NCBI GenBank assembly: GCA_048938385.1
Contig: JBHLMG010000003.1
Location: 1 to 64,000 of the forward strand
DNA length: 64,000 bases
Origin: Promethearchaeota archaeon
GTDB lineage: Archaea > Asgardarchaeota > Hermodarchaeia > Hermodarchaeales > Hermodarchaeaceae
Direction: 5' to 3'
In this document: in pieces, positions 1-64,000 of the stretch
How positions within the stretch are numbered: the stretch's first letter is position 1
Layout of the letters: the number at the start of each line of letters is the position of its first letter
Position numbers and translations under genes: made by a program
The notes under the pieces: generated by a model
Told to the model about the DNA's origin: nothing
The model's database searches: none
Seen by the model: the letters and a program-made list of their open reading frames with translations, nothing else

Positions 1-20
1 GTAGACTTTGGAACCTTCAT
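1..20 (-). CDS. 5' end of a gene running off the window (MKVPKS...), possibly ribosomal protein L44e
   Basis: ATG at 20..18 on the minus strand with an AT-rich TATA-like segment just upstream. MKVPK resembles archaeal L44e N-termini, but only 6 codons are visible. Confidence 0.2.
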
Positions 21-150
21 GGTGAAATTAGAATAAACATATACGCTGTATTAATACATTGGTGTAAAAAGGCAAGAGCAAACAGATTGACAGGCTATTG
101 GGAACTGAAATGGCTATTCAACCGGATCTTGTGTTAGGATGCCAATTATA

Positions 151-230
151 ACCAATTCGAACCAATTCGAACCAATTCGAACCAATTCGAACCAATTCGA
201 ACCAATTCGAACCAATTCGAACCAATTCGA
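151..230. repeat. Tandem repeat, 8 perfect copies of ACCAATTCGA
   Basis: Read directly; a degenerate unit GCCAATTATA precedes it at 141-150. Confidence 0.98.
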
Positions 231-348
231 AGAAGAAATCAAATCCTAATAATTTCTATCTCCTCCATCAGTCGTAATTTCATATGGTTTAAATTTATTT
301 GACGCGAAGGGGGTGAAATCAGTCCCCCCTCATCAAGAATAAAAAGAA

Positions 349-1557
349 ATGAACTTCATGACAAATCTATCGTATGATGTCGCAGTTGTGGGCGCAGGCC
401 CTGCTGGTTGTACTGCCGCAAGAGTCGCTGGGCAACACGGGCTAAAAACCATCGTTTTTGATAGCCGCAAACAGGTTGGCATTCCAGTCCAATGTGGTGA
501 ATACTTACCCGTTCCCAAAGAAATGGAAGACTTACTCCCTAAATCCCCGCGTGTGGCTCGGCTCCTTGATGTTCCTGAAGAGGTAATTACCAATCGCTGC
601 TCGCGTCTTTTACTTGTCTCACCTGCTAATCGGACCTTTGAATTCCCGTTGGTTTCGAATGTAATTGATCGTGCTAAGTTTGTTCAACATCTTGCACAGC
701 AAGCAGAAGCTGCAGGAGTCCAAATTAAGTTACAAACCCCGGTTTTAAAACGAACGAGCTCTAATCAGTTGATTATTCGCAGTAATTCTGGACGACAAAA
801 AATCCACGCTAAGGTAATAATTGGTGCTGATGGAGCCCAATCACGAATAGCTCGTTCCATTGGTGTGTATTATAAAAATAAACCTCGAGATTTGTCCATG
901 ACCATCCAATATGTCATGACTAATGTGAAATGTGACCCTGATGTTACAGAGATGTATTTTGGAAGCCAAATCGCCCCTGGAGGTTATGCTTGGGTTATTC
1001 CAAAAAGTGAATCAACAGTTAATGTTGGGCTTGGTTTTCGTCAACCATTTGCGAGGATCCCTGAAACCGCATTAGCTTATCTCCATCGGTTTATCTACTC
1101 TTATCCTGCCAACATCGAACGTATGAAAGGAGGCAAAGTACTTCGAAAAACTGGCGCAATCGTCCCTGCTGGCGGTCCTGTCCAGCGAACTTATTCTGAT
1201 ACTGTTCTTCTAGTTGGTGATGCTGCGGGTCATGTCATGGCTTCGAATGGTGGGGGGATTCCCACAGCGTTAGGAGGTGGTGAACTCGCTGGAATTGCAG
1301 CCGCTCACCATATCCAAGAAAATAGACCATTAAGCTGGTATGAAGAAGCGTGGAAAAATGAATTTGGCAAGGAGTTAAAGTCAGCTTTGGGGATTCTTCG
1401 AATTGCTGACAAAATCATGGCCTCGGATAGTTTGACTGATCTTTGTATGCGACTAGCTGGTCCTCAGATTCTAAGACGCTTAATCAGATGCAAGCTTCCT
1501 TTCACGGTGAAATTGGTTTCCAAAACTTTAGTAAAATTTCTGGCGTTGTTATCCTAA
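349..1557 (+). CDS. Geranylgeranyl reductase family flavoprotein
   Basis: VVGAGPAG FAD motif, PVQCGE, IGADG, APGGYAWVIPK, LLVGDAAG..GGGI. Confidence 0.92.
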   Translation: MNFMTNLSYDVAVVGAGPAGCTAARVAGQHGLKTIVFDSRKQVGIPVQCGEYLPVPKEMEDLLPKSPRVARLLDVPEEVITNRCSRLLLVSPANRTFEFPLVSNVIDRAKFVQHLAQQAEAAGVQIKLQTPVLKRTSSNQLIIRSNSGRQKIHAKVIIGADGAQSRIARSIGVYYKNKPRDLSMTIQYVMTNVKCDPDVTEMYFGSQIAPGGYAWVIPKSESTVNVGLGFRQPFARIPETALAYLHRFIYSYPANIERMKGGKVLRKTGAIVPAGGPVQRTYSDTVLLVGDAAGHVMASNGGGIPTALGGGELAGIAAAHHIQENRPLSWYEEAWKNEFGKELKSALGILRIADKIMASDSLTDLCMRLAGPQILRRLIRCKLPFTVKLVSKTLVKFLALLS

Positions 1558-1640
1558 TGAAAAAGAAGAGTCTTCAAATAGTCAAAACTGTAGAGACTAT
1601 CAAGAAATTATCTGATGCTTACTCATTTGTTAATAATGCC

Positions 1641-1662
1641 CAATATGTACATACACATATTG
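1641..1662. promoter_or_regulatory. Perfect 8-bp inverted repeat (CAATATGT-N6-ACATATTG), candidate operator upstream of the polyprenyl synthase
   Basis: Intergenic palindrome immediately followed by an AT-rich TATA-like stretch. Confidence 0.4.
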
Positions 1663-1700
1663 CATATATTGTAAAAAGTGAACAAAGGAGCTTTCGATGA

Positions 1701-2762
1701 ATGCCAAAGCAGAACCCAACATCCGTCAATAACCAATTTCCTTCCTCTTTAGCTATTAGTGCGTCAAGTACTAAACCTGCAACGGATCAGAGTACACCAT
1801 TCTTGGAAAGTGAACATGTCCAGAAACGGATTGTTCTCATCAATGAGGCAGTAATGAATTATCTTCAAACAGTAAAGGGAGAACCAGAAGTTTTGTATAA
1901 TGCGGCTCACCACCTTATTGTTGCAGGGGGTAAACGGCTCCGATCACTGGTCACCTTACTTTGTTGCGAAGCGGTTGGCGGTTCCATTGACAAAATCCTA
2001 CCAATAACGGTCGCTGCTGAGCTACTACAAGCTGCGAGCTTAATCCACGATGATATTATCGACAATGATGATCTTCGTCGCGGTGTTCCAACAGTGCATA
2101 AAGCATTTGGCCCTGATGTCGCAATTCTTGCCGGCGATTTTCTTATTGCTCAAGCTTTTCGAATTATTGGTACACACGGATCTCCAGAACTTGTAGCGAA
2201 TATCGGTGCTGGCGGTGTTCGTATGTGTGAGGGTGAGGTTTTTGATCTTTTTATTTCTCCTAAGAATGAAGATGTTTTCACCACAGAAGAGTACCTTACA
2301 ATGATTAAATTAAAAACCGCTGTATTTTTTGAGCAAGCAGCACGAACAGGTGCCATCGTCGGTGAAGCCTCACCAGAAAAATGTGAAGCTTTAGCCCAAT
2401 ACGGTTCATTCTTTGGGTTCGCTTTCCAACTTAGAGATGATGTGTTAGATATTCAGGCTTCCCAGCAAAAGCTCAAAAAAACAACTTTTTCCGATTTTCG
2501 AATGAAACGTGGGAATTATCCACTAATTTATGCGCTCGAAGCTTGCTCCAAAAGTCAACGAACACATTGCCTTGACGCGCTTGATAATCAACAATGGGAC
2601 AAAGTTCTCAAACTAATTGAAAAAAGCAAAGCGATTGAATCTACCATGCACCTTGCCCAGAGCTACGCTGAAAGAGCAAAGGCGGTTCTCCAAAAACACG
2701 GATTTCAAAATAAAACAATCCTTGAACGACTTGCTGACTTCACTGTTCATCGAGAATTTTGA
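1701..2762 (+). CDS. Polyprenyl diphosphate synthase (GGPP synthase family)
   Basis: GGKRLR, FARM LIHDDIID..RRG, KTA, SARM FQLRDDVLD. True start may be downstream. Confidence 0.93.
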   Translation: MPKQNPTSVNNQFPSSLAISASSTKPATDQSTPFLESEHVQKRIVLINEAVMNYLQTVKGEPEVLYNAAHHLIVAGGKRLRSLVTLLCCEAVGGSIDKILPITVAAELLQAASLIHDDIIDNDDLRRGVPTVHKAFGPDVAILAGDFLIAQAFRIIGTHGSPELVANIGAGGVRMCEGEVFDLFISPKNEDVFTTEEYLTMIKLKTAVFFEQAARTGAIVGEASPEKCEALAQYGSFFGFAFQLRDDVLDIQASQQKLKKTTFSDFRMKRGNYPLIYALEACSKSQRTHCLDALDNQQWDKVLKLIEKSKAIESTMHLAQSYAERAKAVLQKHGFQNKTILERLADFTVHREF

Positions 2763-2793
2763 TCTTTAAAAATCATGGATAGGAGCCATTATC

Positions 2794-3855
2794 TTGCCTG
2801 AAACTAATGAACAGCGCCCAAACAAATTTCGAATATGGTTGAGTGAGCTTCGCCTCCCTTTTACTACGGTATCAATCGTACCCATTCTGCTTGGAACCGC
2901 AATTGCTTGGGGACTAACTGGTATCTTTCTTTTGGATATCTTCCTTCTCACACTAATCGGTGGAGTATTCATTCATCTAGGTGCTAATGTAGCAAACGAT
3001 TATTGGGATTATCAACAAGGTTCAGACAATATTAATGTCGACTACATAAGACCCTTTACTGGTGGAAGCCGCATAATCCAACGGGAGCTTCTCTCTCCAC
3101 GGGCGGTGCTAGCCGGTTCTATTGTGCTTTTGGGAATAGGAGCAATCATTGGCCTGTATTTGACTTTCACTCGTGGACTACTGGTGTTGATTCTCGGAGG
3201 ATTAGGTATTTTCCTAGCCTTTTTCTATTCCGCCCCTCCAATTAAATTCGTAAGCCGCGGAATTGGCGAAATTGTCATCGGGATCTGTTTCGGGGTATTC
3301 CTCACATTTGGTGCCTTTTACACTCAAACCCAAATTTTTGCCTGGGAACCTATAATACTATCTCTTCCCATCGCACTTCTCGTATCTGCAATTCTCTACA
3401 TAAACGAATTTGCAGATTTCAGAGCAGATAGAGATTCTGGGAAACATACCTTAGTCGTTAGGTTAGGTCGACAAGGAGCTGCAAAGCTTTATGTTGCCAT
3501 TTTGATTCTGGTGTATCTCATCATTGTATTAGCTGTCTTCTTCAGAATCACGACTTGGTATTCTTTACTCATCTTCTCAACCCTTCCTCTTAGCATTCTT
3601 GGCGCACGATACACACTGAAATTTTATGAGCAACCAATGGCGATGATACCTGCTAACATCTCAACCATCGTCAATCATCTATTGACAGGTATCACACTCA
3701 CTCTTGCCCATATCTTTCTACTACTTAGTGTGCTTTACACACATGACTTGGTCCAATTCATCGTCATCGTAGTAGGAATCCTAAGCTTCCTCTTTGCTGC
3801 CTTCTTTGCTCGACGCGTTCATAAACAAACACAGGCACTAATGCAGGCCAGCTAG
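2794..3855 (+). CDS. menA: 1,4-dihydroxy-2-naphthoate prenyltransferase (UbiA superfamily)
   Basis: NDYWD, TGGSR, YSAPP..GIGE, INEFADFRAD..SGKHTLVVRLG; multiple TM helices. Confidence 0.85.
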   Translation: MPETNEQRPNKFRIWLSELRLPFTTVSIVPILLGTAIAWGLTGIFLLDIFLLTLIGGVFIHLGANVANDYWDYQQGSDNINVDYIRPFTGGSRIIQRELLSPRAVLAGSIVLLGIGAIIGLYLTFTRGLLVLILGGLGIFLAFFYSAPPIKFVSRGIGEIVIGICFGVFLTFGAFYTQTQIFAWEPIILSLPIALLVSAILYINEFADFRADRDSGKHTLVVRLGRQGAAKLYVAILILVYLIIVLAVFFRITTWYSLLIFSTLPLSILGARYTLKFYEQPMAMIPANISTIVNHLLTGITLTLAHIFLLLSVLYTHDLVQFIVIVVGILSFLFAAFFARRVHKQTQALMQAS

Positions 3856-5180
3856 GAGTAGATCGGTTCAACTCCAAGGATCTCACACAAGTCATACAGC
3901 TCATCGACTACATCATCATAAACCATGTGCAGGTGATTGGAACGCAAATTCTGAATGAAGAGATCAGGATCGCCTTCAAGGTTAACGAACGCATGTGGCC
4001 AGCGATCACGCGCTTCTTTGAATAATTCTTTGTCTTGAACAAAAACCTCACCATTCGCAATCTGCATCACATACTCACCACCCACACGAGCTAAACGCGC
4101 TAAAGTTACCCGACCAGCCTTACAACTGAAAGTAGGGCATGCTCCTCCAGCTTTACCCATATACTCGTATTGAGGGTTCCAATCCACATCCTTTGGTGAT
4201 GTTGCCATATCAGTAGCTATTGTTCCGCAATTTACTAACCGTAAGATACCTGTGTTCATGTCCAAATCATTGACATCGGCAAATAGGACCGGTTGTCCGC
4301 TCAATAGATGTAATATTTGCATTGTGAACGCTGCGTTCATGTCTGCTTCACATGAAATCATGATGCCCTCATTAATCATCCAAGAAATTGGGAGACATCC
4401 ACTTACATAATTATCAATGAATTCTGGTTGACACTTAAACCCCCCAAAGGCGTACCCTTCTGAGTGCATCATATCTTTCATAGCTAGATACAATCGAACG
4501 CTTTTCTCCATTACCTCGTCGGAGACATTGACGGAACCATAGGTTTTCTTCGCCCAAGCCATCTTCTCCTTTACTTTCTTTTCTGGCACTTTCTGGGCAT
4601 CAAGGAACAACCGTAACATATCCACTTGTTCAATCTCTGTGCCAAAAATATCCTTGATTTGGCTGAAATCAACTGCCGCAGTGACCATGCCCATAGTCTT
4701 TCCACCAATTACGACGGCTTTACTGCGAGTCAGCTTATCGTAAGCCATTGCTGCCCGGCAATAAGTGGTGATGGTTCTGAGGACATTGGAGTTGTTTGGC
4801 TCACCGTACACGAAGCGATGGTGTAGACCTACCTCGTCAAGACTACCATGGGTGATGGCTGCCCCTACGAGGCTAAACGCTGCAGGGCTGCGGTAGCCAT
4901 AAACGATACTGGGAAGCGCTGTGGCTTGTATGGCGGAAACGACCATCGGCGCGTAGATCCAGGTCCCGATATTATAGATAATGCACTGAAGGCCCTGATA
5001 GGCCATGTCCTCAGAGACTCGAATTGCGTCCTCCATAGTAAGGACGAGGTTTTTTTCAGGAGTCACCTCGAGGGGTTGGGTTTTCAACGCAACGAGGAGC
5101 TCTTTATGAGCTTGTTCGGCAATGTCAGTGCGTTCCCGTGGCAAAGAGAGGGTGATGAGGCCGACCTTAGGTTTGAACAT
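3852..5180 (-). CDS. L-fucose/L-arabinose isomerase family protein
   Basis: KCQPEF, SCEADMN, LFADVN, LVNCG, GRVTLARL, WPHAF, SNHLHMVYDD. Confidence 0.85.
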   Translation of the reverse strand: MFKPKVGLITLSLPRERTDIAEQAHKELLVALKTQPLEVTPEKNLVLTMEDAIRVSEDMAYQGLQCIIYNIGTWIYAPMVVSAIQATALPSIVYGYRSPAAFSLVGAAITHGSLDEVGLHHRFVYGEPNNSNVLRTITTYCRAAMAYDKLTRSKAVVIGGKTMGMVTAAVDFSQIKDIFGTEIEQVDMLRLFLDAQKVPEKKVKEKMAWAKKTYGSVNVSDEVMEKSVRLYLAMKDMMHSEGYAFGGFKCQPEFIDNYVSGCLPISWMINEGIMISCEADMNAAFTMQILHLLSGQPVLFADVNDLDMNTGILRLVNCGTIATDMATSPKDVDWNPQYEYMGKAGGACPTFSCKAGRVTLARLARVGGEYVMQIANGEVFVQDKELFKEARDRWPHAFVNLEGDPDLFIQNLRSNHLHMVYDDVVDELYDLCEILGVEPIYS

Positions 5181-5304
5181 ATGAGATCCTCTGTTACTAT
5201 CACACGGATAGGGATGTGAATCTTAGTACTCGTAGACTGATTGCGTTAAAAGCCTTTACAACATCGTTTTCCTAGTTAGGTTTCAAGGATGCTGAGCTGA
5301 AGGT

Positions 5305-6132
5305 CTATCGGTTTGCATCAGGTTCGTCATCAAAGCTTCCGAAACGATACCCTTGCATATCAATAGTGACATGCTCGTAACCTAATGCTGTGAACTGCTT
5401 TACAATTTTCTCAGCAACTTCTTTTACTAGTAATCGAGGAATATCTTCAGGTGAAACCTCTATTCTAGCAATCGTTCCATGGTCGCGTACCCGTAAAATG
5501 TCAATGGCAACCATAGTGCGGAGCGCGACTTCAGCTGCCGAAACACGAGCTAACCGCTCCAGCGTTAGTCGTTCCCCATAGGGAATTCGAGTAGCAAGAC
5601 AGCTATTCGACGGTTTATCTGCGACTGGAAGTTGATACTGATGAGCGAGTCGCCGGGACTCGGATTTAACTATCCCGGCTTCTCGCAGAGGACTGATGAT
5701 TCCTAGTTCTTCGATAGCTCGAAAGCCTGGACGGTGTTCCCCTTCATCGCTCACTGTTGAACCATCAACCACAGCCCTTAAACCTAATTTCACGGCGGTT
5801 ACTTGCGCTTGACGGAATCGGAGGAGTTTACAATGGTAACAACGATCGCGTGGGTTCTTTGCAATAGCTGTGCCTTTGAGTTCATCTATTGAATAAACTC
5901 GATGTTCAATACCAATCGTCTCTGCAACTTTGCGCGCATCTTCGACTTCTTCAGGAGGCATGAGGGGAGACTCGAAGGTCACAGCAACTGCTTTTGATTT
6001 CAAAGCATCATAGGCTAGCGCGGCGACTACAGAACTGTCTACTCCTCCAGAAAGAGCAACAAGAACGCTCCCTAACTCTTTAAGACGATGGATGATGCGA
6101 TTCTTCTTCTGATCAAGTAAGTCGTCCCTCAA
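5305..6132 (-). CDS. larE: ATP-dependent sulfur transferase LarE (nickel-pincer cofactor biosynthesis)
   Basis: PP-loop ALSGGVDS, RCYHCK, RPG, SCLATRIPYG, RVRDHG.IARIE. Confidence 0.93.
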   Translation of the reverse strand: MRDDLLDQKKNRIIHRLKELGSVLVALSGGVDSSVVAALAYDALKSKAVAVTFESPLMPPEEVEDARKVAETIGIEHRVYSIDELKGTAIAKNPRDRCYHCKLLRFRQAQVTAVKLGLRAVVDGSTVSDEGEHRPGFRAIEELGIISPLREAGIVKSESRRLAHQYQLPVADKPSNSCLATRIPYGERLTLERLARVSAAEVALRTMVAIDILRVRDHGTIARIEVSPEDIPRLLVKEVAEKIVKQFTALGYEHVTIDMQGYRFGSFDDEPDANR

Positions 6133-7430
6133 AGTACCTCATCTCCTTTCCCGAACTTTTCCTGTCGTGCTAGAGCTTCCGCCTTTTGAGCAATTTTCGC
6201 AAAAGGATACCCAGTCTTCTCCGCTACCAGCTTAACATCATCGAATTCAGCTTTCAGCTGTAAAACTTTCCCTTTACGATCACTGGCAATTTTTACGCGA
6301 ACCGTGAAAACCTGATTGTTCACTTGAATTTGGACCGTTTGTATTTCTCGTGCTAATAAGTGACGATCTGGTCGACTTACACGGACGCCAAGGCTGCCCG
6401 TTTCAGATACAAGTAAATAAGCCAGCCGCTCCTCATCTTCTGGAGCCGCTATGACAGAAAGTAAATGCCCTGGTCGATTCTTCTTAGTAGTCGTCGGAAT
6501 AATCGTCACATCTTTTGCACCGTGATTGATAAGTTCCTGAATCAGGTAGCCCAAGGTTTCACCAGTTACATCATCGACATTCGTTTCAATGAGAATTACT
6601 TGATCTTGGTAAAGACGAAGCTCTGAGAGAGGTGTTCCACGAACCACTTTCAGTAAATTCGGAATATCAGGTAGCTCTCCTGTCCCTGCACCATAGCCAA
6701 CTTCAAGCGGTTGGAACTGCGGGTAAACTTCAATCGAAGTTGGGTTCAAGGCCGCAAGAAGAGCTGCACCCGTTGGTGTTGTAAGCTCCCTTGAAATGGG
6801 GCCACCCTTGAAAATAAACTGATTCTTAGTTAGTATGTGCGTCACAGCAGGTCCCGGGGTCGTTAGCTGACCGTGTCCACTTGGGAATGATCCACCACCC
6901 ACCGCGATTGGCAGGACAAAATATCGCGCCTTCTTGGGATCAACGAGTTTGAGCTGATCAAGCGCAGTAGCGGCTCCAATAACATCGATGACAGTATCAA
7001 CGGATCCAGCCCCATGGAGGTGAACCTTTTCAGGCGGATGGCGGTGAACAAATGCCTCCGCTTCGACTAGATGCCGGATTGCACGATTTGCATAGGCTGC
7101 CGCTTCTGTGGAGAGGTTGAGATCTGTGCTCATGGCTTCTACGGCATTGAGAAGAACTTGACCTGATCGAGTTGTGAATGATTCCTCCAGTTTAATGTCA
7201 AGGTAGAGTCCACCGATGTGACTTCGCGTAACTGGCAGAAGAGTCACTTTCACCGCTGTACAATCTGGAACATAATCTACTGCTGACTCCATAGCAGCAA
7301 TCACAGGGTCCGGTTCAATGCCTAAATCGAGGAGAGCGGCAACAAACATGTCCCCTGCAATACCAGCCATTTGGGGATCAACAATAAGCATCTGATTGCA
7401 CGACATTAATAACTCCCTATGAGTTGACAA
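6129..7430 (-). CDS. larC: Nickel insertion protein LarC
   Basis: GIAGDM, ELTTPTGAALL, GYGAG, PNLL, IETNVDD, KKNRPG, ETGSLGVR, KAEFDD. Confidence 0.92.
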   Translation of the reverse strand: MSTHRELLMSCNQMLIVDPQMAGIAGDMFVAALLDLGIEPDPVIAAMESAVDYVPDCTAVKVTLLPVTRSHIGGLYLDIKLEESFTTRSGQVLLNAVEAMSTDLNLSTEAAAYANRAIRHLVEAEAFVHRHPPEKVHLHGAGSVDTVIDVIGAATALDQLKLVDPKKARYFVLPIAVGGGSFPSGHGQLTTPGPAVTHILTKNQFIFKGGPISRELTTPTGAALLAALNPTSIEVYPQFQPLEVGYGAGTGELPDIPNLLKVVRGTPLSELRLYQDQVILIETNVDDVTGETLGYLIQELINHGAKDVTIIPTTTKKNRPGHLLSVIAAPEDEERLAYLLVSETGSLGVRVSRPDRHLLAREIQTVQIQVNNQVFTVRVKIASDRKGKVLQLKAEFDDVKLVAEKTGYPFAKIAQKAEALARQEKFGKGDEVL

Positions 7431-7477
7431 ATCTTCAACCTTTAATACACTCGGTTTGACTATGAGAATCTGGTGAG

Positions 7478-8281
7478 TTGATTATGAGCGAACTCCGGAA
7501 AATATTAGAAAAGCTTGCTCAAGGAGAATATTCCATTGATGAGGCTGAAGGCAAACTCCGGGTCTTCAACATCGTCGAAGTGGCACGACTAGCTAAGCTA
7601 GATGTGAGCCGAGATACACGGAAAGGCATTCCTGAGGTTGTTTATGCCCATCACAAAACGGTTGATGACTTGCTGCAAATTATCGAACAAGGCATGCAGG
7701 TTAAACCATTCCTAATTCTCAGTCAACTCTCCAAAGAGCAGGAACAAGTTATCCAAAAACGCATTCACCAACTCCGACCAGAACGACATTATATTTTCGA
7801 TGTCTATGGGGACGGTTCAATTGCTGTAATTCGAACCCCTGAATATAAACCGACAATGATGGGAGGAAAAATTGGCATCATCGCCGCGGGTACTTCTGAT
7901 CGACAGGCTGCAGAAGCCGCACGAGTGATGGCAGAACAAATGGGCTGTCAAGTACTGGTTACTTTTGATGTTGGTGTCGCAGGAGTTCACCGGCTTTTTC
8001 CTGAACTCGCTGACATGATTGACCAAGGGATTGATGTACTCATCGTTGCTGCAGGCATGGAAGGAGCGCTACCTTCATTGGTTACGGGACTTGTTGATAT
8101 CCCTGTGATCGGTTTACCCATCGCTACAGGGTATGGTCTAGGAGGTGAAGGTTTAGGTGCGTTAATATCGATGCTCCAATCATGTTCCCTTGGGCTTGCA
8201 GTGGTAAACATCAATAATGGGGTTGGGGCAGGAGCTATCGCTGCTTTAATCGCAAATAGGGTCGCTCGAAAAAAACTTTGA
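7478..8281 (+). CDS. larB: NaAD carboxylase/hydrolase LarB (PurE-like)
   Basis: RKGIPEVVY, AGTSD, DVGVAGVHRL, AGMEGALPS, GYG, VVNINNG. Confidence 0.93.
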   Translation: MIMSELRKILEKLAQGEYSIDEAEGKLRVFNIVEVARLAKLDVSRDTRKGIPEVVYAHHKTVDDLLQIIEQGMQVKPFLILSQLSKEQEQVIQKRIHQLRPERHYIFDVYGDGSIAVIRTPEYKPTMMGGKIGIIAAGTSDRQAAEAARVMAEQMGCQVLVTFDVGVAGVHRLFPELADMIDQGIDVLIVAAGMEGALPSLVTGLVDIPVIGLPIATGYGLGGEGLGALISMLQSCSLGLAVVNINNGVGAGAIAALIANRVARKKL

Positions 8282-8496
8282 TTGCACTTTAAAGAAAACC
8301 GCAAAGGTTGTCACACAGCTCATGGAACTGAAAGAGGTTTTAAGAAGGTTTCAACCGCAAAATAATCTGGATTTCCAGTTCTTGGCGATTTACAATCGCT
8401 GGGTGGAACGATGGGGAAGAAAAGAAATCCAGCGGAATAGCTTCTGTGAGCTAATCCACGGTGTCAAGGAATTCCTCAACGGTGCGGTGGAACAAA

Positions 8497-9084
8497 ATGC
8501 AACCCAACCCAGTTGGCTGGGTATCATCGGGAGATGAAGGCTTACCACGTAAAGCCGTAATGAAACTCATTGTTGTAGGTGACGGCGGTGTTGGCAAAAC
8601 TACCCTCATTCACCGCTACCTCACCGGGGACTACTTAGACCAACGAATGACCGTTGGTTCTGGGTTCGCTACCCGTGATATTTCTGTAGAAGGTATAATA
8701 ATACGCCTCGCAATCTGGGATTTTGCGGGTGAAGAAAGATTCAGGTTCCTCATGCCTCGATACTGTCAAGGCGCCCTTGGATGCCTGCTCGCCTTTGATT
8801 TAACACGTATCTCTACATTTTTTCACCTCGATGACTGGTTATCACTTGTTCGTGAAAACACCAACAACATCCCAATCCTTTTGATTGGGACAAAACTGGA
8901 TGCAGTACATCAAACCTCCTCTGAGGCCAAGGAGTATGCTGAAACTCACGAGCTAGCAGGGTACCTTGAGACAAGTTCAAAAGAAGGTGTCAATGTTACA
9001 GAAGCCTTTGACTTAGTTTCTAACCTGATGTGGAACCGACTAACAACATCCGAACCTCAGACTGTAAACACTTGGATAGTCTAA
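8497..9084 (+). CDS. Rab/Ras-superfamily small GTPase
   Basis: G1 GDGGVGKT, G2 MTVG, G3 WDFAGE, G4 GTKLD, G5 ETSSK. Start uncertain (8461, 8497 or 8560). Confidence 0.92.
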   Translation: MQPNPVGWVSSGDEGLPRKAVMKLIVVGDGGVGKTTLIHRYLTGDYLDQRMTVGSGFATRDISVEGIIIRLAIWDFAGEERFRFLMPRYCQGALGCLLAFDLTRISTFFHLDDWLSLVRENTNNIPILLIGTKLDAVHQTSSEAKEYAETHELAGYLETSSKEGVNVTEAFDLVSNLMWNRLTTSEPQTVNTWIV

Positions 9085-9312
9085 CATTTTTCAAGAGTCA
9101 TTTGGCTATCCGAACATTTTCCTTGAATCCTTACAATCTCTTTTTCAATGCTATCTGGAAAATCGAAGGAGAGAAACAACTGTTGGTAGATTTGTCCATG
9201 GTTAGGATAATCAGGGGTGAATAAGTTTTGGACAACGGAAACAAACTTAACTATCCCTCTGCACCGGTTTAACCCCGACAGGGGGGAAATCCATTTCACC
9301 GAGATGCAAATT

Positions 9313-10677
9313 ATGATTCAAGAGGAAAGACCACCAACAAAGGAAGAGCTCCTCGAAAAGGCTAAACAGCCAGCCAAAGACGCCATGCAACTACACCCAT
9401 ATTACAAAGGCAAAATCCAAACCATCCCCAAATGCACCATCAGGGGTTTCGACGATTTCGCAATATGGTACACCCCTGGAGTAGCTGCTCCTTGCCGTGA
9501 CATCCAAGCTAACCCCGACAAAGTGTGGGATCACACCAATAAGGGTAACACCATCGCCGTTGTTAGTGACGGCAGTCGTGTCTTAGGACTTGGAAATATC
9601 GGACCTGAAGGTGCTATGCCGGTTATGGAGGGCAAGGCCCTTATTTTCAAGTACTTAGGAGGCGTTGATGCAATACCCATCTGTTTGAACACACAAGATC
9701 CTGAGAACTTCATTCGAGCGACCAAACTTCTTGAACCCAGTTTTGGCGGGATTAATCTTGAAGACATCTCAAAGCCAAAATGCTTCAATATTTTACACCG
9801 GCTGAAAACCGACATGAAAATACCAGTATTCCACGATGATCAACAGGGTACTGCCACAATCATCCTAGCCGGCTTGCTAGGCGCCTTACGTTTTGTAGGT
9901 AAATCCTTAGATCAAGTTCAGATTGGTATGTTCGGTGTAGGTGCAGCGAATACATGCACTGCTGAATTACTCATCGAGGCTGGGGTTCCTGCAGGAAACC
10001 TGATTCTTTGTGACCGTGATGGTTTACTCCATAAGGGTCGAGAAGACCTGAAGGCAATGAAAGAGGATGAGCATGAAAAGTACGATCTGGCCATCCTCAC
10101 TAACGAGGAACAGCGAACCGGAGACTTTGGAGAGGCACTTCAGGGTGCTGATGTGTGCATTAGCGCATCCGCACCAATTCCTGGCTTAATCAAGAAAGAG
10201 TGGGTCGAAAAAATGGCGAAAGACGCCATCGTCTTCGCCTGCGCTAATCCTCTCCCCGAAATCTGGCCGTGGGAAGCAAAGGAAGCTGGTGCTAGAGTGG
10301 TTGGAACGGGTCGTTCAGACTTTGATAATCAGATAAACAACAGTTTGGGCTTCCCCGCTATCTTTCGCGGAGCCCTAGATGTTCGGGCTATGGAGATCAC
10401 CGATGAAATGTGCATCGCCGCCGCTTCTCGACTCGCTGATTTAGCAGAAGAACGCGGCCTACGCGAAAATTATGTAATTCCTAGTATGGAAGAATGGGAA
10501 CTCTACCCTGCTGAGGCCGTCGCTGTAGGTATGAAAGCTATTGAACAAGGTATTGCTCGAAAGGAGTGGGAAGAGGCTGAACTCCTCAAACATGCAACAA
10601 GGCTCATCAAACGATCCATTGATATTACGCAATCGCTGATGGATAATGGGTTCATTCCCAAAGCCCCTCTCTCCTAA
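9313..10677 (+). CDS. NAD(P)-dependent malic enzyme
   Basis: YTPGVA, VLGLGNIG, VMEGKA, GGINLEDI, FHDDQQGT, ANPLPEI, TGRSDFDNQINNSLGFP. Start moved from 9217 to the ATG downstream of a TATA-like box. Confidence 0.95.
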   Translation: MIQEERPPTKEELLEKAKQPAKDAMQLHPYYKGKIQTIPKCTIRGFDDFAIWYTPGVAAPCRDIQANPDKVWDHTNKGNTIAVVSDGSRVLGLGNIGPEGAMPVMEGKALIFKYLGGVDAIPICLNTQDPENFIRATKLLEPSFGGINLEDISKPKCFNILHRLKTDMKIPVFHDDQQGTATIILAGLLGALRFVGKSLDQVQIGMFGVGAANTCTAELLIEAGVPAGNLILCDRDGLLHKGREDLKAMKEDEHEKYDLAILTNEEQRTGDFGEALQGADVCISASAPIPGLIKKEWVEKMAKDAIVFACANPLPEIWPWEAKEAGARVVGTGRSDFDNQINNSLGFPAIFRGALDVRAMEITDEMCIAAASRLADLAEERGLRENYVIPSMEEWELYPAEAVAVGMKAIEQGIARKEWEEAELLKHATRLIKRSIDITQSLMDNGFIPKAPLS

Positions 10678-10789
10678 AACCCCTCTTTCCCATCATTTGA
10701 AAATTCATGAACCTAATAAGGATAAACCTTTAACAGGTATACCCTCCACTGGGGCAGTACAAATATCTCAATCTCTGAGGGTTTCCTGC

Positions 10790-11464
10790 GTGTTAGTATT
10801 GGTATCTGATTTAGATGGAACGCTCATCAATGTGAAGGACCGATTTGCTCATGCACAGGTCAACGCCTTAGCCCAATTGGGTTACACCATTACCGTTGAA
10901 CAAGTAGCTCCTTTCGTGCAATATATGATGGATGCAGACAAATTCCTCACGGGATTAGGGATTTCTTTGGAAAGTAGCGAAATACTTCAATACCTAGCAC
11001 TCGTTGAAAGAGAATTTTACCAAGGCTGGCACCACTCATATGTGATTCCTGGAGTCATTGAAGCCCTTCTCCGTGTTCGCCCGCGTGTGGATGCACTTCG
11101 TCTTATTACCTCACGGGCTTGGATTGCGGATACCCACAAAGAAGTCGAAGCTTTTGGACTAGATCAGGTGTTCAATCATCATGTCTACACGCGTGGTCAT
11201 CTAGCTAAGGCGGAAGGAGTAGATGAAATTCCTCTATTTCCATTCCTCGACCATCGGCAGCGGCTCATACAATTAGCCATAGCGGATATTGATTCACCTG
11301 ACATAGTGTGGGTAATAGGGGACTCACCTAATGAAATGAAGGCTGCTTGGGATTTAGGGTTAATTACTGTTGGAGTGCTAACAGGTTTCTCGACAGCGGA
11401 AGAGCTCGAGCCCTTTTGCACTCACATCCTGAATTCGGCTGCAGAAATCACTACTCTCTTATAA
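10790..11464 (+). CDS. HAD-superfamily phosphatase (paralog 1)
   Basis: SDLDGTL, ITSR, VIGDSPNE, GVLTG; GTG start after GAGG. Confidence 0.88.
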   Translation: MLVLVSDLDGTLINVKDRFAHAQVNALAQLGYTITVEQVAPFVQYMMDADKFLTGLGISLESSEILQYLALVEREFYQGWHHSYVIPGVIEALLRVRPRVDALRLITSRAWIADTHKEVEAFGLDQVFNHHVYTRGHLAKAEGVDEIPLFPFLDHRQRLIQLAIADIDSPDIVWVIGDSPNEMKAAWDLGLITVGVLTGFSTAEELEPFCTHILNSAAEITTLL

Positions 11465-11526
11465 TTACTCAAGCCTGGCAGTAGCGAAGGTTTTAACAGT
11501 CAAATCATTGTTCCTTCACCATAGCA

Positions 11527-12204
11527 ATGACCATCTCAGCGCTAATTTCTGATCTTGATGGCACACTCATCGATACTCGTGAACGGTCCATTCAAGCTCA
11601 TGCTAGTGCATTTCAACGAGTTGGGTATCAAATTGAAATCGACACCATTCGGGCCCTCTACCATTACTCTTTCGATGCTAATGAGTTATTTCGCCACCTA
11701 AATATTCGTCTAAGCAAGTCCAATTTCACTCGTTATCTACAAGGCTTCAAAACCGCCTTTTACAAGAATTGGCGCTACTCAAAGGTCTTTCCAGGAGTTC
11801 GCAAAACACTAGAATACCTACGAGAACATGTAGAATATATGCGTTTAATCACTTCTCGACAGGGCGTCGAATCCACCCGTAGAGAAGTCCGCCATTTTGG
11901 CTTGGATAAAGTATTTGATGGTGTCTTTACTCGGGGTGATCTTGCTCAAGTCGAAGGTAAGGACCAGATTCCGCTTTTTCCATACCTTCCTCAACGGCGC
12001 CGGCTCCTCAGGTTTGCCCTCCAAGGAGTTACACTAGACGGTTCTGTTTGGGTTGTTGGAGACACGCCTGGAGAGCTTGAAGCTGCAAAAAGCCTAGGAT
12101 TTACTACAATCGGCGTGCTAACCGGATTTGGCGTAGAGGAAACCTTGAAACCTGTGGCAGACTATTTACTACCTTCGGTTGCCGAAATTGTGCAACTTAT
12201 CTAA
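11527..12204 (+). CDS. HAD-superfamily phosphatase (paralog 2)
   Basis: SDLDGTL, ITSR, VVGDTPGE, GVLTG. Confidence 0.9.
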   Translation: MTISALISDLDGTLIDTRERSIQAHASAFQRVGYQIEIDTIRALYHYSFDANELFRHLNIRLSKSNFTRYLQGFKTAFYKNWRYSKVFPGVRKTLEYLREHVEYMRLITSRQGVESTRREVRHFGLDKVFDGVFTRGDLAQVEGKDQIPLFPYLPQRRRLLRFALQGVTLDGSVWVVGDTPGELEAAKSLGFTTIGVLTGFGVEETLKPVADYLLPSVAEIVQLI

Positions 12205-12228
12205 GCTCTTCTCATAAGGTATGTAACA

Positions 12229-13692
12229 ATGCCAATGTCTCCAAACCCCGAAATCCGTGAAGCAACTCCAATCCAGTTCGATAGTCGTCAATACCAGGAA
12301 CATATCCTCAAACGCATCCAAGAAAACCAAGATCACAACATATTGGTTGAACTGGATTGTGGTTTGGGTAAGCGAGTTCTTACCTACAAACTCGTCGCTG
12401 AAACTTTCCCTAACACGCGCTTCGTCATCACTGTGAACTCCTCTTCCTCTCTTCAAGAAACGGCACAATACCTCGAAAAAGAATACGGCGGAGTCAAAGG
12501 GCTCGGAGTTCTTTCACCTCATGTTCGGGGACCTCGAAGGCTTCAAATGCTTAAAGAATCTCGCGTCATCCTTTGCACTGCACGCGTACTAGCCAACATC
12601 CTCAGAAAGGGTGTGGTAGTTCCTGAGACCTTTGAAGGGTTAATGATCAATGAGGTCGACACAATCCTCCGTCGTGTCGGACATAACCAGGTGCTCATTC
12701 AACCCTGGAGCTTCTTACTTGACTTTTTTAAGAACCATTGGATCATCGGACTCAGTGGTACTCTCCGTGATGACCATGTAGTTTTCGATAATGCGCAAAT
12801 TCACCTCCGCGAGGAGCTTCAAACACTTGCGGGCTTTCTGAAAAATGTTGAACTCATTACTATGGACGAACTCAAGGGCACAGACCTCAAAGACTATATT
12901 AAACCAACAGTTCTTGATGTCGTTCCAGTCCAAGACCCTGTAATTCGTGCCACTGCGATGGTTCTCGACGATCTCATTCAATCGACTAGGGAAGAAATCT
13001 ACCAAGTGCTCCAAGATGAGGGACAAGAACCGGGTAGCGCCATTCCTCAAACTACTCGACTGCTCCACTTGATGCTACACGAATTGCCCATTCCTGAAGA
13101 CCTCGCTGTACGGTATAGTGGCTTGCTCATGATTCGTAAATACCTATATGGTATGTCTGCTTCGAGTTTTCGCCGATACCTCTATCACCCTATTCTGACG
13201 CCTAAAATTGATACGCAGCGGATATTGCAAGACTGGCCCAAAATTACTCCTAAGGTTCAGGAGGTCGTCAACCTTACTAAGAAAGCTAACAAAACCGTCA
13301 TCCTCTCCTCCTACTTGCATGTGGTAAGTGAAATCAATGAACTTCTCACCCAGCAGGGCGTACAAACCTTCAAATTGACCGGTCGAGTCAAAGACAAACA
13401 ATCCGTCCTCGTAGAATTCAAACATGCCAAAGCTCCAGCAGCCATTATTCTTTCCCCTGTGGGTGAGCGCGATCTCGATTTACCCAGCGCTGATTTACTT
13501 ATCATCTGTGACACCATTAACACGACCAAGACAATCTATCAAAAGATGAAACGCAGTCGTGGTGGGCGCGTCGTGTTCCTCTTTTATGCAAATACCTCTG
13601 AAGTCGGAAAACTTCGTCGCCTCATTGATAACATCATGAAGCGATACCCTTGGTCAACCCAGCTAAGAAATGTGAGTGACCTACACGCCTAG
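12229..13692 (+). CDS. Hef/FANCM-like SF2 helicase with degenerate motifs
   Basis: Q-motif RQYQ, LDCGLGKR (motif I), INEVD (II), GLSGT (III), SPVGERDLDLP (V), YQKMKRSRG (VI). Confidence 0.75.
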   Translation: MPMSPNPEIREATPIQFDSRQYQEHILKRIQENQDHNILVELDCGLGKRVLTYKLVAETFPNTRFVITVNSSSSLQETAQYLEKEYGGVKGLGVLSPHVRGPRRLQMLKESRVILCTARVLANILRKGVVVPETFEGLMINEVDTILRRVGHNQVLIQPWSFLLDFFKNHWIIGLSGTLRDDHVVFDNAQIHLREELQTLAGFLKNVELITMDELKGTDLKDYIKPTVLDVVPVQDPVIRATAMVLDDLIQSTREEIYQVLQDEGQEPGSAIPQTTRLLHLMLHELPIPEDLAVRYSGLLMIRKYLYGMSASSFRRYLYHPILTPKIDTQRILQDWPKITPKVQEVVNLTKKANKTVILSSYLHVVSEINELLTQQGVQTFKLTGRVKDKQSVLVEFKHAKAPAAIILSPVGERDLDLPSADLLIICDTINTTKTIYQKMKRSRGGRVVFLFYANTSEVGKLRRLIDNIMKRYPWSTQLRNVSDLHA

Positions 13693-13729
13693 ACCTGCTT
13701 AACCTGAGCATGGCCTACATTTCTTCGTC

Positions 13730-14251
13730 TTATGCTTCCCAACTCGAAGGTCGAATCCAGGTATACCATGAGTAAAGAGTAAGGATGGTTAAGAAAATGA
13801 TGATTGCTAGACTTGCTATGATATTAGTTGGAAGTTCTATTGAAACGACTGAGATTGGATACTGAGGAGGACTCATAGACTGATCCAAAGTACCAGCTAA
13901 TCCGATACGGAAGTACCAAAGGATCCCAATATAGAGAGAAATAATGAAAGAACGCAATATTATATTCTCAATATCCTTCTGGCGCGTGTTAGGGTGAGTA
14001 CTGACGAACATAATGATGATTCCTATCATAACTACAGCTGTAGCATTCCCAAGTAGGAAGGGTGGTGTGCTATTGGCGATGTTGATGGTAAGCCACAGCG
14101 TGTCCAATTGAAGAGCAGCTTGGCGTCCTCGCTCTAGAAAGAACACATTTCCCGCAAAGAGTGCCACAGTGAACAGCCAAATGAGGAGAAATCCATCCCG
14201 CCATCTTTTGTCCTTTGCAGGAATCCACTTTTCAGACATCAGTCCATTCAT
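13730..14251 (-). CDS. Hypothetical membrane protein (about 4 TM)
   Basis: Four hydrophobic segments; TATA-like TATAAG and GGTGAG upstream. Confidence 0.7.
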   Translation of the reverse strand: MNGLMSEKWIPAKDKRWRDGFLLIWLFTVALFAGNVFFLERGRQAALQLDTLWLTINIANSTPPFLLGNATAVVMIGIIIMFVSTHPNTRQKDIENIILRSFIISLYIGILWYFRIGLAGTLDQSMSPPQYPISVVSIELPTNIIASLAIIIFLTILTLYSWYTWIRPSSWEA

Positions 14252-14550
14252 ACTCTCACCAGTGAGTACTGGTTAACCTAGGCTTATAGTTATTTGCTAT
14301 TGGCTTCAGCTAGGTACCTCGTTATTAGACTGCCCCCGACGAGAATGGCTGCAAATATTGTGATACGGATGAAAAATGCTCAAAGCCATATTGATTGAAA
14401 GCCTGGTTGGGCTTCAAGAGATTATTTTCTTCATAAACTTCCTTTTCCAATTAATACCAAATATTTCCTAGAATTCGTCGTATTAGAAATATATTGGTGT
14501 AGCACGCAGGTTTAACTATTCTGAACTCTGTTACATGGTGTGAAGCGAAA

Positions 14551-15162
14551 ATGGTGGCCCACAAACCTTGTCATGGAGGCGAAACATCTGCGGAGTTTCC
14601 AGTGTACCCGGTCTATGTCTATGAGCGAACCTGTAGGGCAATATTCGACTTTTGTCTGAAGGAAGCTATAGGTGCATCGCCACGCGAAGCTTTAGGAGTA
14701 ATCCTTGGGTTTCGTTGTGTCTGGCAGGGAACCAAATACATCCGTGTAACTGATTGGGCTACAGGACGAGTAGAGGCTAGCTTAGCACATGCTCGATTTA
14801 CTCCCGAAGGTATTCTCGAATACCGTCTTGCTATGCACGATCGTTATGGCACGAATCCGCATTCTCCCAGGGTAGTGGGCCTATGGCATTCGCACCCTTT
14901 TGGTAGCGACCCCCACTTTTCATCAATCGATCTACGAACCTTCTTCAACACTCCCTTCTGTGCTGAAGGAAATGTGTTCTTCCTTATTGATCCCAAAAGC
15001 CACATTTTCAAAGTGTATATGCTTCGACCTCGGCTTGATGAACCTGGATTACAACTGGAACAAGTTGACTGGTGTACCTACAAACCTTCCGTACCGACTA
15101 ATGATACTCCATTCGCAGAAGAACTCGCTACACCTCCTGAGGAGGAAAACACTGATGGCTAA
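14551..15162 (+). CDS. JAB/MPN+ (JAMM) metallo-isopeptidase
   Basis: REALGVILG catalytic Glu; VVGLWHSHPFGSDPHFSSID JAMM motif; LIDP. Confidence 0.9.
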   Translation: MVAHKPCHGGETSAEFPVYPVYVYERTCRAIFDFCLKEAIGASPREALGVILGFRCVWQGTKYIRVTDWATGRVEASLAHARFTPEGILEYRLAMHDRYGTNPHSPRVVGLWHSHPFGSDPHFSSIDLRTFFNTPFCAEGNVFFLIDPKSHIFKVYMLRPRLDEPGLQLEQVDWCTYKPSVPTNDTPFAEELATPPEEENTDG

Positions 15163-16021
15163 GGATTCTCCCACACCCATTGAGATTGATTTTTTTGAAC
15201 GGGACCAACATGATCGCACTCGTAGGTGGCTTGGAGCTACTAATTTGGATACGATTCGTCACTCCTCTGTCCTCATGGTAGGGGCTGGTGCGGTCGGCAA
15301 TGAGGTGTGTAAAAATCTCGGGTTATTAGGAATCGGAAAAATAGTCTTAGTAGATCCAGATAAGGTCGCAGCTTCGAACCTAAATCGCTGTGTTTTTTTT
15401 CGCTCAGGTGACCATGATGTGAAATTCAAAGTCGACGCTATCACAGAACGCCTACCAGAACTTGCTACAAGTACCGTGATCGAACCCCACCCTGTACCTA
15501 TTCAACAAGCACCCGATTCGGTCTGGAACACAGACCTCGTACTCGTTGGCGTTGACAACCATTATGCCCGGTTCTTGTTAAACGCAAAGAACCTAGGCTT
15601 AACTTCACCTCGGCCTATCATCAACGGCGCTATGGGCAGAGACTTCGTATCTGTTGAAGTACTTGCCCCTCCGCACACTGCCTGTTTGGTGTGTTCGTGG
15701 AGCAAGGATTTCTTAGATGGAGTGGTTGCTAACGAAGTTCGAACACGGTGTGATCCTTTCTTCGTTGATACCGTACCCCGTTTTCCCATGATCAGCTTCA
15801 TCACCTCTGTCGTTGGAGCCATTATGGCTTGGGAAGCGACTCGTATCCTCGTAGGGCTCGAACAATGGCAGAAAACCAGACAATGGCAAGAGGATTTAGA
15901 ACCCTCCCTGGGGCGTTTCATTCAATACAACTTGCAGCATCACGAGACGACGACTGGACCTATTCTGCCAAACCCTCAGTGCAGTGAAACCTTCTGTCGT
16001 AATAAACGCAAACGCACCTAG
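15155..16021 (+). CDS. E1-like (ThiF/UBA) ubiquitin-like-protein activating enzyme
   Basis: GAGAVGNEVCKNL, DPDKVAASNLNR, VDN..AR, Zn ligands CLVC and CSETFC, candidate catalytic Cys in RTRC. ATG at 15155 follows GGAGG; the ORF-track start 14900 overlaps JAB and is unlikely. Confidence 0.92.
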   Translation: MAKDSPTPIEIDFFERDQHDRTRRWLGATNLDTIRHSSVLMVGAGAVGNEVCKNLGLLGIGKIVLVDPDKVAASNLNRCVFFRSGDHDVKFKVDAITERLPELATSTVIEPHPVPIQQAPDSVWNTDLVLVGVDNHYARFLLNAKNLGLTSPRPIINGAMGRDFVSVEVLAPPHTACLVCSWSKDFLDGVVANEVRTRCDPFFVDTVPRFPMISFITSVVGAIMAWEATRILVGLEQWQKTRQWQEDLEPSLGRFIQYNLQHHETTTGPILPNPQCSETFCRNKRKRT

Positions 16022-16024
16022 CCC

Positions 16025-16897
16025 TTACGATGTCTGGATGCTGACGACTTGAGTAACCTTCCAAGTTGAACTAAGGTGAGGGGCAGCTGTGTTGGGCGGT
16101 TGCCTCCAGGTGACCTTGAACTCTTGATGAGACCGAATATCCATCCAATTCCCAATAATAATGGGAATGTGACGGTTAGTGGCTCCCAACCAGCCCACAG
16201 ATCCAAACCATGTTGGGTCCACGGGAATCCAATGGTTGCGGATCCAGACCTCACTCCAGCCATGGCGCTCCCAATGTTTCTTTGTTGAGGCAAAGCCAGA
16301 GATTAGTCGGGCGGGAATTCCTCTGGCACGGCATAACGCGGCAAACAATGCGGCATACTCTGTACAGTCGCCAACCTGATTTTCAATTGCAAATGCTGCT
16401 CCTCGCTCATGTTGTTGAGGTACATAGCGAAGTGTCTTTGTGACTGTACGCATCGCAGCTTTGACGAAGGAAACTATCTCTGTGTGGTTTTTTGCAATAT
16501 CACGGGCTAAATCTTTGATTAGATGGTGATGGGATTCGATGAAAAATTCAGGTTTCGTATACGACTGAAGCTGGCTTGGAATGGTGGGGTTTTGAACAGA
16601 CGGGGGTAGTTGGTATTGGACTGACCGATTTCGAACCAGAGCTGTGTACCCACAGCTAAAAGTCTCAAGTCCTGCTAGTTGGTGGCAAGTAAAATCCAAC
16701 CAGTGATTCCCTCTCAAATCCGTAACTTGTCGCCCAATGACGGGTTGAGGTTTAATATCAACGAGGTGTTGGTAAGGCGGAAAAGGTGGCGGGAAGGCCA
16801 GAAAGATTCGAACATTCGTTAAAGGGTTTATAGACGAATTAGCAATATTGGTTTGATAGGATACACGGTGCGCAAGTATAGCTGAGTCTGCAGTCAT
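16025..16897 (-). CDS. Transglutaminase-like (Cys-His-Asp) protein
   Basis: GDCTEYAALFAALCRARGIPAR, HGWSEVW, WIPVDPTW. Confidence 0.92.
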   Translation of the reverse strand: MTADSAILAHRVSYQTNIANSSINPLTNVRIFLAFPPPFPPYQHLVDIKPQPVIGRQVTDLRGNHWLDFTCHQLAGLETFSCGYTALVRNRSVQYQLPPSVQNPTIPSQLQSYTKPEFFIESHHHLIKDLARDIAKNHTEIVSFVKAAMRTVTKTLRYVPQQHERGAAFAIENQVGDCTEYAALFAALCRARGIPARLISGFASTKKHWERHGWSEVWIRNHWIPVDPTWFGSVGWLGATNRHIPIIIGNWMDIRSHQEFKVTWRQPPNTAAPHLSSTWKVTQVVSIQTS

Positions 16898-17280
16898 GAT
16901 TCCTGCCCTTTAACCTCGTTTTGCTCCCCCTTGCGTTTGGTATCATCATCGAGGAACACGACTCTCCCACCAGGTGAATGTGATGAGCGTCGCTGAACAT
17001 CACCAAGAAGAATTACCTTAGATCGTTCGCTGGAATCAGGTTCTACTACATCGCGCTGTAATCCGAGAAAGCGAGTGAAGTGAGGTGGATGGGCTTCGAC
17101 CCCTCGTACTATCGTTCCTGGACAAGTACCTGTTCCTGTTTCTAAGAACAGAGCACGACACGAGGGACACATGTAACTACCACAGGTCGTACAAATCCAC
17201 CACTGACTCCGAGCCTCCTCCAGCGACACATGAGCATCACAAGCCACACACTTCATGTGCGAAGCACCATGGACACTCAT
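16894..17280 (-). CDS. RING-like zinc-finger protein with disordered tail (putative E3)
   Basis: CVAC-x15-CTTC-x4-CPSC-x11-CP-x9-H; ATGA overlaps on both sides. Confidence 0.7.
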   Translation of the reverse strand: MSVHGASHMKCVACDAHVSLEEARSQWWICTTCGSYMCPSCRALFLETGTGTCPGTIVRGVEAHPPHFTRFLGLQRDVVEPDSSERSKVILLGDVQRRSSHSPGGRVVFLDDDTKRKGEQNEVKGQES

Positions 17281-17504
17281 TCTTTAGCTCCCTCCTTTAG
17301 TTTGCGTTGATGAACTCGATGAATGTTCACTTCGAAATTAGGAGATAGATTTGGAGGACGCTGTTCTTGAAACGGAACATCTCGTTCCCCAAGAATCACA
17401 ATTCGGTCCTGTACATCCTCTTCAGGAGTTGATGAAGGTTTTCGCTTTTTTTCTTTCAGTGAAGGGTCGCTATTCGGAGTGGGTGGATCTGACAAATGCA
17501 CCAC
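17277..17504 (-). CDS. Small disordered protein with SIM-like motif (or read-through extension of the E2)
   Basis: Exactly fills the gap between E2 and the RING gene; contains RIVILGE; possible TTG start at 17495 after AGGTGG. Confidence 0.55.
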   Translation of the reverse strand: MVHLSDPPTPNSDPSLKEKKRKPSSTPEEDVQDRIVILGERDVPFQEQRPPNLSPNFEVNIHRVHQRKLKEGAKE

Positions 17505-18257
17505 CTACGAGTCATTATCATCGGTATCCAGTATTCGAACCTTCCTCTCATGTGAGGTATCACCAAGAATCCGTGGAGGTCGGCTTCCTGCTTGTCGCGA
17601 AGGAGGTATTCCTTCAAGAATTTTAATTCGCCGTTCGGGGACAGAGCGAGTGCCTTGGATTTGATGGCGTTCCTCCCATAATCGATCCAATGTAGTAACG
17701 ATGTTCTCAGCATCCGCCTCATACCACGCCATCGCTGTGGTGTTAAGTCCGTGGTCTGATTGAAACTGGGAGGGTGGTTCAACGCGATCGGGTTTTAACA
17801 AGACGAAGAACGGCAAGTCTTCAAGAATTCGATCTAGTTCACCACGAACTGAATAGCAGGCTGGTCCTGTGCCACTAGAGGATAACCGAGGGTGAAACAG
17901 GGGTGTTTCTGCAGTTGGGTGAATCATCCCAATGCTTTGCGGATATTCGCGGGGCAGGTCAAAGACAAACCGGTGTTCATACCGCAAAGCTCGATTACTG
18001 GTCAGTTGACTAGGTTTTTGAGTATATCCAGGGAGGTTTCGCATAGTAAATCCCACCCGTTTGAAAGCTCCATCTCGGTACCGGGAGAGGATGGTCACAG
18101 TGAAGTCATCATTACTCCAAGTAGTATCCTCACGGCGTGGAGGGCTAGGCATCCACCCACGGCGTCCATAGAAGTTATTTATGGAGTCAAAAAAAGTTTG
18201 AATCTGAGTTTCCACTCGCGCATTAAATAATTCCGGTGAGAACACAGGCCGGGTCAT
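17505..18257 (-). CDS. E2/UBC-fold ubiquitin-like-protein conjugating enzyme
   Basis: FVFDLPREYP, TPLFHPR (HPN equivalent), catalytic Cys in GTGPAC, LDRILEDL, GLNTTAMAWY (PLN.EAA..Y equivalent). Confidence 0.8.
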   Translation of the reverse strand: MTRPVFSPELFNARVETQIQTFFDSINNFYGRRGWMPSPPRREDTTWSNDDFTVTILSRYRDGAFKRVGFTMRNLPGYTQKPSQLTSNRALRYEHRFVFDLPREYPQSIGMIHPTAETPLFHPRLSSSGTGPACYSVRGELDRILEDLPFFVLLKPDRVEPPSQFQSDHGLNTTAMAWYEADAENIVTTLDRLWEERHQIQGTRSVPERRIKILEGIPPSRQAGSRPPRILGDTSHERKVRILDTDDNDS

Positions 18258-18305
18258 TGTTCGATTCCTCCTTGGAATGGATGGAAGTTGCTGATGGTGC
18301 TGTTA

Positions 18306-18623
18306 TCATCCGACTTCAGGCACCACATCCAAAAGGAACAGCTCATCATCCGTTACCTTGGGGTCGAGTTCACCAAAGGCAATTCCGGGGCTTAACCGTG
18401 TTGGCTCCGGGGCTTTACGAATCAAAACAAACTCAGGACGCTGGTTCCCAATTTTTGTTTCAGCCCATTTATCAATATTCACACCTTCATCACGGGCTTG
18501 GGTGACCAGGGTACGGATGACTTCTTCAACACGAGTATCTTCGTCAATGCCAATCCGAAATTCCTTTTGGCGGGGCTCAACATCCACGATGATTGAGCGC
18601 CAAAAACCTTCTTCATTACTCAT
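18306..18623 (-). CDS. Ubiquitin-like (beta-grasp) modifier ending in VG
   Basis: 105 aa with a strand-strand-helix pattern (IIVDV / FRIGI / TRVEEVIRTL), FVLIR, final strand LFLLDV then PEVG-stop; first gene of the E2 operon; RBS AGGTGA. Confidence 0.75.
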   Translation of the reverse strand: MSNEEGFWRSIIVDVEPRQKEFRIGIDEDTRVEEVIRTLVTQARDEGVNIDKWAETKIGNQRPEFVLIRKAPEPTRLSPGIAFGELDPKVTDDELFLLDVVPEVG

Positions 18624-18657
18624 GACAAGTCACCTACAAGGTGGGAAGTGCATCACC

Positions 18658-18780
18658 CACTTTAACTTTTCTCGAAGCGGAACCATTCTCTTCTCTCCGT
18701 TTAACGAGAAGTCCTTTAGGTCGGAATAAAAACTCGCATATTTGGCGCCTAATCCTTCCTGAATAGTGAAAGTTTAAGTG
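18658..18780. promoter_or_regulatory. Divergent BRE/TATA-like promoters for the Ubl-E2 operon and the SMC operon
   Basis: Minus-strand GAAAAGTTAAAGTG (18671-18658) and plus-strand GAAAGTTTAAGTG (18768-18780) are near-identical. Confidence 0.5.
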
Positions 18781-18847
18781 TCACGGGCTAGTGGGACCTA
18801 TTGAATCAAGTAGTAATCGAATCAAGCGCGGGAGATTAGTCAGCACT

Positions 18848-21748
18848 ATGACCACTAGGCAGGAGACACCTCTCTCACCTCAATCACTCGTTTTTCGTCG
18901 TATCCGCCTAGTGAACTTTGTCATTCACCGTGACACCACCATCCAACTAGACGCTTCCCCAGTTGTACTAATTACTGGAGCAAACGGAAGCGGTAAGACT
19001 CTGATCCTCGACGCTCTCCTCTTTGCCATCGGCGTCGATTCCCGTCGCGCCCAAAAACAACGAAACTCCGCCTTCATTGGCCGCTTCAACAAACACGCAG
19101 AAGTTCAGCTCGACCTAAACAACTTCGTTCTAAACGGACGACGCGTGTTTCATAGCCCTGATAAAGCAATAGCTAAACTGCTGAACCAAGATATTGTAAC
19201 AATTCGCTTACGTATCCACGCCAATAACCGAATAACTTACTGGGTAAACGAGAAGCGAACATTGAATGGGCGACTGATTACCCGCAAAGACATTCAAAAG
19301 CTCTTTCAGTCTGCTGGACTTTTTGGAGATTCACCCCTAGCTGTAACTGAGGCTGAAACACTTGATCATTTTGCCTCTCAATCACCTCGACGGAAGTTTG
19401 AAACTCTTTTAAACGAAACAGGTTTGCGGAACTGGATGGAGAAACTGGAGGAAGCACGACTCCTCGTGCTCCAAGCCAAAGCGAATGTCAAACCCCTTCA
19501 ATATCGGATCCGCCACGAAGAACAGCGACTTGAAGTACTTAAAACCGCCTATGAGGCATTCCAACAAAAACAGCAGCTTTTACACAGACTTACTGAACTC
19601 GATGTGGAAGCCGCTTGGGCTGAAGTCACCTATCGCGAACAACTAGCCCATGAACTCCAAACCCAAGTCAACGGACTCACTAGCCAACTTAACCGTGAGC
19701 AAATGCAACTAGCAAAGCAAGACGACCGACGAGCACAGCTTATCTCAAAATTCGAAGATATGGAACATCGAAAAGTTAAGCTCCAAACCACAATGGAATC
19801 CCTGCGAGATCAACAAATGCAAGCACAGGGTCATCGTGTAGGTCTCGAAAATGAAGTTGAGGTGGTGAAATCCCAACTTAAACGCTACACCCGAGCCAAA
19901 GAGCGGAAACCCCCACGGTCAAAGGAAGCAACCTTCCAAGGCGAACTTGATGGCTTTCTCTCCGACCGAGATCGGTTGGATGATCAATTAGCAGTTATCC
20001 GACAAGATATTACTGCAACTGAAGAACTACTCTTTGCTAAACCGCAAAGGTATCCACGCTTTGAAGAAACCATCCTGCGAGCTTGTCAACAATTCCGAAA
20101 AGAATTAGATAATCTTGCCCTCGATGAAGTCGTTATTGGTCCACTCTTCACGCTCATCCGAATGAGGCAAGGCTCTGAGCAGCATGAAACTGCCGTGAAA
20201 CTAGCTCTAGGACGGTATACCTACGCTTTTATCGCGCTCAATCGCGACGCGTTTGGCGAAGCCAAATCCCTCTTTGATCGGTTGTGGCCCCATGACAAAC
20301 CAGACCTTGTTGTTGCTCGTACCAATCCCACCACGACTATCGCCCGCGATCGCCCACCTGTAGCACCCCCAGTTTTTGGTTGGGTGGGAGATCTCATCGA
20401 AGGTGATGTCTATGCAGTTAGCTTTCTGAGCCGAGTTGTCAATACAGCCGTAGCTGAGGAGTCAGCAGATGCTAACGAATTGGTGGATGCTGCCCAGCAA
20501 TTGAAGGGAAACATCATCACTAGTGACGGTCGAAGTTATTACCTACGCATTGGAGCCTTTGCACGACCTCCCCGTCCAGTTACTGTTAGTCTATCCATTC
20601 CTCTCCGAGAGCTAGGACTTTTACAGGATGTGGCTGACACCAGAGGACAACTCCGAAATCTCCGTGAAGAAGAGGCTCGGTTAATGCAGGATCGAATGCG
20701 CATTAACGCCGAAATTAGTCAATTGCGTATACAACTGCAAGAGCTTCGCCAAAGCTCCGCTACCCTTTCAGAAGAGGAACAGACCTCTATTGTCACCGAT
20801 TTAGAAAACCGTGCTCAAAATTTACACCAACAGATACTTGAACTGGACACCCAATGTGACACCCTTGGTCAGGACTACCAAGATTGCAATACTGAGCTCT
20901 CGCCGATAAACTCACAGCTTCAAAAACTCGACAGTCAACTCTATAACCTTGACCAACAAAGATTGCGACGAACAGGAGAAATTGAACGCCTCAACGAAGA
21001 AATCCGACGACGCGAGGATGAATACGAACATCTCACGATCCAAGTGAAAGAATTTCGTAACACTGCAAAAACCCTAGGACCTCAACCTTCAATGGTTCGA
21101 TCACCCCCTGCTATACGCGACGAGCAAATACAATTACAAGCCATGATTGAAACAATTTCGGCTACGGCGACAGACCATCAAGCCTTCCAAGAACAAGAAC
21201 AAGTGGTCCAACAACTCTATCAATATCTTAAGGACCGTCAGCTCCACTTGGAGAATCTAATGACCGATGTCGACCGACGGTTAACCCGGTGGCGAGAGGA
21301 ACTCGAAACCACAATTACGACCCTAAACCACCGGATGAACCAACTCCTAAGCCATTTCCTCAAACAGGTTAAATTGATTGTGCGGTACCCTGACGAACCT
21401 AGTCGTGCTGAACTCCACCTCCAACTCGCCATCAATCGAAAGGGCCAATGGCGAACTTATCAAGAAATGTCTGGTGGAGAAAGGGTTCTTGCTACTCAAA
21501 CATTCATTCTTGCTCTCCATACGCTAGCGAAGAGTCCCTTGCATGTGATAGATGAATTCACTCAGCGCCTCGATGAAGCCAGTCGTGCAGCGGTGTTGAG
21601 CATTGTACAACGAACACTTGGCTTGACTAAGACGGATGCTCACATCTATCCTCAGTTTCTGTTGATGGCTCCTTCCACAGTAGGTCTTCAAATCCCTGAA
21701 GCTATGCACCATGTCATCCTTCTCAAAGGGCAGGTGAAAACATCATGA
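18848..21748 (+). CDS. SMC5/6-like ATPase
   Basis: IRLVNFVIH, Walker A GANGSGKT, two long coiled coils flanking hinge VIGPLFTLI..ALG..AFI, signature MSGGE, Walker B VIDEFTQRLD, QFLLMAP (Pro at the H-switch as in SMC5/6). Confidence 0.9.
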   Translation: MTTRQETPLSPQSLVFRRIRLVNFVIHRDTTIQLDASPVVLITGANGSGKTLILDALLFAIGVDSRRAQKQRNSAFIGRFNKHAEVQLDLNNFVLNGRRVFHSPDKAIAKLLNQDIVTIRLRIHANNRITYWVNEKRTLNGRLITRKDIQKLFQSAGLFGDSPLAVTEAETLDHFASQSPRRKFETLLNETGLRNWMEKLEEARLLVLQAKANVKPLQYRIRHEEQRLEVLKTAYEAFQQKQQLLHRLTELDVEAAWAEVTYREQLAHELQTQVNGLTSQLNREQMQLAKQDDRRAQLISKFEDMEHRKVKLQTTMESLRDQQMQAQGHRVGLENEVEVVKSQLKRYTRAKERKPPRSKEATFQGELDGFLSDRDRLDDQLAVIRQDITATEELLFAKPQRYPRFEETILRACQQFRKELDNLALDEVVIGPLFTLIRMRQGSEQHETAVKLALGRYTYAFIALNRDAFGEAKSLFDRLWPHDKPDLVVARTNPTTTIARDRPPVAPPVFGWVGDLIEGDVYAVSFLSRVVNTAVAEESADANELVDAAQQLKGNIITSDGRSYYLRIGAFARPPRPVTVSLSIPLRELGLLQDVADTRGQLRNLREEEARLMQDRMRINAEISQLRIQLQELRQSSATLSEEEQTSIVTDLENRAQNLHQQILELDTQCDTLGQDYQDCNTELSPINSQLQKLDSQLYNLDQQRLRRTGEIERLNEEIRRREDEYEHLTIQVKEFRNTAKTLGPQPSMVRSPPAIRDEQIQLQAMIETISATATDHQAFQEQEQVVQQLYQYLKDRQLHLENLMTDVDRRLTRWREELETTITTLNHRMNQLLSHFLKQVKLIVRYPDEPSRAELHLQLAINRKGQWRTYQEMSGGERVLATQTFILALHTLAKSPLHVIDEFTQRLDEASRAAVLSIVQRTLGLTKTDAHIYPQFLLMAPSTVGLQIPEAMHHVILLKGQVKTS

Positions 21749-22542
21749 ACACGAATGATACTTCTACTCACCTGCGCAGTTTACCACGAAGGAAACCTTG
21801 GCGAAAATCATTCCATCAAAATTACAAGAGGTACCGGTTAACCTTCTACGGTACCAAGAACCTCATCATCACTCTTTGGAACCTGACGAAGAAATATGAG
21901 GGTGCCCTCAAACACCAAGAAGTAGTTCCCATCAAAGAAGCTGAAATAGACCGGGAAGAAGTAACTGAATCCTATAAAATCGTAGAGACACCCTGGGAAC
22001 GTGATCTCGATGGACGGTTCTATCATCACCTCGCCACTATGCAACACCGAAGGGATTCAAATCTTGCCATACCAGAAATTTCTCCTCATGAATGGATATA
22101 CTACTTTGCTAATGAAGTCAAACGACGCGCGACCCCCCTTTTGTATTTGGTCAGCCCTGAAAAAGCAGTACCACCCTTTGGACTTCCGCCCGAAGATGCT
22201 CCCGTCGCATTAGCTAACCCTCCCACACCGACTGACCAACAAGCCATGCAGAAACTCAAGATACCCTACGAAGAGTTATCCTATGATTCATTAGAACTCT
22301 ACCGTAACGCGCTGATTCAACGGTTGCAAGGCAAACGCATCAACTATTTTGATTTAGCCAATCATCTAACGAATTGGGAATTAGATCTGTTAAGTCAAAT
22401 GATAAGAGATAACACCATCAATGCAACCTTCGGAAAATCAGCGATTCAGTTTCACAAATCTTCACGGAATATAACTAGAAATCCAGAATTCGTCGCTGTC
22501 GCAATAGCTGCCCGAAACTATGAGGAGGTCTCGACTCAGTGA
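21745..22542 (+). CDS. Putative kleisin (Nse4/ScpA-like)
   Basis: ATGA-coupled to SMC; helical N-region, Pro-rich linker, C-terminal RINYFDL..LLSQMIRDNTI resembling the kleisin C-terminal winged helix. Confidence 0.55.
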   Translation: MNTNDTSTHLRSLPRRKPWRKSFHQNYKRYRLTFYGTKNLIITLWNLTKKYEGALKHQEVVPIKEAEIDREEVTESYKIVETPWERDLDGRFYHHLATMQHRRDSNLAIPEISPHEWIYYFANEVKRRATPLLYLVSPEKAVPPFGLPPEDAPVALANPPTPTDQQAMQKLKIPYEELSYDSLELYRNALIQRLQGKRINYFDLANHLTNWELDLLSQMIRDNTINATFGKSAIQFHKSSRNITRNPEFVAVAIAARNYEEVSTQ

Positions 22543-23183
22543 CAACAGACCCTGTCAAGCCCACCAACTCAGTAACCCCTCCTGAGACCCCAGATGAAGA
22601 AGAGGAACCAGAAGAACGCCATCTTCTCGGCCAACTGTTCGCTGCCCTTACTGCGCGGTACCGCAACGATGATGGGCAATTGAATATTGGTATTAAGCGC
22701 CAGGATTTACTTGAAGCACTTCACATTAACAAAACTGGGCTTGATCGCCTATTGGATCTCCTTCGACAGCAAATTATCCCTCTTGGGCTAGAACTGGTGG
22801 AATACCGGCTTGGTCGAGACACGCTTTATTGTATTCGTACAATATATGGGGTTCCTGGCGAACTCTCAGATCCTGAATACGCCGTTTTGGGTGTTATTAT
22901 TGCCAAAATTGAACAAGCGGGTCAAGGACGAAGGATACGCCGTATAGCCACTAAGGCACTTGAAACGGTACTCGTTTCCCGAGGTCGGCTTTCACGCTAT
23001 CAACTCGATCGAATTTTACGCCGGCTTCTGGAACTCGGATATATCTCTCGAAGTGCACGACGCATCGAATATGGTCCACGACTTGAACTGGAATTTGATC
23101 CTGAACGTAGAGAAGCAATTGCTAACGCCGCCACTATATACCTTGCGGGGGCAACATCAGCTACCGAGGATGATACGCGATGA
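22539..23183 (+). CDS. KITE-family tandem winged-helix protein (Nse1/Nse3-MAGE/ScpB-like)
   Basis: IKRQDLL..LRQQIIPLGLELVE (WH-A); LDRILRRLLELGYI..YGPRLELEF (WH-B; compare MAGE WGPRA..E). Confidence 0.72.
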   Translation: MTTDPVKPTNSVTPPETPDEEEEPEERHLLGQLFAALTARYRNDDGQLNIGIKRQDLLEALHINKTGLDRLLDLLRQQIIPLGLELVEYRLGRDTLYCIRTIYGVPGELSDPEYAVLGVIIAKIEQAGQGRRIRRIATKALETVLVSRGRLSRYQLDRILRRLLELGYISRSARRIEYGPRLELEFDPERREAIANAATIYLAGATSATEDDTR

Positions 23184-23638
23184 AGCTTGATCTGTCCACC
23201 GTAGGGATATCCTGCGTCGCTTGTGGAAAGCGCACCACGCTTGAACAGGCCATTCAGAGCGGGTGGCATCAATGTCTTCGCTGCCAGTTCTTCATTGATC
23301 CACAATGCCTCCACATAGTTCAAGATACCATGGGGGGCATTTGTCCCTCCTTCAGCCAAGGTGTGACCCGCCATGGCTTACAACGTGCAGACATTCCCTC
23401 TGAACAGATTCTCATCTTCGTTAAAGACCAATACCAAAAAGGACGAATTGGTGCCCTGATTGATTCATTGTTCTATACCAAACCCACTCCTCTGTTACCT
23501 CCACAACATGACGAGCCAAGTGCAACGATAACTGAAGAACCTCTAACGCGGGAAGAAATCTGGCGAAGGTATGGCCTCGTTTTAGTCCGGCGGACGCAAG
23601 GTAAGTGGGTGGCTTGGGAAAAGGTTGGCGTAACCTAA
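23180..23638 (+). CDS. RING-like zinc-finger protein (Nse1-RING-like spacing), paralog of 16894-17280
   Basis: CVAC-x16-CLRC-x4-DPQC-x11-CP-x8-H; ATGA-coupled to the KITE gene. Confidence 0.7.
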   Translation: MKLDLSTVGISCVACGKRTTLEQAIQSGWHQCLRCQFFIDPQCLHIVQDTMGGICPSFSQGVTRHGLQRADIPSEQILIFVKDQYQKGRIGALIDSLFYTKPTPLLPPQHDEPSATITEEPLTREEIWRRYGLVLVRRTQGKWVAWEKVGVT

Positions 23639-23708
23639 AATTAGGTAGCCATAAACTATTTACTATTCACATGCAAATACTACTCGCTGGCTACCTATCT
23701 AATTACAG

Positions 23709-24065
23709 TTGGAGACGAATGGTTTGACAGAGCACAAGCCTTACAGTTGGGTAAAGCACGCAGTTCGAAAATGGAAACAATTCTACTATGAGATTTTACG
23801 GGCTGATGGGCAAATCGACTTATCCAATCCTCTTAGCATGATTTTCAGTCCTGAGTTCCTGCTTACTAAGATTAGTGATGTTTCACCCCCCTCAGAAACA
23901 GCGCCCACAAAACAAGAACACACACCTCCCTCTGACTCAACACCAGCAAGCGATTCTGTTAGTAAGGATCTGAAAAAACGAAGAAAGGGCCGTTTCCCTT
24001 TAAAAATCAAAGAAATTCAAGCACTGTCCATTCAATCCAAATCTTTCTTCTCAAAGTGCTTCTGA
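23709..24065 (+). CDS. Hypothetical protein
   Basis: ORF fills the gap; helical N-half and P/S/T-rich C-half; no family recognised. Confidence 0.5.
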   Translation: METNGLTEHKPYSWVKHAVRKWKQFYYEILRADGQIDLSNPLSMIFSPEFLLTKISDVSPPSETAPTKQEHTPPSDSTPASDSVSKDLKKRRKGRFPLKIKEIQALSIQSKSFFSKCF

Positions 24066-24066
24066 G

Positions 24067-25035
24067 TCATTCAAGGTCGAGTTCTTGGACAATTTTTTCT
24101 ACAAGGATTGCTGCACTTTTCTTTGTTCCCGCTGATTCTGTTATTACTTCCTCTTCTGTGTCTTCAGGCAAAGGTGGTAATCCTGCTAATGTACGCACTA
24201 TCCCCGAAATAGCGTGGCGTGCTACAATGACTTCTGAACCTCCTGATAGTAGAACGATTAACCGCCCTTCGCAAACCTCCTCTGCAGTAGTCAGTAAGAT
24301 CTCTGTCATTGCTGGAAACGCATTCAGAGATAATTGAAACCCTCCGTAGTCGAGGGCATGAGCATCATGACCCATATTCCATAAAATCACTTGGGCTTGA
24401 TTCTTCTTCGCAAGGGGGGGAACTAATCGCTTAAGGGCGTCAACAAAAGAAGCGTCGCTACAGTTACCAGGAAAAGGCACATCCACATGTCGAGCTGAAA
24501 TGACATCGATTTCCTCATAATAACTTGCCTCGAAGTTCAGATGGTACACTCCCTCATCGTCACCGAGAATATCACGGGTTCCATCTCCCGGATGAGGATC
24601 CGTATCCACGATGAAGAAACGCTCTACCTTGAATTTTTGCTGTAAATTCCGAACTAACAGGGCTGAATTATTGTAATAACAAAAGCCCCAGAAAGAATCC
24701 CGGCTGGCGTGGTGTCCCGCACATCCAGTGAATACAAAGGCGTTTCGAGCTTCACCTTTCCAAACAGCTTCACCCGCTCGAACCGCCGCTCCGGCTGATA
24801 CCACTGATGCAAGGTGATATCCTGATTTTTTTACCAATTGAATATGCTGTGGGGTGTGAACTTGCGACAACAGCGTATCAGCTACCGTGGGCGCCTCTTC
24901 TACCATTACTCCTGGTGAATCTAAGGTCCCAGTCGCTTGTAAATACTCGAAGGCAGGTTTTACACGACCTGCAAGGACGGGATATCCTTCAGCAGACATT
25001 AGTCGATGATACAGCACAAGTGTTCTACCTTGCAT
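24067..25035 (-). CDS. Histone deacetylase-family amidohydrolase
   Basis: GHHA, GFCYYNN, DTDPHPGDGT, GHDAH..D, LSGGS. Start set at MQGRTL. Confidence 0.88.
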   Translation of the reverse strand: MQGRTLVLYHRLMSAEGYPVLAGRVKPAFEYLQATGTLDSPGVMVEEAPTVADTLLSQVHTPQHIQLVKKSGYHLASVVSAGAAVRAGEAVWKGEARNAFVFTGCAGHHASRDSFWGFCYYNNSALLVRNLQQKFKVERFFIVDTDPHPGDGTRDILGDDEGVYHLNFEASYYEEIDVISARHVDVPFPGNCSDASFVDALKRLVPPLAKKNQAQVILWNMGHDAHALDYGGFQLSLNAFPAMTEILLTTAEEVCEGRLIVLLSGGSEVIVARHAISGIVRTLAGLPPLPEDTEEEVITESAGTKKSAAILVEKIVQELDLE

Positions 25036-25173
25036 CCAATCACAACAAGACTCTACTATTACGGGCTTAGGATTAATACAATTGCATTTGTTTGTTTCCA
25101 ATTTTTCTCGCTGAATTGGATGTTTCCTCCCTCTCTATGACTGCCCTTAACCTATTAATGGACGAAGTAAGCG

Positions 25174-27816
25174 ATGATGGATGGGTTAAGTCAAAAAGAA
25201 ATAGGAGCAAAGGTGTATACTAATCAGAACCCCTCGGAAGAACCCAATTTGACAGCAAAGTTCCCAAAGGACTTCTCCAAAATAGAAGAATTACTTTCAA
25301 AGGGGCAATACCAAGAGGTGCTACAACGAATTGAGGTTGTGTTGCAGAAAGCCCGTAAAAATGAAAACCTCTTATTTGAATTTGATGCCCTGATCTTGAA
25401 GGCAGAGGCTAATTGGCGTCTAGGCAGACACGAAGAAGGGTACCGCTTTTTGATAGAAGGAGAGGGAGTTCTTGCACAAATTGAAACCCAGAAATTAGTG
25501 GATAGTACAGAAATCCAGCGAAGAAAAGCAAGATTAAGGCATCATGAGGGTATTTTCTACTGGTTTAGAGGTGATCTCGAAAAAGCCATAGATTCGCATC
25601 AACAGAGCTTAAGAATCAAAACAGAACTCGGTGACCGACGGGGCATGGCAAGGTCATTCAACAATCTTGGTCTCGTATATTGGTCAAAGGGTGATCTTCG
25701 CCAATCGCTAAACTATTACCAACAGAGCCTTGTTATCAATGAAGAGCTTGGCGACAAACGCGATATTGCGGTTACGCTCACAAACATGGGGAACGCGTAC
25801 ACCCGGTTAGGTGATCTCGAAAAGGCTCTGGAGCTTCAAAATCGGAGTTTAACCATCAGAGAAGAATTGGGAAACAAACATGATATTGCATTATCGATCA
25901 TCAACTTGGGTGCCGTTTTCCAATTAAAGGGGGATCTCAACCAAGCGTTAGAGTGTTATCAACGAGGCTTAGTTCTCTTTGAGGATTTGGGTATCAAACG
26001 CGATATTGCCTTGGCTCTGAACAATCTTGGAAATATTTTCGAATGGAAAGGCGATCTCGATCGAGCGCTAGACTATTTTCAACGGAGTTTAGATGTATAT
26101 GAGGAATTGGGCTACACAGAAAACATCGCCCTATTACTCTCTAACATAGGTGAGGTTCATCGAAAGAAAGGAAATCCTGAAACAGCACAAGAGTACTATC
26201 AACAGGGTTTGACGATATTCTCTGCGATGGAAAACGACCCTTTAATGGCGGTTATTCTTTTAGAACTCATCTGGGTTGGTATGGAAAAAGAAGATTCAAG
26301 TCTTATTGAAGAATCACTCGATAGGCTGAAACAAATCAATGAACGAAATGATAATCCAGTCATCGATCAACACTACCGTATTGCTACCGCCCTCGTCCTC
26401 AAACAGAGTAATCGGGTCCGTGAGAAAATGCAAGCGGAAACCATTCTCCAAGAAGTGGTCAACGAAGCAGTAGTCAACCATTCACTGACAGTCACAGCGA
26501 TGATCCATCTTTGCGACCTGCTCATCTCAGAATTGAAGATGACTGGAGAAGAAGAGTTGTTTGGAGAAATCAAAAACCTGACGGAACAGTTACTCAATAT
26601 TGCTGAACAACAAGCATCTCAGTTCCTACTCACAGAAATTTATCTCCTTCAATCTAAACTAGCCTTAATAGAACTTGATATGGGACAGGCAAAGAAATTA
26701 CTTGCAAAAGCATTGCAAATCGCCAATGAAAAGGGTTTAGACGGCATCGCCCGTACTGTGAATCAAGAATATGAACTGCTTCAGTCACAAGTGCAAAAGT
26801 GGGAACTAATCATCCAACAAAATCCTTCCAAGCAAGAAATGATTGATCAAACCAAACTTGATGATCTGCTCGGAAAAATGATTCAAGAGACCGTCACTGC
26901 CCTCATGGAAGAACGGGGGATTTCAGGGGCATTACCCAAGAAGAAATACAACCTGGAATATCATGACTTCCTCAAAGATAGCTCAAAAACCGTTAAACAC
27001 CATTTCCGTGTGGGCATAGCTCAAATTGGACTATCTCAGAATGGTGACATTCTTAATGAATTGTATCAAGAGCAGGCACCAGGACTCTTTGGATTACAAG
27101 GCGACAAAGTAGGTGTGGTAAAGGAAACTCTTAGAAACATGGTCGAGCAAGCCAGCTCCGAGAAGGTTAACATCCTTATTCTCCCAGAACTCACTGTTGA
27201 CTTGAATTATCCCGCATTACAGGCTGAAGTGTTAAACTTAGCTAAAAGCTATAACATGTATTTGATTCCAGGCTCTTATCACGATTCAAAAACTAAACAA
27301 AATTGGAGTATAGTGGTTTCTCCTGAAGGAATACTCTGGAAACAAGAGAAACACATACCAGCGATAATCCACTTTGAAAATAAAAGAATAACCGAAGGTA
27401 TTGACACAAGTTCGACACCTCGAACCATCATAGTCGGTAACACTGAATATGGACGAATCGCCATTGTCCTCTGCCGAGACTTCCTGGACATGGATTTACG
27501 CGTCGACTTGAAAAACTTCGACCCTCCCATAGACCTAATCATCAACCCTGCGTTTACTCCTGTAACCGCGGATTTCAAGGCTGCCCACTTTGATGCTCGT
27601 CGATCAATTTACGCGTACTGCTTTTTTGCTAATGTTGCCGAATTCGGTGATTCTCTAATCTACACCCCTGAAAAAGACCGGACCGAAAGAACAATCCCAC
27701 CGAGGGAAGAAAACCTAATTTACAAAGATATAGATCTGTTTCAACTTCGTTCAGAACGCAAAAAATGGGATCTCGAACAGAAGAAAAAACACGGATTCAT
27801 TCAAAGTACTCGTTAG
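25174..27816 (+). CDS. TPR-repeat protein fused to a C-terminal carbon-nitrogen hydrolase (nitrilase) domain
   Basis: About six 40-aa TPR units (NNLG..Y..KGDL..AL.YYQ.SL.I.EELG); ILPEL, QEKHIPA and VLCRDF give the E-K-C triad. Confidence 0.85.
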   Translation: MMDGLSQKEIGAKVYTNQNPSEEPNLTAKFPKDFSKIEELLSKGQYQEVLQRIEVVLQKARKNENLLFEFDALILKAEANWRLGRHEEGYRFLIEGEGVLAQIETQKLVDSTEIQRRKARLRHHEGIFYWFRGDLEKAIDSHQQSLRIKTELGDRRGMARSFNNLGLVYWSKGDLRQSLNYYQQSLVINEELGDKRDIAVTLTNMGNAYTRLGDLEKALELQNRSLTIREELGNKHDIALSIINLGAVFQLKGDLNQALECYQRGLVLFEDLGIKRDIALALNNLGNIFEWKGDLDRALDYFQRSLDVYEELGYTENIALLLSNIGEVHRKKGNPETAQEYYQQGLTIFSAMENDPLMAVILLELIWVGMEKEDSSLIEESLDRLKQINERNDNPVIDQHYRIATALVLKQSNRVREKMQAETILQEVVNEAVVNHSLTVTAMIHLCDLLISELKMTGEEELFGEIKNLTEQLLNIAEQQASQFLLTEIYLLQSKLALIELDMGQAKKLLAKALQIANEKGLDGIARTVNQEYELLQSQVQKWELIIQQNPSKQEMIDQTKLDDLLGKMIQETVTALMEERGISGALPKKKYNLEYHDFLKDSSKTVKHHFRVGIAQIGLSQNGDILNELYQEQAPGLFGLQGDKVGVVKETLRNMVEQASSEKVNILILPELTVDLNYPALQAEVLNLAKSYNMYLIPGSYHDSKTKQNWSIVVSPEGILWKQEKHIPAIIHFENKRITEGIDTSSTPRTIIVGNTEYGRIAIVLCRDFLDMDLRVDLKNFDPPIDLIINPAFTPVTADFKAAHFDARRSIYAYCFFANVAEFGDSLIYTPEKDRTERTIPPREENLIYKDIDLFQLRSERKKWDLEQKKKHGFIQSTR

Positions 27817-27834
27817 TTCAAAGTTGAATGTATC

Positions 27835-28296
27835 GTGATACGAGGTTTTTTAGGGGGAGACATCACTGAGTCCAACTCCATTCAAGCTCTGAGGCGAATG
27901 TTCTTGGGATTTGATATTCCTTTTGACCGCGTGAAAGCTGCATTACAGGAGCATCTAGTAATTAGTGCAGACGCAGCAGCTCGCACCATAAAATTAGAGT
28001 TTAAGGGCACAGTCTATGAGGACATGCCCTTCATGGATATGCTCGATGACGAAGAAGGCTTGAAGCGGATGGCTCGTAACTTTATAGGTGAGGAAATCGC
28101 CTACACCACTGAACCACTCCCTGATGGCCAAGGCGTCCTCTTACATTTTGAAACTGATAGGGCATATCAGAAAATGTACGAGTTTCTTGATGGCCTAGTC
28201 AATGGTAACCTCCTCAAAGAGCTCATCGAGAAAGTCGTGAAATCAATGTTTTCTGCTATAAACGATGACCGTTCTGAATTTGACAATACCACCTAA
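27835..28296 (+). CDS. Hypothetical protein
   Basis: Acidic globular-looking ORF; no family recognised. Confidence 0.65.
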   Translation: MIRGFLGGDITESNSIQALRRMFLGFDIPFDRVKAALQEHLVISADAAARTIKLEFKGTVYEDMPFMDMLDDEEGLKRMARNFIGEEIAYTTEPLPDGQGVLLHFETDRAYQKMYEFLDGLVNGNLLKELIEKVVKSMFSAINDDRSEFDNTT

Positions 28297-28420
28297 AACG
28301 CAAAGAGAAGTGGTTATTTACACAATTGAATCTGAGAATCCTTCACGGATAATGATTCGCCTAAACATGATACACGGTGAACAAGAAGTTCTGAAAATCT
28401 CCGCAGAGGCTAATGGCTAG

Positions 28421-29791
28421 ATGATTCGTAACATACCCGAGCTGATCAAAGGGTCTGCCCCCACACAACATGCCAGACGAATTGTTTTGCATCTTCTCAA
28501 TGAGGCCCTAAATGCTGTTAATCCACGAACACTCACTGAGCATGCTCTCCGCTTCGATAACAGCATGATAACCTTTGGAAACCAACAACTACACTTGGAT
28601 GAAATCAATGGAGTGTTTGTAATCGGTGCAGGAAAAGCCACTGGTCGAATGGCTGAAGCTATCGAAACGCTTCTCAATGATCACATTATTGGTGGCCTCA
28701 TCATTGTGCCTGAAACCACAGTCAACGATTACTCTCTAGACCTCATACAAATTCGGGGAGGTGGACATCCAGTTCCCACTGAAGCCAGTATTACAGCTAC
28801 ACAACAACTCATCGACATGGTCACCCACACCCCTCCTGATACTCTGATACTCAGTTTATTCTCTGGTGGCGGTTCTGCCCTCCTCACATTGCCCTCTCCG
28901 CCCATTACTTTAGAAGAACTGCAGCAAACAACCGAACTCTTGCTTCGCTCAGGTATGCCCATTGCTGAGATCAACACAATCCGCAAACACCTCTCTCAAG
29001 TCAAAGGCGGCCAACTCTTCCGTCACATCCACCCCCGTCATCATTGGGGCTTACTCCTCTCTGATGTCCCAGATGATCAACTTGACATGATTGCCAGTGG
29101 TCCAACGCTCCCAGACTCCACCACCTTCTCTGATGTTGCCACTCTATTTGACACCTACCAGCTCTGGAACCAAGTACCTGGTTCTGTTCAAGACCATCTC
29201 ACCACTGGGGTTCAAGGAAGGGCAGCAGACACACCTAAACCAAATGATCCCCTCTTCATTCAGTCATTTCATCAGCTCATTGGAACAAATCATGATGCAT
29301 GCCAAGCTGCACTAGCACACGCTCAGCATCAGGGGTTCAAAACACGCATTCTCACCACAAACTGTCAGGGTGAGGCCCGAGAAGTTGGTGCCCAACTTGG
29401 ACGGCTCGCCCAACAACTGACCTTACAGGAACAAGCGCAAATCGTAATCATTGGTTCGGAAACCACAGTGACAATCCAGCAAGAAGGTAAAGGTGGTCGC
29501 AACACCGAACTGGTTGCGGCCGCATTGCCCTACATGCATGGAACGAAGGGACTTGTACTCGCAAGCCTGGCCACTGATGGGCTTGACGGACCTACTGACG
29601 CCGCCGGTGCCATCGCTGATGGCGAATCCCATCAACGCGCACATGTCTTGAACCTATCCCCTACCCTCCACCTCGAATCCAACACAACTTATCACCTCTT
29701 TCACAATCTCGGAGACCTTTTAATCACTGGACCTACGCACACAAATGTTCGCGATATCACTCTCATCCTCTGGATGGGAACAGGTCAATAA
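28421..29791 (+). CDS. Glycerate 2-kinase (MOFRL/TtuD family)
   Basis: IGAGKA, GHPVP, SGGGSAL, RKHLSQVKGG, LSDV, IASGPT, GGRNTE, TDGLDG, TGPTHTNVRD. Confidence 0.93.
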   Translation: MIRNIPELIKGSAPTQHARRIVLHLLNEALNAVNPRTLTEHALRFDNSMITFGNQQLHLDEINGVFVIGAGKATGRMAEAIETLLNDHIIGGLIIVPETTVNDYSLDLIQIRGGGHPVPTEASITATQQLIDMVTHTPPDTLILSLFSGGGSALLTLPSPPITLEELQQTTELLLRSGMPIAEINTIRKHLSQVKGGQLFRHIHPRHHWGLLLSDVPDDQLDMIASGPTLPDSTTFSDVATLFDTYQLWNQVPGSVQDHLTTGVQGRAADTPKPNDPLFIQSFHQLIGTNHDACQAALAHAQHQGFKTRILTTNCQGEAREVGAQLGRLAQQLTLQEQAQIVIIGSETTVTIQQEGKGGRNTELVAAALPYMHGTKGLVLASLATDGLDGPTDAAGAIADGESHQRAHVLNLSPTLHLESNTTYHLFHNLGDLLITGPTHTNVRDITLILWMGTGQ

Positions 29792-29863
29792 TCTGCAGAT
29801 CTACAGAATTCTTTTTTCCATCTCGGCAAAGGCTTTTGTAGAGCTATTCTGAAAGCACCACTC

Positions 29864-30328
29864 ATGCCAAGAGAATCTTCTGGTCCGATGCTTCAGACAC
29901 TAAAATGCTCTGAATGCGGTGCAAAAATTACCCCTGATGCCTTACAACCTGGAAGTCCACTCATCTGTGAATACTGTGGTGCTATCAATATCCGACAAAC
30001 ACCGCAACTTCTGCAACCAACCGCTCGCCGCTTTGGACGACGCCCAGGAATGGCTACTCGACGAGGACTAATGCGTGCCCCAATTCTCTACATTGCTCGA
30101 TTGCTCTCAGATAAAGGTGCTATAGATGCCAAAACCCTACGAGAATATACAAAACGCAACATCGACCGCCGTATGCGGCCAGTCGATGCTCTTCGTCAGG
30201 CTCTCCGCCAAATGCGAGACGAAGGAAAACTCAACCGGGATAAAATTCTACATACCGTAGATGAGCTTATTGCTGATAAGAAACTTCCCCCCAGAGTCCG
30301 CGATAACTTTGCACGGCTTCTCCAATAA
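29864..30328 (+). CDS. Zinc-ribbon protein with basic helical C-domain
   Basis: CSECG...CEYCG; Arg-rich. Confidence 0.7.
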   Translation: MPRESSGPMLQTLKCSECGAKITPDALQPGSPLICEYCGAINIRQTPQLLQPTARRFGRRPGMATRRGLMRAPILYIARLLSDKGAIDAKTLREYTKRNIDRRMRPVDALRQALRQMRDEGKLNRDKILHTVDELIADKKLPPRVRDNFARLLQ

Positions 30329-30419
30329 CTCTACTATTCATTTTTTGGCTCCTCAAACATTTTTGCCCTAGGAATGGCAAAGAGTTCTCAACAAACAAGA
30401 AATGGAGCATTGGGGGCCA

Positions 30420-30560
30420 TGGCGGATTAGGCACCTCCGAAAAAGGACATATTGTCCTATTAGGACACAATTGGAGGGGAGAGGGAATGGTTTTCTAGGG
30501 GGGAGGGAAGTGCCAAGATCTTTCGCCAAACCCAATGTTCCCACATTAAGCGCTGAGTTG
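30420..30560. repeat. Dispersed intergenic repeat, copy A
   Basis: Shares TGGCGGATT.G.CACCTC and the 28-nt identical block GGAGAGGGAATGGTTTTCTAGGGGGGAG (from 30478) with 62341-62460. Confidence 0.85.
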
Positions 30561-30687
30561 TGTTATTTAAAGAATTCCGTTGAGTTCTACTTTAAAAAGC
30601 GTCAAACAATCAGAAAATGTTAAGGAGCTGAGTATCCCCCTAGATCAGGGAGGGTTGGTTTTTTGATGCTTTCATGACACAGAAGCG

Positions 30688-32154
30688 CTATTCCAGGTCA
30701 AGAGCCTTCGGAATTGGGAGCATCGAATGGCGCTGATAGTAATCGTAGATGATTCTGAGAATTCCTGCCGCTTCAGCAATGTTCGAAAATACAGGGAGAT
30801 TCCCATTCCGAAATTGTTCACGGGTTGCTAAATTTTCATGTGGGTAGCCAATGGCAGGAACCGCGACAAAAAAGGGTTTGTGCAGGTTCTTCACACAATA
30901 GGTTCCTGCCTCGATCATCATGTCCCAGTAGGTTGTCGCCATCTCTTGCATATCCATGTGCTTGGCCATGAAGTTTACATAGTGAGGCGCAGCTTCGACT
31001 ATGATCGCATCAATGTTCTTATCCTCAGCGACATGACGGATGGTTTGGACAGTAATGTCGGGGTAAAAATAACTGGAAGCCATGTCTACCGGGTTCGTGA
31101 TGTTCGTGCCCACCTTGTTGACGATTTTGCTCAAGGCATTAATAGTGTCGGAAGTTAGCTTGGGAATTTCGAATCCATATTCAGCTAAGGAATCAGTACC
31201 TGCCACGCCTGCACCACCGCTGATGGCAATCAGAGCCACCCGTTTCCCAGGCGGTGGTGGGCAGCGCATGAAGGTCACTATTGTGTTGATGAGCACTTCA
31301 AAGCTATCGACGGAGACGGCACCGATTTGTCGGAGAAGCGCATGCCAGATATCTGTAGAGCCTGTTAGGGCTGCACTATGACTAGAAACTGCTCTCTGCC
31401 CCGCTGGAGTGATACCCGATTTCCATACGATGATGGGTTTATCAGGAGCACACTTGGCAATGGCGTCGCGTAAGCGTGGTCCATCTCGCACCCCTTCAAT
31501 GTATATACCAATAACTTGGGTAGTGGGGTCTTGGTGGAGATACTCAACCAGTTCCCAACTACTGATGTCTCCCTCGTTGCCGTAACTGAACACTTTACTC
31601 ACACCAAGTTTGGTTTCTGTCACAGCTAAGTAGCAGTCGATGGCTTTACCCCCGGATTGGGAGATAAATCCTATTGGTCCAGGGTTTGGTTTGAGGTCTG
31701 GACGGAAGGAAAAGCCAGTCTCAGGGCAAGCTAGACCAATACAATTGGGACCAAAGGCTCGCATTGGACTTGCTCGAATTTTCGCCATAATTTCTTGTTC
31801 CCGTTGGCGGCCTTCCTCTGTGCCTAGCTCTGAAAAACCGCTGGTGAAAATCGTGATGGCTTTCACATTCTTGGCAATGCATTCGTCAATGACTTGTGAC
31901 ACTATCTGAGCAGGAACACGGATTACTGCATAGTCTAAAGGATCAGGAACCTCGCTTAGAGATTTATAGAACTTCAAACCGACCGCTTCGTCGATTTTCG
32001 GGTTCACGGGGTAGATTTTTCCTGGGAACCCATAGTTCAGGAATGACTTCAACCAGTAGAACCCTGCTTTTGGACTGGTGCCGATCAAGGCTACAGATTT
32101 TGAATGGATGAATTCGTCGAATTGCTTGAAAGTCTTGGCATCCATGGAGATCAC
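30688..32154 (-). CDS. ADP-forming acyl-CoA synthetase, alpha subunit
   Basis: YPVNP, SGFSE, GPNCIG, ISQSGG, GNEGD, YIEG, phospho-His SSHSAALTG, SGGAG, NPVD. Confidence 0.92.
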   Translation of the reverse strand: MISMDAKTFKQFDEFIHSKSVALIGTSPKAGFYWLKSFLNYGFPGKIYPVNPKIDEAVGLKFYKSLSEVPDPLDYAVIRVPAQIVSQVIDECIAKNVKAITIFTSGFSELGTEEGRQREQEIMAKIRASPMRAFGPNCIGLACPETGFSFRPDLKPNPGPIGFISQSGGKAIDCYLAVTETKLGVSKVFSYGNEGDISSWELVEYLHQDPTTQVIGIYIEGVRDGPRLRDAIAKCAPDKPIIVWKSGITPAGQRAVSSHSAALTGSTDIWHALLRQIGAVSVDSFEVLINTIVTFMRCPPPPGKRVALIAISGGAGVAGTDSLAEYGFEIPKLTSDTINALSKIVNKVGTNITNPVDMASSYFYPDITVQTIRHVAEDKNIDAIIVEAAPHYVNFMAKHMDMQEMATTYWDMMIEAGTYCVKNLHKPFFVAVPAIGYPHENLATREQFRNGNLPVFSNIAEAAGILRIIYDYYQRHSMLPIPKALDLE

Positions 32155-32277
32155 TGCTAAGTCTCGGTGTTGTCTAAAATGAAGGCTAGGGGTTTCTCCT
32201 ATTTTACGATTCGGTCGTTCCGACTTCCAAAGCGATGTCTTACCTTGATCGATGTTTCCTTCTGATATCGATTCGCC

Positions 32278-32772
32278 TTAATCAGCTTTGAAGTATTGGG
32301 GAAGGGCTCGTGTGATTGCTTGCATAACGCCAACTCCAATGGCACAGATAATGGCGGTACTGGTCATGACCGTAATGACCCATAGGTAAAATGGTTGGAA
32401 GAAAAATACAGCCATCATAGCGGGAATACCTAATCCGATGGTCAAGGTTGGATACAACCAAGCGAGAAACCAGTGGGGACAGGTTTTCCGATTCGAAACT
32501 AATAACCCCGCCAACAAGTTCAATAGACTGCCGAATATAATGTCGATTGGACCAAAAAAGCTCAGCCAGTTGGCCAGTGCTCCACCAATGAAGAGAGCTA
32601 TGGCCATAGGCCAGCCAAAGATGAATGGGAAGGGTAGTAACATATCAGAGATTCGAAACTGAAAAAGGCCGTAGGCTATTGGTTGAATTAACCAGGTCAA
32701 GACTGTATAAACAGCGGCCATTATCGCCATTAATGCAATTTGTTGGACGAAATTTAGTTTAGCTTGTTGCAT
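32278..32772 (-). CDS. queT: QueT-family queuosine-precursor transporter
   Basis: IMAAVYTVLT..PIAYGLFQFRISD, ALANWLSFFGPIDIIFGSL; ATG after GGTGA. Confidence 0.85.
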   Translation of the reverse strand: MQQAKLNFVQQIALMAIMAAVYTVLTWLIQPIAYGLFQFRISDMLLPFPFIFGWPMAIALFIGGALANWLSFFGPIDIIFGSLLNLLAGLLVSNRKTCPHWFLAWLYPTLTIGLGIPAMMAVFFFQPFYLWVITVMTSTAIICAIGVGVMQAITRALPQYFKAD

Positions 32773-32790
32773 GTGAAATTCACCTAGCAC

Positions 32791-32842
32791 CCGGGATTTC
32801 TTTGTATGAGCGGAGCACGGTGCGAGGAACCCACCCGCTCAA
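32791..32842 (-). promoter_or_regulatory. Structured 5' leader of queT (candidate preQ1-type riboswitch)
   Basis: UGAGCGG/CCGCUCA 7-bp stem enclosing GGUUC, followed by A-rich AUACAAAGAAA; lies between a TTATAA box and the RBS. Confidence 0.35.
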
Positions 32843-32997
32843 TCATCGGCAAGAGTTCTAACCTTATAACTCCTTTGCCAAGCAACCAGCATCCATAAAA
32901 AGGAGGAGCACCAGTTCATCGCCTCCTCCTATCTGTCGCTTCAAACAACCTTCTAGATAGAAAAGGAATAAGCTGCGGAGTTAATGCATAGCAACGG

Positions 32998-34926
32998 TTG
33001 GGTGGTTCCTTGCCTGTTCACATCGAAGATGACCTGTTTTTTGATGAAAAAAATATCATCCGCAATCCTGATGACCAATGGTTCGCAGAACACCTCAAAC
33101 CATACTATGTGCAGACCATCGATGGACAATACCTCTTTGGTAACACACAAGCAGGCCGCCGACCCGATCGTGCCTTCTATCTCATTCCTGAAGGGTATAA
33201 ACTCGGAAAAGATCAACCCAGCTTTGATCGAGAAATTGGACTAAAGCTATACGATGTGGTCCTTCAGTACATAAAGACGGCAAAAGTGATTGTTCAAGAT
33301 GGCATTCAAGGAGAGGGTGGTTATAAAACAGGACTCCGTGTTATTCTTAGTGTAAAAAACCTACATACCGCCTACATCACTTGGTTCGGTCGCCTCATGG
33401 TCTACCCACCTGAAGAGAACATGCAGATCCACTGTTGGAACTACATCGTCCAAGAACGCCTCCCTGACGAGGTGATTCGAGAGATTCACTCTTTTTGGCC
33501 TGACTTTAATCCTGACGAACCCCTTACCCTTTATGATCTAACCCGGATGGAACAGGACCATCGTCGAGTCATGAGCTTGAGGGTGGATTATTTTGGTGGG
33601 GCGTTCAAGAAACCCAACCTTACGATGGTTTGGAATCGGGGTGAAGCCGATGGGTGTATTTCCTATCATGCTGGTTGTACAAATAGTCGTGTGCTTAAAG
33701 GTCTCTCCGGCACTGGAAAAACCACGCTTACTGTTGGACCGCAACTTGAACAAGATGACGCTATTCTTGGATTACTCAAATACAATGCTACATCCAGGGT
33801 AACCGAGGTTGAATTGATTGGACTTGAAGCTGCTTCCTATGCAAAAAGTGAAGGGCTCGTCCCCAATAGCCCTGAATGGCCCGGGCTTATGAAATCGAAA
33901 ACAATTCAACCTGATGGATCTCGACCAGTAGTTCTCGCCCAAAACATCGACTGCGAGGGCATTGAATATCGGATGGAGGAGATTGCAGGATACTCTGTGA
34001 AAGTACCCCGGCCACTCGCTGGTCAAAAAGTAGGACATCTCCAACCTACAAGGTATGAACAATCGGGAACTACCAATGGGCGCTTTGTCTTCCGATTTTA
34101 TGATTTGAATCCTGATTGGACACCCGGTTCACCCAAAAAGCTACTTACTGAAATGCTTTCATTTCGACGATTCGATATCTTTCCCCTAGTTGTTCGCATC
34201 ACCGATCCTAACATGGCTGTAGCCCTTGATTCCGCCTGTGAATCCGTAATCACCTCTGCCATTGGTGGTAAAATTCCGGGAACCCGTGTCCGTTCCTATG
34301 CTGCAACGGATTTCATGGCCCGAGAACAAAGCCATCAGGCCATTTTAAAGTCTCAAATGTACAGAGATATGGATTTAGGGCTCAAGGGAAAACTTGTCTT
34401 CGCTATCGTCAATTCCGGATATATAGGTGAATATGACATTTCCGGAAACCAACACCGCCTTCTCGACGAAAAAGGACAACCTGTACCCAAAATCGACGAG
34501 GCAACAGGCAAACCTTACCTCAACGCTCAAGGAAAACCAGTTTACCAAGGACTTGGTGAAAAAATCAAAGTGAGCGATACGAAACTCCTTGTCCATCTCA
34601 CAGAGAACCGATTAATTAACACCTGGCTTCCACATCCAGTGTTTGGTGATGCCTACCTCATTCCCGACCCTATTGAACTAGAAGAGACACATGGACTAAT
34701 TAATTACCGAAAACGCTTCAATCCGCTGCGCTTCTACACTGCAGAAGACTACCTAGCGTTCTGCCAACGCGATATCCATGAACGCACTATCTATCTAAAA
34801 AATCTCTTCTCGGGACAATCAGACGCAGACAAACTTGAACCCATCATCAATACCTGGGCACAGATTGAGCTGCCCTCACCAAAGAAAATTAAAATTTTCT
34901 ACGATGACCACTTTGGCAAGATTTAA
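32998..34926 (+). CDS. pckA: Divergent ATP-dependent phosphoenolpyruvate carboxykinase
   Basis: YFGGAFKK, SYHAGC, GLSGTGKTTLT, QDD, EAASYAK, TNGR, VNSGY. Confidence 0.75.
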   Translation: MGGSLPVHIEDDLFFDEKNIIRNPDDQWFAEHLKPYYVQTIDGQYLFGNTQAGRRPDRAFYLIPEGYKLGKDQPSFDREIGLKLYDVVLQYIKTAKVIVQDGIQGEGGYKTGLRVILSVKNLHTAYITWFGRLMVYPPEENMQIHCWNYIVQERLPDEVIREIHSFWPDFNPDEPLTLYDLTRMEQDHRRVMSLRVDYFGGAFKKPNLTMVWNRGEADGCISYHAGCTNSRVLKGLSGTGKTTLTVGPQLEQDDAILGLLKYNATSRVTEVELIGLEAASYAKSEGLVPNSPEWPGLMKSKTIQPDGSRPVVLAQNIDCEGIEYRMEEIAGYSVKVPRPLAGQKVGHLQPTRYEQSGTTNGRFVFRFYDLNPDWTPGSPKKLLTEMLSFRRFDIFPLVVRITDPNMAVALDSACESVITSAIGGKIPGTRVRSYAATDFMAREQSHQAILKSQMYRDMDLGLKGKLVFAIVNSGYIGEYDISGNQHRLLDEKGQPVPKIDEATGKPYLNAQGKPVYQGLGEKIKVSDTKLLVHLTENRLINTWLPHPVFGDAYLIPDPIELEETHGLINYRKRFNPLRFYTAEDYLAFCQRDIHERTIYLKNLFSGQSDADKLEPIINTWAQIELPSPKKIKIFYDDHFGKI

Positions 34927-34934
34927 CAAGGAAC

Positions 34935-36209
34935 TTGGCACTAATCTTCAGTGTGCAATCTCGGCAACCTATCACTTATGCTCTTATTCTCCTTCTTGTA
35001 CTAAGTAGCATATCCGGAGTCTTCGCTAGCACCTCTATGTGCCAAGCTTCCTTTGTTCAATCTGTAAATCTCAACCAACATATCCTTTGGCAATATTCCT
35101 ACAGCGGTGTTTTACGCTTTATTGAAGTTAGTAGTGCAGAAGAAACAATTGCATTCGTAACAGGAATTGAACCTAGTACTCTCACTGTATTAGACGGAGT
35201 GACTGGTCAATTTTTATGGGAGTTTCGGCCAACTGGTTTAGCTCCAGAAAACCGAACCATATCTGGACTCAGCCTGTCAGCCAACGGAGAATATCTCGTC
35301 ATCGGAACAACAGGGGGTAGCATATACCTCTTTCATCGAAGCTCTTCAGAAATCGTCCAACATTGGCAAACCAATATTCCGATTACAGCTGTCGCTATCT
35401 CTGAACTAGGTACATTCATCGCCATCGCATTTGCTGGATATGTCTATTTTCTCAGTCGATTGGAAGGTACACCCCTTTGGGGAGAGATCTTAGCTAATCC
35501 GCCCTATATTGTTACCAACATGACAATGGATCGGAGTGGAACAAATCTCGCTGCTAGCACTACAGAGAATAAAATATACTTCTTGAGAACTGGTGATGGC
35601 GTAATCCTCTGGGAGCGCCAAAACGATGTAAATACTACTACCTTAGAGCTCAACCCTGCAGGAACACTCCTATTCACCACAACTAGAAATGACGCTGTTC
35701 TCTTTACTGAGGAAGGAGGGATTGTTCAACAGTTCCCTATAACTCCGCGCGTATTCACCTTTAGTGGCGATAGTAGCAAAATTGCGATTATTTCGGTCAA
35801 TACGGTGTATGTCTACAACACGCAACCGCCTACACATGAAAGCAATCGTACCTTTATCGAAACCCAAATTACCAGTCTAGCTTTCACCTTTGATGGAGGC
35901 ATCCTCCTCCTAGGAACTCTGGAGAGTATTCAATATGCGCTAGAACCATCAAGCTTCAATGCGTTCTGGACATTACCACTCGGTGACCCAATCATTCAGT
36001 TGCTAACACCCGATATGGGGGATTTCTTTCTAGCCGCTACCACTACTACACTTATCGGATTACGAATTGCCAGTATCACAGGAGTCTTCACCTCTCTACT
36101 TCCCCTTGTCTTGATCATCCTTACTTCCGCCGCATTGAGCATTCTCACTTTCTTATTGGTTCGCCCCAAACGACCCCGCAGATTACTTGTCACCGAAACG
36201 GATGAATAA
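34935..36209 (+). CDS. Membrane-anchored beta-propeller (WD40/PQQ-like) surface protein
   Basis: Signal peptide, repeated G..LW and S..G..LA units, C-terminal TM plus basic tail. Confidence 0.8.
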   Translation: MALIFSVQSRQPITYALILLLVLSSISGVFASTSMCQASFVQSVNLNQHILWQYSYSGVLRFIEVSSAEETIAFVTGIEPSTLTVLDGVTGQFLWEFRPTGLAPENRTISGLSLSANGEYLVIGTTGGSIYLFHRSSSEIVQHWQTNIPITAVAISELGTFIAIAFAGYVYFLSRLEGTPLWGEILANPPYIVTNMTMDRSGTNLAASTTENKIYFLRTGDGVILWERQNDVNTTTLELNPAGTLLFTTTRNDAVLFTEEGGIVQQFPITPRVFTFSGDSSKIAIISVNTVYVYNTQPPTHESNRTFIETQITSLAFTFDGGILLLGTLESIQYALEPSSFNAFWTLPLGDPIIQLLTPDMGDFFLAATTTTLIGLRIASITGVFTSLLPLVLIILTSAALSILTFLLVRPKRPRRLLVTETDE

Positions 36210-36231
36210 GCAGAAGTGATGAAACTCCATA

Positions 36232-37002
36232 TTGGAGAATACCAAAATGAATATCTACCGAACATTTGCTCAACTATACGCAACAGGTGATTACCCACAG
36301 TATAGTGCGCGAATCGCTACGATACTACCCAAAGTGATGTCCTGGCTCGAAGTTACACCCCATACCCTGTTAGACCTAGCCTGTGGGGAAGGTACTTTTG
36401 TTGTTACCATGGCGAAGCAAGGCCTAGTTGTTACTGGTCTCGATCAATCTCCTGAAATGATTGCCTTGGCAAAAGAAAAAGCCGAAGAGGAAGGGGTTCA
36501 AGCAACATTCATCAGGGGCGATATGCGACGACTTGAGTTTTCTTCCAGTTTTGATTTTGTGACCTGCTGGTTTGACAGCCTGAATTATCTCCTCGAACTC
36601 GAAGATCTTGTAATCACATTTCAGGGTGTCGCAAACGCACTAACAGAAAAAGGGTTTTTCATCTTTGACTTGAACACGATATATTGGTTGGTCACCCTGG
36701 CACAACGCTATCCTTGCACCGTTGAGCGAGAAACTGAAGAGATCTTCCAAGTTCACCGCCACTCTTATAATTTTGAAACCAATATCGGCACATTTCACAT
36801 CACTGGGTTCATCAAAGAAAACGACCGCTGGCTTCGACGCGTGGATGAAACCCATAAAGAACGCGGCTACACCCTTGAAGAAGTTCGCCATACAATCAAA
36901 AAGGCAGGACTCCAGGAGGTAGCATGCTGGGAAAACCTTGAAAACCAAACGCCTCATACTCCCCAAAGCCGGCGCGTATTCTTCATCACGCAAAAAATCT
37001 AA
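36232..37002 (+). CDS. Class I SAM-dependent methyltransferase
   Basis: LDLACGEG, GLDQSPEM, GDMR, FDSLNY, FIFDLNT. Confidence 0.92.
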   Translation: MENTKMNIYRTFAQLYATGDYPQYSARIATILPKVMSWLEVTPHTLLDLACGEGTFVVTMAKQGLVVTGLDQSPEMIALAKEKAEEEGVQATFIRGDMRRLEFSSSFDFVTCWFDSLNYLLELEDLVITFQGVANALTEKGFFIFDLNTIYWLVTLAQRYPCTVERETEEIFQVHRHSYNFETNIGTFHITGFIKENDRWLRRVDETHKERGYTLEEVRHTIKKAGLQEVACWENLENQTPHTPQSRRVFFITQKI

Positions 37003-37347
37003 ATTGATGCTGTGGAGTCCTGGCCGGTTCATAGCTTTTCCAAAGCCATTTCAGTATTTCTGGTAATGCGTCTTGATCCTTGGGGACACCTCAACCCAAT
37101 TCTTCACCACTCTGCCCTTGTATTCAAAGACGCTGGCACTCGGAATTTGAAATGCCTTAAACTGATCCTCTTCAAGTAGTTTCATCAGAACCAAACCATC
37201 AGATACCAAGAAGCCAAAGAGCGTATCATCAACCGTGTAGCTGGGACAGCCAAACATGAGTTACTTTTTCACATCGCGTTTGTTAAACAATCCCTTTTCT
37301 AAAGTTTCTCGCACTCTTTTCATTCGATCATCTGAATAGAGTCTCAT
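37003..37347 (-). pseudogene. Disrupted TfoX/Sxy-N-like gene
   Basis: MRLYSDD..DVKK*LMFGCPSY with an in-frame TAA at 37263-37261; after WVEV a frameshift continues KDQDALPEILKWLWKSYE. The 3' boundary is approximate. Confidence 0.6.
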
Positions 37348-37438
37348 GTCAATGACTCCAGGGATTTAGACGGATACCTTTAACAATTTGACGGCTAAAA
37401 GAAAACCTATCAAACGAATACCACCTGAAGGGATAACG

Positions 37439-38638
37439 ATGCAAATTCGCCCACTTACCACAGATGATATGCCTCAGGTCATCAAACTGCACCAATACGC
37501 CTATGGGTACTGGACAGACCAAGCCGTCCAAGAGGAAGAATACCACCACCTGATCCCTGAGGACAGCTGGGGAGTTTTTGACAATGGCAAACTCCAATCT
37601 GTCCTCACCATCATGAAAGCCCGACAAGCCATTCGAGGTGTGCTTAAACCTATGGGTGGGCTTCACATGGTGGGGAGTTATCCTGAGGTTCGGATGAAAG
37701 GCTATATTCGAACGCTCATGGAACGCGCCTTCACAGATATGCACGCCAGTGAAATAGCTGTAAGTATGCTCGAACCTTTTCGAGAGACCTTCTACGCCCG
37801 CTTTGGTTATGTTTCTGCCAATGATAAATTTCGCTTAACTGCCCCTCTCGAAGGTCTTCGGGTGCCAAAGAATGCTGAAATCGGAGACGATTGGACCTTT
37901 GACCGAGTCGTCGGGTCAGAAGCCAAAGACTCCTATCTCCAATTCATCCAAGACCATGCGCTCTCTAAATACCACGGCTACGCTTTCAACCCAACCATTA
38001 GCGACGCTGAATGGAATTATCGTAACAAGAATCGCCACTTCGTCTTCATTAAACATCAAGGCAAAATCCAAGCTCTTGCACGGTACCAAATCAAGGGCTT
38101 TATGCACTTCAAGGAAGAAGGACAACTGATCATCGATGAAATGTACTGGCACACACTCAACGGTCAAGCTGCCTTGTTCCACTTTCTCGGAACCCATCGT
38201 GATCAAGTTAAAAAAATCCATTTACGCTTACCTTATGGAACTCACTTCCAACACTGGTTTGTCGACCTTTTGGATTGGATTGAAATCAAGGTCTGGAACC
38301 CCTGGATGGTTCGGCTCATCGAAATCAAAAACGCCCTCACAGGACTCCCCGCCCCCCTAGAGGGCGAATTCACTTTTACTCTCAAAGATACTCACTGCCC
38401 CTGGAACGATGGTACCTATGTCCTCCGTTCTGATGGAGAACGCCTTCAAATAGAGCCAACTTCGATGACCCCCACCCTGAAGTTGACTATTGAAGGGCTC
38501 AGCGCGCTCATCTACGGCACTAATACAACTGACACCCTAGAATTTCAAGGCTGGATCAAAGGGCTCGATGATCAAACACGAATGCTGCTACAACACTGGT
38601 TCCCACCCGTTCTCCTCTATAACCCCTATGAATTCTAG
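37439..38638 (+). CDS. Eis-like GNAT acetyltransferase with SCP2-like C-terminal domain
   Basis: MQIRPL, VGSYPEVRMKGY, FYARFGY, WMVRLI, DTHCPWNDG. Confidence 0.88.
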   Translation: MQIRPLTTDDMPQVIKLHQYAYGYWTDQAVQEEEYHHLIPEDSWGVFDNGKLQSVLTIMKARQAIRGVLKPMGGLHMVGSYPEVRMKGYIRTLMERAFTDMHASEIAVSMLEPFRETFYARFGYVSANDKFRLTAPLEGLRVPKNAEIGDDWTFDRVVGSEAKDSYLQFIQDHALSKYHGYAFNPTISDAEWNYRNKNRHFVFIKHQGKIQALARYQIKGFMHFKEEGQLIIDEMYWHTLNGQAALFHFLGTHRDQVKKIHLRLPYGTHFQHWFVDLLDWIEIKVWNPWMVRLIEIKNALTGLPAPLEGEFTFTLKDTHCPWNDGTYVLRSDGERLQIEPTSMTPTLKLTIEGLSALIYGTNTTDTLEFQGWIKGLDDQTRMLLQHWFPPVLLYNPYEF

Positions 38639-38751
38639 ACCAGTCACACTCCTATATACACTTTAGGTGTTATCGAAGATTTATTAGGCTCAAATTCTTC
38701 ATAAGCTCACAAATCCTTACGAGTTCAAACATTCAACACGATGGGAGGTGA

Positions 38752-39030
38752 ATGAATATGTCAAACGAAACTGCAGGCACTTTAGCATTAATTGGTGGAA
38801 TCATTAACCTCCTTGGAGGTCTTTTCATCGCGATTCTTCTATTCATTACAATCATCTTCATCCCTCTTGGAATATTGGTGCTTCTACTTGGGATTTTGCC
38901 GATCCAATGGCGTCACGACCCAGGCTCTCACCGAGTCGGATTAATCATCATCGGTATCCTCACCTTTTGGGCTATTGGTGGGATTTTCATCCTCATCGCT
39001 GGCATTATTGCAGAAGAAGAAGCAGCTTAA
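38752..39030 (+). CDS. Small membrane protein
   Basis: GGAGGTGA RBS; 3-4 hydrophobic helices; similar to the N-region of 53092-53571. Confidence 0.8.
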   Translation: MNMSNETAGTLALIGGIINLLGGLFIAILLFITIIFIPLGILVLLLGILPIQWRHDPGSHRVGLIIIGILTFWAIGGIFILIAGIIAEEEAA

Positions 39031-39169
39031 TGAAATCAAGAGGAATTCATATCTCAAAGTCTTGCATGCGTCAGTTAACCACTCGGTACACCAACATTAA
39101 TGTCCGTTATTGCCCAGGGAGACAATGTTTTATTCTTGGCATTCTGATAATGCTCGGAGGACGCGTACG

Positions 39170-39667
39170 ATGCCGACGGTTGTTGCTGTGTTGTTAAACA
39201 GCTTCGAGCTTGAAGCGAAACAGGCCAGATGCGTACTTAATGTCATAAACGAGGTGGACTTGAAGTACACACCAAAGAAGGGCATGCGGACATTAGGCGA
39301 ATTAGCTAATCATCTTGCCCAAATTCCCCTCCTAGATCCAAGCTTCTACGAAGGTGAAATTCACGATTTTGAACAAGCCCAGGCCCGAGAGAGAGACTTG
39401 AATCGGAACACGCTCCCTGACATCCTCGCTGTTTTCGACTCTGGCATCGTTGCCGTTAAGGATCGGTTCACTGGCATGTCAGAAGAGGAATTCTTTGCGA
39501 AAACTCTCAAAGCTTTCTATGATCAAGGTCCGAAACGGAGTTGGGCAGAATACATGCCTGATATGATCACTCACATCGCTATGCATAAAATGCAACTTTG
39601 GATGTATCTTAAACTCGCTGGGGCTCAGGTCAATATGATGACCTATTATGGTCATCACCCAGAATGA
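39170..39667 (+). CDS. DinB/YfiT family protein
   Basis: YTP..GMRTLGELANHL, HIAMHKMQLWMYLK; GGAGG before ATG 39170. Confidence 0.85.
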   Translation: MPTVVAVLLNSFELEAKQARCVLNVINEVDLKYTPKKGMRTLGELANHLAQIPLLDPSFYEGEIHDFEQAQARERDLNRNTLPDILAVFDSGIVAVKDRFTGMSEEEFFAKTLKAFYDQGPKRSWAEYMPDMITHIAMHKMQLWMYLKLAGAQVNMMTYYGHHPE

Positions 39668-39770
39668 CTAGATACTTTCGAGTTTAGTAGCTTTTTCCTA
39701 AAAATGGCTAAATGGGATTTCTGATAGAACAATCCGTTTTTCAATTGTTATAGGAAACTATGAGTTGGAC

Positions 39771-40622
39771 TTAACCGTAGATCTCTTTTAGAAAAACTTC
39801 AATGGTTGATTTGTATTTCTTTGGATCCTCATGTTGGAGCATGTGACCGATAGGTCCTGTAAACGGAACATGTCTTGAGTTTGGAAGGGCTTCATCCAAC
39901 TCTTGAGAGCTTGCAAAAGGTATGAAGCTGTCGTTTTCAGAGTGAATGAGAAGCGTGGGAATTGTAATGGTTCCCAGTTTATCTGAAACATCGTAGTTTT
40001 CAACAACTGCTTCCATCGTGGCTAGGCCAACGAAGTTTTCGTTTTTAAGAGTTCGATCAACAAATTCTTTGACGACTTCAGGATGGGCATCTTGGAAGGC
40101 GCGGTCATAACACAAATGGACCAGAATGTTCTCGATATCAGGGCGGTTCGTGACTTGAATGATGCCTTGCCGCAACCCTTCGATGTATTGGGTAAGTGCA
40201 GGGTTTTGCAGCTTTCGTGCCGTCGCTTCAAGGATTAGCCCGCGAAGGCGTTTCGAAATTTTCGGATCGGTGGCATAGCAGAGTGCAATCATGCCACCCA
40301 TCGAATGCCCGAGCAACACGATCTTCTTTTCTCCAATTACCTGCTTAAGGGCAGAATCGAGATCCTTAGCCAAATCGGGAAGTAAATAGCTCGAATCCTC
40401 CGGTTTATCGCTCTGTCCGTGACCTTTCATGTCAAAGGCGAAGGCATGATATCCCTGCCTCCCAAAGTAGTCTACTTCTGCTTCAAACAACCAGCTACTT
40501 CCCAGAAACCCATGCTGAAAGACTACTACCGGTCCCTTGCCTTTTTCGATATAATACATCTGATTTCCATCAGGAAGAGATACGAAACCCATATTCTTTT
40601 TCTCCTCAATCCGAATTTCCAA
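39771..40622 (-). CDS. Alpha/beta hydrolase
   Basis: HGFLG, DMKGHGQS, GHSMGG nucleophile, END, GHMLQHE. Confidence 0.93.
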   Translation of the reverse strand: MEIRIEEKKNMGFVSLPDGNQMYYIEKGKGPVVVFQHGFLGSSWLFEAEVDYFGRQGYHAFAFDMKGHGQSDKPEDSSYLLPDLAKDLDSALKQVIGEKKIVLLGHSMGGMIALCYATDPKISKRLRGLILEATARKLQNPALTQYIEGLRQGIIQVTNRPDIENILVHLCYDRAFQDAHPEVVKEFVDRTLKNENFVGLATMEAVVENYDVSDKLGTITIPTLLIHSENDSFIPFASSQELDEALPNSRHVPFTGPIGHMLQHEDPKKYKSTIEVFLKEIYG

Positions 40623-40769
40623 GTGATATCTTTTATATTAAATTAAAGAATTTGGGAAGATAATTCATATCCTTCAGAAATTCGTTGACTTGACCTTTAT
40701 TTATCACAGACACTCCATAAGAATGATAAACTAGCGTATCAGTCTTCGAATGGGAGGCGCAACGATTTC

Positions 40770-42791
40770 GTGACCGCTTCACGCAAGTTTGAACTCAACC
40801 CCAACTACACTCCACGCGGCGACCAGCCCAAAGCCATCAAAAAACTCATCGATGGCTACAACCAGGGTAAACGGCAACAGACTCTATTAGGCGTAACAGG
40901 CTCAGGAAAAACTTTCACGGTTGCCTCCATTGTTGAAGCTCTACAACAACCCACCCTCGTCATCGCCCCCAACAAAACTTTAGCCGCACAACTCACGAGC
41001 ATGTTTCGCGAGTACTTCCCCGACAACGCAGTCGAGTACTACACATCTTACTATGATTACTTTCAACCTGAAGCGTACATGCCGACTTCGGATACTTACA
41101 TTGAGAAGGATGCGTCGATCAACGAAGAGGTGGAGCGAATGCGGTTATCTGCCGTTGCGTCGCTCGCTGTGCGAAGTGATGTGTTGATCGTTGCCACTGT
41201 TTCTTGTATCTATGGCATCGGTGCTCCGGGTTCGTATCGAAACTTGGTTGTGGAGCTGGAACAGGGACAAGATATTCCCCGAGATGAGCTCTTCGCTCGG
41301 TTAGTGCATATCAACTACACTCGCAATGATTTCGACTTCCACCGGGGAACATTTCGTGTTCGAGGTGATGTGATTGAGGTTTTTCCTGCGTATGCGACTC
41401 ATCCGGTCCGTTTGGAAACCTTTGGTGATACAATTGAGCGTATCACAGACATTGCGCCAATAAAAGGCACAGTGCTTTTCGAACGGGAGAAGGTCAAAAT
41501 TTTTCCAGCTAAGCAATTCACGACGAATCAACAATTACTCCCTGAAATTTTAGAGCAAATTGAGGAAGAACTCGAATGGCGTCTAAGAGAATTGGAAGAG
41601 CAGGAAAAGATCCTCGAGGCAGACCGGCTGAGGCGGCGGGTGAAGTACGATATTGAGATGATGCGCTCCGTGGGGTGGACAGGTGGTATCGAGAATTACT
41701 CGCGATATTTTGATAATCGCAAAGAAGGAGAGAAACCCTTCTGTCTACTCGATCACTATCCAGAGGATTTTCTTTTGGTCATTGATGAATCCCATATTAC
41801 AGTTCCTCAACTTGGAGGTATGTTTTATGGGGATTTATCACGGAAACGCAACCTCGTTGATTATGGTTTCCGACTCCCCTCTGCCTACGACAATCGTCCC
41901 TTAAAGTTTGAAGAATTCGAACCCTATATGCGTGCTGTTCTCTATACTTCCGCTACACCTGCAGGCTATGAACGAAAACACTCAAACCAAGTAGTTGAAC
42001 AAATTATTCGTCCTACTGGATTGGTCGATCCCAAAATCATTGTGCGCCCTACTGAAGGTCAAGTCGAAGACCTGCTCGGAGAAATTCGTAATCGGGCTAA
42101 AAAGGATGAACGCGTCTTAGTAACTACTCTAACGAAACGGATGGCTGAGGATTTAGCTGATTACATGGTTCATGCCGGTATTAAGGCTGAGTACCTGCAC
42201 TCAGAAGTGGGCACGCTTGAGCGGGTTGAAGTGCTGCGTGATTTACGGCGTGGAAAACACGAAACTGTTGTCGGAATTAACTTGCTTCGAGAAGGGCTCG
42301 ATCTGCCTGAAGTATCACTAGTCGCAATTCTTGATGCCGATAAGGAGGGCTTCCTAAGGTCTGATACGAGCCTTATTCAAATCATGGGTCGGGCCAGTAG
42401 AAATGTCAATGGTACAGTGATTCTCTATGCCGATCAAATGACGGAATCCATGGAGCGAGCGATAAATGAGAACAACCGTCGGCGTGCCATGCAGCTTGCA
42501 TATAACAAGGAACACGGCATCACCCCTACCACCATTGTGAAATCGATTACTGATATCGCTGAAGGTGTACATCGAGTAAGCAAAGATGCTAGATCAACAG
42601 TGAGTATTCCCAAGAATTGGCGAACCGCAAACGAGAGCGACTTAGCCTTGCTCATCGTAGAGCTGCGAGAAGAGATGCTCCATTCCGCAGAAGAATTAGA
42701 TTTCGAACGGGCCGCAGAGTTGCGGGACCTAATTAATGAAATCGAAGCCTACATGGGACTCCAAGTGAAACCCGTAAAGAAACGGCGTTAA
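40770..42791 (+). CDS. uvrB: Excinuclease ABC subunit B
   Basis: GVTGSGKT, YYDYFQPEAY, DESH, DNRPL, GINLLREGLD, C-terminal UVR domain FERAAELRD. Confidence 0.98.
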   Translation: MTASRKFELNPNYTPRGDQPKAIKKLIDGYNQGKRQQTLLGVTGSGKTFTVASIVEALQQPTLVIAPNKTLAAQLTSMFREYFPDNAVEYYTSYYDYFQPEAYMPTSDTYIEKDASINEEVERMRLSAVASLAVRSDVLIVATVSCIYGIGAPGSYRNLVVELEQGQDIPRDELFARLVHINYTRNDFDFHRGTFRVRGDVIEVFPAYATHPVRLETFGDTIERITDIAPIKGTVLFEREKVKIFPAKQFTTNQQLLPEILEQIEEELEWRLRELEEQEKILEADRLRRRVKYDIEMMRSVGWTGGIENYSRYFDNRKEGEKPFCLLDHYPEDFLLVIDESHITVPQLGGMFYGDLSRKRNLVDYGFRLPSAYDNRPLKFEEFEPYMRAVLYTSATPAGYERKHSNQVVEQIIRPTGLVDPKIIVRPTEGQVEDLLGEIRNRAKKDERVLVTTLTKRMAEDLADYMVHAGIKAEYLHSEVGTLERVEVLRDLRRGKHETVVGINLLREGLDLPEVSLVAILDADKEGFLRSDTSLIQIMGRASRNVNGTVILYADQMTESMERAINENNRRRAMQLAYNKEHGITPTTIVKSITDIAEGVHRVSKDARSTVSIPKNWRTANESDLALLIVELREEMLHSAEELDFERAAELRDLINEIEAYMGLQVKPVKKRR

Positions 42792-42974
42792 CTTCGATTA
42801 CTTTCACCATACCCTCCCTGTGTTTATATGGTCAAACAGACAAAGGGCTCCAAACTGATACCCACCACACCATCGGGAAACCCTGCTGCATTATGAAACT
42901 TGGGAAGGATGCCAAAACCGTAACTCTTATGGCAATGCCTGCAATCGACTGGCTGGAACAAAGGTGACAACTGG

Positions 42975-45908
42975 GTGAGTGACGACAAGTACATCACAGT
43001 CAAAGGTGCACGGGTCCACAACCTCAAGAACATCACCGTCAAGATTCCCCGTGATAAATATGTAGTGATAACTGGGCTATCCGGCTCCGGGAAATCTTCC
43101 CTTGCTTTCGACACCTTATTTGCCGAAGGGCAACGCCGCTATGTCGAATCGCTATCCGCTTACGCCCGCCAGTTCTTAGGACGATTGGACAAACCCGATG
43201 TCGATTCCATTGAAGGATTAAGCCCCGCTATCTCAATCGATCAACGCTCAGCAGGCGGAAACCCACGGTCCACGGTGGGCACCATTACTGAAATTTACGA
43301 TTATATGCGACTACTCTGGGCTCGTATTGGTATTCCCCATTGTCATCAGTGTGGTCGTCAAATTAGTCCCCAATCCGTGCAACAGATTGTACGGCAAATT
43401 ATGGAGTTCGAGGATGGGAAACGCGTCCGTATCATCTCTCCAGTGGTGCGGGGTCGTAAAGGAACCTACAAAGCCCTTTTCAAGAAGCTCCGCAGTGAAG
43501 GCTTCATTCGGCTGCGTGTAGATGGTGAAGAATATCGACTCGATAAAGACACCGAGATTGAACTCGACCGCTACAAAACGCACACTATCGAGATCATCGT
43601 TGACCGGCTCGTTCTCAAACCAGCCGTAGAACAACGACTCACACAATCGGTAGAGACAGCGCTGGAGTTTAGCGAAGGCTTGGTAACTGTAGATGTCATG
43701 GGGGATCAAGAGTACCTGTTCAGCGAATCAGCAGGTTGTCCGGTCTGTGGTATCAGTTTTCCAGACTTGGCACCTCGACTCTTTAGTTTCAATTCGCCGT
43801 ACGGTGCCTGTCCTGAATGTAAAGGGCTCGGATACACCCTCGAAGTAGATCCTGAGTTAGTGGTCCCTGATCCGAAGCGATCGCTCCGAGAAGGGGCGAT
43901 TGTCCCATACCGTGCGCCGTTGAATGGGTGGCGACTTCGAAGCTTAACCAGTATCGCAAACCATTACGGATTCAGCCTCGACACACCTTTCCAAGACTTA
44001 GAACCGGAACACCAACAGGTTCTGCTATACGGTTCCGGTGATGAGGAGATTAGGTTCGAACACAGGGGCATCACAGACTCTGGAAGGAAATGGGAGTGGA
44101 TTAGCGAAAAGCCCACCATGGGCGTGATTCCCGGATTGAAGCATCGGTACAAGTACACGAGCTCTGAAATCGTACGGGAATCAATCCTCCAATATATGGC
44201 CCAGTTACCCTGCCCAGCCTGTGGAGGGCGACGACTTCGACCCGAAGCCTTAGCCGTGACAATTCATGATCATAGTATTGACCAAGTGTCAGATGGGTCT
44301 ATCGTTGAAACACTAAGCTTCTTTGACGACCTCAACCTCACCGAGAAAGAAACTACGATTGCTGCACAAACATTACGCGAGATTAGGCAACGATTGCAGT
44401 TCTTGTCATCTGTTGGACTCGATTATCTCACTCTCAACCGGTTATCCGCAACCCTCGCAGGGGGTGAAGCGCAACGCGTACGCTTAGCCACTCAGATTGG
44501 TTCACGATTAGTCGGCGTCACCTACATCCTGGACGAACCGAGTATCGGACTCCACATGCGAGACAATGCTCGTCTCTTAGAAATGCTTCTCCAGTTACGG
44601 GACCTTGGCAACACGGTCCTCGTAGTTGAACACGACGAAGGCTTCATCCGAGCAGCGGACTGGGTCATTGACCTGGGACCCGGTGCAGGTATCCATGGGG
44701 GTCAAGTCGTAGCTGAAGGAACTGTAGAAGAAATCATGGAGAACCCAAAGTCGCTGACAGGTCAGTATCTACGCGGCGACAAGAGCATTACGGTTCCCCC
44801 TTCCCGTCGGTTAGGGAACGGAGCAGCGCTACGCTTGAAGGGAGCACGACATCGTAACTTGAAAGACATTGATGTCACATTTCCTCTCGGCACCTTCATC
44901 TGCATCACCGGTGTATCTGGGTCTGGAAAAAGCACCCTCATCACCGACACTCTGTATCCCGGGATCATCTGGCAGTTTCGTTATCGTCGTCACCGGCAAT
45001 CGGACGCCATCCTCGCAGGATTAACGCAAAAGCCTGGACCTTTCGAAGCGTTAGAGGGCATTGACTATCTGGATAAAGTCATCCTTGTTGACCAATCTCC
45101 CATTGGTCGTACACCCCGATCCAACCCCGCCACCTATACGAAGGTCCTTGACCCCATTCGCGAACTCTTCGCCAAAACTGAGGAAGCCCGGAAACGCGGT
45201 TACCAGCCCGGACGGTTCAGCTTCAATGTCAAAGGCGGACGCTGTGAAACCTGTCGTGGCGCAGGGGTTATTCGTATCGAGATGCAGTTTCTCCCCGATG
45301 TCTATGTTGTCTGTGACGAATGCCATGGAAAACGGTTCAACAAAGAAACACTCCAGGTCCGATACAAAGGGAAGACTATCTATGAAATCCTCCGCATGAC
45401 CGTCGACGAAGCCGCTGAATTCTTTGAAAACTTCCCCAAGATTGCCCGAATCCTCAAAACCCTCCAGGCTGTCGGATTAGGGTACATGGAACTCGGACAA
45501 CCTTCACCCACGCTTAGTGGTGGAGAAGCGCAGCGAATTAAACTGAGCCGTGAACTTGGAAAACGCAGCACGACCCAAACTTTGTACATTCTTGATGAAC
45601 CCACCACTGGATTACATCTAGCAGATGTACAGAAACTCCTAGATGTGCTGAGTTCCCTCCTCGATGCTGGTAACACGGTAATCGTGATTGAACACCAACC
45701 CGATGTTATTCGTGCCGCAGACTACATCCTCGACCTCGGTCCTGAGGGCGGAGATCAGGGCGGTTACATTGTCGCTCACGGGACTCCGGAACAAGTAGCA
45801 CAAGTTAAGAACTCACATACAGCAGCTGTGCTCCGTAAGGTGCTCTCGTCTAAATCCAGCCGAGATGACTCTGCCTCCAAGAAGCGAGTTAAAATCTTGT
45901 CCCAGTGA
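42975..45908 (+). CDS. uvrA: Excinuclease ABC subunit A
   Basis: [17 protein letters not shown], Zn fingers, LAGGE, second ABC module [13 protein letters not shown]. Confidence 0.98.
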
Positions 45909-45985
45909 TTATTCACCTTCTTTCTCAACTGTATAAACGGTGGAATAATAGGACACGATGAAACGAAGATAATGGGAATGCAACG

Positions 45986-47821
45986 ATGAACCTTGAAGAG
46001 GAATTGAAAGACTTACCTAACAAACCCGGAGTGTATCTACTGTACGATACGAACAACACTGTCATCTATGTCGGGAAAGCTTCCTCCCTGAAAAAACGCG
46101 TTCCCTCCCACTTCCGCGGTATCGACCGTGGGAACATCTTTTCACCCATCGGTCAGGAAGCCGTAGACCTCGAATATTTGGTAACAGCTAATGAATCCGA
46201 AGCCTTAGTCCTTGAGGATAACCTCATCAAACGCCACAAACCCCGCTATAACATCCGCCTCAAAGATGACAAAAGTTTCCCTTTTGTCCGCATCACCCTT
46301 GCTGAAGACTTTCCGCGAGTAGAAAAAACCCGCGACCTCGTGCAAGACGGAAGTCGCTACATCGGACCCTATTCTAATGTGAAAGCCCTTGATGGACTGC
46401 TCAAATCCGTGAACCGAGTTGTGCCAATCGCTAGTTGTTCTCCTCTGATTGTGATTGGAAAGCGAAAACGCCCCTGCCTCAAATACGATATTGGGCGATG
46501 TCCTGCTCCCTGCATGGGGAAAATCAGCAAAGAAGAATACGCAGAACTAGTCGATGAGTACACCCTCATGCTTATGGGGCGACACGACGAACTAGAAAGC
46601 TTGCTCACTGCGCTGATGCAAAAATCCGCGAAAAATCAACAGTACGAACGCGCTGCCCGATACCGGGATAGGTTACGTGCAGTGCAACGCGGACGCCAAG
46701 CCCAACGCGCTACCTTCTGGAATCAACTTCCCGGACATCGAGATGTCTTCGGGCTAGCCCGCATGGGACCAGACGCCCTTGTCCAACTCTTGGTCGTGCG
46801 TGAAGGACGGGTCGTGGGTCAACAGCCCTTTCCCTTGAGTGCTCCATCTGCACTATCTGACGAAAGTGTCCTAGAAGCCTTCCTGAAGCAATACTACATC
46901 AGAGCTACTGAAATTCCCGATGAAGTGATCTTACCGATACCCATTCCAGATATTCAATTCCTAGAAGAATGGTTAACGCTCCAACGCGAAGACGCTAAAC
47001 CTGTACAAATGGTTACCCCACCCGTAGATTCGCTTCAAAGTCTTGTGTCGATGGCAAATGAAAATGCCCAATTCCATCTCCATCAATTGGTTGAACGATT
47101 GGCAGCGGATGAAGGACGCCGCCATCGTGCTTACACGGAATTGGTCGAAACCCTCCATCTCCCACGAGAGCCTATCCGCATCGAAGCCTTCGATATATCA
47201 ACCTTACAAGGAACAGCCTCGGTTGGAGTCTGCGTTGTCTTTCTGGACGCCCTTCCAGCGAAAAAGGAGTATCGCCGGTTCAAAATTCGAGAAGTCGAGG
47301 GGCAGGATGATTTTGCCATGATGCGTGAAGTCGTTGAACGCCGGTACCGTCGCAGAATTGCTGACAAAGCCCCACTTCCTGACTTGATCCTCATTGATGG
47401 TGGTCCTGGGCAAGTCAGCATGGCAAAGAAAGCCTTAGAACCACTTGAAGGTCCAGACCTTGTTGTCATTGGATTAGCGAAAGGCGATCAAGACGCGCCA
47501 GATTCCGTGTATCTTCCCGGACAATCCCAACCTTTGCGGTTTCCTGGAGATAGTGAAGGTCTACGCCTGTTAATGCGAGTGCGCGACGAAGCTCACCGTT
47601 TCGCTATCGCTTACCACCGCAAACTTCGAACCAAACAAAGTTTACACTTGACGCTGACTGATATTCCAGGGGTAGGCAAACGACGCGCCACCTTGTTACT
47701 CGAGCACTTCCAAAGTATCCAACAACTCGCCAAAGCCTCTGTGGAAGAAATCACGGCGGTGCCCACTATCTCTCCTGCCCTCGCTGAAGAAATCATTGCC
47801 CACCTCACAGGGCGGGTCTAG
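45986..47821 (+). CDS. uvrC: Excinuclease ABC subunit C
   Basis: GIY-YIG (PGVY..YVGKA), UVR domain, EAFDIS, LIDGG.GQ, RDEAHRFA, HhH. Confidence 0.97.
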   Translation: MNLEEELKDLPNKPGVYLLYDTNNTVIYVGKASSLKKRVPSHFRGIDRGNIFSPIGQEAVDLEYLVTANESEALVLEDNLIKRHKPRYNIRLKDDKSFPFVRITLAEDFPRVEKTRDLVQDGSRYIGPYSNVKALDGLLKSVNRVVPIASCSPLIVIGKRKRPCLKYDIGRCPAPCMGKISKEEYAELVDEYTLMLMGRHDELESLLTALMQKSAKNQQYERAARYRDRLRAVQRGRQAQRATFWNQLPGHRDVFGLARMGPDALVQLLVVREGRVVGQQPFPLSAPSALSDESVLEAFLKQYYIRATEIPDEVILPIPIPDIQFLEEWLTLQREDAKPVQMVTPPVDSLQSLVSMANENAQFHLHQLVERLAADEGRRHRAYTELVETLHLPREPIRIEAFDISTLQGTASVGVCVVFLDALPAKKEYRRFKIREVEGQDDFAMMREVVERRYRRRIADKAPLPDLILIDGGPGQVSMAKKALEPLEGPDLVVIGLAKGDQDAPDSVYLPGQSQPLRFPGDSEGLRLLMRVRDEAHRFAIAYHRKLRTKQSLHLTLTDIPGVGKRRATLLLEHFQSIQQLAKASVEEITAVPTISPALAEEIIAHLTGRV

Positions 47822-47830
47822 CTGAAATGC

Positions 47831-48127
47831 TTACGCTGGCTTCTTCTGGTCTTGCTGGATGTCTCTTACCAAGAAATATACTCCCAGTATTGATGCAATC
47901 CAACTAGCTAATCCTGTAATCGCAAACGGTACCAATCCAAAGAAGTAACCGATAGGGATGGGTATTACGATAGTGATGATAATGAAAAATACCCAGAAAA
48001 CGGCGTCCCAACCCCACCTTGACACATCATAAGAATCAATCCATTCTTTATGACCTTCAGACCGTGCCATTAGATCTCTTGTCACAGGGTCCTGTCCTTT
48101 TTCTCTTTCATCTTTTCGACGAGTCAC
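47831..48127 (-). CDS. Small 2-TM membrane protein
   Basis: GGGAG upstream of GTG; two hydrophobic helices. Confidence 0.7.
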   Translation of the reverse strand: MTRRKDEREKGQDPVTRDLMARSEGHKEWIDSYDVSRWGWDAVFWVFFIIITIVIPIPIGYFFGLVPFAITGLASWIASILGVYFLVRDIQQDQKKPA

Positions 48128-48204
48128 AACTACTCCCTCAAGATTAACTAATATAGCCCGCGAATAAAAACGCTCTGAATTAAGGTCTTAATATTGAATG
48201 CTGT

Positions 48205-48732
48205 CTATTTGGTCGCTAGTTTCTGTTTTAAGAGGGGTATAGCTCCGCCCGCTGTGATATATTGGAGTAGGAAGTTGGGAACCTTGGTCACGGGATATTT
48301 CTGATTTGTACGGTTATTGGTTAGAATTCCCTCTACGAGATCCACCTCTATGATGTCTCCGTCTTGAACGAGACTAGGGGTCTCTGCAATGGCAGGGAAT
48401 TCTATGGCTGGAATGCCAAGATTGTAAGCATTCCGATAGAAAATTCGAGCAAAAGAGGCGGCGACGATTGCTCCAACTCCTAGGTGTTGAAGGACCGCAG
48501 GAGCTTCTTCCCGGCTAGATCCGATACCAAAATGCTTCTCCGCTACGATGATGTCGTTGTGTGTTACCTGTGTTGCGAACTCGGGTCGGATATTCTGAAA
48601 CGCGAAGGGGGTGAGTTCTTCAGTAGAAAGATGTGATAGGTGAATTCCTGAAATGATGTCATCTGTACTCACATTGGCTCCAAAGCGCCACGCTCTGCCT
48701 TTAATCTGAGTTGACATCGAAGGTTGCCTCAC
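48205..48732 (-). CDS. leuD: 3-isopropylmalate dehydratase/homoaconitase small subunit
   Basis: STDDII, FGIGSSRE, SFARIFYRNAYNLG, AGG; substrate specificity not resolved. Confidence 0.85.
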   Translation of the reverse strand: MRQPSMSTQIKGRAWRFGANVSTDDIISGIHLSHLSTEELTPFAFQNIRPEFATQVTHNDIIVAEKHFGIGSSREEAPAVLQHLGVGAIVAASFARIFYRNAYNLGIPAIEFPAIAETPSLVQDGDIIEVDLVEGILTNNRTNQKYPVTKVPNFLLQYITAGGAIPLLKQKLATK

Positions 48733-49985
48733 GAGGGTGGAGTTGTAATTTTCCCTTTGATGGCGCTAGCTGCCACAGTCGCTGGTGAAGCGAGGTATAT
48801 TTGGGCTTCAGGGCTACCCATACGCCCAGGGAAATTTCGATTCGTCGTACTTATACAGACTTCTCCTGCTGCTAGAACACCACAGTGCCCACCGAAACAT
48901 GCTCCACAGGTTGCAGGTCCAATCGTAGCACCTGCCCTGACAAGTGTGCCAATAATCCCCTCTTCTAAAGCGGTTTGATAGATAATGCGACTTGCTGGAT
49001 TCACAATGAAACGCACGCTTGGTGCCACCTGTTTTCCCTTCACGATTTGTGCTGCTATGCGGAGATCTTCTAGTCGTCCATTCGTGCACGAACCAAGAAA
49101 CGCCTGGTCAATAGGAATTCCTGCAACCTCTGTGACGGGGACGGCATTTGTTGGAAGTGAAGGTGTGGCTACTTGTGGTACCAGAGTCGCGAGGTCGACC
49201 TGGTAAGAGTCGTGATACGATGTTTTTTCATCAGGGTATACTGGTGAAAATGGGAGTCTAGTTCGAGCTTTCACAAAATCAAGCACTCGCGAATCAGGAG
49301 GGATCAATGCTGCCATGGCTCCAGCTTCCACAGCCATGTTCGTCAGCGTCATCCAGGCATCCAGGCTCAATTGCTTAAGACCCTCACCATGGTATTCTAT
49401 CGACTGAAAGGTTGCCCCTTCTACGCCAAGCTGAGCTAAAATGGAGAGGACGATGTCTTTTCCCATCACCATTTTAGGTAGTTTTCCAGTAATGGTGATT
49501 TTGAGAGATTCAGGAGCTCGGAACCACAGTTGCCCGGTGGCTAAGACAATCGCCATGTCTGTTGCACCGATTCCTACAGCTAGTGCTCCAAGGGCACCTG
49601 CTGTCAGTGTATGCGAATCGGTACCAACTACTAATTCACCAGGGCGTATGTGTCCTTCTTCGACGAGGACTTGGTGGCAGATGCCTTTGTTGACATCGTA
49701 GAAGTGGTCAATATGTTGTTCCTTGACGAAGCTGCGAACCAGCTGATGAATTGTTGCAGCCTCAATGGTGGGGGCAGGTGTCCAATGATCTAAAATCAGG
49801 ACCACTCGGTTCGGATTCCATACTGTTTTGAAACCCATGGCTTTGAGTTGTGGGAGGACTCGGGTCCCAAACATCTCGTGGGACATTGCCAAATCAATCG
49901 AGGCTTCCACGATCTCTCCAGGTTCTATTGTTTTTTCCTTTATATGGTTAAGCAAGATTTTTTCGGCCATCGTCTGCCCTGTCAT
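48729..49985 (-). CDS. leuC: 3-isopropylmalate dehydratase/homoaconitase large subunit
   Basis: DH, GICHQ, DSHT, GSCTNGR, CGACFG, TNRNF.GRMG, LASP. Confidence 0.88.
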   Translation of the reverse strand: MTGQTMAEKILLNHIKEKTIEPGEIVEASIDLAMSHEMFGTRVLPQLKAMGFKTVWNPNRVVLILDHWTPAPTIEAATIHQLVRSFVKEQHIDHFYDVNKGICHQVLVEEGHIRPGELVVGTDSHTLTAGALGALAVGIGATDMAIVLATGQLWFRAPESLKITITGKLPKMVMGKDIVLSILAQLGVEGATFQSIEYHGEGLKQLSLDAWMTLTNMAVEAGAMAALIPPDSRVLDFVKARTRLPFSPVYPDEKTSYHDSYQVDLATLVPQVATPSLPTNAVPVTEVAGIPIDQAFLGSCTNGRLEDLRIAAQIVKGKQVAPSVRFIVNPASRIIYQTALEEGIIGTLVRAGATIGPATCGACFGGHCGVLAAGEVCISTTNRNFPGRMGSPEAQIYLASPATVAASAIKGKITTPPS

Positions 49986-49992
49986 CGTCAGC

Positions 49993-51156
49993 TCACTGCT
50001 CCTTCAACTTCTCACGAAGAGCCTTAACAATTGCTGTGCTCACTTGCTTTGTGGTGGCGGGTTTAATTCTAGCGTATGCCCCTACGCATAAATCATTAGT
50101 TCTTTTCTGTCCGCCCTGGAGAATAGTTTGGACCGCTTCTTCAATGAATGATGCCGCGTTCACTGCTGTCGAGTCATTGAACCGTTTCCCTAACCACTCA
50201 AGGAGCATTTTTCCAGCGAGAATCGCCGCAATTGGGTTGGCTCGGCGTTTCCCAGCAAGACGGGGAGCAGACCCGTGGATCGGTTCAAACATGGCATGAT
50301 TATCACCGATGTTCCCCCCTGCTGCCATGCCCATACCTCCTTGAATAGCAGCACCTAAATCCGAGATGATATCACCATACAAGTTCGGTGTTACAATTAC
50401 ATTATAGAATTCAGGTCTTCGTAGGCACCACATTGTCCATGCGTCCACATATGCGTAATCGGGTTCGATGTTTATATGGCGTTGTACCTGTTCAGTGAAA
50501 ATGCGACGAAAAAGTTGGTCTCCTAATAATACATTGCTTTTATCAACACAAGTCAAACGGCGTTTGCCATCACTAGGAGCACCTTTCTTCCGTTGCTGAA
50601 CCAGTGAAAGAGCGTACCTAATCACACGCTCTGCACCTACCCGGGAGATTGGACGAACATCGATTGCTAGTTCATCAGGTTCGTTTTCAGCATAGTGTTT
50701 GCCAATCCCTGCGTAGAGACCTTCCGTGTTTTCTCGTACAATAACGAAATCGATGTCGTCTGGAGTTTTATTTGCCAAAGGTGTTGGCACACCTTGATAG
50801 AGCTTCACTGGACGCACATTCGCGTAGAGCTCCAGTTCTCGACGCTGTCCTAAGACCACCGCTGCACCAGCGAGTTGCCCATCTTCTCGACGAACGACCT
50901 CTCCTGGGGTTTTTTCCCATCCAACTGCTCCGAGTAGGATTGCATCTGCTTCTTGACGGGCAAAGACCTCGGCTTCCCCTGACCATTCGCATCCTGTTTC
51001 TAGGTAGTATTTCCCTCCACAGGGAAATTCATAGAATGCGAGTTCGAGCCCGGCAGTTTCGGTGGATACGGTTTTGAGTACTTGCACTGCTTCATGAATC
51101 ACTTCAGGTCCAATCCCATCACCGGGAAGGACTTGGATTTTGTAGGTGCGTGCCAC
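49993..51156 (-). CDS. leuB: Isopropylmalate/isocitrate-family dehydrogenase
   Basis: PGDGIGPEV, YANVRP, RENTEGLY, DKSNVL, NLYGDIISD, EPIHGSAP. Confidence 0.85.
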   Translation of the reverse strand: MARTYKIQVLPGDGIGPEVIHEAVQVLKTVSTETAGLELAFYEFPCGGKYYLETGCEWSGEAEVFARQEADAILLGAVGWEKTPGEVVRREDGQLAGAAVVLGQRRELELYANVRPVKLYQGVPTPLANKTPDDIDFVIVRENTEGLYAGIGKHYAENEPDELAIDVRPISRVGAERVIRYALSLVQQRKKGAPSDGKRRLTCVDKSNVLLGDQLFRRIFTEQVQRHINIEPDYAYVDAWTMWCLRRPEFYNVIVTPNLYGDIISDLGAAIQGGMGMAAGGNIGDNHAMFEPIHGSAPRLAGKRRANPIAAILAGKMLLEWLGKRFNDSTAVNAASFIEEAVQTILQGGQKRTNDLCVGAYARIKPATTKQVSTAIVKALREKLKEQ

Positions 51157-51282
51157 AGTGATCCGTCCGTTAATCCTTTCTGTTCTAGGCTAACCAGGTA
51201 CTTAACCCCCCTATTACTTCTATCCTCTCATCCACTACTTGATTGAAGAATATGAATCAAAGAATAGAGTAAGATTAGATGA

Positions 51283-52500
51283 TTACTCGAGTGCTTCTTC
51301 AACGAATTGAATCAGATCAACCATTTTAAGTTTAGATTCGGTCTTCTCTATTGCTAGTTGCAGGCTTGTCTCACAGAAGGGACATGCACTGACAAGATGG
51401 GTAGCTCCGGTTTCTTCGGCTTCTTTGATGCGCTCAATGGAAGTATCAAGTGTCCAATCTGGGAACTGAGCACGGGCGCCACCTCCGGCTCCACAGCACC
51501 AGCTGTTCTCGCGATTTCGAGGCATTTCAATGAAGTTATCGCCGAGAAGCGTTTCGAGAATGGTTCGGGGCACTTCAAACCAAGCGGCTTTTTCTTTACG
51601 GTTCTTAATGAGTTCACCGACATGGCGACCATAGTGGCAGGGGTCATGATAGGTAGCTTTGATGCCCTTCAGGGGTTTCAGCTTGGCTCTACCAGCTTCG
51701 AGTAGTTCAGCAACATAGTTGACGCTGTGCTTAACTTCAAAGGGCAAGGGACCGTAGTATTTTGGCCAGTCCCGTTTCATTGTCCGGAAGCAACCCGCAC
51801 ACGATGAGACGACAATCTTTGCTCCCGCATCCTTGAACATCTCAACATTATGCTTCACGTAATCCTTGACTAAATCTAGCTTACCGACACGGATTAATGG
51901 AGAACAGCAACAATACTCATCTGGTTTGACTGTGACATCTGCTCCAAGTTTCTTCATTACATTTAGCGTCGATACGGCGAGTTCTTGAAGACGATATGAA
52001 GCTGTACAGCCAACAAAATATACGACATCGCCCTTCTCCTTTAAGGTGAACTCCTTTGGTATCCAATCGGTCCGACAAGCGTGTTCTTCGTTGTATGGAT
52101 TCCGTTTTACCTCTGTCGCCTTAGAATAACCAATCTGTTTGTCGAGGGGACCAACACCAGCTTTTACGGCTTCTGCACGCATCGCCTCGATGATATCGAC
52201 AGTGGGTAACTCGTTTTCGCATTGTGATTCGCAATTTCCACAAGTTGAGCAGCGGTAGAGAAGGTCAGCTGCGTCTTTATTGATTTTGTAGTTGCCATTA
52301 AGGATGGCACGCGCGAGCCACATTTTCGCGCCACCACTATAAGCTTCCCATTCCATGGCCTCCCAGGCGGGGCATCCGGTTTTGAAGCCACCTTTAGGGT
52401 TAGCAGCGTCAGCAATGGTGCAAGCTTTACAATGGATACACCGGGCAATTTCGAGTTCGAAATCCTTAAGGTCTGTTTTCGGTTTCTCGGGTTCAGTCAT
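51283..52500 (-). CDS. Fe-S oxidoreductase (GlpC/GlcF/HdrD family; ferredoxin plus two CCG domains)
   Basis: CIHCKAC, CSTCGNCESQC, YCCCSP, YHDPCHYGR, CCGAGGG, ACPFC. Confidence 0.9.
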   Translation of the reverse strand: MTEPEKPKTDLKDFELEIARCIHCKACTIADAANPKGGFKTGCPAWEAMEWEAYSGGAKMWLARAILNGNYKINKDAADLLYRCSTCGNCESQCENELPTVDIIEAMRAEAVKAGVGPLDKQIGYSKATEVKRNPYNEEHACRTDWIPKEFTLKEKGDVVYFVGCTASYRLQELAVSTLNVMKKLGADVTVKPDEYCCCSPLIRVGKLDLVKDYVKHNVEMFKDAGAKIVVSSCAGCFRTMKRDWPKYYGPLPFEVKHSVNYVAELLEAGRAKLKPLKGIKATYHDPCHYGRHVGELIKNRKEKAAWFEVPRTILETLLGDNFIEMPRNRENSWCCGAGGGARAQFPDWTLDTSIERIKEAEETGATHLVSACPFCETSLQLAIEKTESKLKMVDLIQFVEEALE

Positions 52501-52613
52501 TGACCAAAATCCTCCAATGGGTGCAGGCGTATTCTTGGTCTTCAGAGACGCTAATGCCTTTTACCCTTTGCCTTTTTTCAAAAAATTCTCTGCGACTAAT
52601 TGTATTTCCAGAG

Positions 52614-52916
52614 TTATTTTGTATTTTCTGGATGGAAGAGTCGGCTGAATCCAGGATAGGCTTTGAGGGGAATGAGATCGAAAATAATGAGTCCCGCTTT
52701 TACGAAGGGTAACTTGCTTAGGTGTTTTCGTGCAGTTGGGATGTCTTCGCATTCGAGGATCAACACGGCTTCTTGGCGATCGGCACGAAAATAGAGTTCT
52801 CGGATAATTCCGGCTTGATAAAGCTCCCAGATCTTTCGGACTTCTGTTTGAAGATGAGGAGTAAAGGCTTCAGCTTCAATCCCTGGGATTTCTCTTTCTA
52901 ATGCAATTATCTTCAT
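52614..52916 (-). CDS. Muconolactone isomerase/YCII-like small protein
   Basis: E...WELYQAGIIRELYFRADR..AVLILEC..LPFVKAGLI.FDLIPL.AYPGF; start at MKIIALE. Confidence 0.7.
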   Translation of the reverse strand: MKIIALEREIPGIEAEAFTPHLQTEVRKIWELYQAGIIRELYFRADRQEAVLILECEDIPTARKHLSKLPFVKAGLIIFDLIPLKAYPGFSRLFHPENTK

Positions 52917-53091
52917 ACAATCACATCGTTCTTGGTTAGTCGCTGCTAAAAGCTTGTTATCGCACAGGTTTACCCATAGTTGTAGGCTTAGCAGGGATAA
53001 GAGATTTCTGGACTCAATTTGCATACTTGCATAGAACTAATCTCTTGTGGGTTGTTCTGTACTTTTTTCTTCTTAGAACTTTCTTGTGCTC

Positions 53092-53571
53092 CTAGTACCA
53101 TCCAGTGTGGGCGCCACAGGTGTGGCAATATTGGTCCCATCGGTCTAAGTCCACGCCACAATTAACGCATTTCTTGGTACGGGCTGTTGTAACGGGCATA
53201 GCATATAGCGGTCGGTACTGTGGTGGGGGATTATACATGTGTTGTTGATAACCTACTCGCATCCGGCGGTAAGGGTCAAAATCAGCCGTGAGCGCTCCCG
53301 CTATAATGAGGCACACTCCGCCAATATAAAAGATGAAAATTAAGCTGAAAACACCGGAGATGATGAGCAGTGTCCCTGCTGGGCCATGCTTCCCTCGGCT
53401 AATGTCACGGTACGCAACGATTGGCAAGATGAAACCTAACAGGATCCAGATGGCACCAAAGAACATTAAGAAGGGGGCGAAAATGATTAGCATACCCATG
53501 AAGAACAGGACGAATACATTGTAGACGGTTCCAATGATTGTTAAGGCTCGCGCCGTATCCACGGTTCCCAT
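53092..53571 (-). CDS. Membrane protein with C-terminal zinc ribbon
   Basis: About 4 TM, Pro/Tyr/Gln linker, CVNCG..YCHTCG. Confidence 0.8.
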   Translation of the reverse strand: MGTVDTARALTIIGTVYNVFVLFFMGMLIIFAPFLMFFGAIWILLGFILPIVAYRDISRGKHGPAGTLLIISGVFSLIFIFYIGGVCLIIAGALTADFDPYRRMRVGYQQHMYNPPPQYRPLYAMPVTTARTKKCVNCGVDLDRWDQYCHTCGAHTGWY

Positions 53572-53684
53572 TTTAATCTTAAACCAAACCTCTGCTAGGA
53601 CAGAATTTGTCCGAGTACTAGCGCTTAGGACGCGTTGATAAATCTTTGGAAACTGACACTACCAAAAGCCAGAGCTAGTAGAGT

Positions 53685-55154
53685 TTACACACCAAGTCGC
53701 CCGGGATGCATAATGCGGTTGGGGTCCCATAGGTCCTTGAGCTCTTTGAGCATCTTAACATACTCGGGCATCAAAGGCTTCATTGCAGGCCAATGGATGA
53801 AAGCGTTTGGTCGATAATTCATCCATCCTTTCTTATGTGCAATCTCAGTGAAGTATTTGTCCCAGGCCTCCGCCTGCTCATAACCTTTCTCAGTGCGGCT
53901 ATCAAAGGTGATGATCGGCATTGAAATGCACTGGCGACCATGCTCGATACTGGCTATCCATTGCACTGGTGGAATGTCGAATTTCTCCATGGTTTCAACG
54001 GATATGCGAGAGATTTCAGCGCAGTCCTTCCATGGGCAATACCAAGTGATAAACACGAAGCCTGCTCGATGCATGGCGTAGGGCACTGCAATTAGATTGG
54101 GCTTTGTAAGTCTTACTTCCTTTGCCCGCGGGTGAAGCTCCATCGTTTCAGCTTTGCCTCCCGCCTCCCGGATTATCTTAGCTTCATCCTCGATGATTTC
54201 GATTTGAGCCTGCATTTCCTTTTCTGTGTGAGCCCAGAGTTCATAGTTCATGAGCCATTCTGGGATGTAGTATTTTTGTTTACGCCATTCTTCGAGGGTT
54301 TTAGGAACCTCCCGTTCGTCTCTACGGCTGGGAACTAACCACCAGTTACCCCCCTGCACCATGACTCCGACTTCCTTTTTGAGAACAGCCATAGAATGAT
54401 TCTGCATATCCTCTGGAGTGTCATAATCGTAAGCAACCAAATCGATGTAAGGTGGATGGGGGATGATCCGGATCGCCGCTTTAGTGACGACTCCCATAGT
54501 GCCTTGAGCACCAAGGAAAAGACCAGTAAAATCGGGTCCAGGTCCCCAGGGATAAAAGGGTTTGAAGCCTTTCAGTGCCCAACTCCCAGTGTAGATAATG
54601 TCGCCCCGAGGAAGGATAACTTCTAAACCGTTAATCATCCGTCCTTGGGGTCCGTATTTGCTGGTAACCAAGCTAAACCCGCGTTCTAAGGCGTCTCCGA
54701 TAAGAGTGGCTCGGGGTGGGGCACCGTCAGGAACGGGAGGTGCCCACTCGGGATGTTCTTTGCGGAAGTAAGCCCAGACCTGTCCGGCGGTGACGCCGGG
54801 CTCAACGACTACATAGCGGGCATCGATATCAACTTCGAGAATATTGTTCAAGCGGACCATATCTAAAATGATGCCCTTGGGTTCAAGGGGCTGTGCATAT
54901 CCACCACTTAAGCCTCCGGAATACGGGCTAACGGGAATCTTGTATTTGTTACATAGTTTGACTATAGTTTGGGTTTCTTTTGTATTGCCAGGCTTAACGA
55001 TAGCCTCAGCGACAGCCGCACGAATGCCCATAACGGATCTAGCCATGTAGCTGTGCCGCATAGCAAGGTTCGTGGTAATGTGATCAGAACCAACTATCTT
55101 TGTGGCTTCCTCAACGAATTTTTCAATATTACCAGCCAAACTGGACGCCTCCAA
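53685..55154 (-). CDS. FAD-binding oxidoreductase (GlcD/VAO-PCMH family)
   Basis: VEPGVT, GLEVILPRG, GAQGTMGVVTK, DPNRIMHPG. Probable TTG start at 55139. Confidence 0.9.
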   Translation of the reverse strand: MEASSLAGNIEKFVEEATKIVGSDHITTNLAMRHSYMARSVMGIRAAVAEAIVKPGNTKETQTIVKLCNKYKIPVSPYSGGLSGGYAQPLEPKGIILDMVRLNNILEVDIDARYVVVEPGVTAGQVWAYFRKEHPEWAPPVPDGAPPRATLIGDALERGFSLVTSKYGPQGRMINGLEVILPRGDIIYTGSWALKGFKPFYPWGPGPDFTGLFLGAQGTMGVVTKAAIRIIPHPPYIDLVAYDYDTPEDMQNHSMAVLKKEVGVMVQGGNWWLVPSRRDEREVPKTLEEWRKQKYYIPEWLMNYELWAHTEKEMQAQIEIIEDEAKIIREAGGKAETMELHPRAKEVRLTKPNLIAVPYAMHRAGFVFITWYCPWKDCAEISRISVETMEKFDIPPVQWIASIEHGRQCISMPIITFDSRTEKGYEQAEAWDKYFTEIAHKKGWMNYRPNAFIHWPAMKPLMPEYVKMLKELKDLWDPNRIMHPGRLGV

Positions 55155-55207
55155 TGAAACGAATCGTTTATCGTAAGCACCACAACGTGACCGCCACTAC
55201 ATAAGCC

Positions 55208-55522
55208 TTACAGATGGTTAAATTCCTTAACATAACTCATTTTGAGGAAATCTATTCGATCCGTAGAAGATCGGTGGAATTCATCAATTTGCGACTCCAA
55301 GGGGAGAGCTTCTAGGTCCTCATCGGAAGGTTTAGTGAGATTGCTTGGAAACAAATCAGAGTTTTGTGCAAGGTCTTTGAATGAAAGGCGAAACTGGTCG
55401 GCTAATTCTGCCTCCTTACATTTAATGGGATCCGGGTGCAGGAAGCTGTCGCACTCTGGAAAGCGGTAACCCTTACTAGGTTGAACATGTTTTCCACAGC
55501 TGGGGCAATTGATTGGTTCTAA
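55208..55522 (-). pseudogene. Start-less open frame with a degenerate zinc ribbon (not in the ORF track)
   Basis: 104 open codons LEPINCPSCGKHVQPSKGYRFPECDS...; GGAGG precedes TTA rather than a start codon. Confidence 0.4.
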
Positions 55523-55691
55523 AGAAGCCCTCCAACAAAGAAACTCAAGGAAATTAACGCCGATAAGGATTCATTTTTTGTGAAGTATTTTGTAAGGGGT
55601 TTCCATTAGGGCTCTTTCTCCCCAACGAGGACTTCTTGGATGGGTAAAGTAGAAAGAGACCCCAAGATTAGCATTAATCAAAGAACTCAAG

Positions 55692-56135
55692 TTATCTTAA
55701 GAAAACCAAAAATTGCCACCTATTATAAAGGATCCAACTATTTCCTGTTATCACACCTGCTCGGAGAGAAACATGATTTGTAATGTTCCAGTGGTACTCG
55801 ATAAACAAAACCGCTATAGGAATAAAACCACCGTAGTGCAGAGTCAGGTTTTCCTTCTGCCCATCGTTAAAGGTAATTAGGAAATGAGCTGTACTAGGTG
55901 CATCTGTGAGATTACCATAATCATAGGTGGAACCAAGGAAAGTAAAATTTACCGAATGGAATATTACCGAATAGGATTGGTTTTCGTTTGTTCCGAAGGG
56001 TGCACTGATAAAGCATAATCCTCCTAACGCAGGGATCCAAACAATTCCAAGCAATTGTCCACTGATTAGACCTAGTATAAGAACTATTGCTACAACAAGA
56101 AGCAATATCTTTGTTAATGACCGCTTCCCAATCAT
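55692..56135 (-). CDS. Hypothetical exported/membrane-anchored protein
   Basis: N-terminal hydrophobic helix; several N-x-S/T sequons. Confidence 0.65.
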   Translation of the reverse strand: MIGKRSLTKILLLVVAIVLILGLISGQLLGIVWIPALGGLCFISAPFGTNENQSYSVIFHSVNFTFLGSTYDYGNLTDAPSTAHFLITFNDGQKENLTLHYGGFIPIAVLFIEYHWNITNHVSLRAGVITGNSWILYNRWQFLVFLR

Positions 56136-56468
56136 ACTGGTTCCCCTAATCTGTAATGTTGTGCTAACGACTTTTTCAAACAGCTATATAGCTATTTTTT
56201 TTAAGGAAATCTACTCAGCTTTTTAGGTTAAATGAAGTGATTCCCTCCTTTGACAACTTATTTTGGTGTAGTGAGGAGCCAATCATGTATAAGTCATCTT
56301 TCTAGCACTTTTCATGGGGGGGACGATTACCAAAATTCTGAGTTTTCATTTTTTTCTGAATTCTAGTTGCTTGGACCAACGGCAGGATGTACTTAACCGT
56401 ATCGACTTATGTTAGGTATTTTCATCATAACGATTACACTCGTTGCGGAAAACCATTCTAGAAAAAGA

Positions 56469-57218
56469 CTATCTGGAGCCTTGGTAGCGTCGTCGAAGAA
56501 TGATACCTACACCTAATGCACAGGCTAAAGCTATACCAAGTGCGACCAAGGGGAGGTAAGGTCCCAAATCGAATATAGGGAATCCAGGGTTCGTTCCCGG
56601 TGTCGGTGTGATGTCAATAGAATCACTCACTGTAATGTTATCAAGTCCCTCACCAGGTCCTGAGAGTAGATGAAAGTAGAGGGAAGTTGGAATCCGATTA
56701 TCCACTGTTTCAATCCGCAATGTATCATTAATGTATACGCGGATAAGCCCGGCATCATCCCGGGTTATGTCGACATGTTGCCACCCTGCCATTATGAATG
56801 GTGGGAAATAGTCACCAATACAATCGTCATAGTTATCCAACCAGTACATGAGTTCAAACCCGTTACGACTGACTTTCAGGTCGTACCCAGTAATGGGGTA
56901 GAATATGAAGGATTCACAAAAGAAACAGACATGCACTCCGCTTGATCCTGAATTAATGATGAGGAGGTCAAAACTCCAGGTCCCCACTGTGACCGTACTT
57001 GGACGGTGGATGGTGCTCGAATACTGAGTGGAAATGAGGTTGTTCTCTGCGCACGAAAAGCTGCCGTAGGTTACGGTCCAGCCATCGTAATTTCCATCAT
57101 CGAAGGTATCCGCCCAAACAAGTGTTGCTGAAGCTGAATCCTTGATTAGTACTAATGAGAGAAGGAGGAGGATGCTAGTTAGTGTGAAGAAGGTGGAGCT
57201 ATTTCGGAATCGACTCAC
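56469..57218 (-). CDS. Secreted beta-sandwich (ConA/LamG-like) protein with C-terminal TM anchor
   Basis: Signal peptide, WADTFDDGNYDGWTV, WQHVDITRD..IRVYIN, LDNITV, Pro/Thr linker, TM plus RRR. Confidence 0.75.
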   Translation of the reverse strand: MSRFRNSSTFFTLTSILLLLSLVLIKDSASATLVWADTFDDGNYDGWTVTYGSFSCAENNLISTQYSSTIHRPSTVTVGTWSFDLLIINSGSSGVHVCFFCESFIFYPITGYDLKVSRNGFELMYWLDNYDDCIGDYFPPFIMAGWQHVDITRDDAGLIRVYINDTLRIETVDNRIPTSLYFHLLSGPGEGLDNITVSDSIDITPTPGTNPGFPIFDLGPYLPLVALGIALACALGVGIILRRRYQGSR

Positions 57219-57586
57219 CTTGAAAACTCCTAAAATTATACTGAGTTAGGTTAAGTTAAATTCCTTATGAAACCGGAAAATGAATGGCTTCTCTTTTTTG
57301 TAAAAATGCTTGAGGCCAAATTTGCCACAAGGTTTCGGAAAGTGATGGGTAGAAGTTATTGAGTCAGGTTAGTCCTGGGTAATCGACTCTTTGAAGTTCT
57401 TGTTAAGGCTAACCTACAAGTTCGTATAGTTTCCCTATGCCAAATAATACCACTTCAAAGGTTAAAGAAATTCACAACTTTGTCAACGCATTTTTTCTTC
57501 ATTAGTGAGACAACGGGAACAGTATAAAAGGCTAAAGTATGCCATAAAATGAGTTCTCAGAAAACCACGATGCATCGGGTGACGCT

Positions 57587-59905
57587 ATGGGATTCTTCTC
57601 CACTTTCTTGGGATTGCAGCTCCACGAGCAACTGATGATTTTCGTTGTTATTATTGCAGCCATCATCAGTCTGATTTACGCGCTATGGCTCCGTAGCGAT
57701 GTCCTTAAAGCAGACAAAGGCACTAAGAAAATGCAAGAAGTGTGGAACGCCATCAGAGAAGGCGCAAACGCCTACCTTCGTAGCCAACTCAAAACCATCC
57801 TTCCAATTATCGGCCTCCTCACCTTGGTTCTCTTTGCCTCTGTCTATATCGTTCCTCCTAGCCTCGAAGCTCAACATGTCTTCACCGGCTATCCACCACA
57901 GACCATCTCCCTTATCATCGCTAGCGGGCGTGCTGTAGCCTTCATCATGGGTGCTCTTTTCTCTCTCACCGTCGGTCAGCTCGGGATGCGGATTGCCATC
58001 GAATCCAATATCCGTGTAGCCTCCGCTTCCACCCGCAGCTATCGCGAAGCTCTCAAAGTTGCTTATCACGGTGGTACTTTTACGGGTATGCTTACTGATG
58101 GTCTCGGGCTCATGGGTGGCACTCTTATCTTCATGGTCTTCGGCATAAGCGCTCCCGACGCCCTACTCGGCTTTGGATTTGGTGGCACAATCCTCGCCCT
58201 CTTCATGCGAATTGGTGGTGGAATTTACACTAAAGCTGCAGATGTTGGTGCCGATCTCGTCGGTAAAGTAGAAGCGGACCTCCCTGAAGATGATCCTCGC
58301 AACGCCGCAGTCATTGCCGATCTCGTTGGTGATAATGTGGGAGATTGTGCTGGTATGGCGGCTGACATCTTCGAATCTTACGAAGTCACTATTGTTTCTT
58401 CTTTGATTCTTGGGATCGCACTCTATATTGCTAGTGGCTATACCCAAATCTTCTGGGTCGTTTTCCCTTTAGTCGTCCGTGCCATTGGCGTCATTAGCAG
58501 CATCATAGGCACCTTTATGGTTGCTGTCTGGAAAACCGAGAAAGCCGAAAAAGCCATGTTTTACAGTTATGAAGTTAGTAGTGCCGTCACGATCATTACC
58601 AGTTGCATCCTCGCTTTCATTTACACTGGTGATGTCCGCCTGGGCGTCCTCGTCGCGGTGGGCGTTCTCCTTGCTGTCAGCTTCAACCCTCTCACAAACT
58701 ATTTCACTAGTCATCGCCATCGTCCTGTAGAAGAAATTGTCAACCAGGCCCACGGTGGTCCCGCTACTATAGTTCTCAGTGGCATCAGCACCGGCTACGA
58801 AGCCGCTGTTTGGACGCTCATCGTCATTGTCGCCACATTCATCTTCGCCTACCTCATCGCCCCTCAATATGTCCTCTTCGGGATCGCTCTCATCGGTATT
58901 GGCATGTTAAGTCATACCGGCAACAATGTAGCAATGGACAGTTATGGGCCTATTGCCGATAATGCGGGTGGAATCGGGGAACTAGCGGAGATGCCTACGA
59001 ATGCCCGGAAGATCCTAGCAGATCTAGATGCTGTTGGGAATACCACCAAGGCGATCACGAAGAATGTGGCCATAGCCTCCGCGGTTATTGCGGCAAGTGC
59101 TCTCTTCTACAGCTTCGTTGTTGATGTGGGACGCGCCGCGGCAGCCGCAGGGGTCCCAAATCCCCTTGCTTTAGGAATTCGAATTGACAATCCGTTGGTG
59201 CTCTCAGGGCTTCTATTAGGGGCTGCGTTACCTTGGTTGTTCTCTGCCCTAGCGATTCGCTCTGTAAGCCGTGCCTCAGGTCAGATAATCACAGAGGTTC
59301 GAACGCAGCTAAAGATTCCAGGTGTAATGGAAGGAAAAACGAAGCCCAACTATGACCGAGTCGTCTCTATTACGACAGCCGCTGCGCAAAAAGAGTTGGT
59401 TAGCTTGACGGTATTAGCCGTAACCACACCAATCGTGATAGGTCTGCTACTCCAAGTGGAAGCCTTAGGTGGCTTCTTGTCTGGCTTAATTGCCTCTGGC
59501 CTGTTATTAGCGGTGTATATGTCTGTTGCTGGGGGCGCGTGGGATAACGCTAAAAAGTATATCGAAGATGAAGTATGTGCCCCCGAGGAAAATACTGGAA
59601 AAGGGTCCGACCGACATAAAGCCGCCGTGTGCGGTGACACCATCGGTGACCCCCTCAAGGACACGGCAGGTCCTGCGTTGAACCCCATGATCAAGGTTGT
59701 GAACCTAGTCAGCCTAATTGTAGCACCGATTCTGATCTCCTGGCGGTTCAGCAACTTCCTATTCCCGGCGTTTGACATCAACCTTTTCATCGTCAACCTA
59801 GCTTTGGCGCTGTTCGTCCTTCTCCTCGTATCTTTATTGATCTGGGCGTTCCGTCGTAGTCGACGCGGTTTGAAACCTATTGCCGAATGGGAAAGCAGAG
59901 ATTAG
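57587..59905 (+). CDS. hppA: Membrane-bound ion-translocating pyrophosphatase, predicted K+-independent H+ type
   Basis: GGGIYTKAADVGADLVGKVE, EDDPRN, DNVGD, GNTTKA, GGAWDNAKK, GDTIGDPLKDTAGP. Confidence 0.96.
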   Translation: MGFFSTFLGLQLHEQLMIFVVIIAAIISLIYALWLRSDVLKADKGTKKMQEVWNAIREGANAYLRSQLKTILPIIGLLTLVLFASVYIVPPSLEAQHVFTGYPPQTISLIIASGRAVAFIMGALFSLTVGQLGMRIAIESNIRVASASTRSYREALKVAYHGGTFTGMLTDGLGLMGGTLIFMVFGISAPDALLGFGFGGTILALFMRIGGGIYTKAADVGADLVGKVEADLPEDDPRNAAVIADLVGDNVGDCAGMAADIFESYEVTIVSSLILGIALYIASGYTQIFWVVFPLVVRAIGVISSIIGTFMVAVWKTEKAEKAMFYSYEVSSAVTIITSCILAFIYTGDVRLGVLVAVGVLLAVSFNPLTNYFTSHRHRPVEEIVNQAHGGPATIVLSGISTGYEAAVWTLIVIVATFIFAYLIAPQYVLFGIALIGIGMLSHTGNNVAMDSYGPIADNAGGIGELAEMPTNARKILADLDAVGNTTKAITKNVAIASAVIAASALFYSFVVDVGRAAAAAGVPNPLALGIRIDNPLVLSGLLLGAALPWLFSALAIRSVSRASGQIITEVRTQLKIPGVMEGKTKPNYDRVVSITTAAAQKELVSLTVLAVTTPIVIGLLLQVEALGGFLSGLIASGLLLAVYMSVAGGAWDNAKKYIEDEVCAPEENTGKGSDRHKAAVCGDTIGDPLKDTAGPALNPMIKVVNLVSLIVAPILISWRFSNFLFPAFDINLFIVNLALALFVLLLVSLLIWAFRRSRRGLKPIAEWESRD

Positions 59906-60066
59906 TACATTCCTGCTTGAAAAGCCAATAGTAGTTGACTTGATTACTCAGTGTGCGGCTCGTTACTGCCATGGTTTCAGCTTTTCAGAGCGCTCTCCTC
60001 TCATCACTTCATTCAGGTCCTACAAAGGCAAAGTTTTCTAAGGTTTGGGTGACCTATTACTAATGG

Positions 60067-60534
60067 GTGACTAAATTGGGTAAGAGATGGTCAGAAGCAG
60101 ACTTTTTCAAGAGAGTTTATGAGTTGTGGCCAGACACTATTGAAGACATCGAACAATATATGTCAAAATATCAAGACATGACTGATGATGATCGAAAAAA
60201 AGGTATGAAGGAGTTGGCGAAAAAAACCTGGAAATTCATTGGAGGAATCGATCTACTAGTTCCTGTCCTCAACAAACACTACAGAGAAACCGCTACTTTG
60301 TTAGAAAAACAAAAATCTGGACGCAATACCGACACTGAGGGAAGGTGGGAAGGAGTGAGTGGAATCCTGCTCAGTGCCTTCGCTTCCTTAAATCTCCTGG
60401 ATTACCAACGACTTACTTCAAACAAAGAGTGCAAAACGGCTCTTAAATCCTCGCAGTCAACAAAAGATGTGACAGATTTGAAACCACTGATTGATCTTAT
60501 AAAAAGGGATCTTAAGCGGGGACCTCCAAAATAA
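60067..60534 (+). CDS. Hypothetical protein
   Basis: Charged helical ORF; no family recognised. Confidence 0.65.
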   Translation: MTKLGKRWSEADFFKRVYELWPDTIEDIEQYMSKYQDMTDDDRKKGMKELAKKTWKFIGGIDLLVPVLNKHYRETATLLEKQKSGRNTDTEGRWEGVSGILLSAFASLNLLDYQRLTSNKECKTALKSSQSTKDVTDLKPLIDLIKRDLKRGPPK

Positions 60535-60675
60535 AAAAGAAATCTGCTCGACCCCCGATTCTGATTAGATACTAAATGTTGAGGGGAAACTCGTTTCATT
60601 AAAAATCCTGAAAATGAGCACTTGAGGTTGGACTTTCTAATGTGGCTTTTGAATTTGGAATGAAACCGGATGGGA

Positions 60676-60969
60676 TTATTCTTTTCGGATACCGAGTTCA
60701 TGGACTATCTGAGTTTTGTGTTTCTGCACAGTATTGGGGGATACTCCGGTAACCCAACCAACTTCAGAAAGGGTTCGTGGTTCTTCTTCCAGGATGCCAG
60801 CGATGTAGAGCGTAGCGGCGATAATTGCTTTTACTTTTTTTCTAGGCGAAAAGCTTGTGCTGGTAGTTTTCACGAAGATTTGTATAGCTCGCTTTTGTGT
60901 GGTGTGCGGCAAGTTCAGTTTGATTGCATATGCAGTTATTGCTAATTCAGTAGATTCAGGTTGCGGCAT
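60676..60969 (-). CDS. Stand-alone TFIIB/TFB cyclin-fold repeat protein
   Basis: AIIAATLYIA...RTLSEVGWVTGVSPNTVQK resembles the TFB C-terminal repeat and HTH. Confidence 0.7.
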   Translation of the reverse strand: MPQPESTELAITAYAIKLNLPHTTQKRAIQIFVKTTSTSFSPRKKVKAIIAATLYIAGILEEEPRTLSEVGWVTGVSPNTVQKHKTQIVHELGIRKE

Positions 60970-61088
60970 TTTGACCCAATGTGAGGCGGTTTTTTAGGCT
61001 TTTAAGAGCAATTATTTCGAGTTCATCAGGCTGAGACTTATGGCTTGGTTGGTAAGAGATATAACTTGAACTGCACTGAAGAGCAGAT

Positions 61089-61727
61089 ATGGATGAGTTC
61101 CATAAGGCTCGGTTAGCATGGGACAAACAGTTCGAAAGGGGGTATTTTCTCCACGAGCCAATTCAGCGGGAAATGCCAAGGATAACCCAACACCTCAGAA
61201 TCCAGGGAGTCCACCGGGTTTTAGATTTGGGATGTGGAAGTGGCCGACACACGGCTTATTTGGCTAAAGAAGGCTTTGCTGTTTTTGCCTTAGATATCGC
61301 TCCATCTGGACTTAGCGCTACTCTCCGAAAACTAGCTACTGAACGACTTACCGGTTATGTATTGCTTGCAGATATTCGACAACTACCCTTTGGTGCTGAA
61401 CTCTTCGATGCTATCATCAGTGTGAGAGTGATTCACCACAATCGTATTGCGTTAATTCACCAAACAGTTGAAGAAATGTGGCGTGTGCTTACACCACATG
61501 GGTTAGTGTGGGTTACTGTCCCCGTTCCTAAAGGGCATGGATCTAAGCATGGATTGGAAATTGAACCGGGCACCTGGGTACCACATCATGGAATCGAAAA
61601 GGGACTCCCGCATCATCTGTTCACTGAGGATGAATTGAAAGAATTGTTCCACCGCTTCTCAATTCTACAACTTCGCGTATTTGAAACAAGTCATTATTCA
61701 CTAATTGCCCAAAAACCATCAGAATGA
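61089..61727 (+). CDS. Class I SAM-dependent methyltransferase
   Basis: VLDLGCGSGRH, LPF..FDAII..VIHH, EMWRVL.P.G. Confidence 0.9.
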   Translation: MDEFHKARLAWDKQFERGYFLHEPIQREMPRITQHLRIQGVHRVLDLGCGSGRHTAYLAKEGFAVFALDIAPSGLSATLRKLATERLTGYVLLADIRQLPFGAELFDAIISVRVIHHNRIALIHQTVEEMWRVLTPHGLVWVTVPVPKGHGSKHGLEIEPGTWVPHHGIEKGLPHHLFTEDELKELFHRFSILQLRVFETSHYSLIAQKPSE

Positions 61728-61754
61728 CGCTTCAATCACAATCCAATGTTGACA

Positions 61755-62204
61755 TCATTGAAACGGGTGAGAAGTGTACCTTGATACATTATCTCGAAAC
61801 CAAATAGGGACTTTAGCGACATCAACCTTGTCGGAAAATGGCATATACGGTTTGATGTCCACAACAGGAGTGGCATCGTGGGCATCAATTTGATCAATAT
61901 AGATGCGGTGTGTTTCTTCGTCTATGCGTTGAATCGCGACAATAGATAAGCCAATGGGTGTGGGTCGGGCAGGCGAACGACTAGCAAACACCCCGGATAA
62001 TTTAGCGGCTTCTTGAGGGGGATAATCTTGCAGGTTTGCCCGACTTGTAGGATTATCATGTCCGGTTATCCACCAGAGGACGATGATGTGAGAAAACTGG
62101 TCTACCTGCAATGTTGCCTCCCAATATTGCGGCTCGATTTCGATGAAAATAAGACCATCATCGCGTTTCCGGATAAACCCAACAGTACTAGCGCAGAGAT
62201 TCAT
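61755..62204 (-). CDS. tsaA: tRNA t6A37 N6-methyltransferase TrmO/TsaA family
   Basis: FSHIIVLWW, GVFASRSPARPTPIGLS, IDAHDATPVVDIKPY, VPIWF. Confidence 0.88.
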   Translation of the reverse strand: MNLCASTVGFIRKRDDGLIFIEIEPQYWEATLQVDQFSHIIVLWWITGHDNPTSRANLQDYPPQEAAKLSGVFASRSPARPTPIGLSIVAIQRIDEETHRIYIDQIDAHDATPVVDIKPYMPFSDKVDVAKVPIWFRDNVSRYTSHPFQ

Positions 62205-62340
62205 GGAGCCTACTAGCGAACTTACTTCATAACAACTTTTCCGCCATTTTGTCAAAGAATAGAGGCGATGGATGCAAGGCTGCGCTCTTGGTTCTGCAAC
62301 TCTGTAAAGGTAAGACTAGTATTGATTGGCACGGGAGCTT

Positions 62341-62460
62341 TGGCGGATTCGACACCTCGGGAGTATAATGAAAACATCGGAGAGGGAATGGTTTTCTAGG
62401 GGGGAGAGAGGTGCCAATACTTCTCGCCGCTCCAGTGACCACAGATTAGCACTGAATGAC
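62341..62460. repeat. Dispersed intergenic repeat, copy B
   Basis: 44 of 50 nt identical to copy A from 62379 vs 30478, plus the shared upstream TGGCGGATT block. Confidence 0.85.
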
Positions 62461-62587
62461 CCTGTTCCTATCCGTATGTAAAATTCGAACAGGTAACATA
62501 TAAACGTATATACTGCCATCGAGCGAGCTACACACTTTTAAGCGGGATATTTTACTAGTCGCCTCACCGCTTCCGAGGTTGATCGTG

Positions 62588-63862
62588 TTGGTCGATTTTG
62601 CTCTTACCAAACGCGAACAAGAACTCTTAGACGCCGCGATGGCGTTTTCTAAGAAATGGATAGTTCCTTATGCTCGTGAACTGGAGGAGGCTGATGAATT
62701 TCCTTGGGAACTAGCCCAGAAAGCTTATGATGCTGGGCTGATGAACAGTCATATCCCCAAAGAGTATGGCGGACCTGCTCATTCAATGGTAGAGGAAACG
62801 CTCATTGGCGAAGCGCTGGGCTATGGTGATGGTGGAATTGCCACCACCATTCTGGCAAACAACCTCGCCTTAACCCCGCTCTTGCTCACAGCTACACCAG
62901 AACAAATGGAGAAATACATTAAACCCTTCGCCACAGGTAAAGAACCCCAATTTGCCGCTTTTTGTTTGACTGAACGCGAAGCTGGTTCCGATGCCGCTGC
63001 AGTAAAAACGACTGCAACGAAAGATGGCGATGAGTGGATCATAAATGGTCGCAAGTGCTTTAGTACCAATGGACATGTCGCCAAATACCATAGTGTGTTC
63101 ACTACCATTGATCCTTCCCAAGGGTACAAAGGCATGGCGGTTCACATGGTCGACTCCGATCTTCCCGGTGTCAAAATCGTCATGCTCGAAGACAAATTAG
63201 GACAACGAGCCAGCTTTCAAGCTGAAGTTGAATACAAGGATGTTCGTATCCCTGGTGACTGCCTCTTCGGTGAGGTCGGGAAGGGTTTCAAATATGCCAT
63301 GCAAACCCTTGACCGGACCCGAGCGGCAATTGCGGCTCTTGGTGTGGGAATTGCTCAACGTGCTGTTGATGAAGCCGCGATCTTTGCCAATCACCGTCGC
63401 CAGTTTGGGAAGCCTATTGGTGCCTATCAGGGAATCAGCTTCATGATTGCCGACATGGAATCGCGGGCTATGCACGCACGCTGGGCGACACGCTTTGCTG
63501 CCTGGCTCGTCGACAAAGGGCAGCGCAACACCAAGGAATCGAGCTGCGCCAAATTCTTCGCCACGGACGCTGCTATGCAAAATACCCTGGATTGCATCCA
63601 GATAATGGGAGGTTACGGGTACGCAAAGGAGTATCCCGCTGAACAAATGATGCGGGGTGCTAAGCTCACACAAATCTATGAAGGCACGAATCAAATTCAA
63701 CGGATGGTGGCTGGGCAGGCCATTCTCAAAGAAGCCCAGGTAACTGAGCTTGACACAGGATTCCGCCTACAGTATTCAGGCAATGATTACCCTGATCCCT
63801 GGGGGCCTCGTGAAGGTAAGGTTCCGGATCTTTGGGGTAAAGGGAAATCCAAGAAAAAATGA
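62588..63862 (+). CDS. Acyl-CoA dehydrogenase
   Basis: IPKEYGG, FCLTEREAGSD, INGRK, KLGQR, RRQFGKPI, QIMGGYGY, IYEGTNQIQR. Confidence 0.96.
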   Translation: MVDFALTKREQELLDAAMAFSKKWIVPYARELEEADEFPWELAQKAYDAGLMNSHIPKEYGGPAHSMVEETLIGEALGYGDGGIATTILANNLALTPLLLTATPEQMEKYIKPFATGKEPQFAAFCLTEREAGSDAAAVKTTATKDGDEWIINGRKCFSTNGHVAKYHSVFTTIDPSQGYKGMAVHMVDSDLPGVKIVMLEDKLGQRASFQAEVEYKDVRIPGDCLFGEVGKGFKYAMQTLDRTRAAIAALGVGIAQRAVDEAAIFANHRRQFGKPIGAYQGISFMIADMESRAMHARWATRFAAWLVDKGQRNTKESSCAKFFATDAAMQNTLDCIQIMGGYGYAKEYPAEQMMRGAKLTQIYEGTNQIQRMVAGQAILKEAQVTELDTGFRLQYSGNDYPDPWGPREGKVPDLWGKGKSKKK

Positions 63863-64000
63863 ATCACACAGTTTTTCTCGTTTTACTTTTCTTTTAGGTA
63901 ACTCGAGAAAGAATGTAAAATTTCACATCCAAGCGATTCTTGAAGAAAAAGAGGAAGTTGGAGCCGACGAGAAGTCTTTTCACGGTCGACTCCTTTTAAC

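Follow-up and report, generated by a model that had tools for sequence, protein, structure and literature searches.

Eleven open reading frames occupy positions 14551–23638 of the window (the whole 64-kb stretch of DNA that was analysed), and their order and strands agree with the original prediction. JAB and E1 genes lie on the plus strand, followed on the minus strand by the genes for a ubiquitin-like modifier (Ubl), an E2, a small protein, a RING-like zinc finger (ZnF-A) and a transglutaminase; the genes for an SMC ATPase, a kleisin candidate, a KITE subunit and another RING-like zinc finger (ZnF-B) are divergent from the minus-strand unit. The organism is, as anticipated, an Asgard archaeon, the closest records being named Hermodarchaeota. 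The locus comprises:

14551..15162, plus strand: JAB/JAMM metalloprotease
15155..16021, plus strand: E1-like adenylating enzyme of the ThiF/MoeB type, 288 aa
16025..16897, minus strand: transglutaminase-core enzyme (papain-like Cys-His-Asp), short form
16894..17280, minus strand: ZnF-A, RING-like zinc finger, paralogue of ZnF-B
17277..17504, minus strand: small conserved protein, 75 aa
17505..18257, minus strand: E2-like conjugating enzyme, UBC-type core and tail
18306..18623, minus strand: ubiquitin-like modifier (Ubl), 105 aa, with a V-G end
18624..18847, no strand: divergent control region, 224 bp
18848..21748, plus strand: SMC ATPase, SMC6-like, 966 aa
21745..22542, plus strand: kleisin candidate, 265 aa
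22539..23183, plus strand: KITE subunit, tandem winged helix, Nse1/Nse3-like
23180..23638, plus strand: ZnF-B, RING-like zinc finger

The JAB, E1, transglutaminase and SMC assignments are confirmed by Pfam, and those of the E2, the Ubl, the KITE and both RING-like fingers have motif, profile and fold support. The JAB and E1 genes overlap by 8 nt; transglutaminase/ZnF-A, ZnF-A/small protein, SMC/kleisin, kleisin/KITE and KITE/ZnF-B overlap by 4 nt each; the small protein and E2 genes abut, and 48 nt separate the E2 and Ubl genes. The SMC start had been placed at 18791; the start at 18848 gives 966 aa, as in homologues, and hence a divergent spacer of 224 bp. Two inverted copies of AAAGTTWAAG, one ahead of each divergent operon (18660–18669, minus strand; 18769–18778, plus strand), are the only occurrences in the window (0.43 expected; at least two in eight of 100 shuffles). 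Both boxes are kept across Hermodarchaeota loci and could represent BRE/TATA-like promoter elements.

The Ubl cascade is complete, as had been proposed, with E1, E2, Ubl and JAB all present. The E1 belongs to the ThiF family of Pfam (E = 8e-34, 117 bits) and matches the NCBIfam ThiF, MoeB and SAMP-E1 models below their cut-offs. The JAB protein, with an HSH...SSID motif, is recognized by Pfam Prok-JAB (E = 6e-8, 33 bits vs. a cut-off of 25) and by the PADLOC JAB models; its gene adjoins that of the E1 in every locus bearing a Ubl module, and the protein is likely both the Ubl-processing and the deconjugating enzyme. Pfam recognizes neither the E2 nor the Ubl, the latter showing a weak match to YukD. 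In the E2, H122-P-R and C134 are invariant, an LPREYP motif is present, and the tail carries up to three R-[IV]-x-I-[LI] motifs; the best PDB profile matches are all ubiquitin-conjugating enzymes, with the active site aligned (E = 0.02), and the Atlas features lead to UQ_con clusters (0.92). All 94 relatives of this E2 are unannotated, and those named by taxon are Asgard, except for one labelled Zixibacteria. The C-terminal V-G of the Ubl is invariant, with 0–2 extra residues after it in some orthologues, and its Atlas features lead to ubiquitin-fold domains (0.90–0.91).

The small protein, for which the Pfam search gave no family match, has an acidic N-terminus and, after it, the motif I-x-I-L-x-E-R-D...P-P-N-x-S-P; I35, I37, E40, P50, P51, N52, and P55 are invariant between Hermodarchaeota and Heimdallarchaeota, and the gene always stands directly after that of the E2. 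The transglutaminase (Pfam Transglut_core, E = 9e-23, 81 bits) is, in a correction to the original prediction, a natural short form, with 290 aa vs. about 534 aa in many relatives; its gene directly follows that of the E2 in Asgardarchaeum and family f11, and that of ZnF-A in Hermodarchaeota and Heimdallarchaeota. Elsewhere in the same genome, a separate pair of a canonical UQ_con E2 and a ThiF E1 is encoded; the cascade of the locus would be a dedicated, private one beside this pair, which we count in favour of the coupled system proposed below.

The suggested relationship of the SMC operon to SMC5/6 is supported by both the SMC and the KITE. The SMC (Pfam SMC_N, 88 bits) belongs to a family with invariant Walker A, LSGGE signature and Walker B motifs, whose profile finds human SMC6 as the best PDB match (E = 2.9e-40) along with yeast Smc6 (2.5e-37), over positions 9–933, followed by Pyrococcus Smc (1.6e-28) and SMC4 (8e-27). 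A separate canonical SMC is encoded on another contig of the same genome. According to the AlphaFold model (pLDDT 82), the KITE fold of the 22539..23183 product is confirmed: Foldseek ranks MAGE-G1/Nse3 best (8e-5), followed by ScpB, Nse1, and JetB, and VIA-align gives Nse1 (7dg2_A) with Z = 10.9 over 159 residues, ScpB with 9.6, and JetB with 9.4; some family members also show weak Pfam matches to SMC_Nse1, MksE, and ScpB. Since the 21745..22542 product had no match in sequence-family and fold searches, its candidacy as the kleisin follows from its position, always between SMC and KITE, along with its size and conservation, the N- and C-terminal blocks being kept in seven families.

The two RING-like proteins are paralogues, as had been claimed: they align across all zinc-ligand columns, with eight zinc ligands conserved, the C-P pair included, and ZnF-A as a tblastn query finds ZnF-B genes of other loci with E-values down to 2e-10. 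ZnF-A has weak Pfam matches to zf-UDP (a RING finger) and IBR, several of its orthologues carry precomputed PF14569 matches, and its tail contains [RK]-[IV]-x-[IVF]-L motifs. ZnF-B combines the ligand pattern C-x2-C/H-x16-C-x2-C-x4-C/D-x2-C-x11-C-P-x8-H with a conserved C-terminal module, R-E-E-x-W...G-K-F-x-x-W; its modelled N-terminal domain (residues 11–80, pLDDT about 87–95) retrieves in VIA-align almost exclusively RING, U-box, SP-RING, or ZZ domains among the best 50 (Z = 3.5–5.1), and its PDB profile matches are RINGs (CesA, E = 0.014; TRIM21, NOT4, and RNF4). Foldseek gave no match for the zinc fingers at E < 0.001. Z does not exceed 5.1 and no profile E-value is better than 0.014; these scores are weak for a RING assignment and count against the scheme favoured below.

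These low similarity scores would fit a system in which the modules are coupled without the zinc fingers acting as E3 ligases, ZnF-B being a structural or DNA-binding subunit, the E2 transferring Ubl directly, and the SMC complex itself being the regulated substrate. In all loci read for this SMC family, the SMC operon has ZnF-B as its invariant fourth gene, including those of families f6, f7, and f8, which have no Ubl module; an E3 function therefore need not be the main one of ZnF-B. The bacterial enzymes of CBASS Cap2 and Bil transfer Ubl without an E3, and the Ubl–E2 pairs of Planctomycetota have no zinc-finger neighbour. On the other side, the enrichment among profile and fold matches is almost entirely for RING, U-box, and SP-RING domains of the E3 type, the fingers share a conserved C-P pair, and ZnF-A is encoded within the Ubl–E2 operon of Hermodarchaeota, with a weaker ZnF-A-like gene beside the Heimdallarchaeota transglutaminase. 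Taking all this into account, we consider such an arrangement quite unlikely.

Co-location of the Ubl and SMC modules in relatives had been set beforehand as the decisive test of the original prediction, and it is conserved across lineages in rearranged order. Of 400 Asgard genomes searched, 65 have the locus-type SMC, which most Asgard families lack, and 32 have the E2; in 22 of these 32, a single contig carries both E2 and SMC within 8 kb, and in two further genomes the operon is interrupted by contig ends, with matching halves. All E2-positive Asgard genomes except one fragmentary assembly also have the locus-type SMC. The SMC–kleisin–KITE–ZnF-B core is invariant in all seven Asgard families read (of eight), and a Ubl module is attached to it in four of the seven. 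The units are divergent in Hermodarchaeota; Heimdallarchaeota have a single colinear nine-gene operon (SMC–kleisin–KITE–ZnF-B–JAB–E1–Ubl–E2–small protein) with gaps of 14–180 nt between the genes called on its contig; and in Asgardarchaeum, SMC to ZnF-B, JAB, and E1 stand together, with Ubl–E2–transglutaminase elsewhere. The whole eight-gene string is also found on one Planctomycetota contig, which is truly bacterial by holA, FolC, and even GC content. Many other Planctomycetota have the Ubl module without any SMC, and thus this module can work independently.

The adjacency of the modules, seen across lineages in rearranged orders and on the Planctomycetota contig, is therefore far beyond chance. 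It could in principle reflect shared ancestry of functionally unrelated operons, one for a second SMC complex and the other for a Ubl or sulfur-carrier system, as SMC–ZnF-B occurs alone in some families and the Ubl module alone in Planctomycetota, and as the genomes behind much of the synteny are related and not independent. However, the adjacency survives three gene orders in lineages with an SMC identity of only about 30%, the colinear operon is tight, the whole string was transferred between domains, and the E2 and JAB protease encoded there speak against a sulfur-carrier role; this explanation is already disfavoured and appears very improbable.

A further possibility is immunity against plasmids or viruses, with SMC–kleisin–KITE sensing foreign DNA in the manner of Wadjet or Lamassu and the Ubl cascade as the effector tagging invader or host proteins in the manner of Bil. 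Human SMC5/6 restricts episomal DNA similarly. Both SMC-based and Ubl-based defence systems are established (PMC10586767), and an immune role would agree with the patchy Asgard distribution and the movement of the module en bloc into a planctomycete, which would suit an accessory system no less than a core one. The best PADLOC match of the locus SMC is Lamassu LmuB (E = 6e-27), the mad3 and JetC models matching too, and the JAB and E1 weakly match CBASS Cap2/Cap3-type and BilD models. Like Wadjet (JetABCD) and Lamassu (LmuABC), the locus combines a coiled-coil ABC ATPase with a kleisin (here a candidate), and Wadjet shares the KITE, consistent with the JetB match above; like Bil (BilABCD) and CBASS Cap2/Cap3, it has E1, E2, and JAB and, in the case of Bil, Ubl, which these systems encode in one operon, and related Ubl–E2 pairs occur in Planctomycetota.

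The differences from these systems are nonetheless considerable. The SMC is closer to SMC6 (141 bits) than to LmuB (93 bits) or JetC; Lamassu has no KITE; the locus lacks JetD, LmuA, or any nuclease or other toxic effector, the associated enzymatic activity being predicted Ubl conjugation. None of the E2, Ubl, kleisin, KITE, and zinc fingers had a match in PADLOC; the E1 and the E2 are individual proteins, no CD-NTase is encoded, and the cascade is SMC-linked and inherited like a core gene. The search detected the E2 in all 18 of the other Hermodarchaeota-family genomes and in 10 of 12 Heimdallarchaeota-family genomes, and the Hermodarchaeota flanks are identical wherever the locus is long enough (HAD and helicase genes on one side, HDAC on the other). 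The neighbours, a HAD hydrolase, a helicase, an HDAC-family protein, and a TPR protein, form no defence island. Thus, the Hermodarchaeota locus behaves like a core gene, and the defence interpretation is weakened because this locus has a fixed chromosomal context and was found in every Hermodarchaeota genome sampled. We regard it as possible but rather unlikely.

From the genes and protein families observed, and from the conservation of their genetic coupling, we infer the biochemical steps and the cellular role as follows, and favour with moderate confidence a two-module system working as one unit, in which the DNA-bound SMC recruits E2~Ubl via a zinc finger. The first module would be an SMC5/6-type DNA-entrapping complex, presumably an SMC homodimer, as expected from the single SMC gene, with kleisin, a KITE dimer, and ZnF-B as a dedicated RING-like subunit. 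The second, divergent module would be a private cascade of the V-G Ubl, ThiF-type E1, UBC-type E2, JAB, and the small protein as a motif-bearing adaptor, with ZnF-A and the transglutaminase-fold Cys protease added in some lineages. Ubl, possibly matured by JAB, would be adenylated by the E1 and passed to C134 of the E2; E2~Ubl would be recruited to the DNA-loaded SMC complex by its ZnF-B and/or by the free paralogue ZnF-A; where the complex is engaged, its SMC subunits or proteins bound to the DNA would be modified; and the mark would be reversed by JAB and perhaps also by the transglutaminase-fold enzyme. The [RK]-[IV]-x-I-[LI] strands that recur in the E2, small-protein, and ZnF-A tails may serve as Ubl-binding, SIM-like motifs. 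H-P-R in the E2, where the canonical motif is H-P-N, counts against this scheme. The likely role would be to maintain the genome much as SMC5/6 does (in repair, under replication stress, or by controlling DNA topology or extrachromosomal DNA), as a vertically inherited core function of the lineages carrying the locus.

Eukaryotic SMC5/6 consists of Smc5–Smc6, the Nse4 kleisin, the Nse1/Nse3 KITEs, the Nse1 RING ubiquitin ligase, and the Nse2 SP-RING SUMO ligase. The locus resembles it in an SMC most similar to SMC6, a KITE most similar to Nse1 and Nse3, a RING-like zinc finger associated with the KITE, and a link to ubiquitin-family conjugation. Unlike the eukaryotic complex, it has one SMC and one KITE gene, its RING-like domain is a separate protein and not a KITE fusion, with a likeness to the Nse1 RING at the level of fold class (Z = 3.5), no Nse2, Nse5, or Nse6 was found, and the modifier, E1, E2, and protease, all highly divergent, are encoded in the locus itself. 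We found no description of such SMC5/6–Ubl coupling in the literature searched; the eukaryotic link of SMC5/6 to ubiquitin and SUMO ligation may have archaeal roots, the locus being either an antecedent or an analogue of it.

SMC5/6-related SMC–kleisin–kite operons are known in TACK and Asgard archaea (van Hooff et al., bioRxiv 10.1101/2024.01.07.573240), and the locus shares with them the gene order, the lineages, and the status of a second SMC complex beside the canonical one. Zinc-finger subunits and Ubl genes are not among the parts listed there, and this 2025 preprint treats the Nse1 RING as an innovation of eukaryotes that archaeal kites lack, whereas in the loci described here the KITE gene is in every case followed by a RING-like gene, and four families have a Ubl cascade attached. 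The same authors distinguish an SMC5/6-related clade and a third, Asgard-only clade; the locus SMC, SMC6-like by its profile match, may belong to either.

Finally, eukaryote-like ubiquitin operons of Caldiarchaeum subterraneum and Asgard archaea encode Ub, E1, E2, a small RING finger, and Rpn11 (PMC5654768, PMC6043591), and thus have in common with the locus an operon-encoded modifier, E1, E2, small RING-type finger, and JAMM protease. Their proteins are, however, recognizable by Pfam (ubiquitin, UQ_con), whereas the cascade described here is a separate divergent family, with a Ubl ending in V-G instead of G-G, H-P-R in the E2, and a link to an SMC operon.

The predicted 11-gene locus, which joins a cascade of ubiquitin-like (Ubl) protein conjugation to an SMC operon, was confirmed at positions 14551-23638 of the window, where the ORFs are organized in three units:

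14551-15162, plus strand: JAB (Pfam, above cut-off)
15155-16021, plus strand: E1, ThiF-type (Pfam, above cut-off)
16025-16897, minus strand: transglutaminase-core protein (Pfam Transglut_core, above cut-off)
16894-17280, minus strand: ZnF-A, RING-like zinc finger of the Ubl-E2 unit (alignment with ZnF-B)
17277-17504, minus strand: small protein, 75 aa (no curated family matched)
17505-18257, minus strand: E2 (active-site motif, PDB profile matches, Atlas features)
18306-18623, minus strand: Ubl (terminal V-G, Atlas features)
18848-21748, plus strand: SMC, 966 aa (Pfam SMC_N, above cut-off)
21745-22542, plus strand: kleisin candidate (invariant position, size, conserved terminal blocks)
22539-23183, plus strand: KITE (predicted structure compared with known KITEs)
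23180-23638, plus strand: ZnF-B, RING-like zinc finger of the SMC operon (zinc ligands, RING-like matches)

Most adjacent genes of the system overlap by 4 nt, and, with the SMC start placed at 18848 after the 966-aa homologues, the spacer between the divergent operons is 224 bp. In the entire 64 kb, the 10-mer AAAGTTWAAG has only two occurrences, inverted relative to each other, one before each divergent operon, and both boxes are retained in the Hermodarchaeota loci, an indication that both operons are controlled in common.

The closest records carry the name Hermodarchaeota. Among 400 Asgard genomes, the SMC family was found in 65, from eight families, and the E2 in 32, from four families. 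Gene order was examined in 70 loci. All seven Asgard families with examined loci have the string SMC-kleisin-KITE-ZnF-B as an unvarying core of four genes, and it is joined to the Ubl module (JAB, E1, Ubl, E2) in three arrangements. In Hermodarchaeota, the 11-gene layout of the window is identical on every contig of sufficient length; in Heimdallarchaeota, the genes form a single colinear operon SMC-kleisin-KITE-ZnF-B-JAB-E1-Ubl-E2-small protein, with a ZnF-A-like gene and transglutaminase approximately 6.5 kb downstream; and in Asgardarchaeum abyssi, JAB-E1 follow ZnF-B, and Ubl-E2-transglutaminase reside on another contig. In Planctomycetota and a few other bacteria, JAB-E1-Ubl-E2 or Ubl-E2 alone are present, and a search around the planctomycete Ubl-E2 pairs found no conserved partners besides JAB and E1. 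One planctomycete contig carries the full string SMC-kleisin-KITE-ZnF-B-JAB-E1-Ubl-E2 (L068:3687-10552); this contig is truly bacterial, given holA, FolC, and its even GC content, and implies that the entire module has been transferred between domains. PknB-like kinases are also encoded nearby. Since each module exists alone, and yet they are found joined in three arrangements and have traveled together between domains, the SMC core and the Ubl module are functionally coupled. The genetic link proposed in the original prediction is therefore real and conserved, and chance adjacency, against which it had argued, is not tenable.

In one Asgard family with the SMC-ZnF-B core and without the Ubl module, a convergent transglutaminase homologue lies 6-8 kb from the operon (L004:16194-17798, L005:1169-2779, L022:892-2493, L023:14767-16371), with transporter and sulfatase genes intervening. 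A hidden Ubl module in family f7 was ruled out, as a transporter and a sulfatase are the genes between ZnF-B and the transglutaminase.

The E2 is not recognized by Pfam, and no relative found carries an annotation for it. In ten sequences, the motif LPREYP...H122-P-R...C134 is invariant, with Arg in place of the Asn of HPN. The best PDB profile matches are all ubiquitin-conjugating enzymes (E 0.02), aligned exactly at FPxxYP...HPN...C, where UBE2K and UBE2N have their active sites, and the language-model features resemble those of UQ_con clusters in Atlas (0.92). These sequence data support a predicted UBC-fold enzyme. With 68% mean column identity, the Ubl is highly conserved, and it always ends with V-G, followed in some genomes by 0-2 extra residues, a hallmark of modifiers that are processed. 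The Atlas features of the Ubl resemble ubiquitin-fold domains, and a predicted small beta-grasp modifier, its C-terminal Gly exposed and its E1 and E2 genes nearby, is supported; neither the Ubl nor the small adaptor matched a curated family. In Planctomycetota, the Ubl ORFs are longer, approximately 150 aa (L055, L057, L059, L060, L064, L065, L068), and the ORF of one Asgard locus (L026) likewise extends some 50 residues beyond the Asgard Ubl of approximately 100 aa. If these extra ~50 residues lie past V-G, the Ubl would be a precursor requiring cleavage.

The two zinc fingers, predicted to be paralogous, indeed align at eight ligands, C-x2-C/H-x16-C-x2-C-x4-C/D-x2-C-x11-C-P-x8-H. The ligands conserved in 20 sequences are C12, C/H15, C32, C35, C/D40, C43, C55(-P56), and H65, with the spacing of a cross-brace. 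PDB profile matches are RINGs, the first being the cellulose-synthase RING (0.014), which matches the finger ligand for ligand, except for the last one, and then TRIM21, NOT4, RNF4, and TRAF6. In the model of ZnF-B, the N-terminal domain is confident (pLDDT ~87-95 over residues 11-80), and nearly all of its best 50 VIA-align matches, out of 48,000 PDB representatives, belong to RING, U-box, SP-RING, and ZZ domains, with low Z of 3.5-5.1; these include SP-RINGs, namely that of Nse2 (2yu4, Z 4.4) and 7qcd_C (Z 4.3), to which the resemblance is at the fold level only, and the Nse1 RING (Z 3.5). Foldseek of the same model against PDB yielded no match at E < 0.001, and in Atlas the rows belong to RING and ZZ clusters, with TM < 0.5. 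The fold and profile matches therefore support a RING-like fold class, which falls short of proven RING membership. The RING-like label of the original prediction is supported by the eight ligands and the type of matches; all scores are low, with Z not exceeding 5.1.

Outside the shared domain, ZnF-B has an extra conserved C-terminal module, R-E-E-x-W...G-K-F-x-x-W, whereas ZnF-A instead bears [RK]-[IV]-x-[IVF]-L motifs in its tail; the latter also occur in the E2 tail and the small protein and are kept from Hermodarchaeota to Heimdallarchaeota. The family is rare (71 representatives among 1.8 billion), and no annotation of the RING-like finger was seen in any relative found; a word-indexed search for homologues, started from the zinc-finger alignment, went no further than close Hermodarchaeota relatives. 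The domain is also found at the C-terminus of unannotated proteins of 250-360 aa (P0273, P0274, P0276, P0278; P0283, P0286), some with helical N-terminal regions and two with a SWIM-like cysteine motif. A KITE-RING fusion among these longer proteins was ruled out (Pfam blank, hhalign probability against the KITE profile 0.04), and the genomic context of one of them is unrelated to SMC.

All 11 SMC family members compared keep the GxNGSGKT (Walker A), SGGE (signature), and IDE (Walker B) motifs without variation, and the profile of these members matches human SMC6 (2.9e-40) and yeast Smc6 (2.5e-37), the latter aligned end to end (positions 9-933), in support of an SMC ATPase that has long coiled coils plus a hinge. 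Matches to Pyrococcus Smc (1.6e-28), SMC4 (8e-27), and SMC2 and SMC3 (~1e-18) are weaker. This supports, at the profile level, a protein likely nearer to SMC5/6 than to condensin, cohesin, or prokaryotic SMCs, clade membership being unproven by such ranking. The only other true SMC of the genome is a separate canonical one of 1192 aa. For the KITE (model pLDDT 82), nearly all significant Foldseek matches are KITEs, with MAGE-G1/Nse3 the best (8e-5), followed by ScpB, Nse1 (2e-4), and JetB, and VIA-align ranks Nse1 (Z 10.9, 159 residues) above ScpB (9.6) and JetB (9.4), the margin over ScpB being small; the model thus supports a putative Nse1/Nse3-type KITE. The gene that separates SMC from KITE in every locus gave nothing usable in the PDB profile search, the Pfam scan of 15 family members, or the Atlas search, and is a kleisin candidate by its invariant position, size, and conserved terminal blocks alone. 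The score of a predicted complex of the kleisin, two KITEs, and ZnF-B was not specific relative to one control and counts neither way.

The predicted SMC5/6-like nature is retained as to the best SMC match (SMC6) and the nearest KITE (Nse1), but not as to the Smc5-Smc6 and Nse1-Nse3 heterodimers: the operon has a single SMC gene and a single KITE gene. A single SMC with a single KITE is the state expected before duplication, not the eukaryotic complex. Within the locus, no gene was seen for the Nse2 SP-RING SUMO ligase of the Smc5 arm or for the Nse5/6 loader.

Among eukaryotic SMC complexes, SMC5/6 is understood least and, to our knowledge, is alone in carrying ubiquitin and SUMO ligases as built-in parts. 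The locus bears on the question of when, and for what reason, these ligases joined the complex, and makes it approachable with about ten small recombinant proteins. We infer a mechanism in which the DNA-engaged SMC would recruit E2~Ubl via the RING-like finger, and JAB would reverse the Ubl mark. It is further conceivable, though we consider it rather unlikely, that the adjacent KITE and ZnF-B genes represent the precursor of eukaryotic Nse1, in which a KITE is joined to a RING, in its state before fusion, and that the Ubl cascade is the antecedent of SMC5/6 ubiquitin/SUMO ligation; if so, modifier-ligase activity existed in the SMC5/6 lineage of Asgard archaea before eukaryogenesis and is no eukaryotic innovation. 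Archaeal SMC5/6-related SMC-kleisin-kite operons have been described in a 2025 preprint, where the Nse1 RING is regarded as an innovation of eukaryotes that archaeal kites lack, and where no Ubl genes are mentioned (van Hooff et al., bioRxiv 10.1101/2024.01.07.573240). Our finding challenges this recent statement of no archaeal counterpart to the Nse1 RING. The literature check called for by the original prediction, covering Asgard ubiquitin systems, SMC-based immunity, and Hermodarchaeota, retrieved no description of SMC-Ubl coupling, earlier mention elsewhere being possible. The system would be the first prokaryotic SMC machine wired to protein conjugation, and it brings out unannotated families, namely, the E2, the RING-like finger, the Ubl, and the small adaptor.

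As to its role, patchiness at the family level and the inter-domain transfer of the module would be in line with defence, an explanation that is still alive. Against it, all Hermodarchaeota loci share one fixed chromosomal setting: those of sufficient length are always bordered by the same HAD hydrolase and SF2 helicase at one end and by an HDAC-family gene at the other. Unlike Wadjet and Lamassu, with their dedicated effectors JetD or LmuA, the window system has no effector gene and does not qualify as either, and the SMC matches LmuB and JetC more weakly than SMC6. Nor does it qualify as Bil or CBASS: the E2 and Ubl match no family model of such systems, and E1 and JAB match only weakly and generically. 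In PADLOC, the matches are E1 and JAB (weak, generic) and a generic ATPase head, with none for the E2, Ubl, kleisin, KITE, or zinc fingers. Taken together, the fixed flanks, the presence of the E2 in 18 out of 18 other genomes of the Hermodarchaeota family, the lack of a nuclease or toxin in the system, and the limited PADLOC matches favor a housekeeping, SMC5/6-like role.

In the window, the flanking genes are an SF2 helicase (12229-13692, plus strand; ResIII/Helicase_C, weakly XPB-like) and an HDAC-family deacetylase (24067-25101, minus strand); these flanks may reflect a functional relation or lineage synteny alone.

The transglutaminase has a short form of approximately 290 aa (16025-16897 in the window) and, in closely related Hermodarchaeota, a long one of approximately 534 aa (L018:7420-9024), with extra N- and C-terminal regions. 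The genome of the window also has, on contig C1, an adjoining canonical UQ_con E2 and ThiF E1 (L070:9555-11110), a second, eukaryote-like ubiquitin pair distinct from the SMC-linked cascade. A link of this pair to an SMC-like ATPase was rejected: a HerA-Mre11-Rad50 operon lies 4.5 kb upstream, and, since unrelated genes intervene, this proximity was judged to be due to chance. Finally, in another Asgard MAG, a distant Ubl-E2 pair is immediately followed downstream by the genes of two BRCT-domain proteins (L026:9549-13469), possibly another link of the E2 family to the DNA-damage response.

Follow-up and report, generated by a model that had tools for sequence, protein, structure and literature searches.

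Six copies of one short peptide motif are found in the tails of three adjoining minus-strand genes (E2-like, small ORF and RING-like) within a 64,000-nucleotide stretch of Promethearchaeota DNA, hereafter the window. These repeats are non-random short linear motifs in disordered regions, under protein-level selection and family-wide. By analogy with SIM and LIR motifs, and in view of co-variation between lineages, the best reading, which we hold as a working model a little short of probable, is that the motifs bind the ubiquitin-like protein (Ubl) of the same locus by strand addition, with a predicted partner and geometry. The features of the locus are listed in Table 1.

Table 1. Genes and motif copies of the operon, with positions in the window.
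Feature	Position	Strand	Description
JAB/MPN metalloprotease	14551..15162	+	probable Ubl-processing and deconjugating enzyme
E1-like ThiF-family adenylyltransferase, 288 aa	15155..16021	+	from ATG 15155; no UFD domain
E1 N-terminal strand-like element PTPIEIDFFERD, acidic flank	15170..15205	+	possible seventh, related element
Transglutaminase-core protein	16025..16897	-	last gene of the operon
RING-like zinc-finger protein, 128 aa	16894..17280	-	disordered tail from about residue 75
RING-like tail motif 2, RVVFLDDD	16942..16965	-	consensus G-G-[RK]-V-[IV]-I-L-x-D-x-E
RING-like tail motif 1, KVILLGD (16999-17019), with conserved follow-on KVILLGDVQR	16990..17019	-	consensus S-[ST]-V-x-I-L-[GE]-D-V-[PQ]-R
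Small disordered protein, 75-aa ORF	17277..17504	-	likely start TTG at 17495, giving 72 aa
Small-protein second conserved block VPFQEQRPPNLSPNFEVNIHR	17316..17378	-	invariant PPN, then strand-like [FY]-x-[VIC]-x-[VIL]-H
Small-protein motif, RIVILGERD	17379..17405	-	consensus x-I-x-I-[LI]-x-E-[RK]-[DN]
E2-like protein, 250 aa	17505..18257	-	UBC-like core, HPR...C134, disordered tail from about residue 205
E2 tail motif 3, KVRILDTDD	17517..17543	-	consensus [RK]-V-R-I-L-D-[DE]-x-D; close to the C-terminus
E2 tail motif 2, PRILGD	17559..17576	-	consensus R-x-P-R-I-L-D; sixth copy, absent from the first-pass annotation
E2 tail motif 1, RIKILE	17613..17630	-	consensus G-R-V-x-I-L
Ubl, 105 aa, ends PEVG	18306..18623	-	beta-grasp fold

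Motif copies and their sequence features

The five motifs quoted in the first-pass annotation were all recovered in place in the minus-strand translations. The consensus core across the copies is [V/I/P]-x-I-L-[D/E/G], in many cases preceded by a basic residue and followed by acidic ones. In the published definition, a SIM has a hydrophobic core of four residues, three or more of them V/I/L, together with an acidic flank and disordered surroundings (PMC12751080). The description of the motifs as SIM-like holds under this definition, with core, acidic flank and disorder all present. The cores VRIL, IKIL, IVIL, VILL and VVFL follow the core rule, and PRIL has two V/I/L plus Pro. The consensus runs into D/E (ILD-[DE]-x-D, IL-x-ERD, IL-x-D-x-E); in distant relatives the C-terminal carboxylate takes the place of D/E after the motif, and the copies of family f12 (IRIIG, RIIP) mostly have no acidic flank. 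The disordered-tail setting was likewise borne out by the models, with pLDDT below 50 for the E2 tail (residues 205-250, AlphaFold2) and of 0.32 for the small protein as modeled in the ESM Atlas. The spacers between the motifs are variable and rich in P/S/R/E.

For a chance test, the regular expression of the first-pass annotation was run on a crude genome-wide proteome (2518 ORFs, 744,122 aa) and compared with shuffled sequences. Genome-wide it is near chance, with 59 matches versus 44 in the shuffles. In the three motif genes (453 aa), five matches were observed versus about 0.04 expected, and the top five genome-wide matches ranked by disorder-like flanks all lie inside this operon.

Conservation and selection on the motifs

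The first-pass annotation had named conservation in orthologues as a check on its proposal. At 17 syntenic Hermodarchaeota-type loci every motif copy is retained, with spacers free to vary; the outcome named there as refuting, a lack of conservation, is clearly not what is seen. In the orthologue alignments of E2, small protein and RING tail, motif columns have an entropy of 0-1 bit versus 2.3-3.2 bits for the spacers. Within the E2 tail, R210 of motif 1 is invariant and I213/L214 are present in at least 90% of the 25 homologues aligned, P228, R229, I230 and L231 of motif 2 have an entropy of 0.7-1.0 bit next to spacers of 2.4-3.3 bits, and I242 of motif 3 is invariant. Synonymous codon differences are seen at the motif codons among orthologues, which implies selection at the protein level.

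Of the families in the phylum, four possess the system, and the motif is retained in each of them. Distant E2 relatives carry the same motif type at the extreme C-terminus; a strict motif lies within the last 45 aa of 14 of the 34 distant E2 cluster representatives, versus 7% of genome ORFs. The tail motif thus dates far back in this divergent E2 family.

Against this background, there is next to no likelihood that the copies arose as a chance likeness in low-complexity sequence or as a DNA-level repeat. The core is admittedly short, and the copies share stretches of DNA identity, of 11-16 nt only. However, such an origin does not account for the number of matches in the three genes, and it is ruled out by the retention of the motifs, but not of the spacers, over the 17 loci and four families together with the synonymous changes at motif codons.

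Ubl and E2-like protein

The first-pass view of the two central proteins as Ubl and E2 stood up to modeling, the Ubl being a beta-grasp protein (AlphaFold2, pLDDT 87) and the E2-like protein having a UBC fold. As fold matches to the Ubl, SUMO, ubiquitin, EccD-Ubl and parkin-Ubl differ by no more than 1 Z unit, which is a tie. Conservation of the Ubl is highest in the beta1-beta2 hairpin VEPRQKEF (R18, K20), and the loop after beta2 is strongly acidic (D27-E28-D29). The AlphaFold2 model of the E2 core matches Ubc9, UbcH10, Ube2G1 and Cdc34 with a Foldseek probability of about 1 (E ~5e-4), and the comparison between SUMO-type and ubiquitin-type folds again gives a tie. A catalytic Cys follows an HPN-like loop, as in UBC folds, and H122, P123, R124 and C134 are present in at least 90% of 43 relatives. 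Sequence searches gave no Pfam, NCBIfam or PDB match for the Ubl or for the E2-like protein, the latter including UQ_con. E2s without a tail occur in some lineages, and in the Ubl-E2 fusion P0076 the N-terminal hairpin of the Ubl is missing. The gene context of P0080, P0081 and P0063 consists of short contigs or has no adjoining Ubl.

The small disordered protein

The gene between the E2 and RING genes is translationally coupled with both. Its motif is present in every lineage found, even where the E2 has no tail, and the protein ranges from 44 to 120 residues. The small ORF is real and constitutes a universal third component, built of the motif, PPN and a second strand-like element. It has no Pfam or NCBIfam match, and an ESM Atlas search returned no usable look-alike. 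A previously unannotated small gene is thus defined as a core component of the system, and the signature motif - PPN - strand-H can be used for finding further systems.

The RING-like protein

The first-pass annotation had likened the RING-like protein to SUMO-targeted ligases (STUbLs). One part of this stands: as in RNF4 and Slx5/8, tandem hydrophobic motifs and a RING-like zinc domain are combined in one small protein, and, as STUbL logic needs two modifiers, the genome holds a second, canonical Ub/E2/E1 operon (G000:C1:49222-51109) besides this one. The RING assignment itself is weak, with seven conserved Cys and two conserved His and only sub-threshold matches to zinc-ribbon and zf-UDP profiles. 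Moreover, of the four families with the system, just the one to which the window belongs has the tail-bearing RING-like protein, and unlike STUbLs the protein is encoded within the operon of the same Ubl. Nothing links it to the E2 of the other modifier or to the canonical operon. The STUbL comparison is best regarded as a mere analogy.

Candidate partners of the motifs

E1s (UBA5 UIS, Atg7 C-terminal tail), E2s (Atg3 AIM) and E3s (PIAS SIM) carry motifs for their own Ubl, and LIR/AIM and UFIM/UIS motifs bind the beta2 edge of the Ubl. SIMs also bind by strand addition (PMC12751080). In the reading that we favor, the motifs would be five-residue beta-strand-forming cores (Phi-x-I-L, usually preceded by a basic residue and followed by acidic residues or the C-terminal carboxylate), carried by the E2, the small disordered cofactor and, in the family of the window, also the RING-like protein of a divergent Asgard conjugation system. 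The motif strand would add to the exposed beta2 edge of the locus Ubl and capture it non-covalently, so that each cascade enzyme would hold or orient the Ubl through its motif. Pairing would be antiparallel, with the basic start of the motif by the acidic loop D27-E28-D29 and its acidic end by R18/K20 of the hairpin. Since the acidic loop follows beta2, a SUMO-like parallel pose, in which the acidic flank of the motif would meet that loop, would be unfavorable and only the antiparallel pose would be charge-compatible, a point that weighs against the reading.

Only the Ubl and E2 genes accompany the motif carriers in every case. This excludes the transglutaminase, the RING-like protein and the SMC complex as obligatory receptor, and motif-bearing loci exist without each of them. 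The same linkage is consistent with the small-protein and RING-tail motifs binding to the core of the E2, perhaps on the 'backside' of its beta-sheet, with the E2's own tail autoinhibitory or competing. Such an arrangement can be likened to the G2BR/U7BR-type regions of eukaryotic E3s, among which many RING E3s bind the E2 through a further region beside the RING. We consider it improbable, as the backside-binding regions known to us are helices, not short strands, and the full-length AlphaFold2 model of the E2 leaves the tail undocked on the core, with pLDDT below 50 for 205-250 (weak evidence).

Within a lineage, the motifs of the E2 tail and of the small protein are alike: KRKVYIVE and KRKVYIIEE in L084, RRKLKILS and KKLVILS in L033, IRII and IKI[LI] in f12. 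This likeness would speak in favor of a common receptor. It also fits a co-assembly in which the three tails pair strand to strand and tether the E2, small protein and RING-like protein in one complex or in a multivalent, condensate-like assembly, as do the multivalency of the locus (3 + 1(2) + 2 strands) and the translational coupling of the three genes. In most lineages, however, the E2 carries a single motif and the RING tail is missing, and in some the small-protein motif is the sole copy. A lone strand of 5 residues cannot form an assembly of this kind, and neither model nor co-variation supports one; tail-tail pairing is improbable. Nothing in the results pointed to chain recognition, the other role suggested in the first-pass annotation.

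Ubl capture draws further on lineage co-variation. Arg18 of the Ubl is kept in all eight lineages with a full E2 tail motif and is lost at three separate places of the E2 tree (L054; L055; the L053+H clade), in each of which the tail motif is lost or reduced, a pattern amounting to about three independent events in metagenomic lineages. Some observations go against it. The small protein keeps its motif where the Ubl has no Arg18 (L053, L054), so Arg18 is not the general determinant, and the Ubl-E2 fusion P0068 keeps Arg18 with almost no tail. A complex prediction of the Ubl with the E2 core (1-204) and the small protein (26-75) gave ipSAE values of 0.01 and 0.04 (mark 0.32), was run without controls and counts neither way.

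The N-terminal element of the E1 follows a similar distribution, being present in f1, f12, f2 and f11a, all four lineages with an E2 tail motif and a visible E1 start, and absent in L053, L055 and lineage H, three lineages in which the E2 tail is lost or reduced. This co-loss fits an E1-E2 docking equally well. In that case, the E2 tail motifs would pair with the E1, for example with PTPIEIDFFERD, and recruit the E2 to a short ThiF-type E1, in a way comparable to the tail-mediated UBA5-UFC1 or Atg7-Atg3 pairing. The small protein and RING tail would bind there as well, either in competition or in a hand-off. The small size of the E1 and its missing UFD agree with such a role, and the existence of tail-less E2s would make the tail an accessory recruiting device. 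Docking nevertheless leaves unexplained why the same motif is found on the RING-like protein and on the universal small protein, where it persists even in lineages without the E1 element. The core of the element is also of another type (Phi-x-Phi-x-[FY][FY]), and as the element abuts the folded domain directly, it may just belong to the fold of the E1. We regard enzyme-enzyme docking as unlikely on balance, while taking it seriously.

Relation to known systems

SIMs, LIRs and UFIMs are reader motifs that turn ubiquitin-like tags into signals and are, to our knowledge, described only in eukaryotic systems. As in the SIMs of RNF4, the PIAS ligases and ZNF451, the archaeal motifs have a four-residue V/I/L-rich core with an acidic flank, are disordered and often clustered, and occur both close to a RING-type domain and on enzymes of the pathway to which the modifier belongs. 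The tail of the RING-like protein, in which two copies are split by a conserved D-V-P-R, recalls ZNF451, a tandem-SIM E3 with a SIM - PLRP - SIM module (PMC12630355, PMC12751080). Unlike SIM systems, the Ubl is not a recognizable SUMO, the host is an archaeon and motif binding is predicted; the archaeal copies, moreover, typically have a basic residue within the core or ahead of it.

The motifs also resemble LIR/AIM and UFIM/UIS, found in E1, E2 and protease of the ATG8 and UFM1 cascades (Atg3, Atg7, ATG4, UBA5), as strand-forming, acidic-flanked motifs in disordered tails of cascade enzymes, and the modifier ends in a single Gly like ATG8 and UFM1. The aromatic first residue of that class ([W/F/Y]-x-x-[L/I/V]) is, however, found at core position 1 in none of the six copies in the E2, small protein and RING-like protein, nor in any consensus, so membership of the LIR/UFIM class was rejected. 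Of the elements considered, the N-terminal one of the E1 is alone in having aromatic residues.

The Caldiarchaeum Ub/E1/E2/RING/Rpn11 operon is an archaeal operon-encoded Ub-like system (PMC5654768, PMC6043591). The locus shares with it, and with bacterial E1-E2-Ubl-JAB defence operons, a Ubl, a ThiF-type E1, a UBC-fold E2, a JAB protein and a small zinc finger, and many of the orthologous Ubls are likewise made with a short C-terminal extension. It differs from such operons in that the Ubl and E2 are missed by the Pfam ubiquitin and UQ_con models, in the extra universal disordered small protein and the motifs in the enzyme tails, and in a frequent link to an SMC5/6-like operon. A preprint on archaeal SMC5/6 (van Hooff et al., 10.1101/2024.01.07.573240) does not mention linked Ubl genes.

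On a broader view, though a rather unlikely one, the locus could be an archaeal counterpart of the SUMO pathway, that is, a second modifier system with SIM-type motifs and a minimal disordered cofactor, often coupled to SMC5/6-like genes. The cofactor (motif - PPN - second strand) would then work like a RING-less E3 of the ZNF451/RanBP2 type. If true, the 'reader motif' logic and the link between SMC5/6 and a modifier would pre-date eukaryotes or would have arisen convergently in Asgard archaea. The operon is compact, with six to seven motif copies over the E1 (possibly), E2, cofactor and RING-like protein, and natural lineages without one or another copy exist; the origin and minimal mechanics of motif-mediated Ubl handling would be testable with a few small recombinant proteins and peptides.

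Genomic context and nature of the motif-bearing proteins

The genes for the ubiquitin-like protein (Ubl), the E2-like protein, the small ORF, the RING-like protein and the transglutaminase form one tightly coupled minus-strand operon. The E2 stop directly adjoins the small ORF start, the RING and transglutaminase genes each overlap their upstream neighbor by 4 nt, and an SMC5/6-like operon is divergent from the Ubl gene. The closest relatives of this Asgard archaeon are MAGs labelled Hermodarchaeota or Promethearchaeota, and the full gene order is retained in 17 loci of species-representative genomes. Listed from TTG 14900, the E1 ORF shares 14900-15154 with the JAB gene in a different frame. 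The transglutaminase has 534 residues with additional N- and C-terminal domains in several orthologous loci (L001:7379-8983, L002, L009-L012).

Features of the Ubl conjugation locus
Feature	Position	Strand	Remarks
Ubl	18306-18623	minus	105 aa, C-terminus PEVG
E2-like protein	17505-18257	minus	250 aa
Sixth motif copy, PRILGD	17559-17576	minus	between the two E2 copies of the first-pass annotation
Small ORF	17277-17504	minus	
RING-like zinc-finger protein	16894-17280	minus	128 aa
Transglutaminase-core protein	16025-16897	minus	290 aa
ThiF-type E1	from 15155		true start ATG, where the conserved part begins, 8 nt ahead of the JAB stop; converges on the Ubl operon
JAB protease	14551-15162		converges on the Ubl operon

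Neither Ubl nor E2 is detected by Pfam, NCBIfam or PDB sequence profiles. The AlphaFold2 model of E2, generated with the E2 alignment, displays a UBC-like core and a tail (residues 205-250) with pLDDT below 50; Foldseek matches the core to Ubc9, UbcH10, Ube2G1 and Cdc34 with a probability of ~1 and modest TM-scores. Ubl is predicted as a beta-grasp fold with an extra helix (pLDDT 87), its best matches being tied between SUMO, ubiquitin, ISG15, EccD Ubl and parkin Ubl. The small protein is predicted to be disordered, and its Atlas record begins at the fourth codon, TTG.

The window Ubl stops exactly at Gly, and many orthologues carry one to three residues past it (L021, L032, L036-L051: PEVGF, PEVGQ, PEVGQKQ, PEVGVLP, QVGISW), and are therefore precursor forms requiring C-terminal processing. 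Natural single-frame Ubl-E2 fusions with a Ubl part ending in VVGG occur in distant relatives (P0068, P0076, L076:2692-3660), and a fusion-like arrangement in L083 and L084 is broken by a frame change.

Motif occurrence and conservation

The motifs are genuine, not a product of chance, and of deep evolutionary origin. All five copies quoted in the first-pass annotation were found at their positions. A crude proteome was compiled from ORFs across the genome (2518 ORFs, 744,122 aa); in it, the annotation's regular expression gave 59 matches compared to 44 in shuffled sequences, and is thus not enriched genome-wide. Within the three motif proteins (453 residues), 5 matches were observed against ~0.04 expected, and the top five genome matches by disorder-like flanks all lie inside the Ubl operon. 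The scan also surfaced five giant paralogous ORFs (1414-3299 aa; G000:C37:17563-27462, C32:24197-30718, C24:85929-101570) with a common near-C-terminal segment, (E)EM(R/K)(K/R)IP.KDR(I/V)WFL(D/E)DL, which are probably unrelated to the Ubl system.

Of the 54 E2 homologues, 25 were aligned (58-82% identity), and the only parts of the tail that align are three short stretches, G-R-V-x-I-L, R-x-P-R-I-L-D and [RK]-V-R-I-L-D-[DE]-x-D. The small ORF, found in all 17 syntenic loci, encodes a variable, acidic N-terminal part followed by the conserved core n-R-I-V-I-L-x-E-R-D-I-P-F-E-E-E-R-P-P-N-F-S-P-H-F-x-V-K-V-H-R, and the RING-like tail conserves S-[ST]-V-x-I-L-[GE]-D-V-[PQ]-R and G-G-[RK]-V-[IV]-I-L-x-D-x-E. 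The motifs are thus kept among orthologues while the spacers vary, with column entropies of 0-1 bit versus 2.3-3.2 bits. This clearly goes against the first outcome that the first-pass annotation had named as refuting its reading, a lack of conservation in orthologues. Conserved motif residues show synonymous codon differences between orthologues and DNA matches between copies extend over only 11-16 nt; the constraint therefore acts on the peptide.

The motif in the wider E2 family

A profile search over 1.84 billion cluster representatives added ~45 E2 relatives below 50% identity, many with a basic spacer and then the motif close to or directly at the C-terminus (KKVVILED, KVLILD, GKVKILE, GLQILD, RMRILD, KLKILE), in two or three copies in some. 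Of 34 near-full-length representatives, 14 have the strict pattern within their last 45 residues, versus 7% of genome ORFs. The E2 is present in 32 of 400 phylum genomes spanning four families. Their loci and 27 metagenomic loci, taken together, reveal a constant core of Ubl, E2 and small protein; the tail-bearing RING-like protein is restricted to the window's family, the transglutaminase to some lineages, and the SMC operon linkage is frequent but not universal. Judging from this distribution, the motif is older than the window's operon form.

In all lineages, the small protein carries x-I-x-I-[LI]-x-E-[KR]-[DN], followed by an invariant P-P-N, replaced only in one lineage by P-P-D, and a strand-like [FY]-x-[VIC]-x-[VIL]-H. 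All of this is retained even where the E2 tail is absent (L053, L054), and the motifs of the E2 tail and of the small protein are closely alike within a lineage (KRKVYIVE/KRKVYIIEE, RRKLKILS/KKLVILS, IRII/IKI[LI]), which suggests a shared receptor. In family f12 (L019:6744-7067, L024-L031, L066-L071), an additional strand-like element, (E/Q)F(A/N)(Y/F)E(V/I)SS, is conserved at the N-terminus of the small protein; it is absent in the window's family. The metagenomic contig L018 encodes two paralogous E2s of this E2 family 2.3 kb apart (2993-3682, 6001-6672), one with two tail motifs and the other without a tail, and no adjoining Ubl.

Candidate binding partners

On the best reading, the motifs act as docking elements within the conjugation machinery. 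Since motif-bearing systems occur without the RING-like, transglutaminase or SMC genes in the locus, these candidates were rejected as the obligatory receptor, and the receptor should be Ubl, the E2 core, E1 or the JAB protease.

Among these, we tentatively favor Ubl as the most likely partner, by analogy and from lineage co-variation, as the first-pass annotation had proposed on sequence grounds. Its beta1-beta2 hairpin, V-E-P-R-Q-K-E-F, is the most conserved Ubl stretch. Arg18 is retained in all 8 lineages having the full E2 tail motif and substituted in L053, L054, L055 and the high-GC lineage H, where the tail is missing or shrunk to GGVRIDA; lineages without Arg18 sit at three separate places in a maximum-likelihood tree of E2 cores. 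The predicted beta2 lies between a basic hairpin (R18/K20) ahead of it and an acidic loop (D27-E28-D29) behind it, so that antiparallel pairing would be charge-complementary to the basic-hydrophobic-acidic polarity of the motif.

The main rival, E1-E2 docking, seems less probable, and draws on an element at the E1 N-terminus that resembles a strand and, like the tail motifs, has an acidic flank (PTPIEIDFFERD in the window, residues 6-17, 15170-15205; RLKVSFYEED, VSLYYFEED and VLDVNFLEKD in other lineages). This element accompanies the E2 tail motif in all 4 tail-bearing lineages with a visible E1 start and is missing in L053, L055 and H. The lineage patterns tie the E2 tail to both the Ubl hairpin and the E1 N-terminus, through two or three independent events. 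Exceptions to the co-variation are P0068, with Arg18 but no tail, and the small protein, which has the motif in the absence of Ubl Arg18.

Comparison with known motifs and systems

SUMO-interacting motifs (SIMs) are defined by a four-residue hydrophobic core including three or more V/I/L, a flank that is acidic or phosphorylated, disorder and binding by strand addition (PMC12751080). The sequence-level parts of this definition (hydrophobic core, flank, disorder) hold for the window motifs, and to that extent their description as SIM-like stands. They lack the aromatic first residue of the ATG8/UFM1-binding LIR/UFIM class. The tandem copies around a conserved D-V-P-R in the RING-like tail recall the minimal ZNF451 E3 module, SIM-PLRP-SIM (PMC12630355). 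Of the proposed SUMO-targeted ubiquitin ligase architecture, the tandem motifs are present but the zinc-finger matches behind the RING assignment are all sub-threshold, leaving an analogy. A literature search found no paper describing the motif or the small protein, and a preprint on archaeal SMC5/6-related operons (10.1101/2024.01.07.573240) does not mention linked Ubl genes.

Another contig of the same genome carries a canonical ubiquitin-type operon (G000:C1:49222-51109). It encodes a ubiquitin recognized by Pfam, an E2 of the UQ_con type containing HPN...C, and a ThiF E1 whose C-terminal domain is ubiquitin-like, so two modifier systems coexist in this genome. A further UQ_con-like match lies at C47:19185-19496.

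Follow-up and report, generated by a model that had tools for sequence, protein, structure and literature searches.

The conserved gene directly downstream of a tandem winged-helix (KITE) gene in the window (the 64-kb stretch of DNA analyzed here) encodes a RING-like protein of 152 aa, hereafter the Zn protein, and probably represents the fourth subunit in an operon of SMC5/6 type. We lean towards a reading in which this Asgard protein carries a two-zinc finger, docks onto the KITE protein and the kleisin, and acts as an E3-like adaptor. A RING-like gene that is coupled to a kite gene, and that often lies beside a ubiquitin-like (Ubl) cascade, would mean that the connection of SMC5/6 with protein tagging already existed in Archaea; in this small four-protein system, the connection could be reconstituted and tested.

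The four-gene SMC operon

The first gene of the operon (18791..21748, plus strand) encodes an SMC-family ATPase of 985 aa (Pfam SMC_N, 9.2e-25), and a phmmer search of the PDB matched it to archaeal Smc (7.7e-17), Smc6 (1.2e-11), and Smc3 (4e-11); a separate canonical SMC is encoded in the same genome (C23:132538-136101). The second gene (21745..22542, plus strand) shares a 4-nt overlap with each of its neighbors and encodes a 265-aa protein that, judging from its position and size, is probably the kleisin. Neither Pfam nor the PDB sequence searches, including a profile search, returned a match to this candidate; its homologues, identified by phmmer and HMM, lie between the SMC and KITE genes in all loci. 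The KITE gene (22539..23183, plus strand; 214 aa) has a GTG start that overlaps the stop of the upstream ORF in the sequence GTGA, and the Zn gene (23180..23638, plus strand), directly 3' of KITE, has an ATG start that overlaps the KITE stop by 4 nt in the sequence ATGA. The encoding of KITE together with the SMC ATPase and the kleisin candidate, with overlapping codons, is an arrangement kept in all loci.

A preliminary description of this DNA had recognized a 214-aa tandem winged-helix ORF followed by a zinc-finger ORF; both are present, and the KITE fold was borne out by AF2, Foldseek, and VIA-align. The same description had the KITE ORF ending in GPRLELEF, which is inaccurate: this motif, at residues 179-186, closes the second winged helix, and the ORF runs on for about 28 residues. 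The AF2 model of KITE (pLDDT 76.5) contains two winged helices, WH-A at about residues 22-101 and WH-B at about residues 111-178. Its significant Foldseek matches were mostly KITE proteins and included ScpB (3.8e-5), MAGE-G1/Nse3 (1.2e-4), and Nse1 (4.3e-4), with JetB and MukE just below (to 2e-3). In VIA-align, the best solved match was Nse3 (7dg2_C; Z 13.1, rmsd 2.9 over 164 residues), with archaeal ScpB (Z 11.2) and Nse1 (Z 10.4) both behind it. These models support the placing of the predicted KITE fold in the Nse1/Nse3 structural type. At the sequence level, hmmscan detected no match of KITE to Pfam PF07574 (SMC_Nse1) at E<=1, and the whole genome had none at E<=10; Pfam PF01454 (MAGE) matched neither KITE nor the Zn protein, and PDB sequence searches with either protein, as single sequences or as profiles, gave nothing significant. 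A broad KITE profile search for homologous proteins recovered only archaeal relatives, of 108-243 aa.

Full-length matches to the Zn protein and strong matches to KITE occurred in the identical 62 of 400 Asgard genomes, spread over 8 families. Since both ORFs are kept in these genomes and the Cys and His residues are conserved in approximately 75 homologues, they are not chance reading frames. The pairing is found in several Asgard families, whose source names include Thor- and Heimdallarchaeota, and the order SMC-kleisin-KITE-Zn holds in every informative locus. Even where the opposite strand carries the SMC and kleisin genes (locus L003) or the SMC gene alone (L057), the KITE-Zn pair is intact, which argues that the two proteins form a functional pair. 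Related kite operons in three families (f14, f19, and f28) are without the Zn gene.

The preliminary description had also anticipated a contact between the finger and KITE, and complex prediction bore this out in part: two copies of KITE with one Zn protein gave an ipSAE of 0.42, against 0.00 for the best control, but this is a weak pass that gives no interface. At least 37% of the contacts agreed between prediction runs, with a partner pLDDT of at least 68. Of 80 solved complexes used for calibration, 58 attained the ipSAE mark, as did 2 of 110 mismatched pairs; values of 0.60 or under comprised only 7 of the 80 solved complexes, plus both mismatches. These predictions suggest that the Zn protein may dock to KITE.

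Archaeal SMC-kleisin-kite operons related to SMC5/6 have been described in TACK and Asgard archaea as three genes (PMC8665677; bioRxiv 10.1101/2024.01.07.573240), and the RING domain has been considered absent from archaeal kites and a eukaryotic innovation (bioRxiv 10.1101/2024.01.07.573240); the word zinc does not occur in this preprint. The operon analyzed here resembles those operons in its second, shorter SMC beside the canonical one, its kleisin-sized gene, and its Nse1/3-like kite, but it differs in the conserved fourth, RING-like gene after the kite, on which we found no paper in the literature searched.

Putative zinc ligands and predicted fold of the Zn protein

The translation of the Zn gene contains the string C12-x2-C15-x16-C32-x2-C35-x4-D40-x2-C43-x11-C55-P56, in exact agreement with the pattern CxxC-x16-CxxC-x4-DxxC-x11-CP reported previously for this DNA. 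The putative two-zinc RING-like domain extends over residues 12-65 (23213..23374, plus strand), with C12, C15, C32, C35, D40, C43, C55, and H65 as candidate ligands. A search of 1.84 billion representatives showed that the protein belongs to an unannotated family of about 40 clusters (E<=1e-3), in which eight ligand positions are conserved, with substitutions only among Cys, His, and Asp. The first ligand is Cys; the second is Cys, His, or Asp; the third and fourth are invariant Cys; the fifth is Cys (Asp in the query clade); the sixth and seventh are Cys; and the eighth is a His at +8 to +10, or a Cys at +5 where this His is missing. The ligand set is C4-D-C2-H in the query protein and C7H in the wider family. 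In two members (P0105 and P0107), ligands 1, 2, 5, and 6 are lost jointly and ligands 3, 4, 7, and 8 are retained, a loss that is predicted by a cross-brace and not by two sequential sites. The ligand pattern fits two interleaved (cross-brace) zinc sites, formed by positions 1, 2, 5, and 6 and positions 3, 4, 7, and 8, and zinc binding by the protein appears probable from this conservation; most likely, two zinc ions are held by residues within the first 55-60 of the protein, interleaved as in the RING/U-box/ZZ class. Partial ORFs upstream of two one-site variants (loci L055 and L056, on contigs of about 1.2-1.4 kb) are not recognizable kites.

The AF2 model of the Zn protein (pLDDT 76-81 over residues 11-50) consists of short strands followed by a helix at residues 41-51. 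Foldseek returned no significant match to the finger, the best being the RNF20 RING (E 0.13), and the Foldseek and VIA-align lists consisted mainly of RING, U-box, and ZZ domains, all weak. In VIA-align, RING-type domains reached a Z of only 3.5-4.4, level with the ZZ domains of BIG, p62, Nbr1, and p300/Ada2 (Z 3.6-4.0), and the top match was a Saccharolobus 30S ribosomal protein (Z 6.2). The weak profile matches of the family were mostly RINGs, with FYVE and B-box models similarly weak; among 28 members, sub-threshold Pfam matches included zf-RING_UBOX (1.9e-4), zf-C3HC4 (0.001), and zf-RING_4 (in 6 of the 28). The earlier designation of the finger as RING-like is consistent with the cross-brace behavior of the ligands and with weak matches mostly to RING, U-box, and ZZ domains, but no Pfam RING model was at or above its cut-off for the Zn protein. 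The first Cys pair is followed by Ala or Gly in place of the Ile or Val through which many RINGs bind E2, a point against the reading that we favor.

The finger is followed by a second conserved domain, C-terminal and about 85 aa long (residues about 70-152; 23387..23635, plus strand), in which F98, E126, W128, R138, G141, and W146 are nearly invariant across the family. The model of this domain has a low pLDDT (about 32-54), and residues 57-152 had no usable match in the protein atlas. A comparison by hhalign of the Zn and KITE families, made in case this domain is a hidden winged helix, found no similarity. We propose that the C-terminal domain most likely docks the Zn protein onto the KITE/kleisin base of the SMC ring.

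Neighboring Ubl-type genes and a proposed role of the Zn protein

The SMC operon lies head-to-head with a minus-strand operon that encodes a Ubl candidate of 105 aa with a C-terminal VG (18306..18623), an E2-like protein of 250 aa (17505..18257), a small protein, a Zn-finger paralogue of 128 aa (16894..17280), and, as its last gene, a transglutaminase-like protein (16025..16897; Pfam Transglut_core, 8.7e-23). It adjoins a plus-strand pair consisting of a JAB/JAMM peptidase gene (14551..15162; Pfam Prok-JAB, 6.2e-8) and a gene for an E1-like enzyme of the ThiF family (15155..16021; Pfam ThiF, 1.8e-33), the likely ATG start of which, at 15155, overlaps the JAB stop; homologues of the E1-like enzyme have 284-310 aa. 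The paralogue (phmmer 3e-6, family HMM 1.2e-11) has Cys as ligand 5 and is without the C-terminal domain, and in sister genomes it forms the same pair with the Zn protein, about 6 kb apart. The E2-like protein was assigned from below-threshold profile matches: a profile of three homologues searched against the PDB gave UBC E2 chains in 13 of 14 rows (best E 0.037, sub-threshold), spanning the PxxYP...HP[NR]...G..C motif, and Pfam UQ_con matched the homologue in genome G082 weakly and below threshold (E 0.008).

The gene content of this region can be set, by description, against the archaeal operon-encoded ubiquitin-like systems, such as that of Caldiarchaeum subterraneum, which comprise E1, E2, a small RING-type protein, and Rpn11/JAB (PMC3082918, PMC6043591). 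Clustered genes for JAB, a ThiF-type E1, an E2-like protein, a Ubl candidate, and a small zinc-finger protein are common to both; in contrast, the E2-like protein and the Ubl candidate of the present system fall below Pfam thresholds, a transglutaminase gene belongs to the cluster, and the whole is tied to an SMC operon. The linkage extends beyond the window: the JAB and E1 genes follow the Zn gene directly in loci L001, L005-L014, L030, and L043-L046, in L043 and L045 the Ubl and E2-like genes follow in turn, and in several lineages, including that of the query, a JAB-E1-Ubl-E2-like cascade adjoins the operon. Given this linkage in the genome with E1, E2-like, Ubl, and JAB genes, the Zn protein may have an E3-like activity; its likeliest role would be to deliver, as an E3-like adaptor, a charged E2-like enzyme to the SMC complex or to the DNA-bound targets of the complex.

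The strongest competing explanation, which we regard as rather unlikely, is that the Zn protein does belong to the SMC complex as a subunit but has no ligase role, its finger being a structural or reader module of the ZZ/PHD/FYVE type (for DNA, a peptide tail, or another subunit) and the Ubl cascade a lineage-specific neighbor. Three families (f7, f8, and f6) keep the four-gene operon without the Ubl/E2-like family, two closed genomes included, so the Zn subunit does not depend on this cascade, which is in line with such a module; however, the closed f7 genomes concerned (G015 and G016), which have no private cascade, encode canonical UQ_con E2s. The fold comparisons, in which ZZ domains score the same as RINGs and FYVE and B-box matches are similarly weak, are compatible with a reader, as are the Asp at ligand 5 in the query clade and the spacing of 8-10 residues between ligands 7 and 8, which is not RING-like; yet the sole paralogue of this finger sits between the E2-like/Ubl genes and the transglutaminase gene, and in several families JAB and E1 share an operon with the Zn gene, directly after it. 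We prefer the E3-like adaptor.

Relationship to Nse1 and Nse2

The vRING of eukaryotic Nse1 adjoins WHB and has been described as C4HC3 (PMC8750328). The finger analyzed here does not carry this signature, with which the preliminary description had compared it: its ligands are C,C,C,C,D,C,C,H in the query and C,C/H/D,C,C,C,C,C,H/C in the family. The gene pair nevertheless resembles Nse1, a component of the Nse1-Nse3-Nse4 module of Smc5/6, in that a tandem winged-helix kite precedes a predicted two-zinc cross-brace-type finger in an SMC/kleisin/kite system linked to Ub-like conjugation, and the proposed correspondence between the KITE-then-Zn gene order and the domain order of Nse1 was confirmed in every informative locus. 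Because the kite gene is always followed by the RING-like gene in these loci, the kite-plus-RING pairing of Nse1 exists here as two genes, and KITE and the Zn protein would together make up, from two polypeptides, the module that Nse1 makes up from one. The term "split Nse1" used previously thus holds as an architectural analogy, but its literal sense, with common descent and a fusion, is unproven: the Pfam Nse1, Nse1-RING, and MAGE models are unmatched, and Nse1 is without the C-terminal domain.

The two systems differ in other respects. Nse1 is a single polypeptide, whereas two are encoded here; the finger has C4-D-C2-H as its ligands (C7H across the family), the last two of them separated by 8-10 residues; the Zn protein has an extra conserved C-terminal domain; and KITE is structurally closer to Nse3 than to Nse1. 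As the likeness to Nse3 is at least equal to that to Nse1, KITE looks like a form that preceded the Nse1/Nse3 duplication and not like one half of Nse1. Superposition of the finger on the Nse1 RING gave a Z of 3.9 for 7dg2_A residues 176-231 (rmsd 4.1, 54 aligned) and of 3.5 for 2ct0, both weak and on a par with numerous other RING, ZZ, and U-box domains. No sequence link to the Nse1 RING was detected with Pfam PF08746, PF07574, or PF01454; PF08746 (zf-RING-like) was not among the matches of the Zn protein, nor among the 25 most frequently matched of the 51 families listed for the 28 members, and in the genome it matched only an unrelated place.

An origin of Nse1 by fusion of KITE and RING-like neighbors is possible but unproven, given that neither homology to the Nse1 RING nor a fusion was found and given the Nse3 likeness of KITE, the extra C-terminal domain, the C4-D-C2-H/C7H ligand set, and the weak contact pass. 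No natural fusion, which the preliminary description had proposed to look for, turned up among the 1.84 billion representatives or among KITE homologues of up to 419 aa, and the ORFs are separate in all loci. We consider it improbable that Nse1 arose in this way, with loss of the C-terminal domain: the gene order, the 4-nt overlap, the Nse1/Nse3 type of KITE, and the pairing in several Asgard families would suit a fusion, but only 62 of the 400 genomes carry the pair, the related kite operons of f14, f19, and f28 lack it, the finger has no sequence link to PF08746 or PF07574, the Nse1 RING is not a distinctive structural match, and independent recruitment of a RING is equally possible. The Nse1 RING may nonetheless have some ancestry in the Zn protein family. 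We likewise give little credence to the wider scenario in which the SMC5/6 ligase arm predates eukaryotes, with an Asgard RING-like E3 seated on the kite and served by a private E1/E2/Ubl/JAB cascade, and in which Nse1 is this finger fused to one kite paralogue.

Nse2/Mms21, the SP-RING SUMO ligase, binds the Smc5 arm, and SP-RINGs bind one zinc. That the Zn protein corresponds in function to Nse2/Mms21 and not to the Nse1 RING, namely as a separate RING-like ligase that docks on the SMC complex via the domain outside the finger and attaches a Ubl other than ubiquitin, seems very unlikely. Although it too would be a ligase-type subunit on its own polypeptide in a complex of SMC5/6 type, with a second domain beside the finger, and although the Nse2 SP-RING (2yu4) is among the weak Foldseek matches and the linked Ubl candidate ends in a single Gly (VG) instead of GG, the Zn family conserves eight ligands, against the one zinc site of Nse2, the Zn gene is coupled to KITE and not to SMC and stays with KITE in split operons, and the weak complex pass is with KITE.

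The SMC operon and its conservation

The window is Asgard archaeal DNA, the near homologues of which are labelled Thorarchaeota or Promethearchaeota by the sources, and contains four consecutive plus-strand ORFs with overlapping stop and start codons (18791-23638). The first encodes a 985-aa SMC-family ATPase (18791-21748; Pfam SMC_N, 9.2e-25) and is followed by a 265-aa kleisin candidate without a family match (21745-22542), a 214-aa protein, KITE, identified by AlphaFold2 and Foldseek (22539-23183), and a 152-aa protein, Zn, recognized by its Cys pattern (23180-23638). The overlaps are GTGA at the kleisin candidate/KITE junction and ATGA at the KITE/Zn junction. Translation reproduced the Cys ligand string of the preliminary description exactly; the motif GPRLELEF is indeed present in KITE, but at residues 179-186 instead of at the extreme C-terminus, where it had been placed. 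A histone-deacetylase-family gene (24067-25101, minus strand; Pfam 9.6e-44) converges on the operon from close downstream, where an 880-aa TPR protein is also encoded (25174-27816, plus strand). A further, longer SMC (~1187 aa; contig C23:132538-136101) is presumably the canonical archaeal SMC.

Archaeal SMC5/6-related SMCs have already been described (PMC8665677). Three-gene archaeal SMC-kleisin-kite operons are also known, and the RING has been described as a eukaryotic innovation that archaeal kites lack (bioRxiv 10.1101/2024.01.07.573240). We found no account of the fourth (Zn) gene in the literature searched.

In our survey, full-length Zn and strong KITE matches occurred in exactly the same 62 of 400 genomes of the phylum, from eight families, a count that includes related genomes and hence samples that are not independent. 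The gene order was SMC, kleisin candidate, KITE and Zn in every sufficiently flanked locus (~45 loci). At locus L003, KITE-Zn diverges from SMC-kleisin, which occupies the opposite strand, and at L057 kleisin, KITE and Zn are together with SMC on the other strand. Because the pair stays together in these split operons, KITE-Zn is the tightest link in the operon. Structure prediction gave weak support to a complex of two KITE and one Zn protein, with an ipSAE of 0.42 (best control, 0.00), at least 37% contact agreement between runs and a partner pLDDT of at least 68. Of 80 solved complexes, 58 attained the ipSAE mark, and of 110 mismatched pairs, 2 did; only 7 of the 80, but both of those mismatches, did so at 0.60 or below.

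The more distant kite operons of families f14, f19 and f28 contain no Zn gene; therefore, the Zn subunit is restricted to certain Asgard lineages. Distant relatives of this kite were seen in other SMC-like operons, one with an 835-aa SMC (L059, genome G116) and one a cluster with genes of 475, 407 and 268 aa (L060, genome G307); the genes after these two kites are Cys-poor and encode no zinc protein.

Structural class of KITE and of the Zn finger

The earlier assignment of KITE as a tandem winged-helix protein was borne out by the AlphaFold2 model (26 homologues, pLDDT 76.5), which contains two such domains. Its significant Foldseek matches in the PDB were mostly KITE proteins, including archaeal ScpB (3.8e-5), MAGE-G1/Nse3 (1.2e-4), Nse3 7dg2_C (1.2e-4) and Nse1 (4.3e-4), with JetB and MukE just under Nse1. 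VIA-align gave Z 13.1 for Nse3 (7dg2_C; rmsd 2.9 Å, 164 aligned residues), 11.2 for ScpB (6.6 Å, 161 residues) and 10.4 for Nse1 (5hvq_C; 4.0 Å, 159 residues). These scores place it among KITEs of the Nse1/Nse3 structural type, with a resemblance to Nse3 at least as great as that to Nse1. Neither PF07574 and PF01454 nor PDB profile searches tied its sequence to Nse1, Nse3 or MAGE.

When 1.84 billion representatives were searched with a profile, only 40 clusters of the Zn family were recovered; nearly all members are 143-192 aa long and match over their full length. The 397-aa exception, P0112, has a finger with H at ligand 2 fused to a long helical tail and is encoded outside any SMC operon (L004 3431-4624), beside FTR and peroxiredoxin genes; at L048 7374-7892, a finger with H at ligand 2 likewise carries a long helical tail. 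The broad alignment and a ligand table of ~75 sequences point to eight conserved metal-ligand positions: L1 is C; L2 is C, H or D; L3 and L4 are invariant C; L5 is C, or D in the window protein's clade; L6 and L7 are C; and L8 is a His 8-10 residues past L7, or a Cys at +5 where that His is missing. P0105 and P0107 have lost L1, L2, L5 and L6 jointly and retain L3, L4, L7 and L8, which is the hallmark of interleaved, cross-brace sites as opposed to two sequential zinc ribbons. Drawn from sequence alone, this pattern says more about the fold class of the finger than any other evidence here. The most conserved stretch of the family is residues ~70-152 (F98, E126, W128, R138, G141 and W146 in the broad alignment); neither the structure model, the protein atlas nor hhalign against KITE yielded a fold for this C-terminal domain.

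The AlphaFold2 model of Zn reached pLDDT 76-81 at residues 11-50 and was poor outside. Foldseek gave no significant match for the finger; the weak top rows were RINGs (RNF20, E 0.13; Bre1, TRIM32 and RNF4), and further weak rows were ZZ, B-box and the Nse2 SP-RING. The best exhaustive VIA-align match was a Saccharolobus 30S ribosomal protein (Z 6.2), below which RING, U-box and ZZ domains formed a plateau at Z 3.5-4.2 that included Nse1 (7dg2_A 176-231, Z 3.9; 2ct0, Z 3.5). Across the family, Pfam RING, B-box, FYVE and IBR models all scored sub-threshold, PF08746 was absent from the 25 most-matched families, and the PDB profile search returned only weak matches, mostly RINGs. The class that suits the finger best is therefore the RING/ZZ cross-brace class, with no particular affinity to the Nse1 RING found by Foldseek, VIA-align, Pfam or PDB profile.

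Comparison with Nse1 and Nse2

The Zn protein is most likely a kite-docking, RING-like fourth subunit able to recruit a Ub-like conjugation enzyme: it would dock on the kite of an SMC5/6-type complex and could bring such an enzyme to it. By analogy, KITE and Zn would be the unfused counterpart of the kite-plus-RING of Nse1, one polypeptide there and two genes here, and perhaps functionally an analogue of Nse2 too. The preliminary description had gone further, proposing that Nse1 could have arisen by fusion of KITE and the downstream RING-like gene of such a pair. No comparison made here supports this origin, which keeps a low probability: there was no profile match or distinctive structural match, the ligand signature of Zn is not that of Nse1, and Nse1 has no counterpart of the C-terminal domain (residues ~70-152). 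Natural KITE-Zn fusions were looked for among homologues (1.84 billion representatives; KITE relatives) and not found.

Ub-like conjugation genes near the operon

Head-to-head with the SMC operon is a compact group of Ub-like conjugation genes spanning 14551-18623 on both strands. Its minus-strand genes encode a Ubl candidate with a C-terminal VG, an E2-like protein with a UBC-type PxxYP...HPR...G..C motif (PDB profile matches almost all E2s, best E 0.037), a 75-aa protein, a finger paralogue (phmmer 3e-6; HMM 1.2e-11) and a transglutaminase (8.7e-23). Past this last gene, the plus strand encodes a JAB protein (14551-15162; 6.2e-8) and a ThiF-type E1 (1.8e-33), the probable start of which, ATG 15155, overlaps the JAB stop; the longest E1 ORF (from 14900) is probably too long, since it overlaps the JAB gene. 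In the same genome, a canonical UQ_con E2 (C1:49662-50027) adjoins another ThiF-type E1 (C1:50066-51109).

JAB and E1 come immediately after Zn, in the same orientation, at f12, f2 and further loci; at L043 and L045 they are in turn followed by the Ubl and E2-like genes. The E2-like/Ubl family is absent from f7, f8 and f6 genomes with the four-gene operon, two closed genomes included. Because these families keep the operon, our results argue against its strict dependence on the E2-like/Ubl cascade. The two closed f7 genomes carry canonical UQ_con E2s. At ten f7 loci (L035-L040, L050 and L052-L054), in genomes devoid of the E2-like/Ubl family, a ~535-aa transglutaminase-core protein (Pfam 2.3e-20 for L035) is encoded at a distance of ~1-7 kb from the four-gene operon, and of 5-7 kb in most cases.
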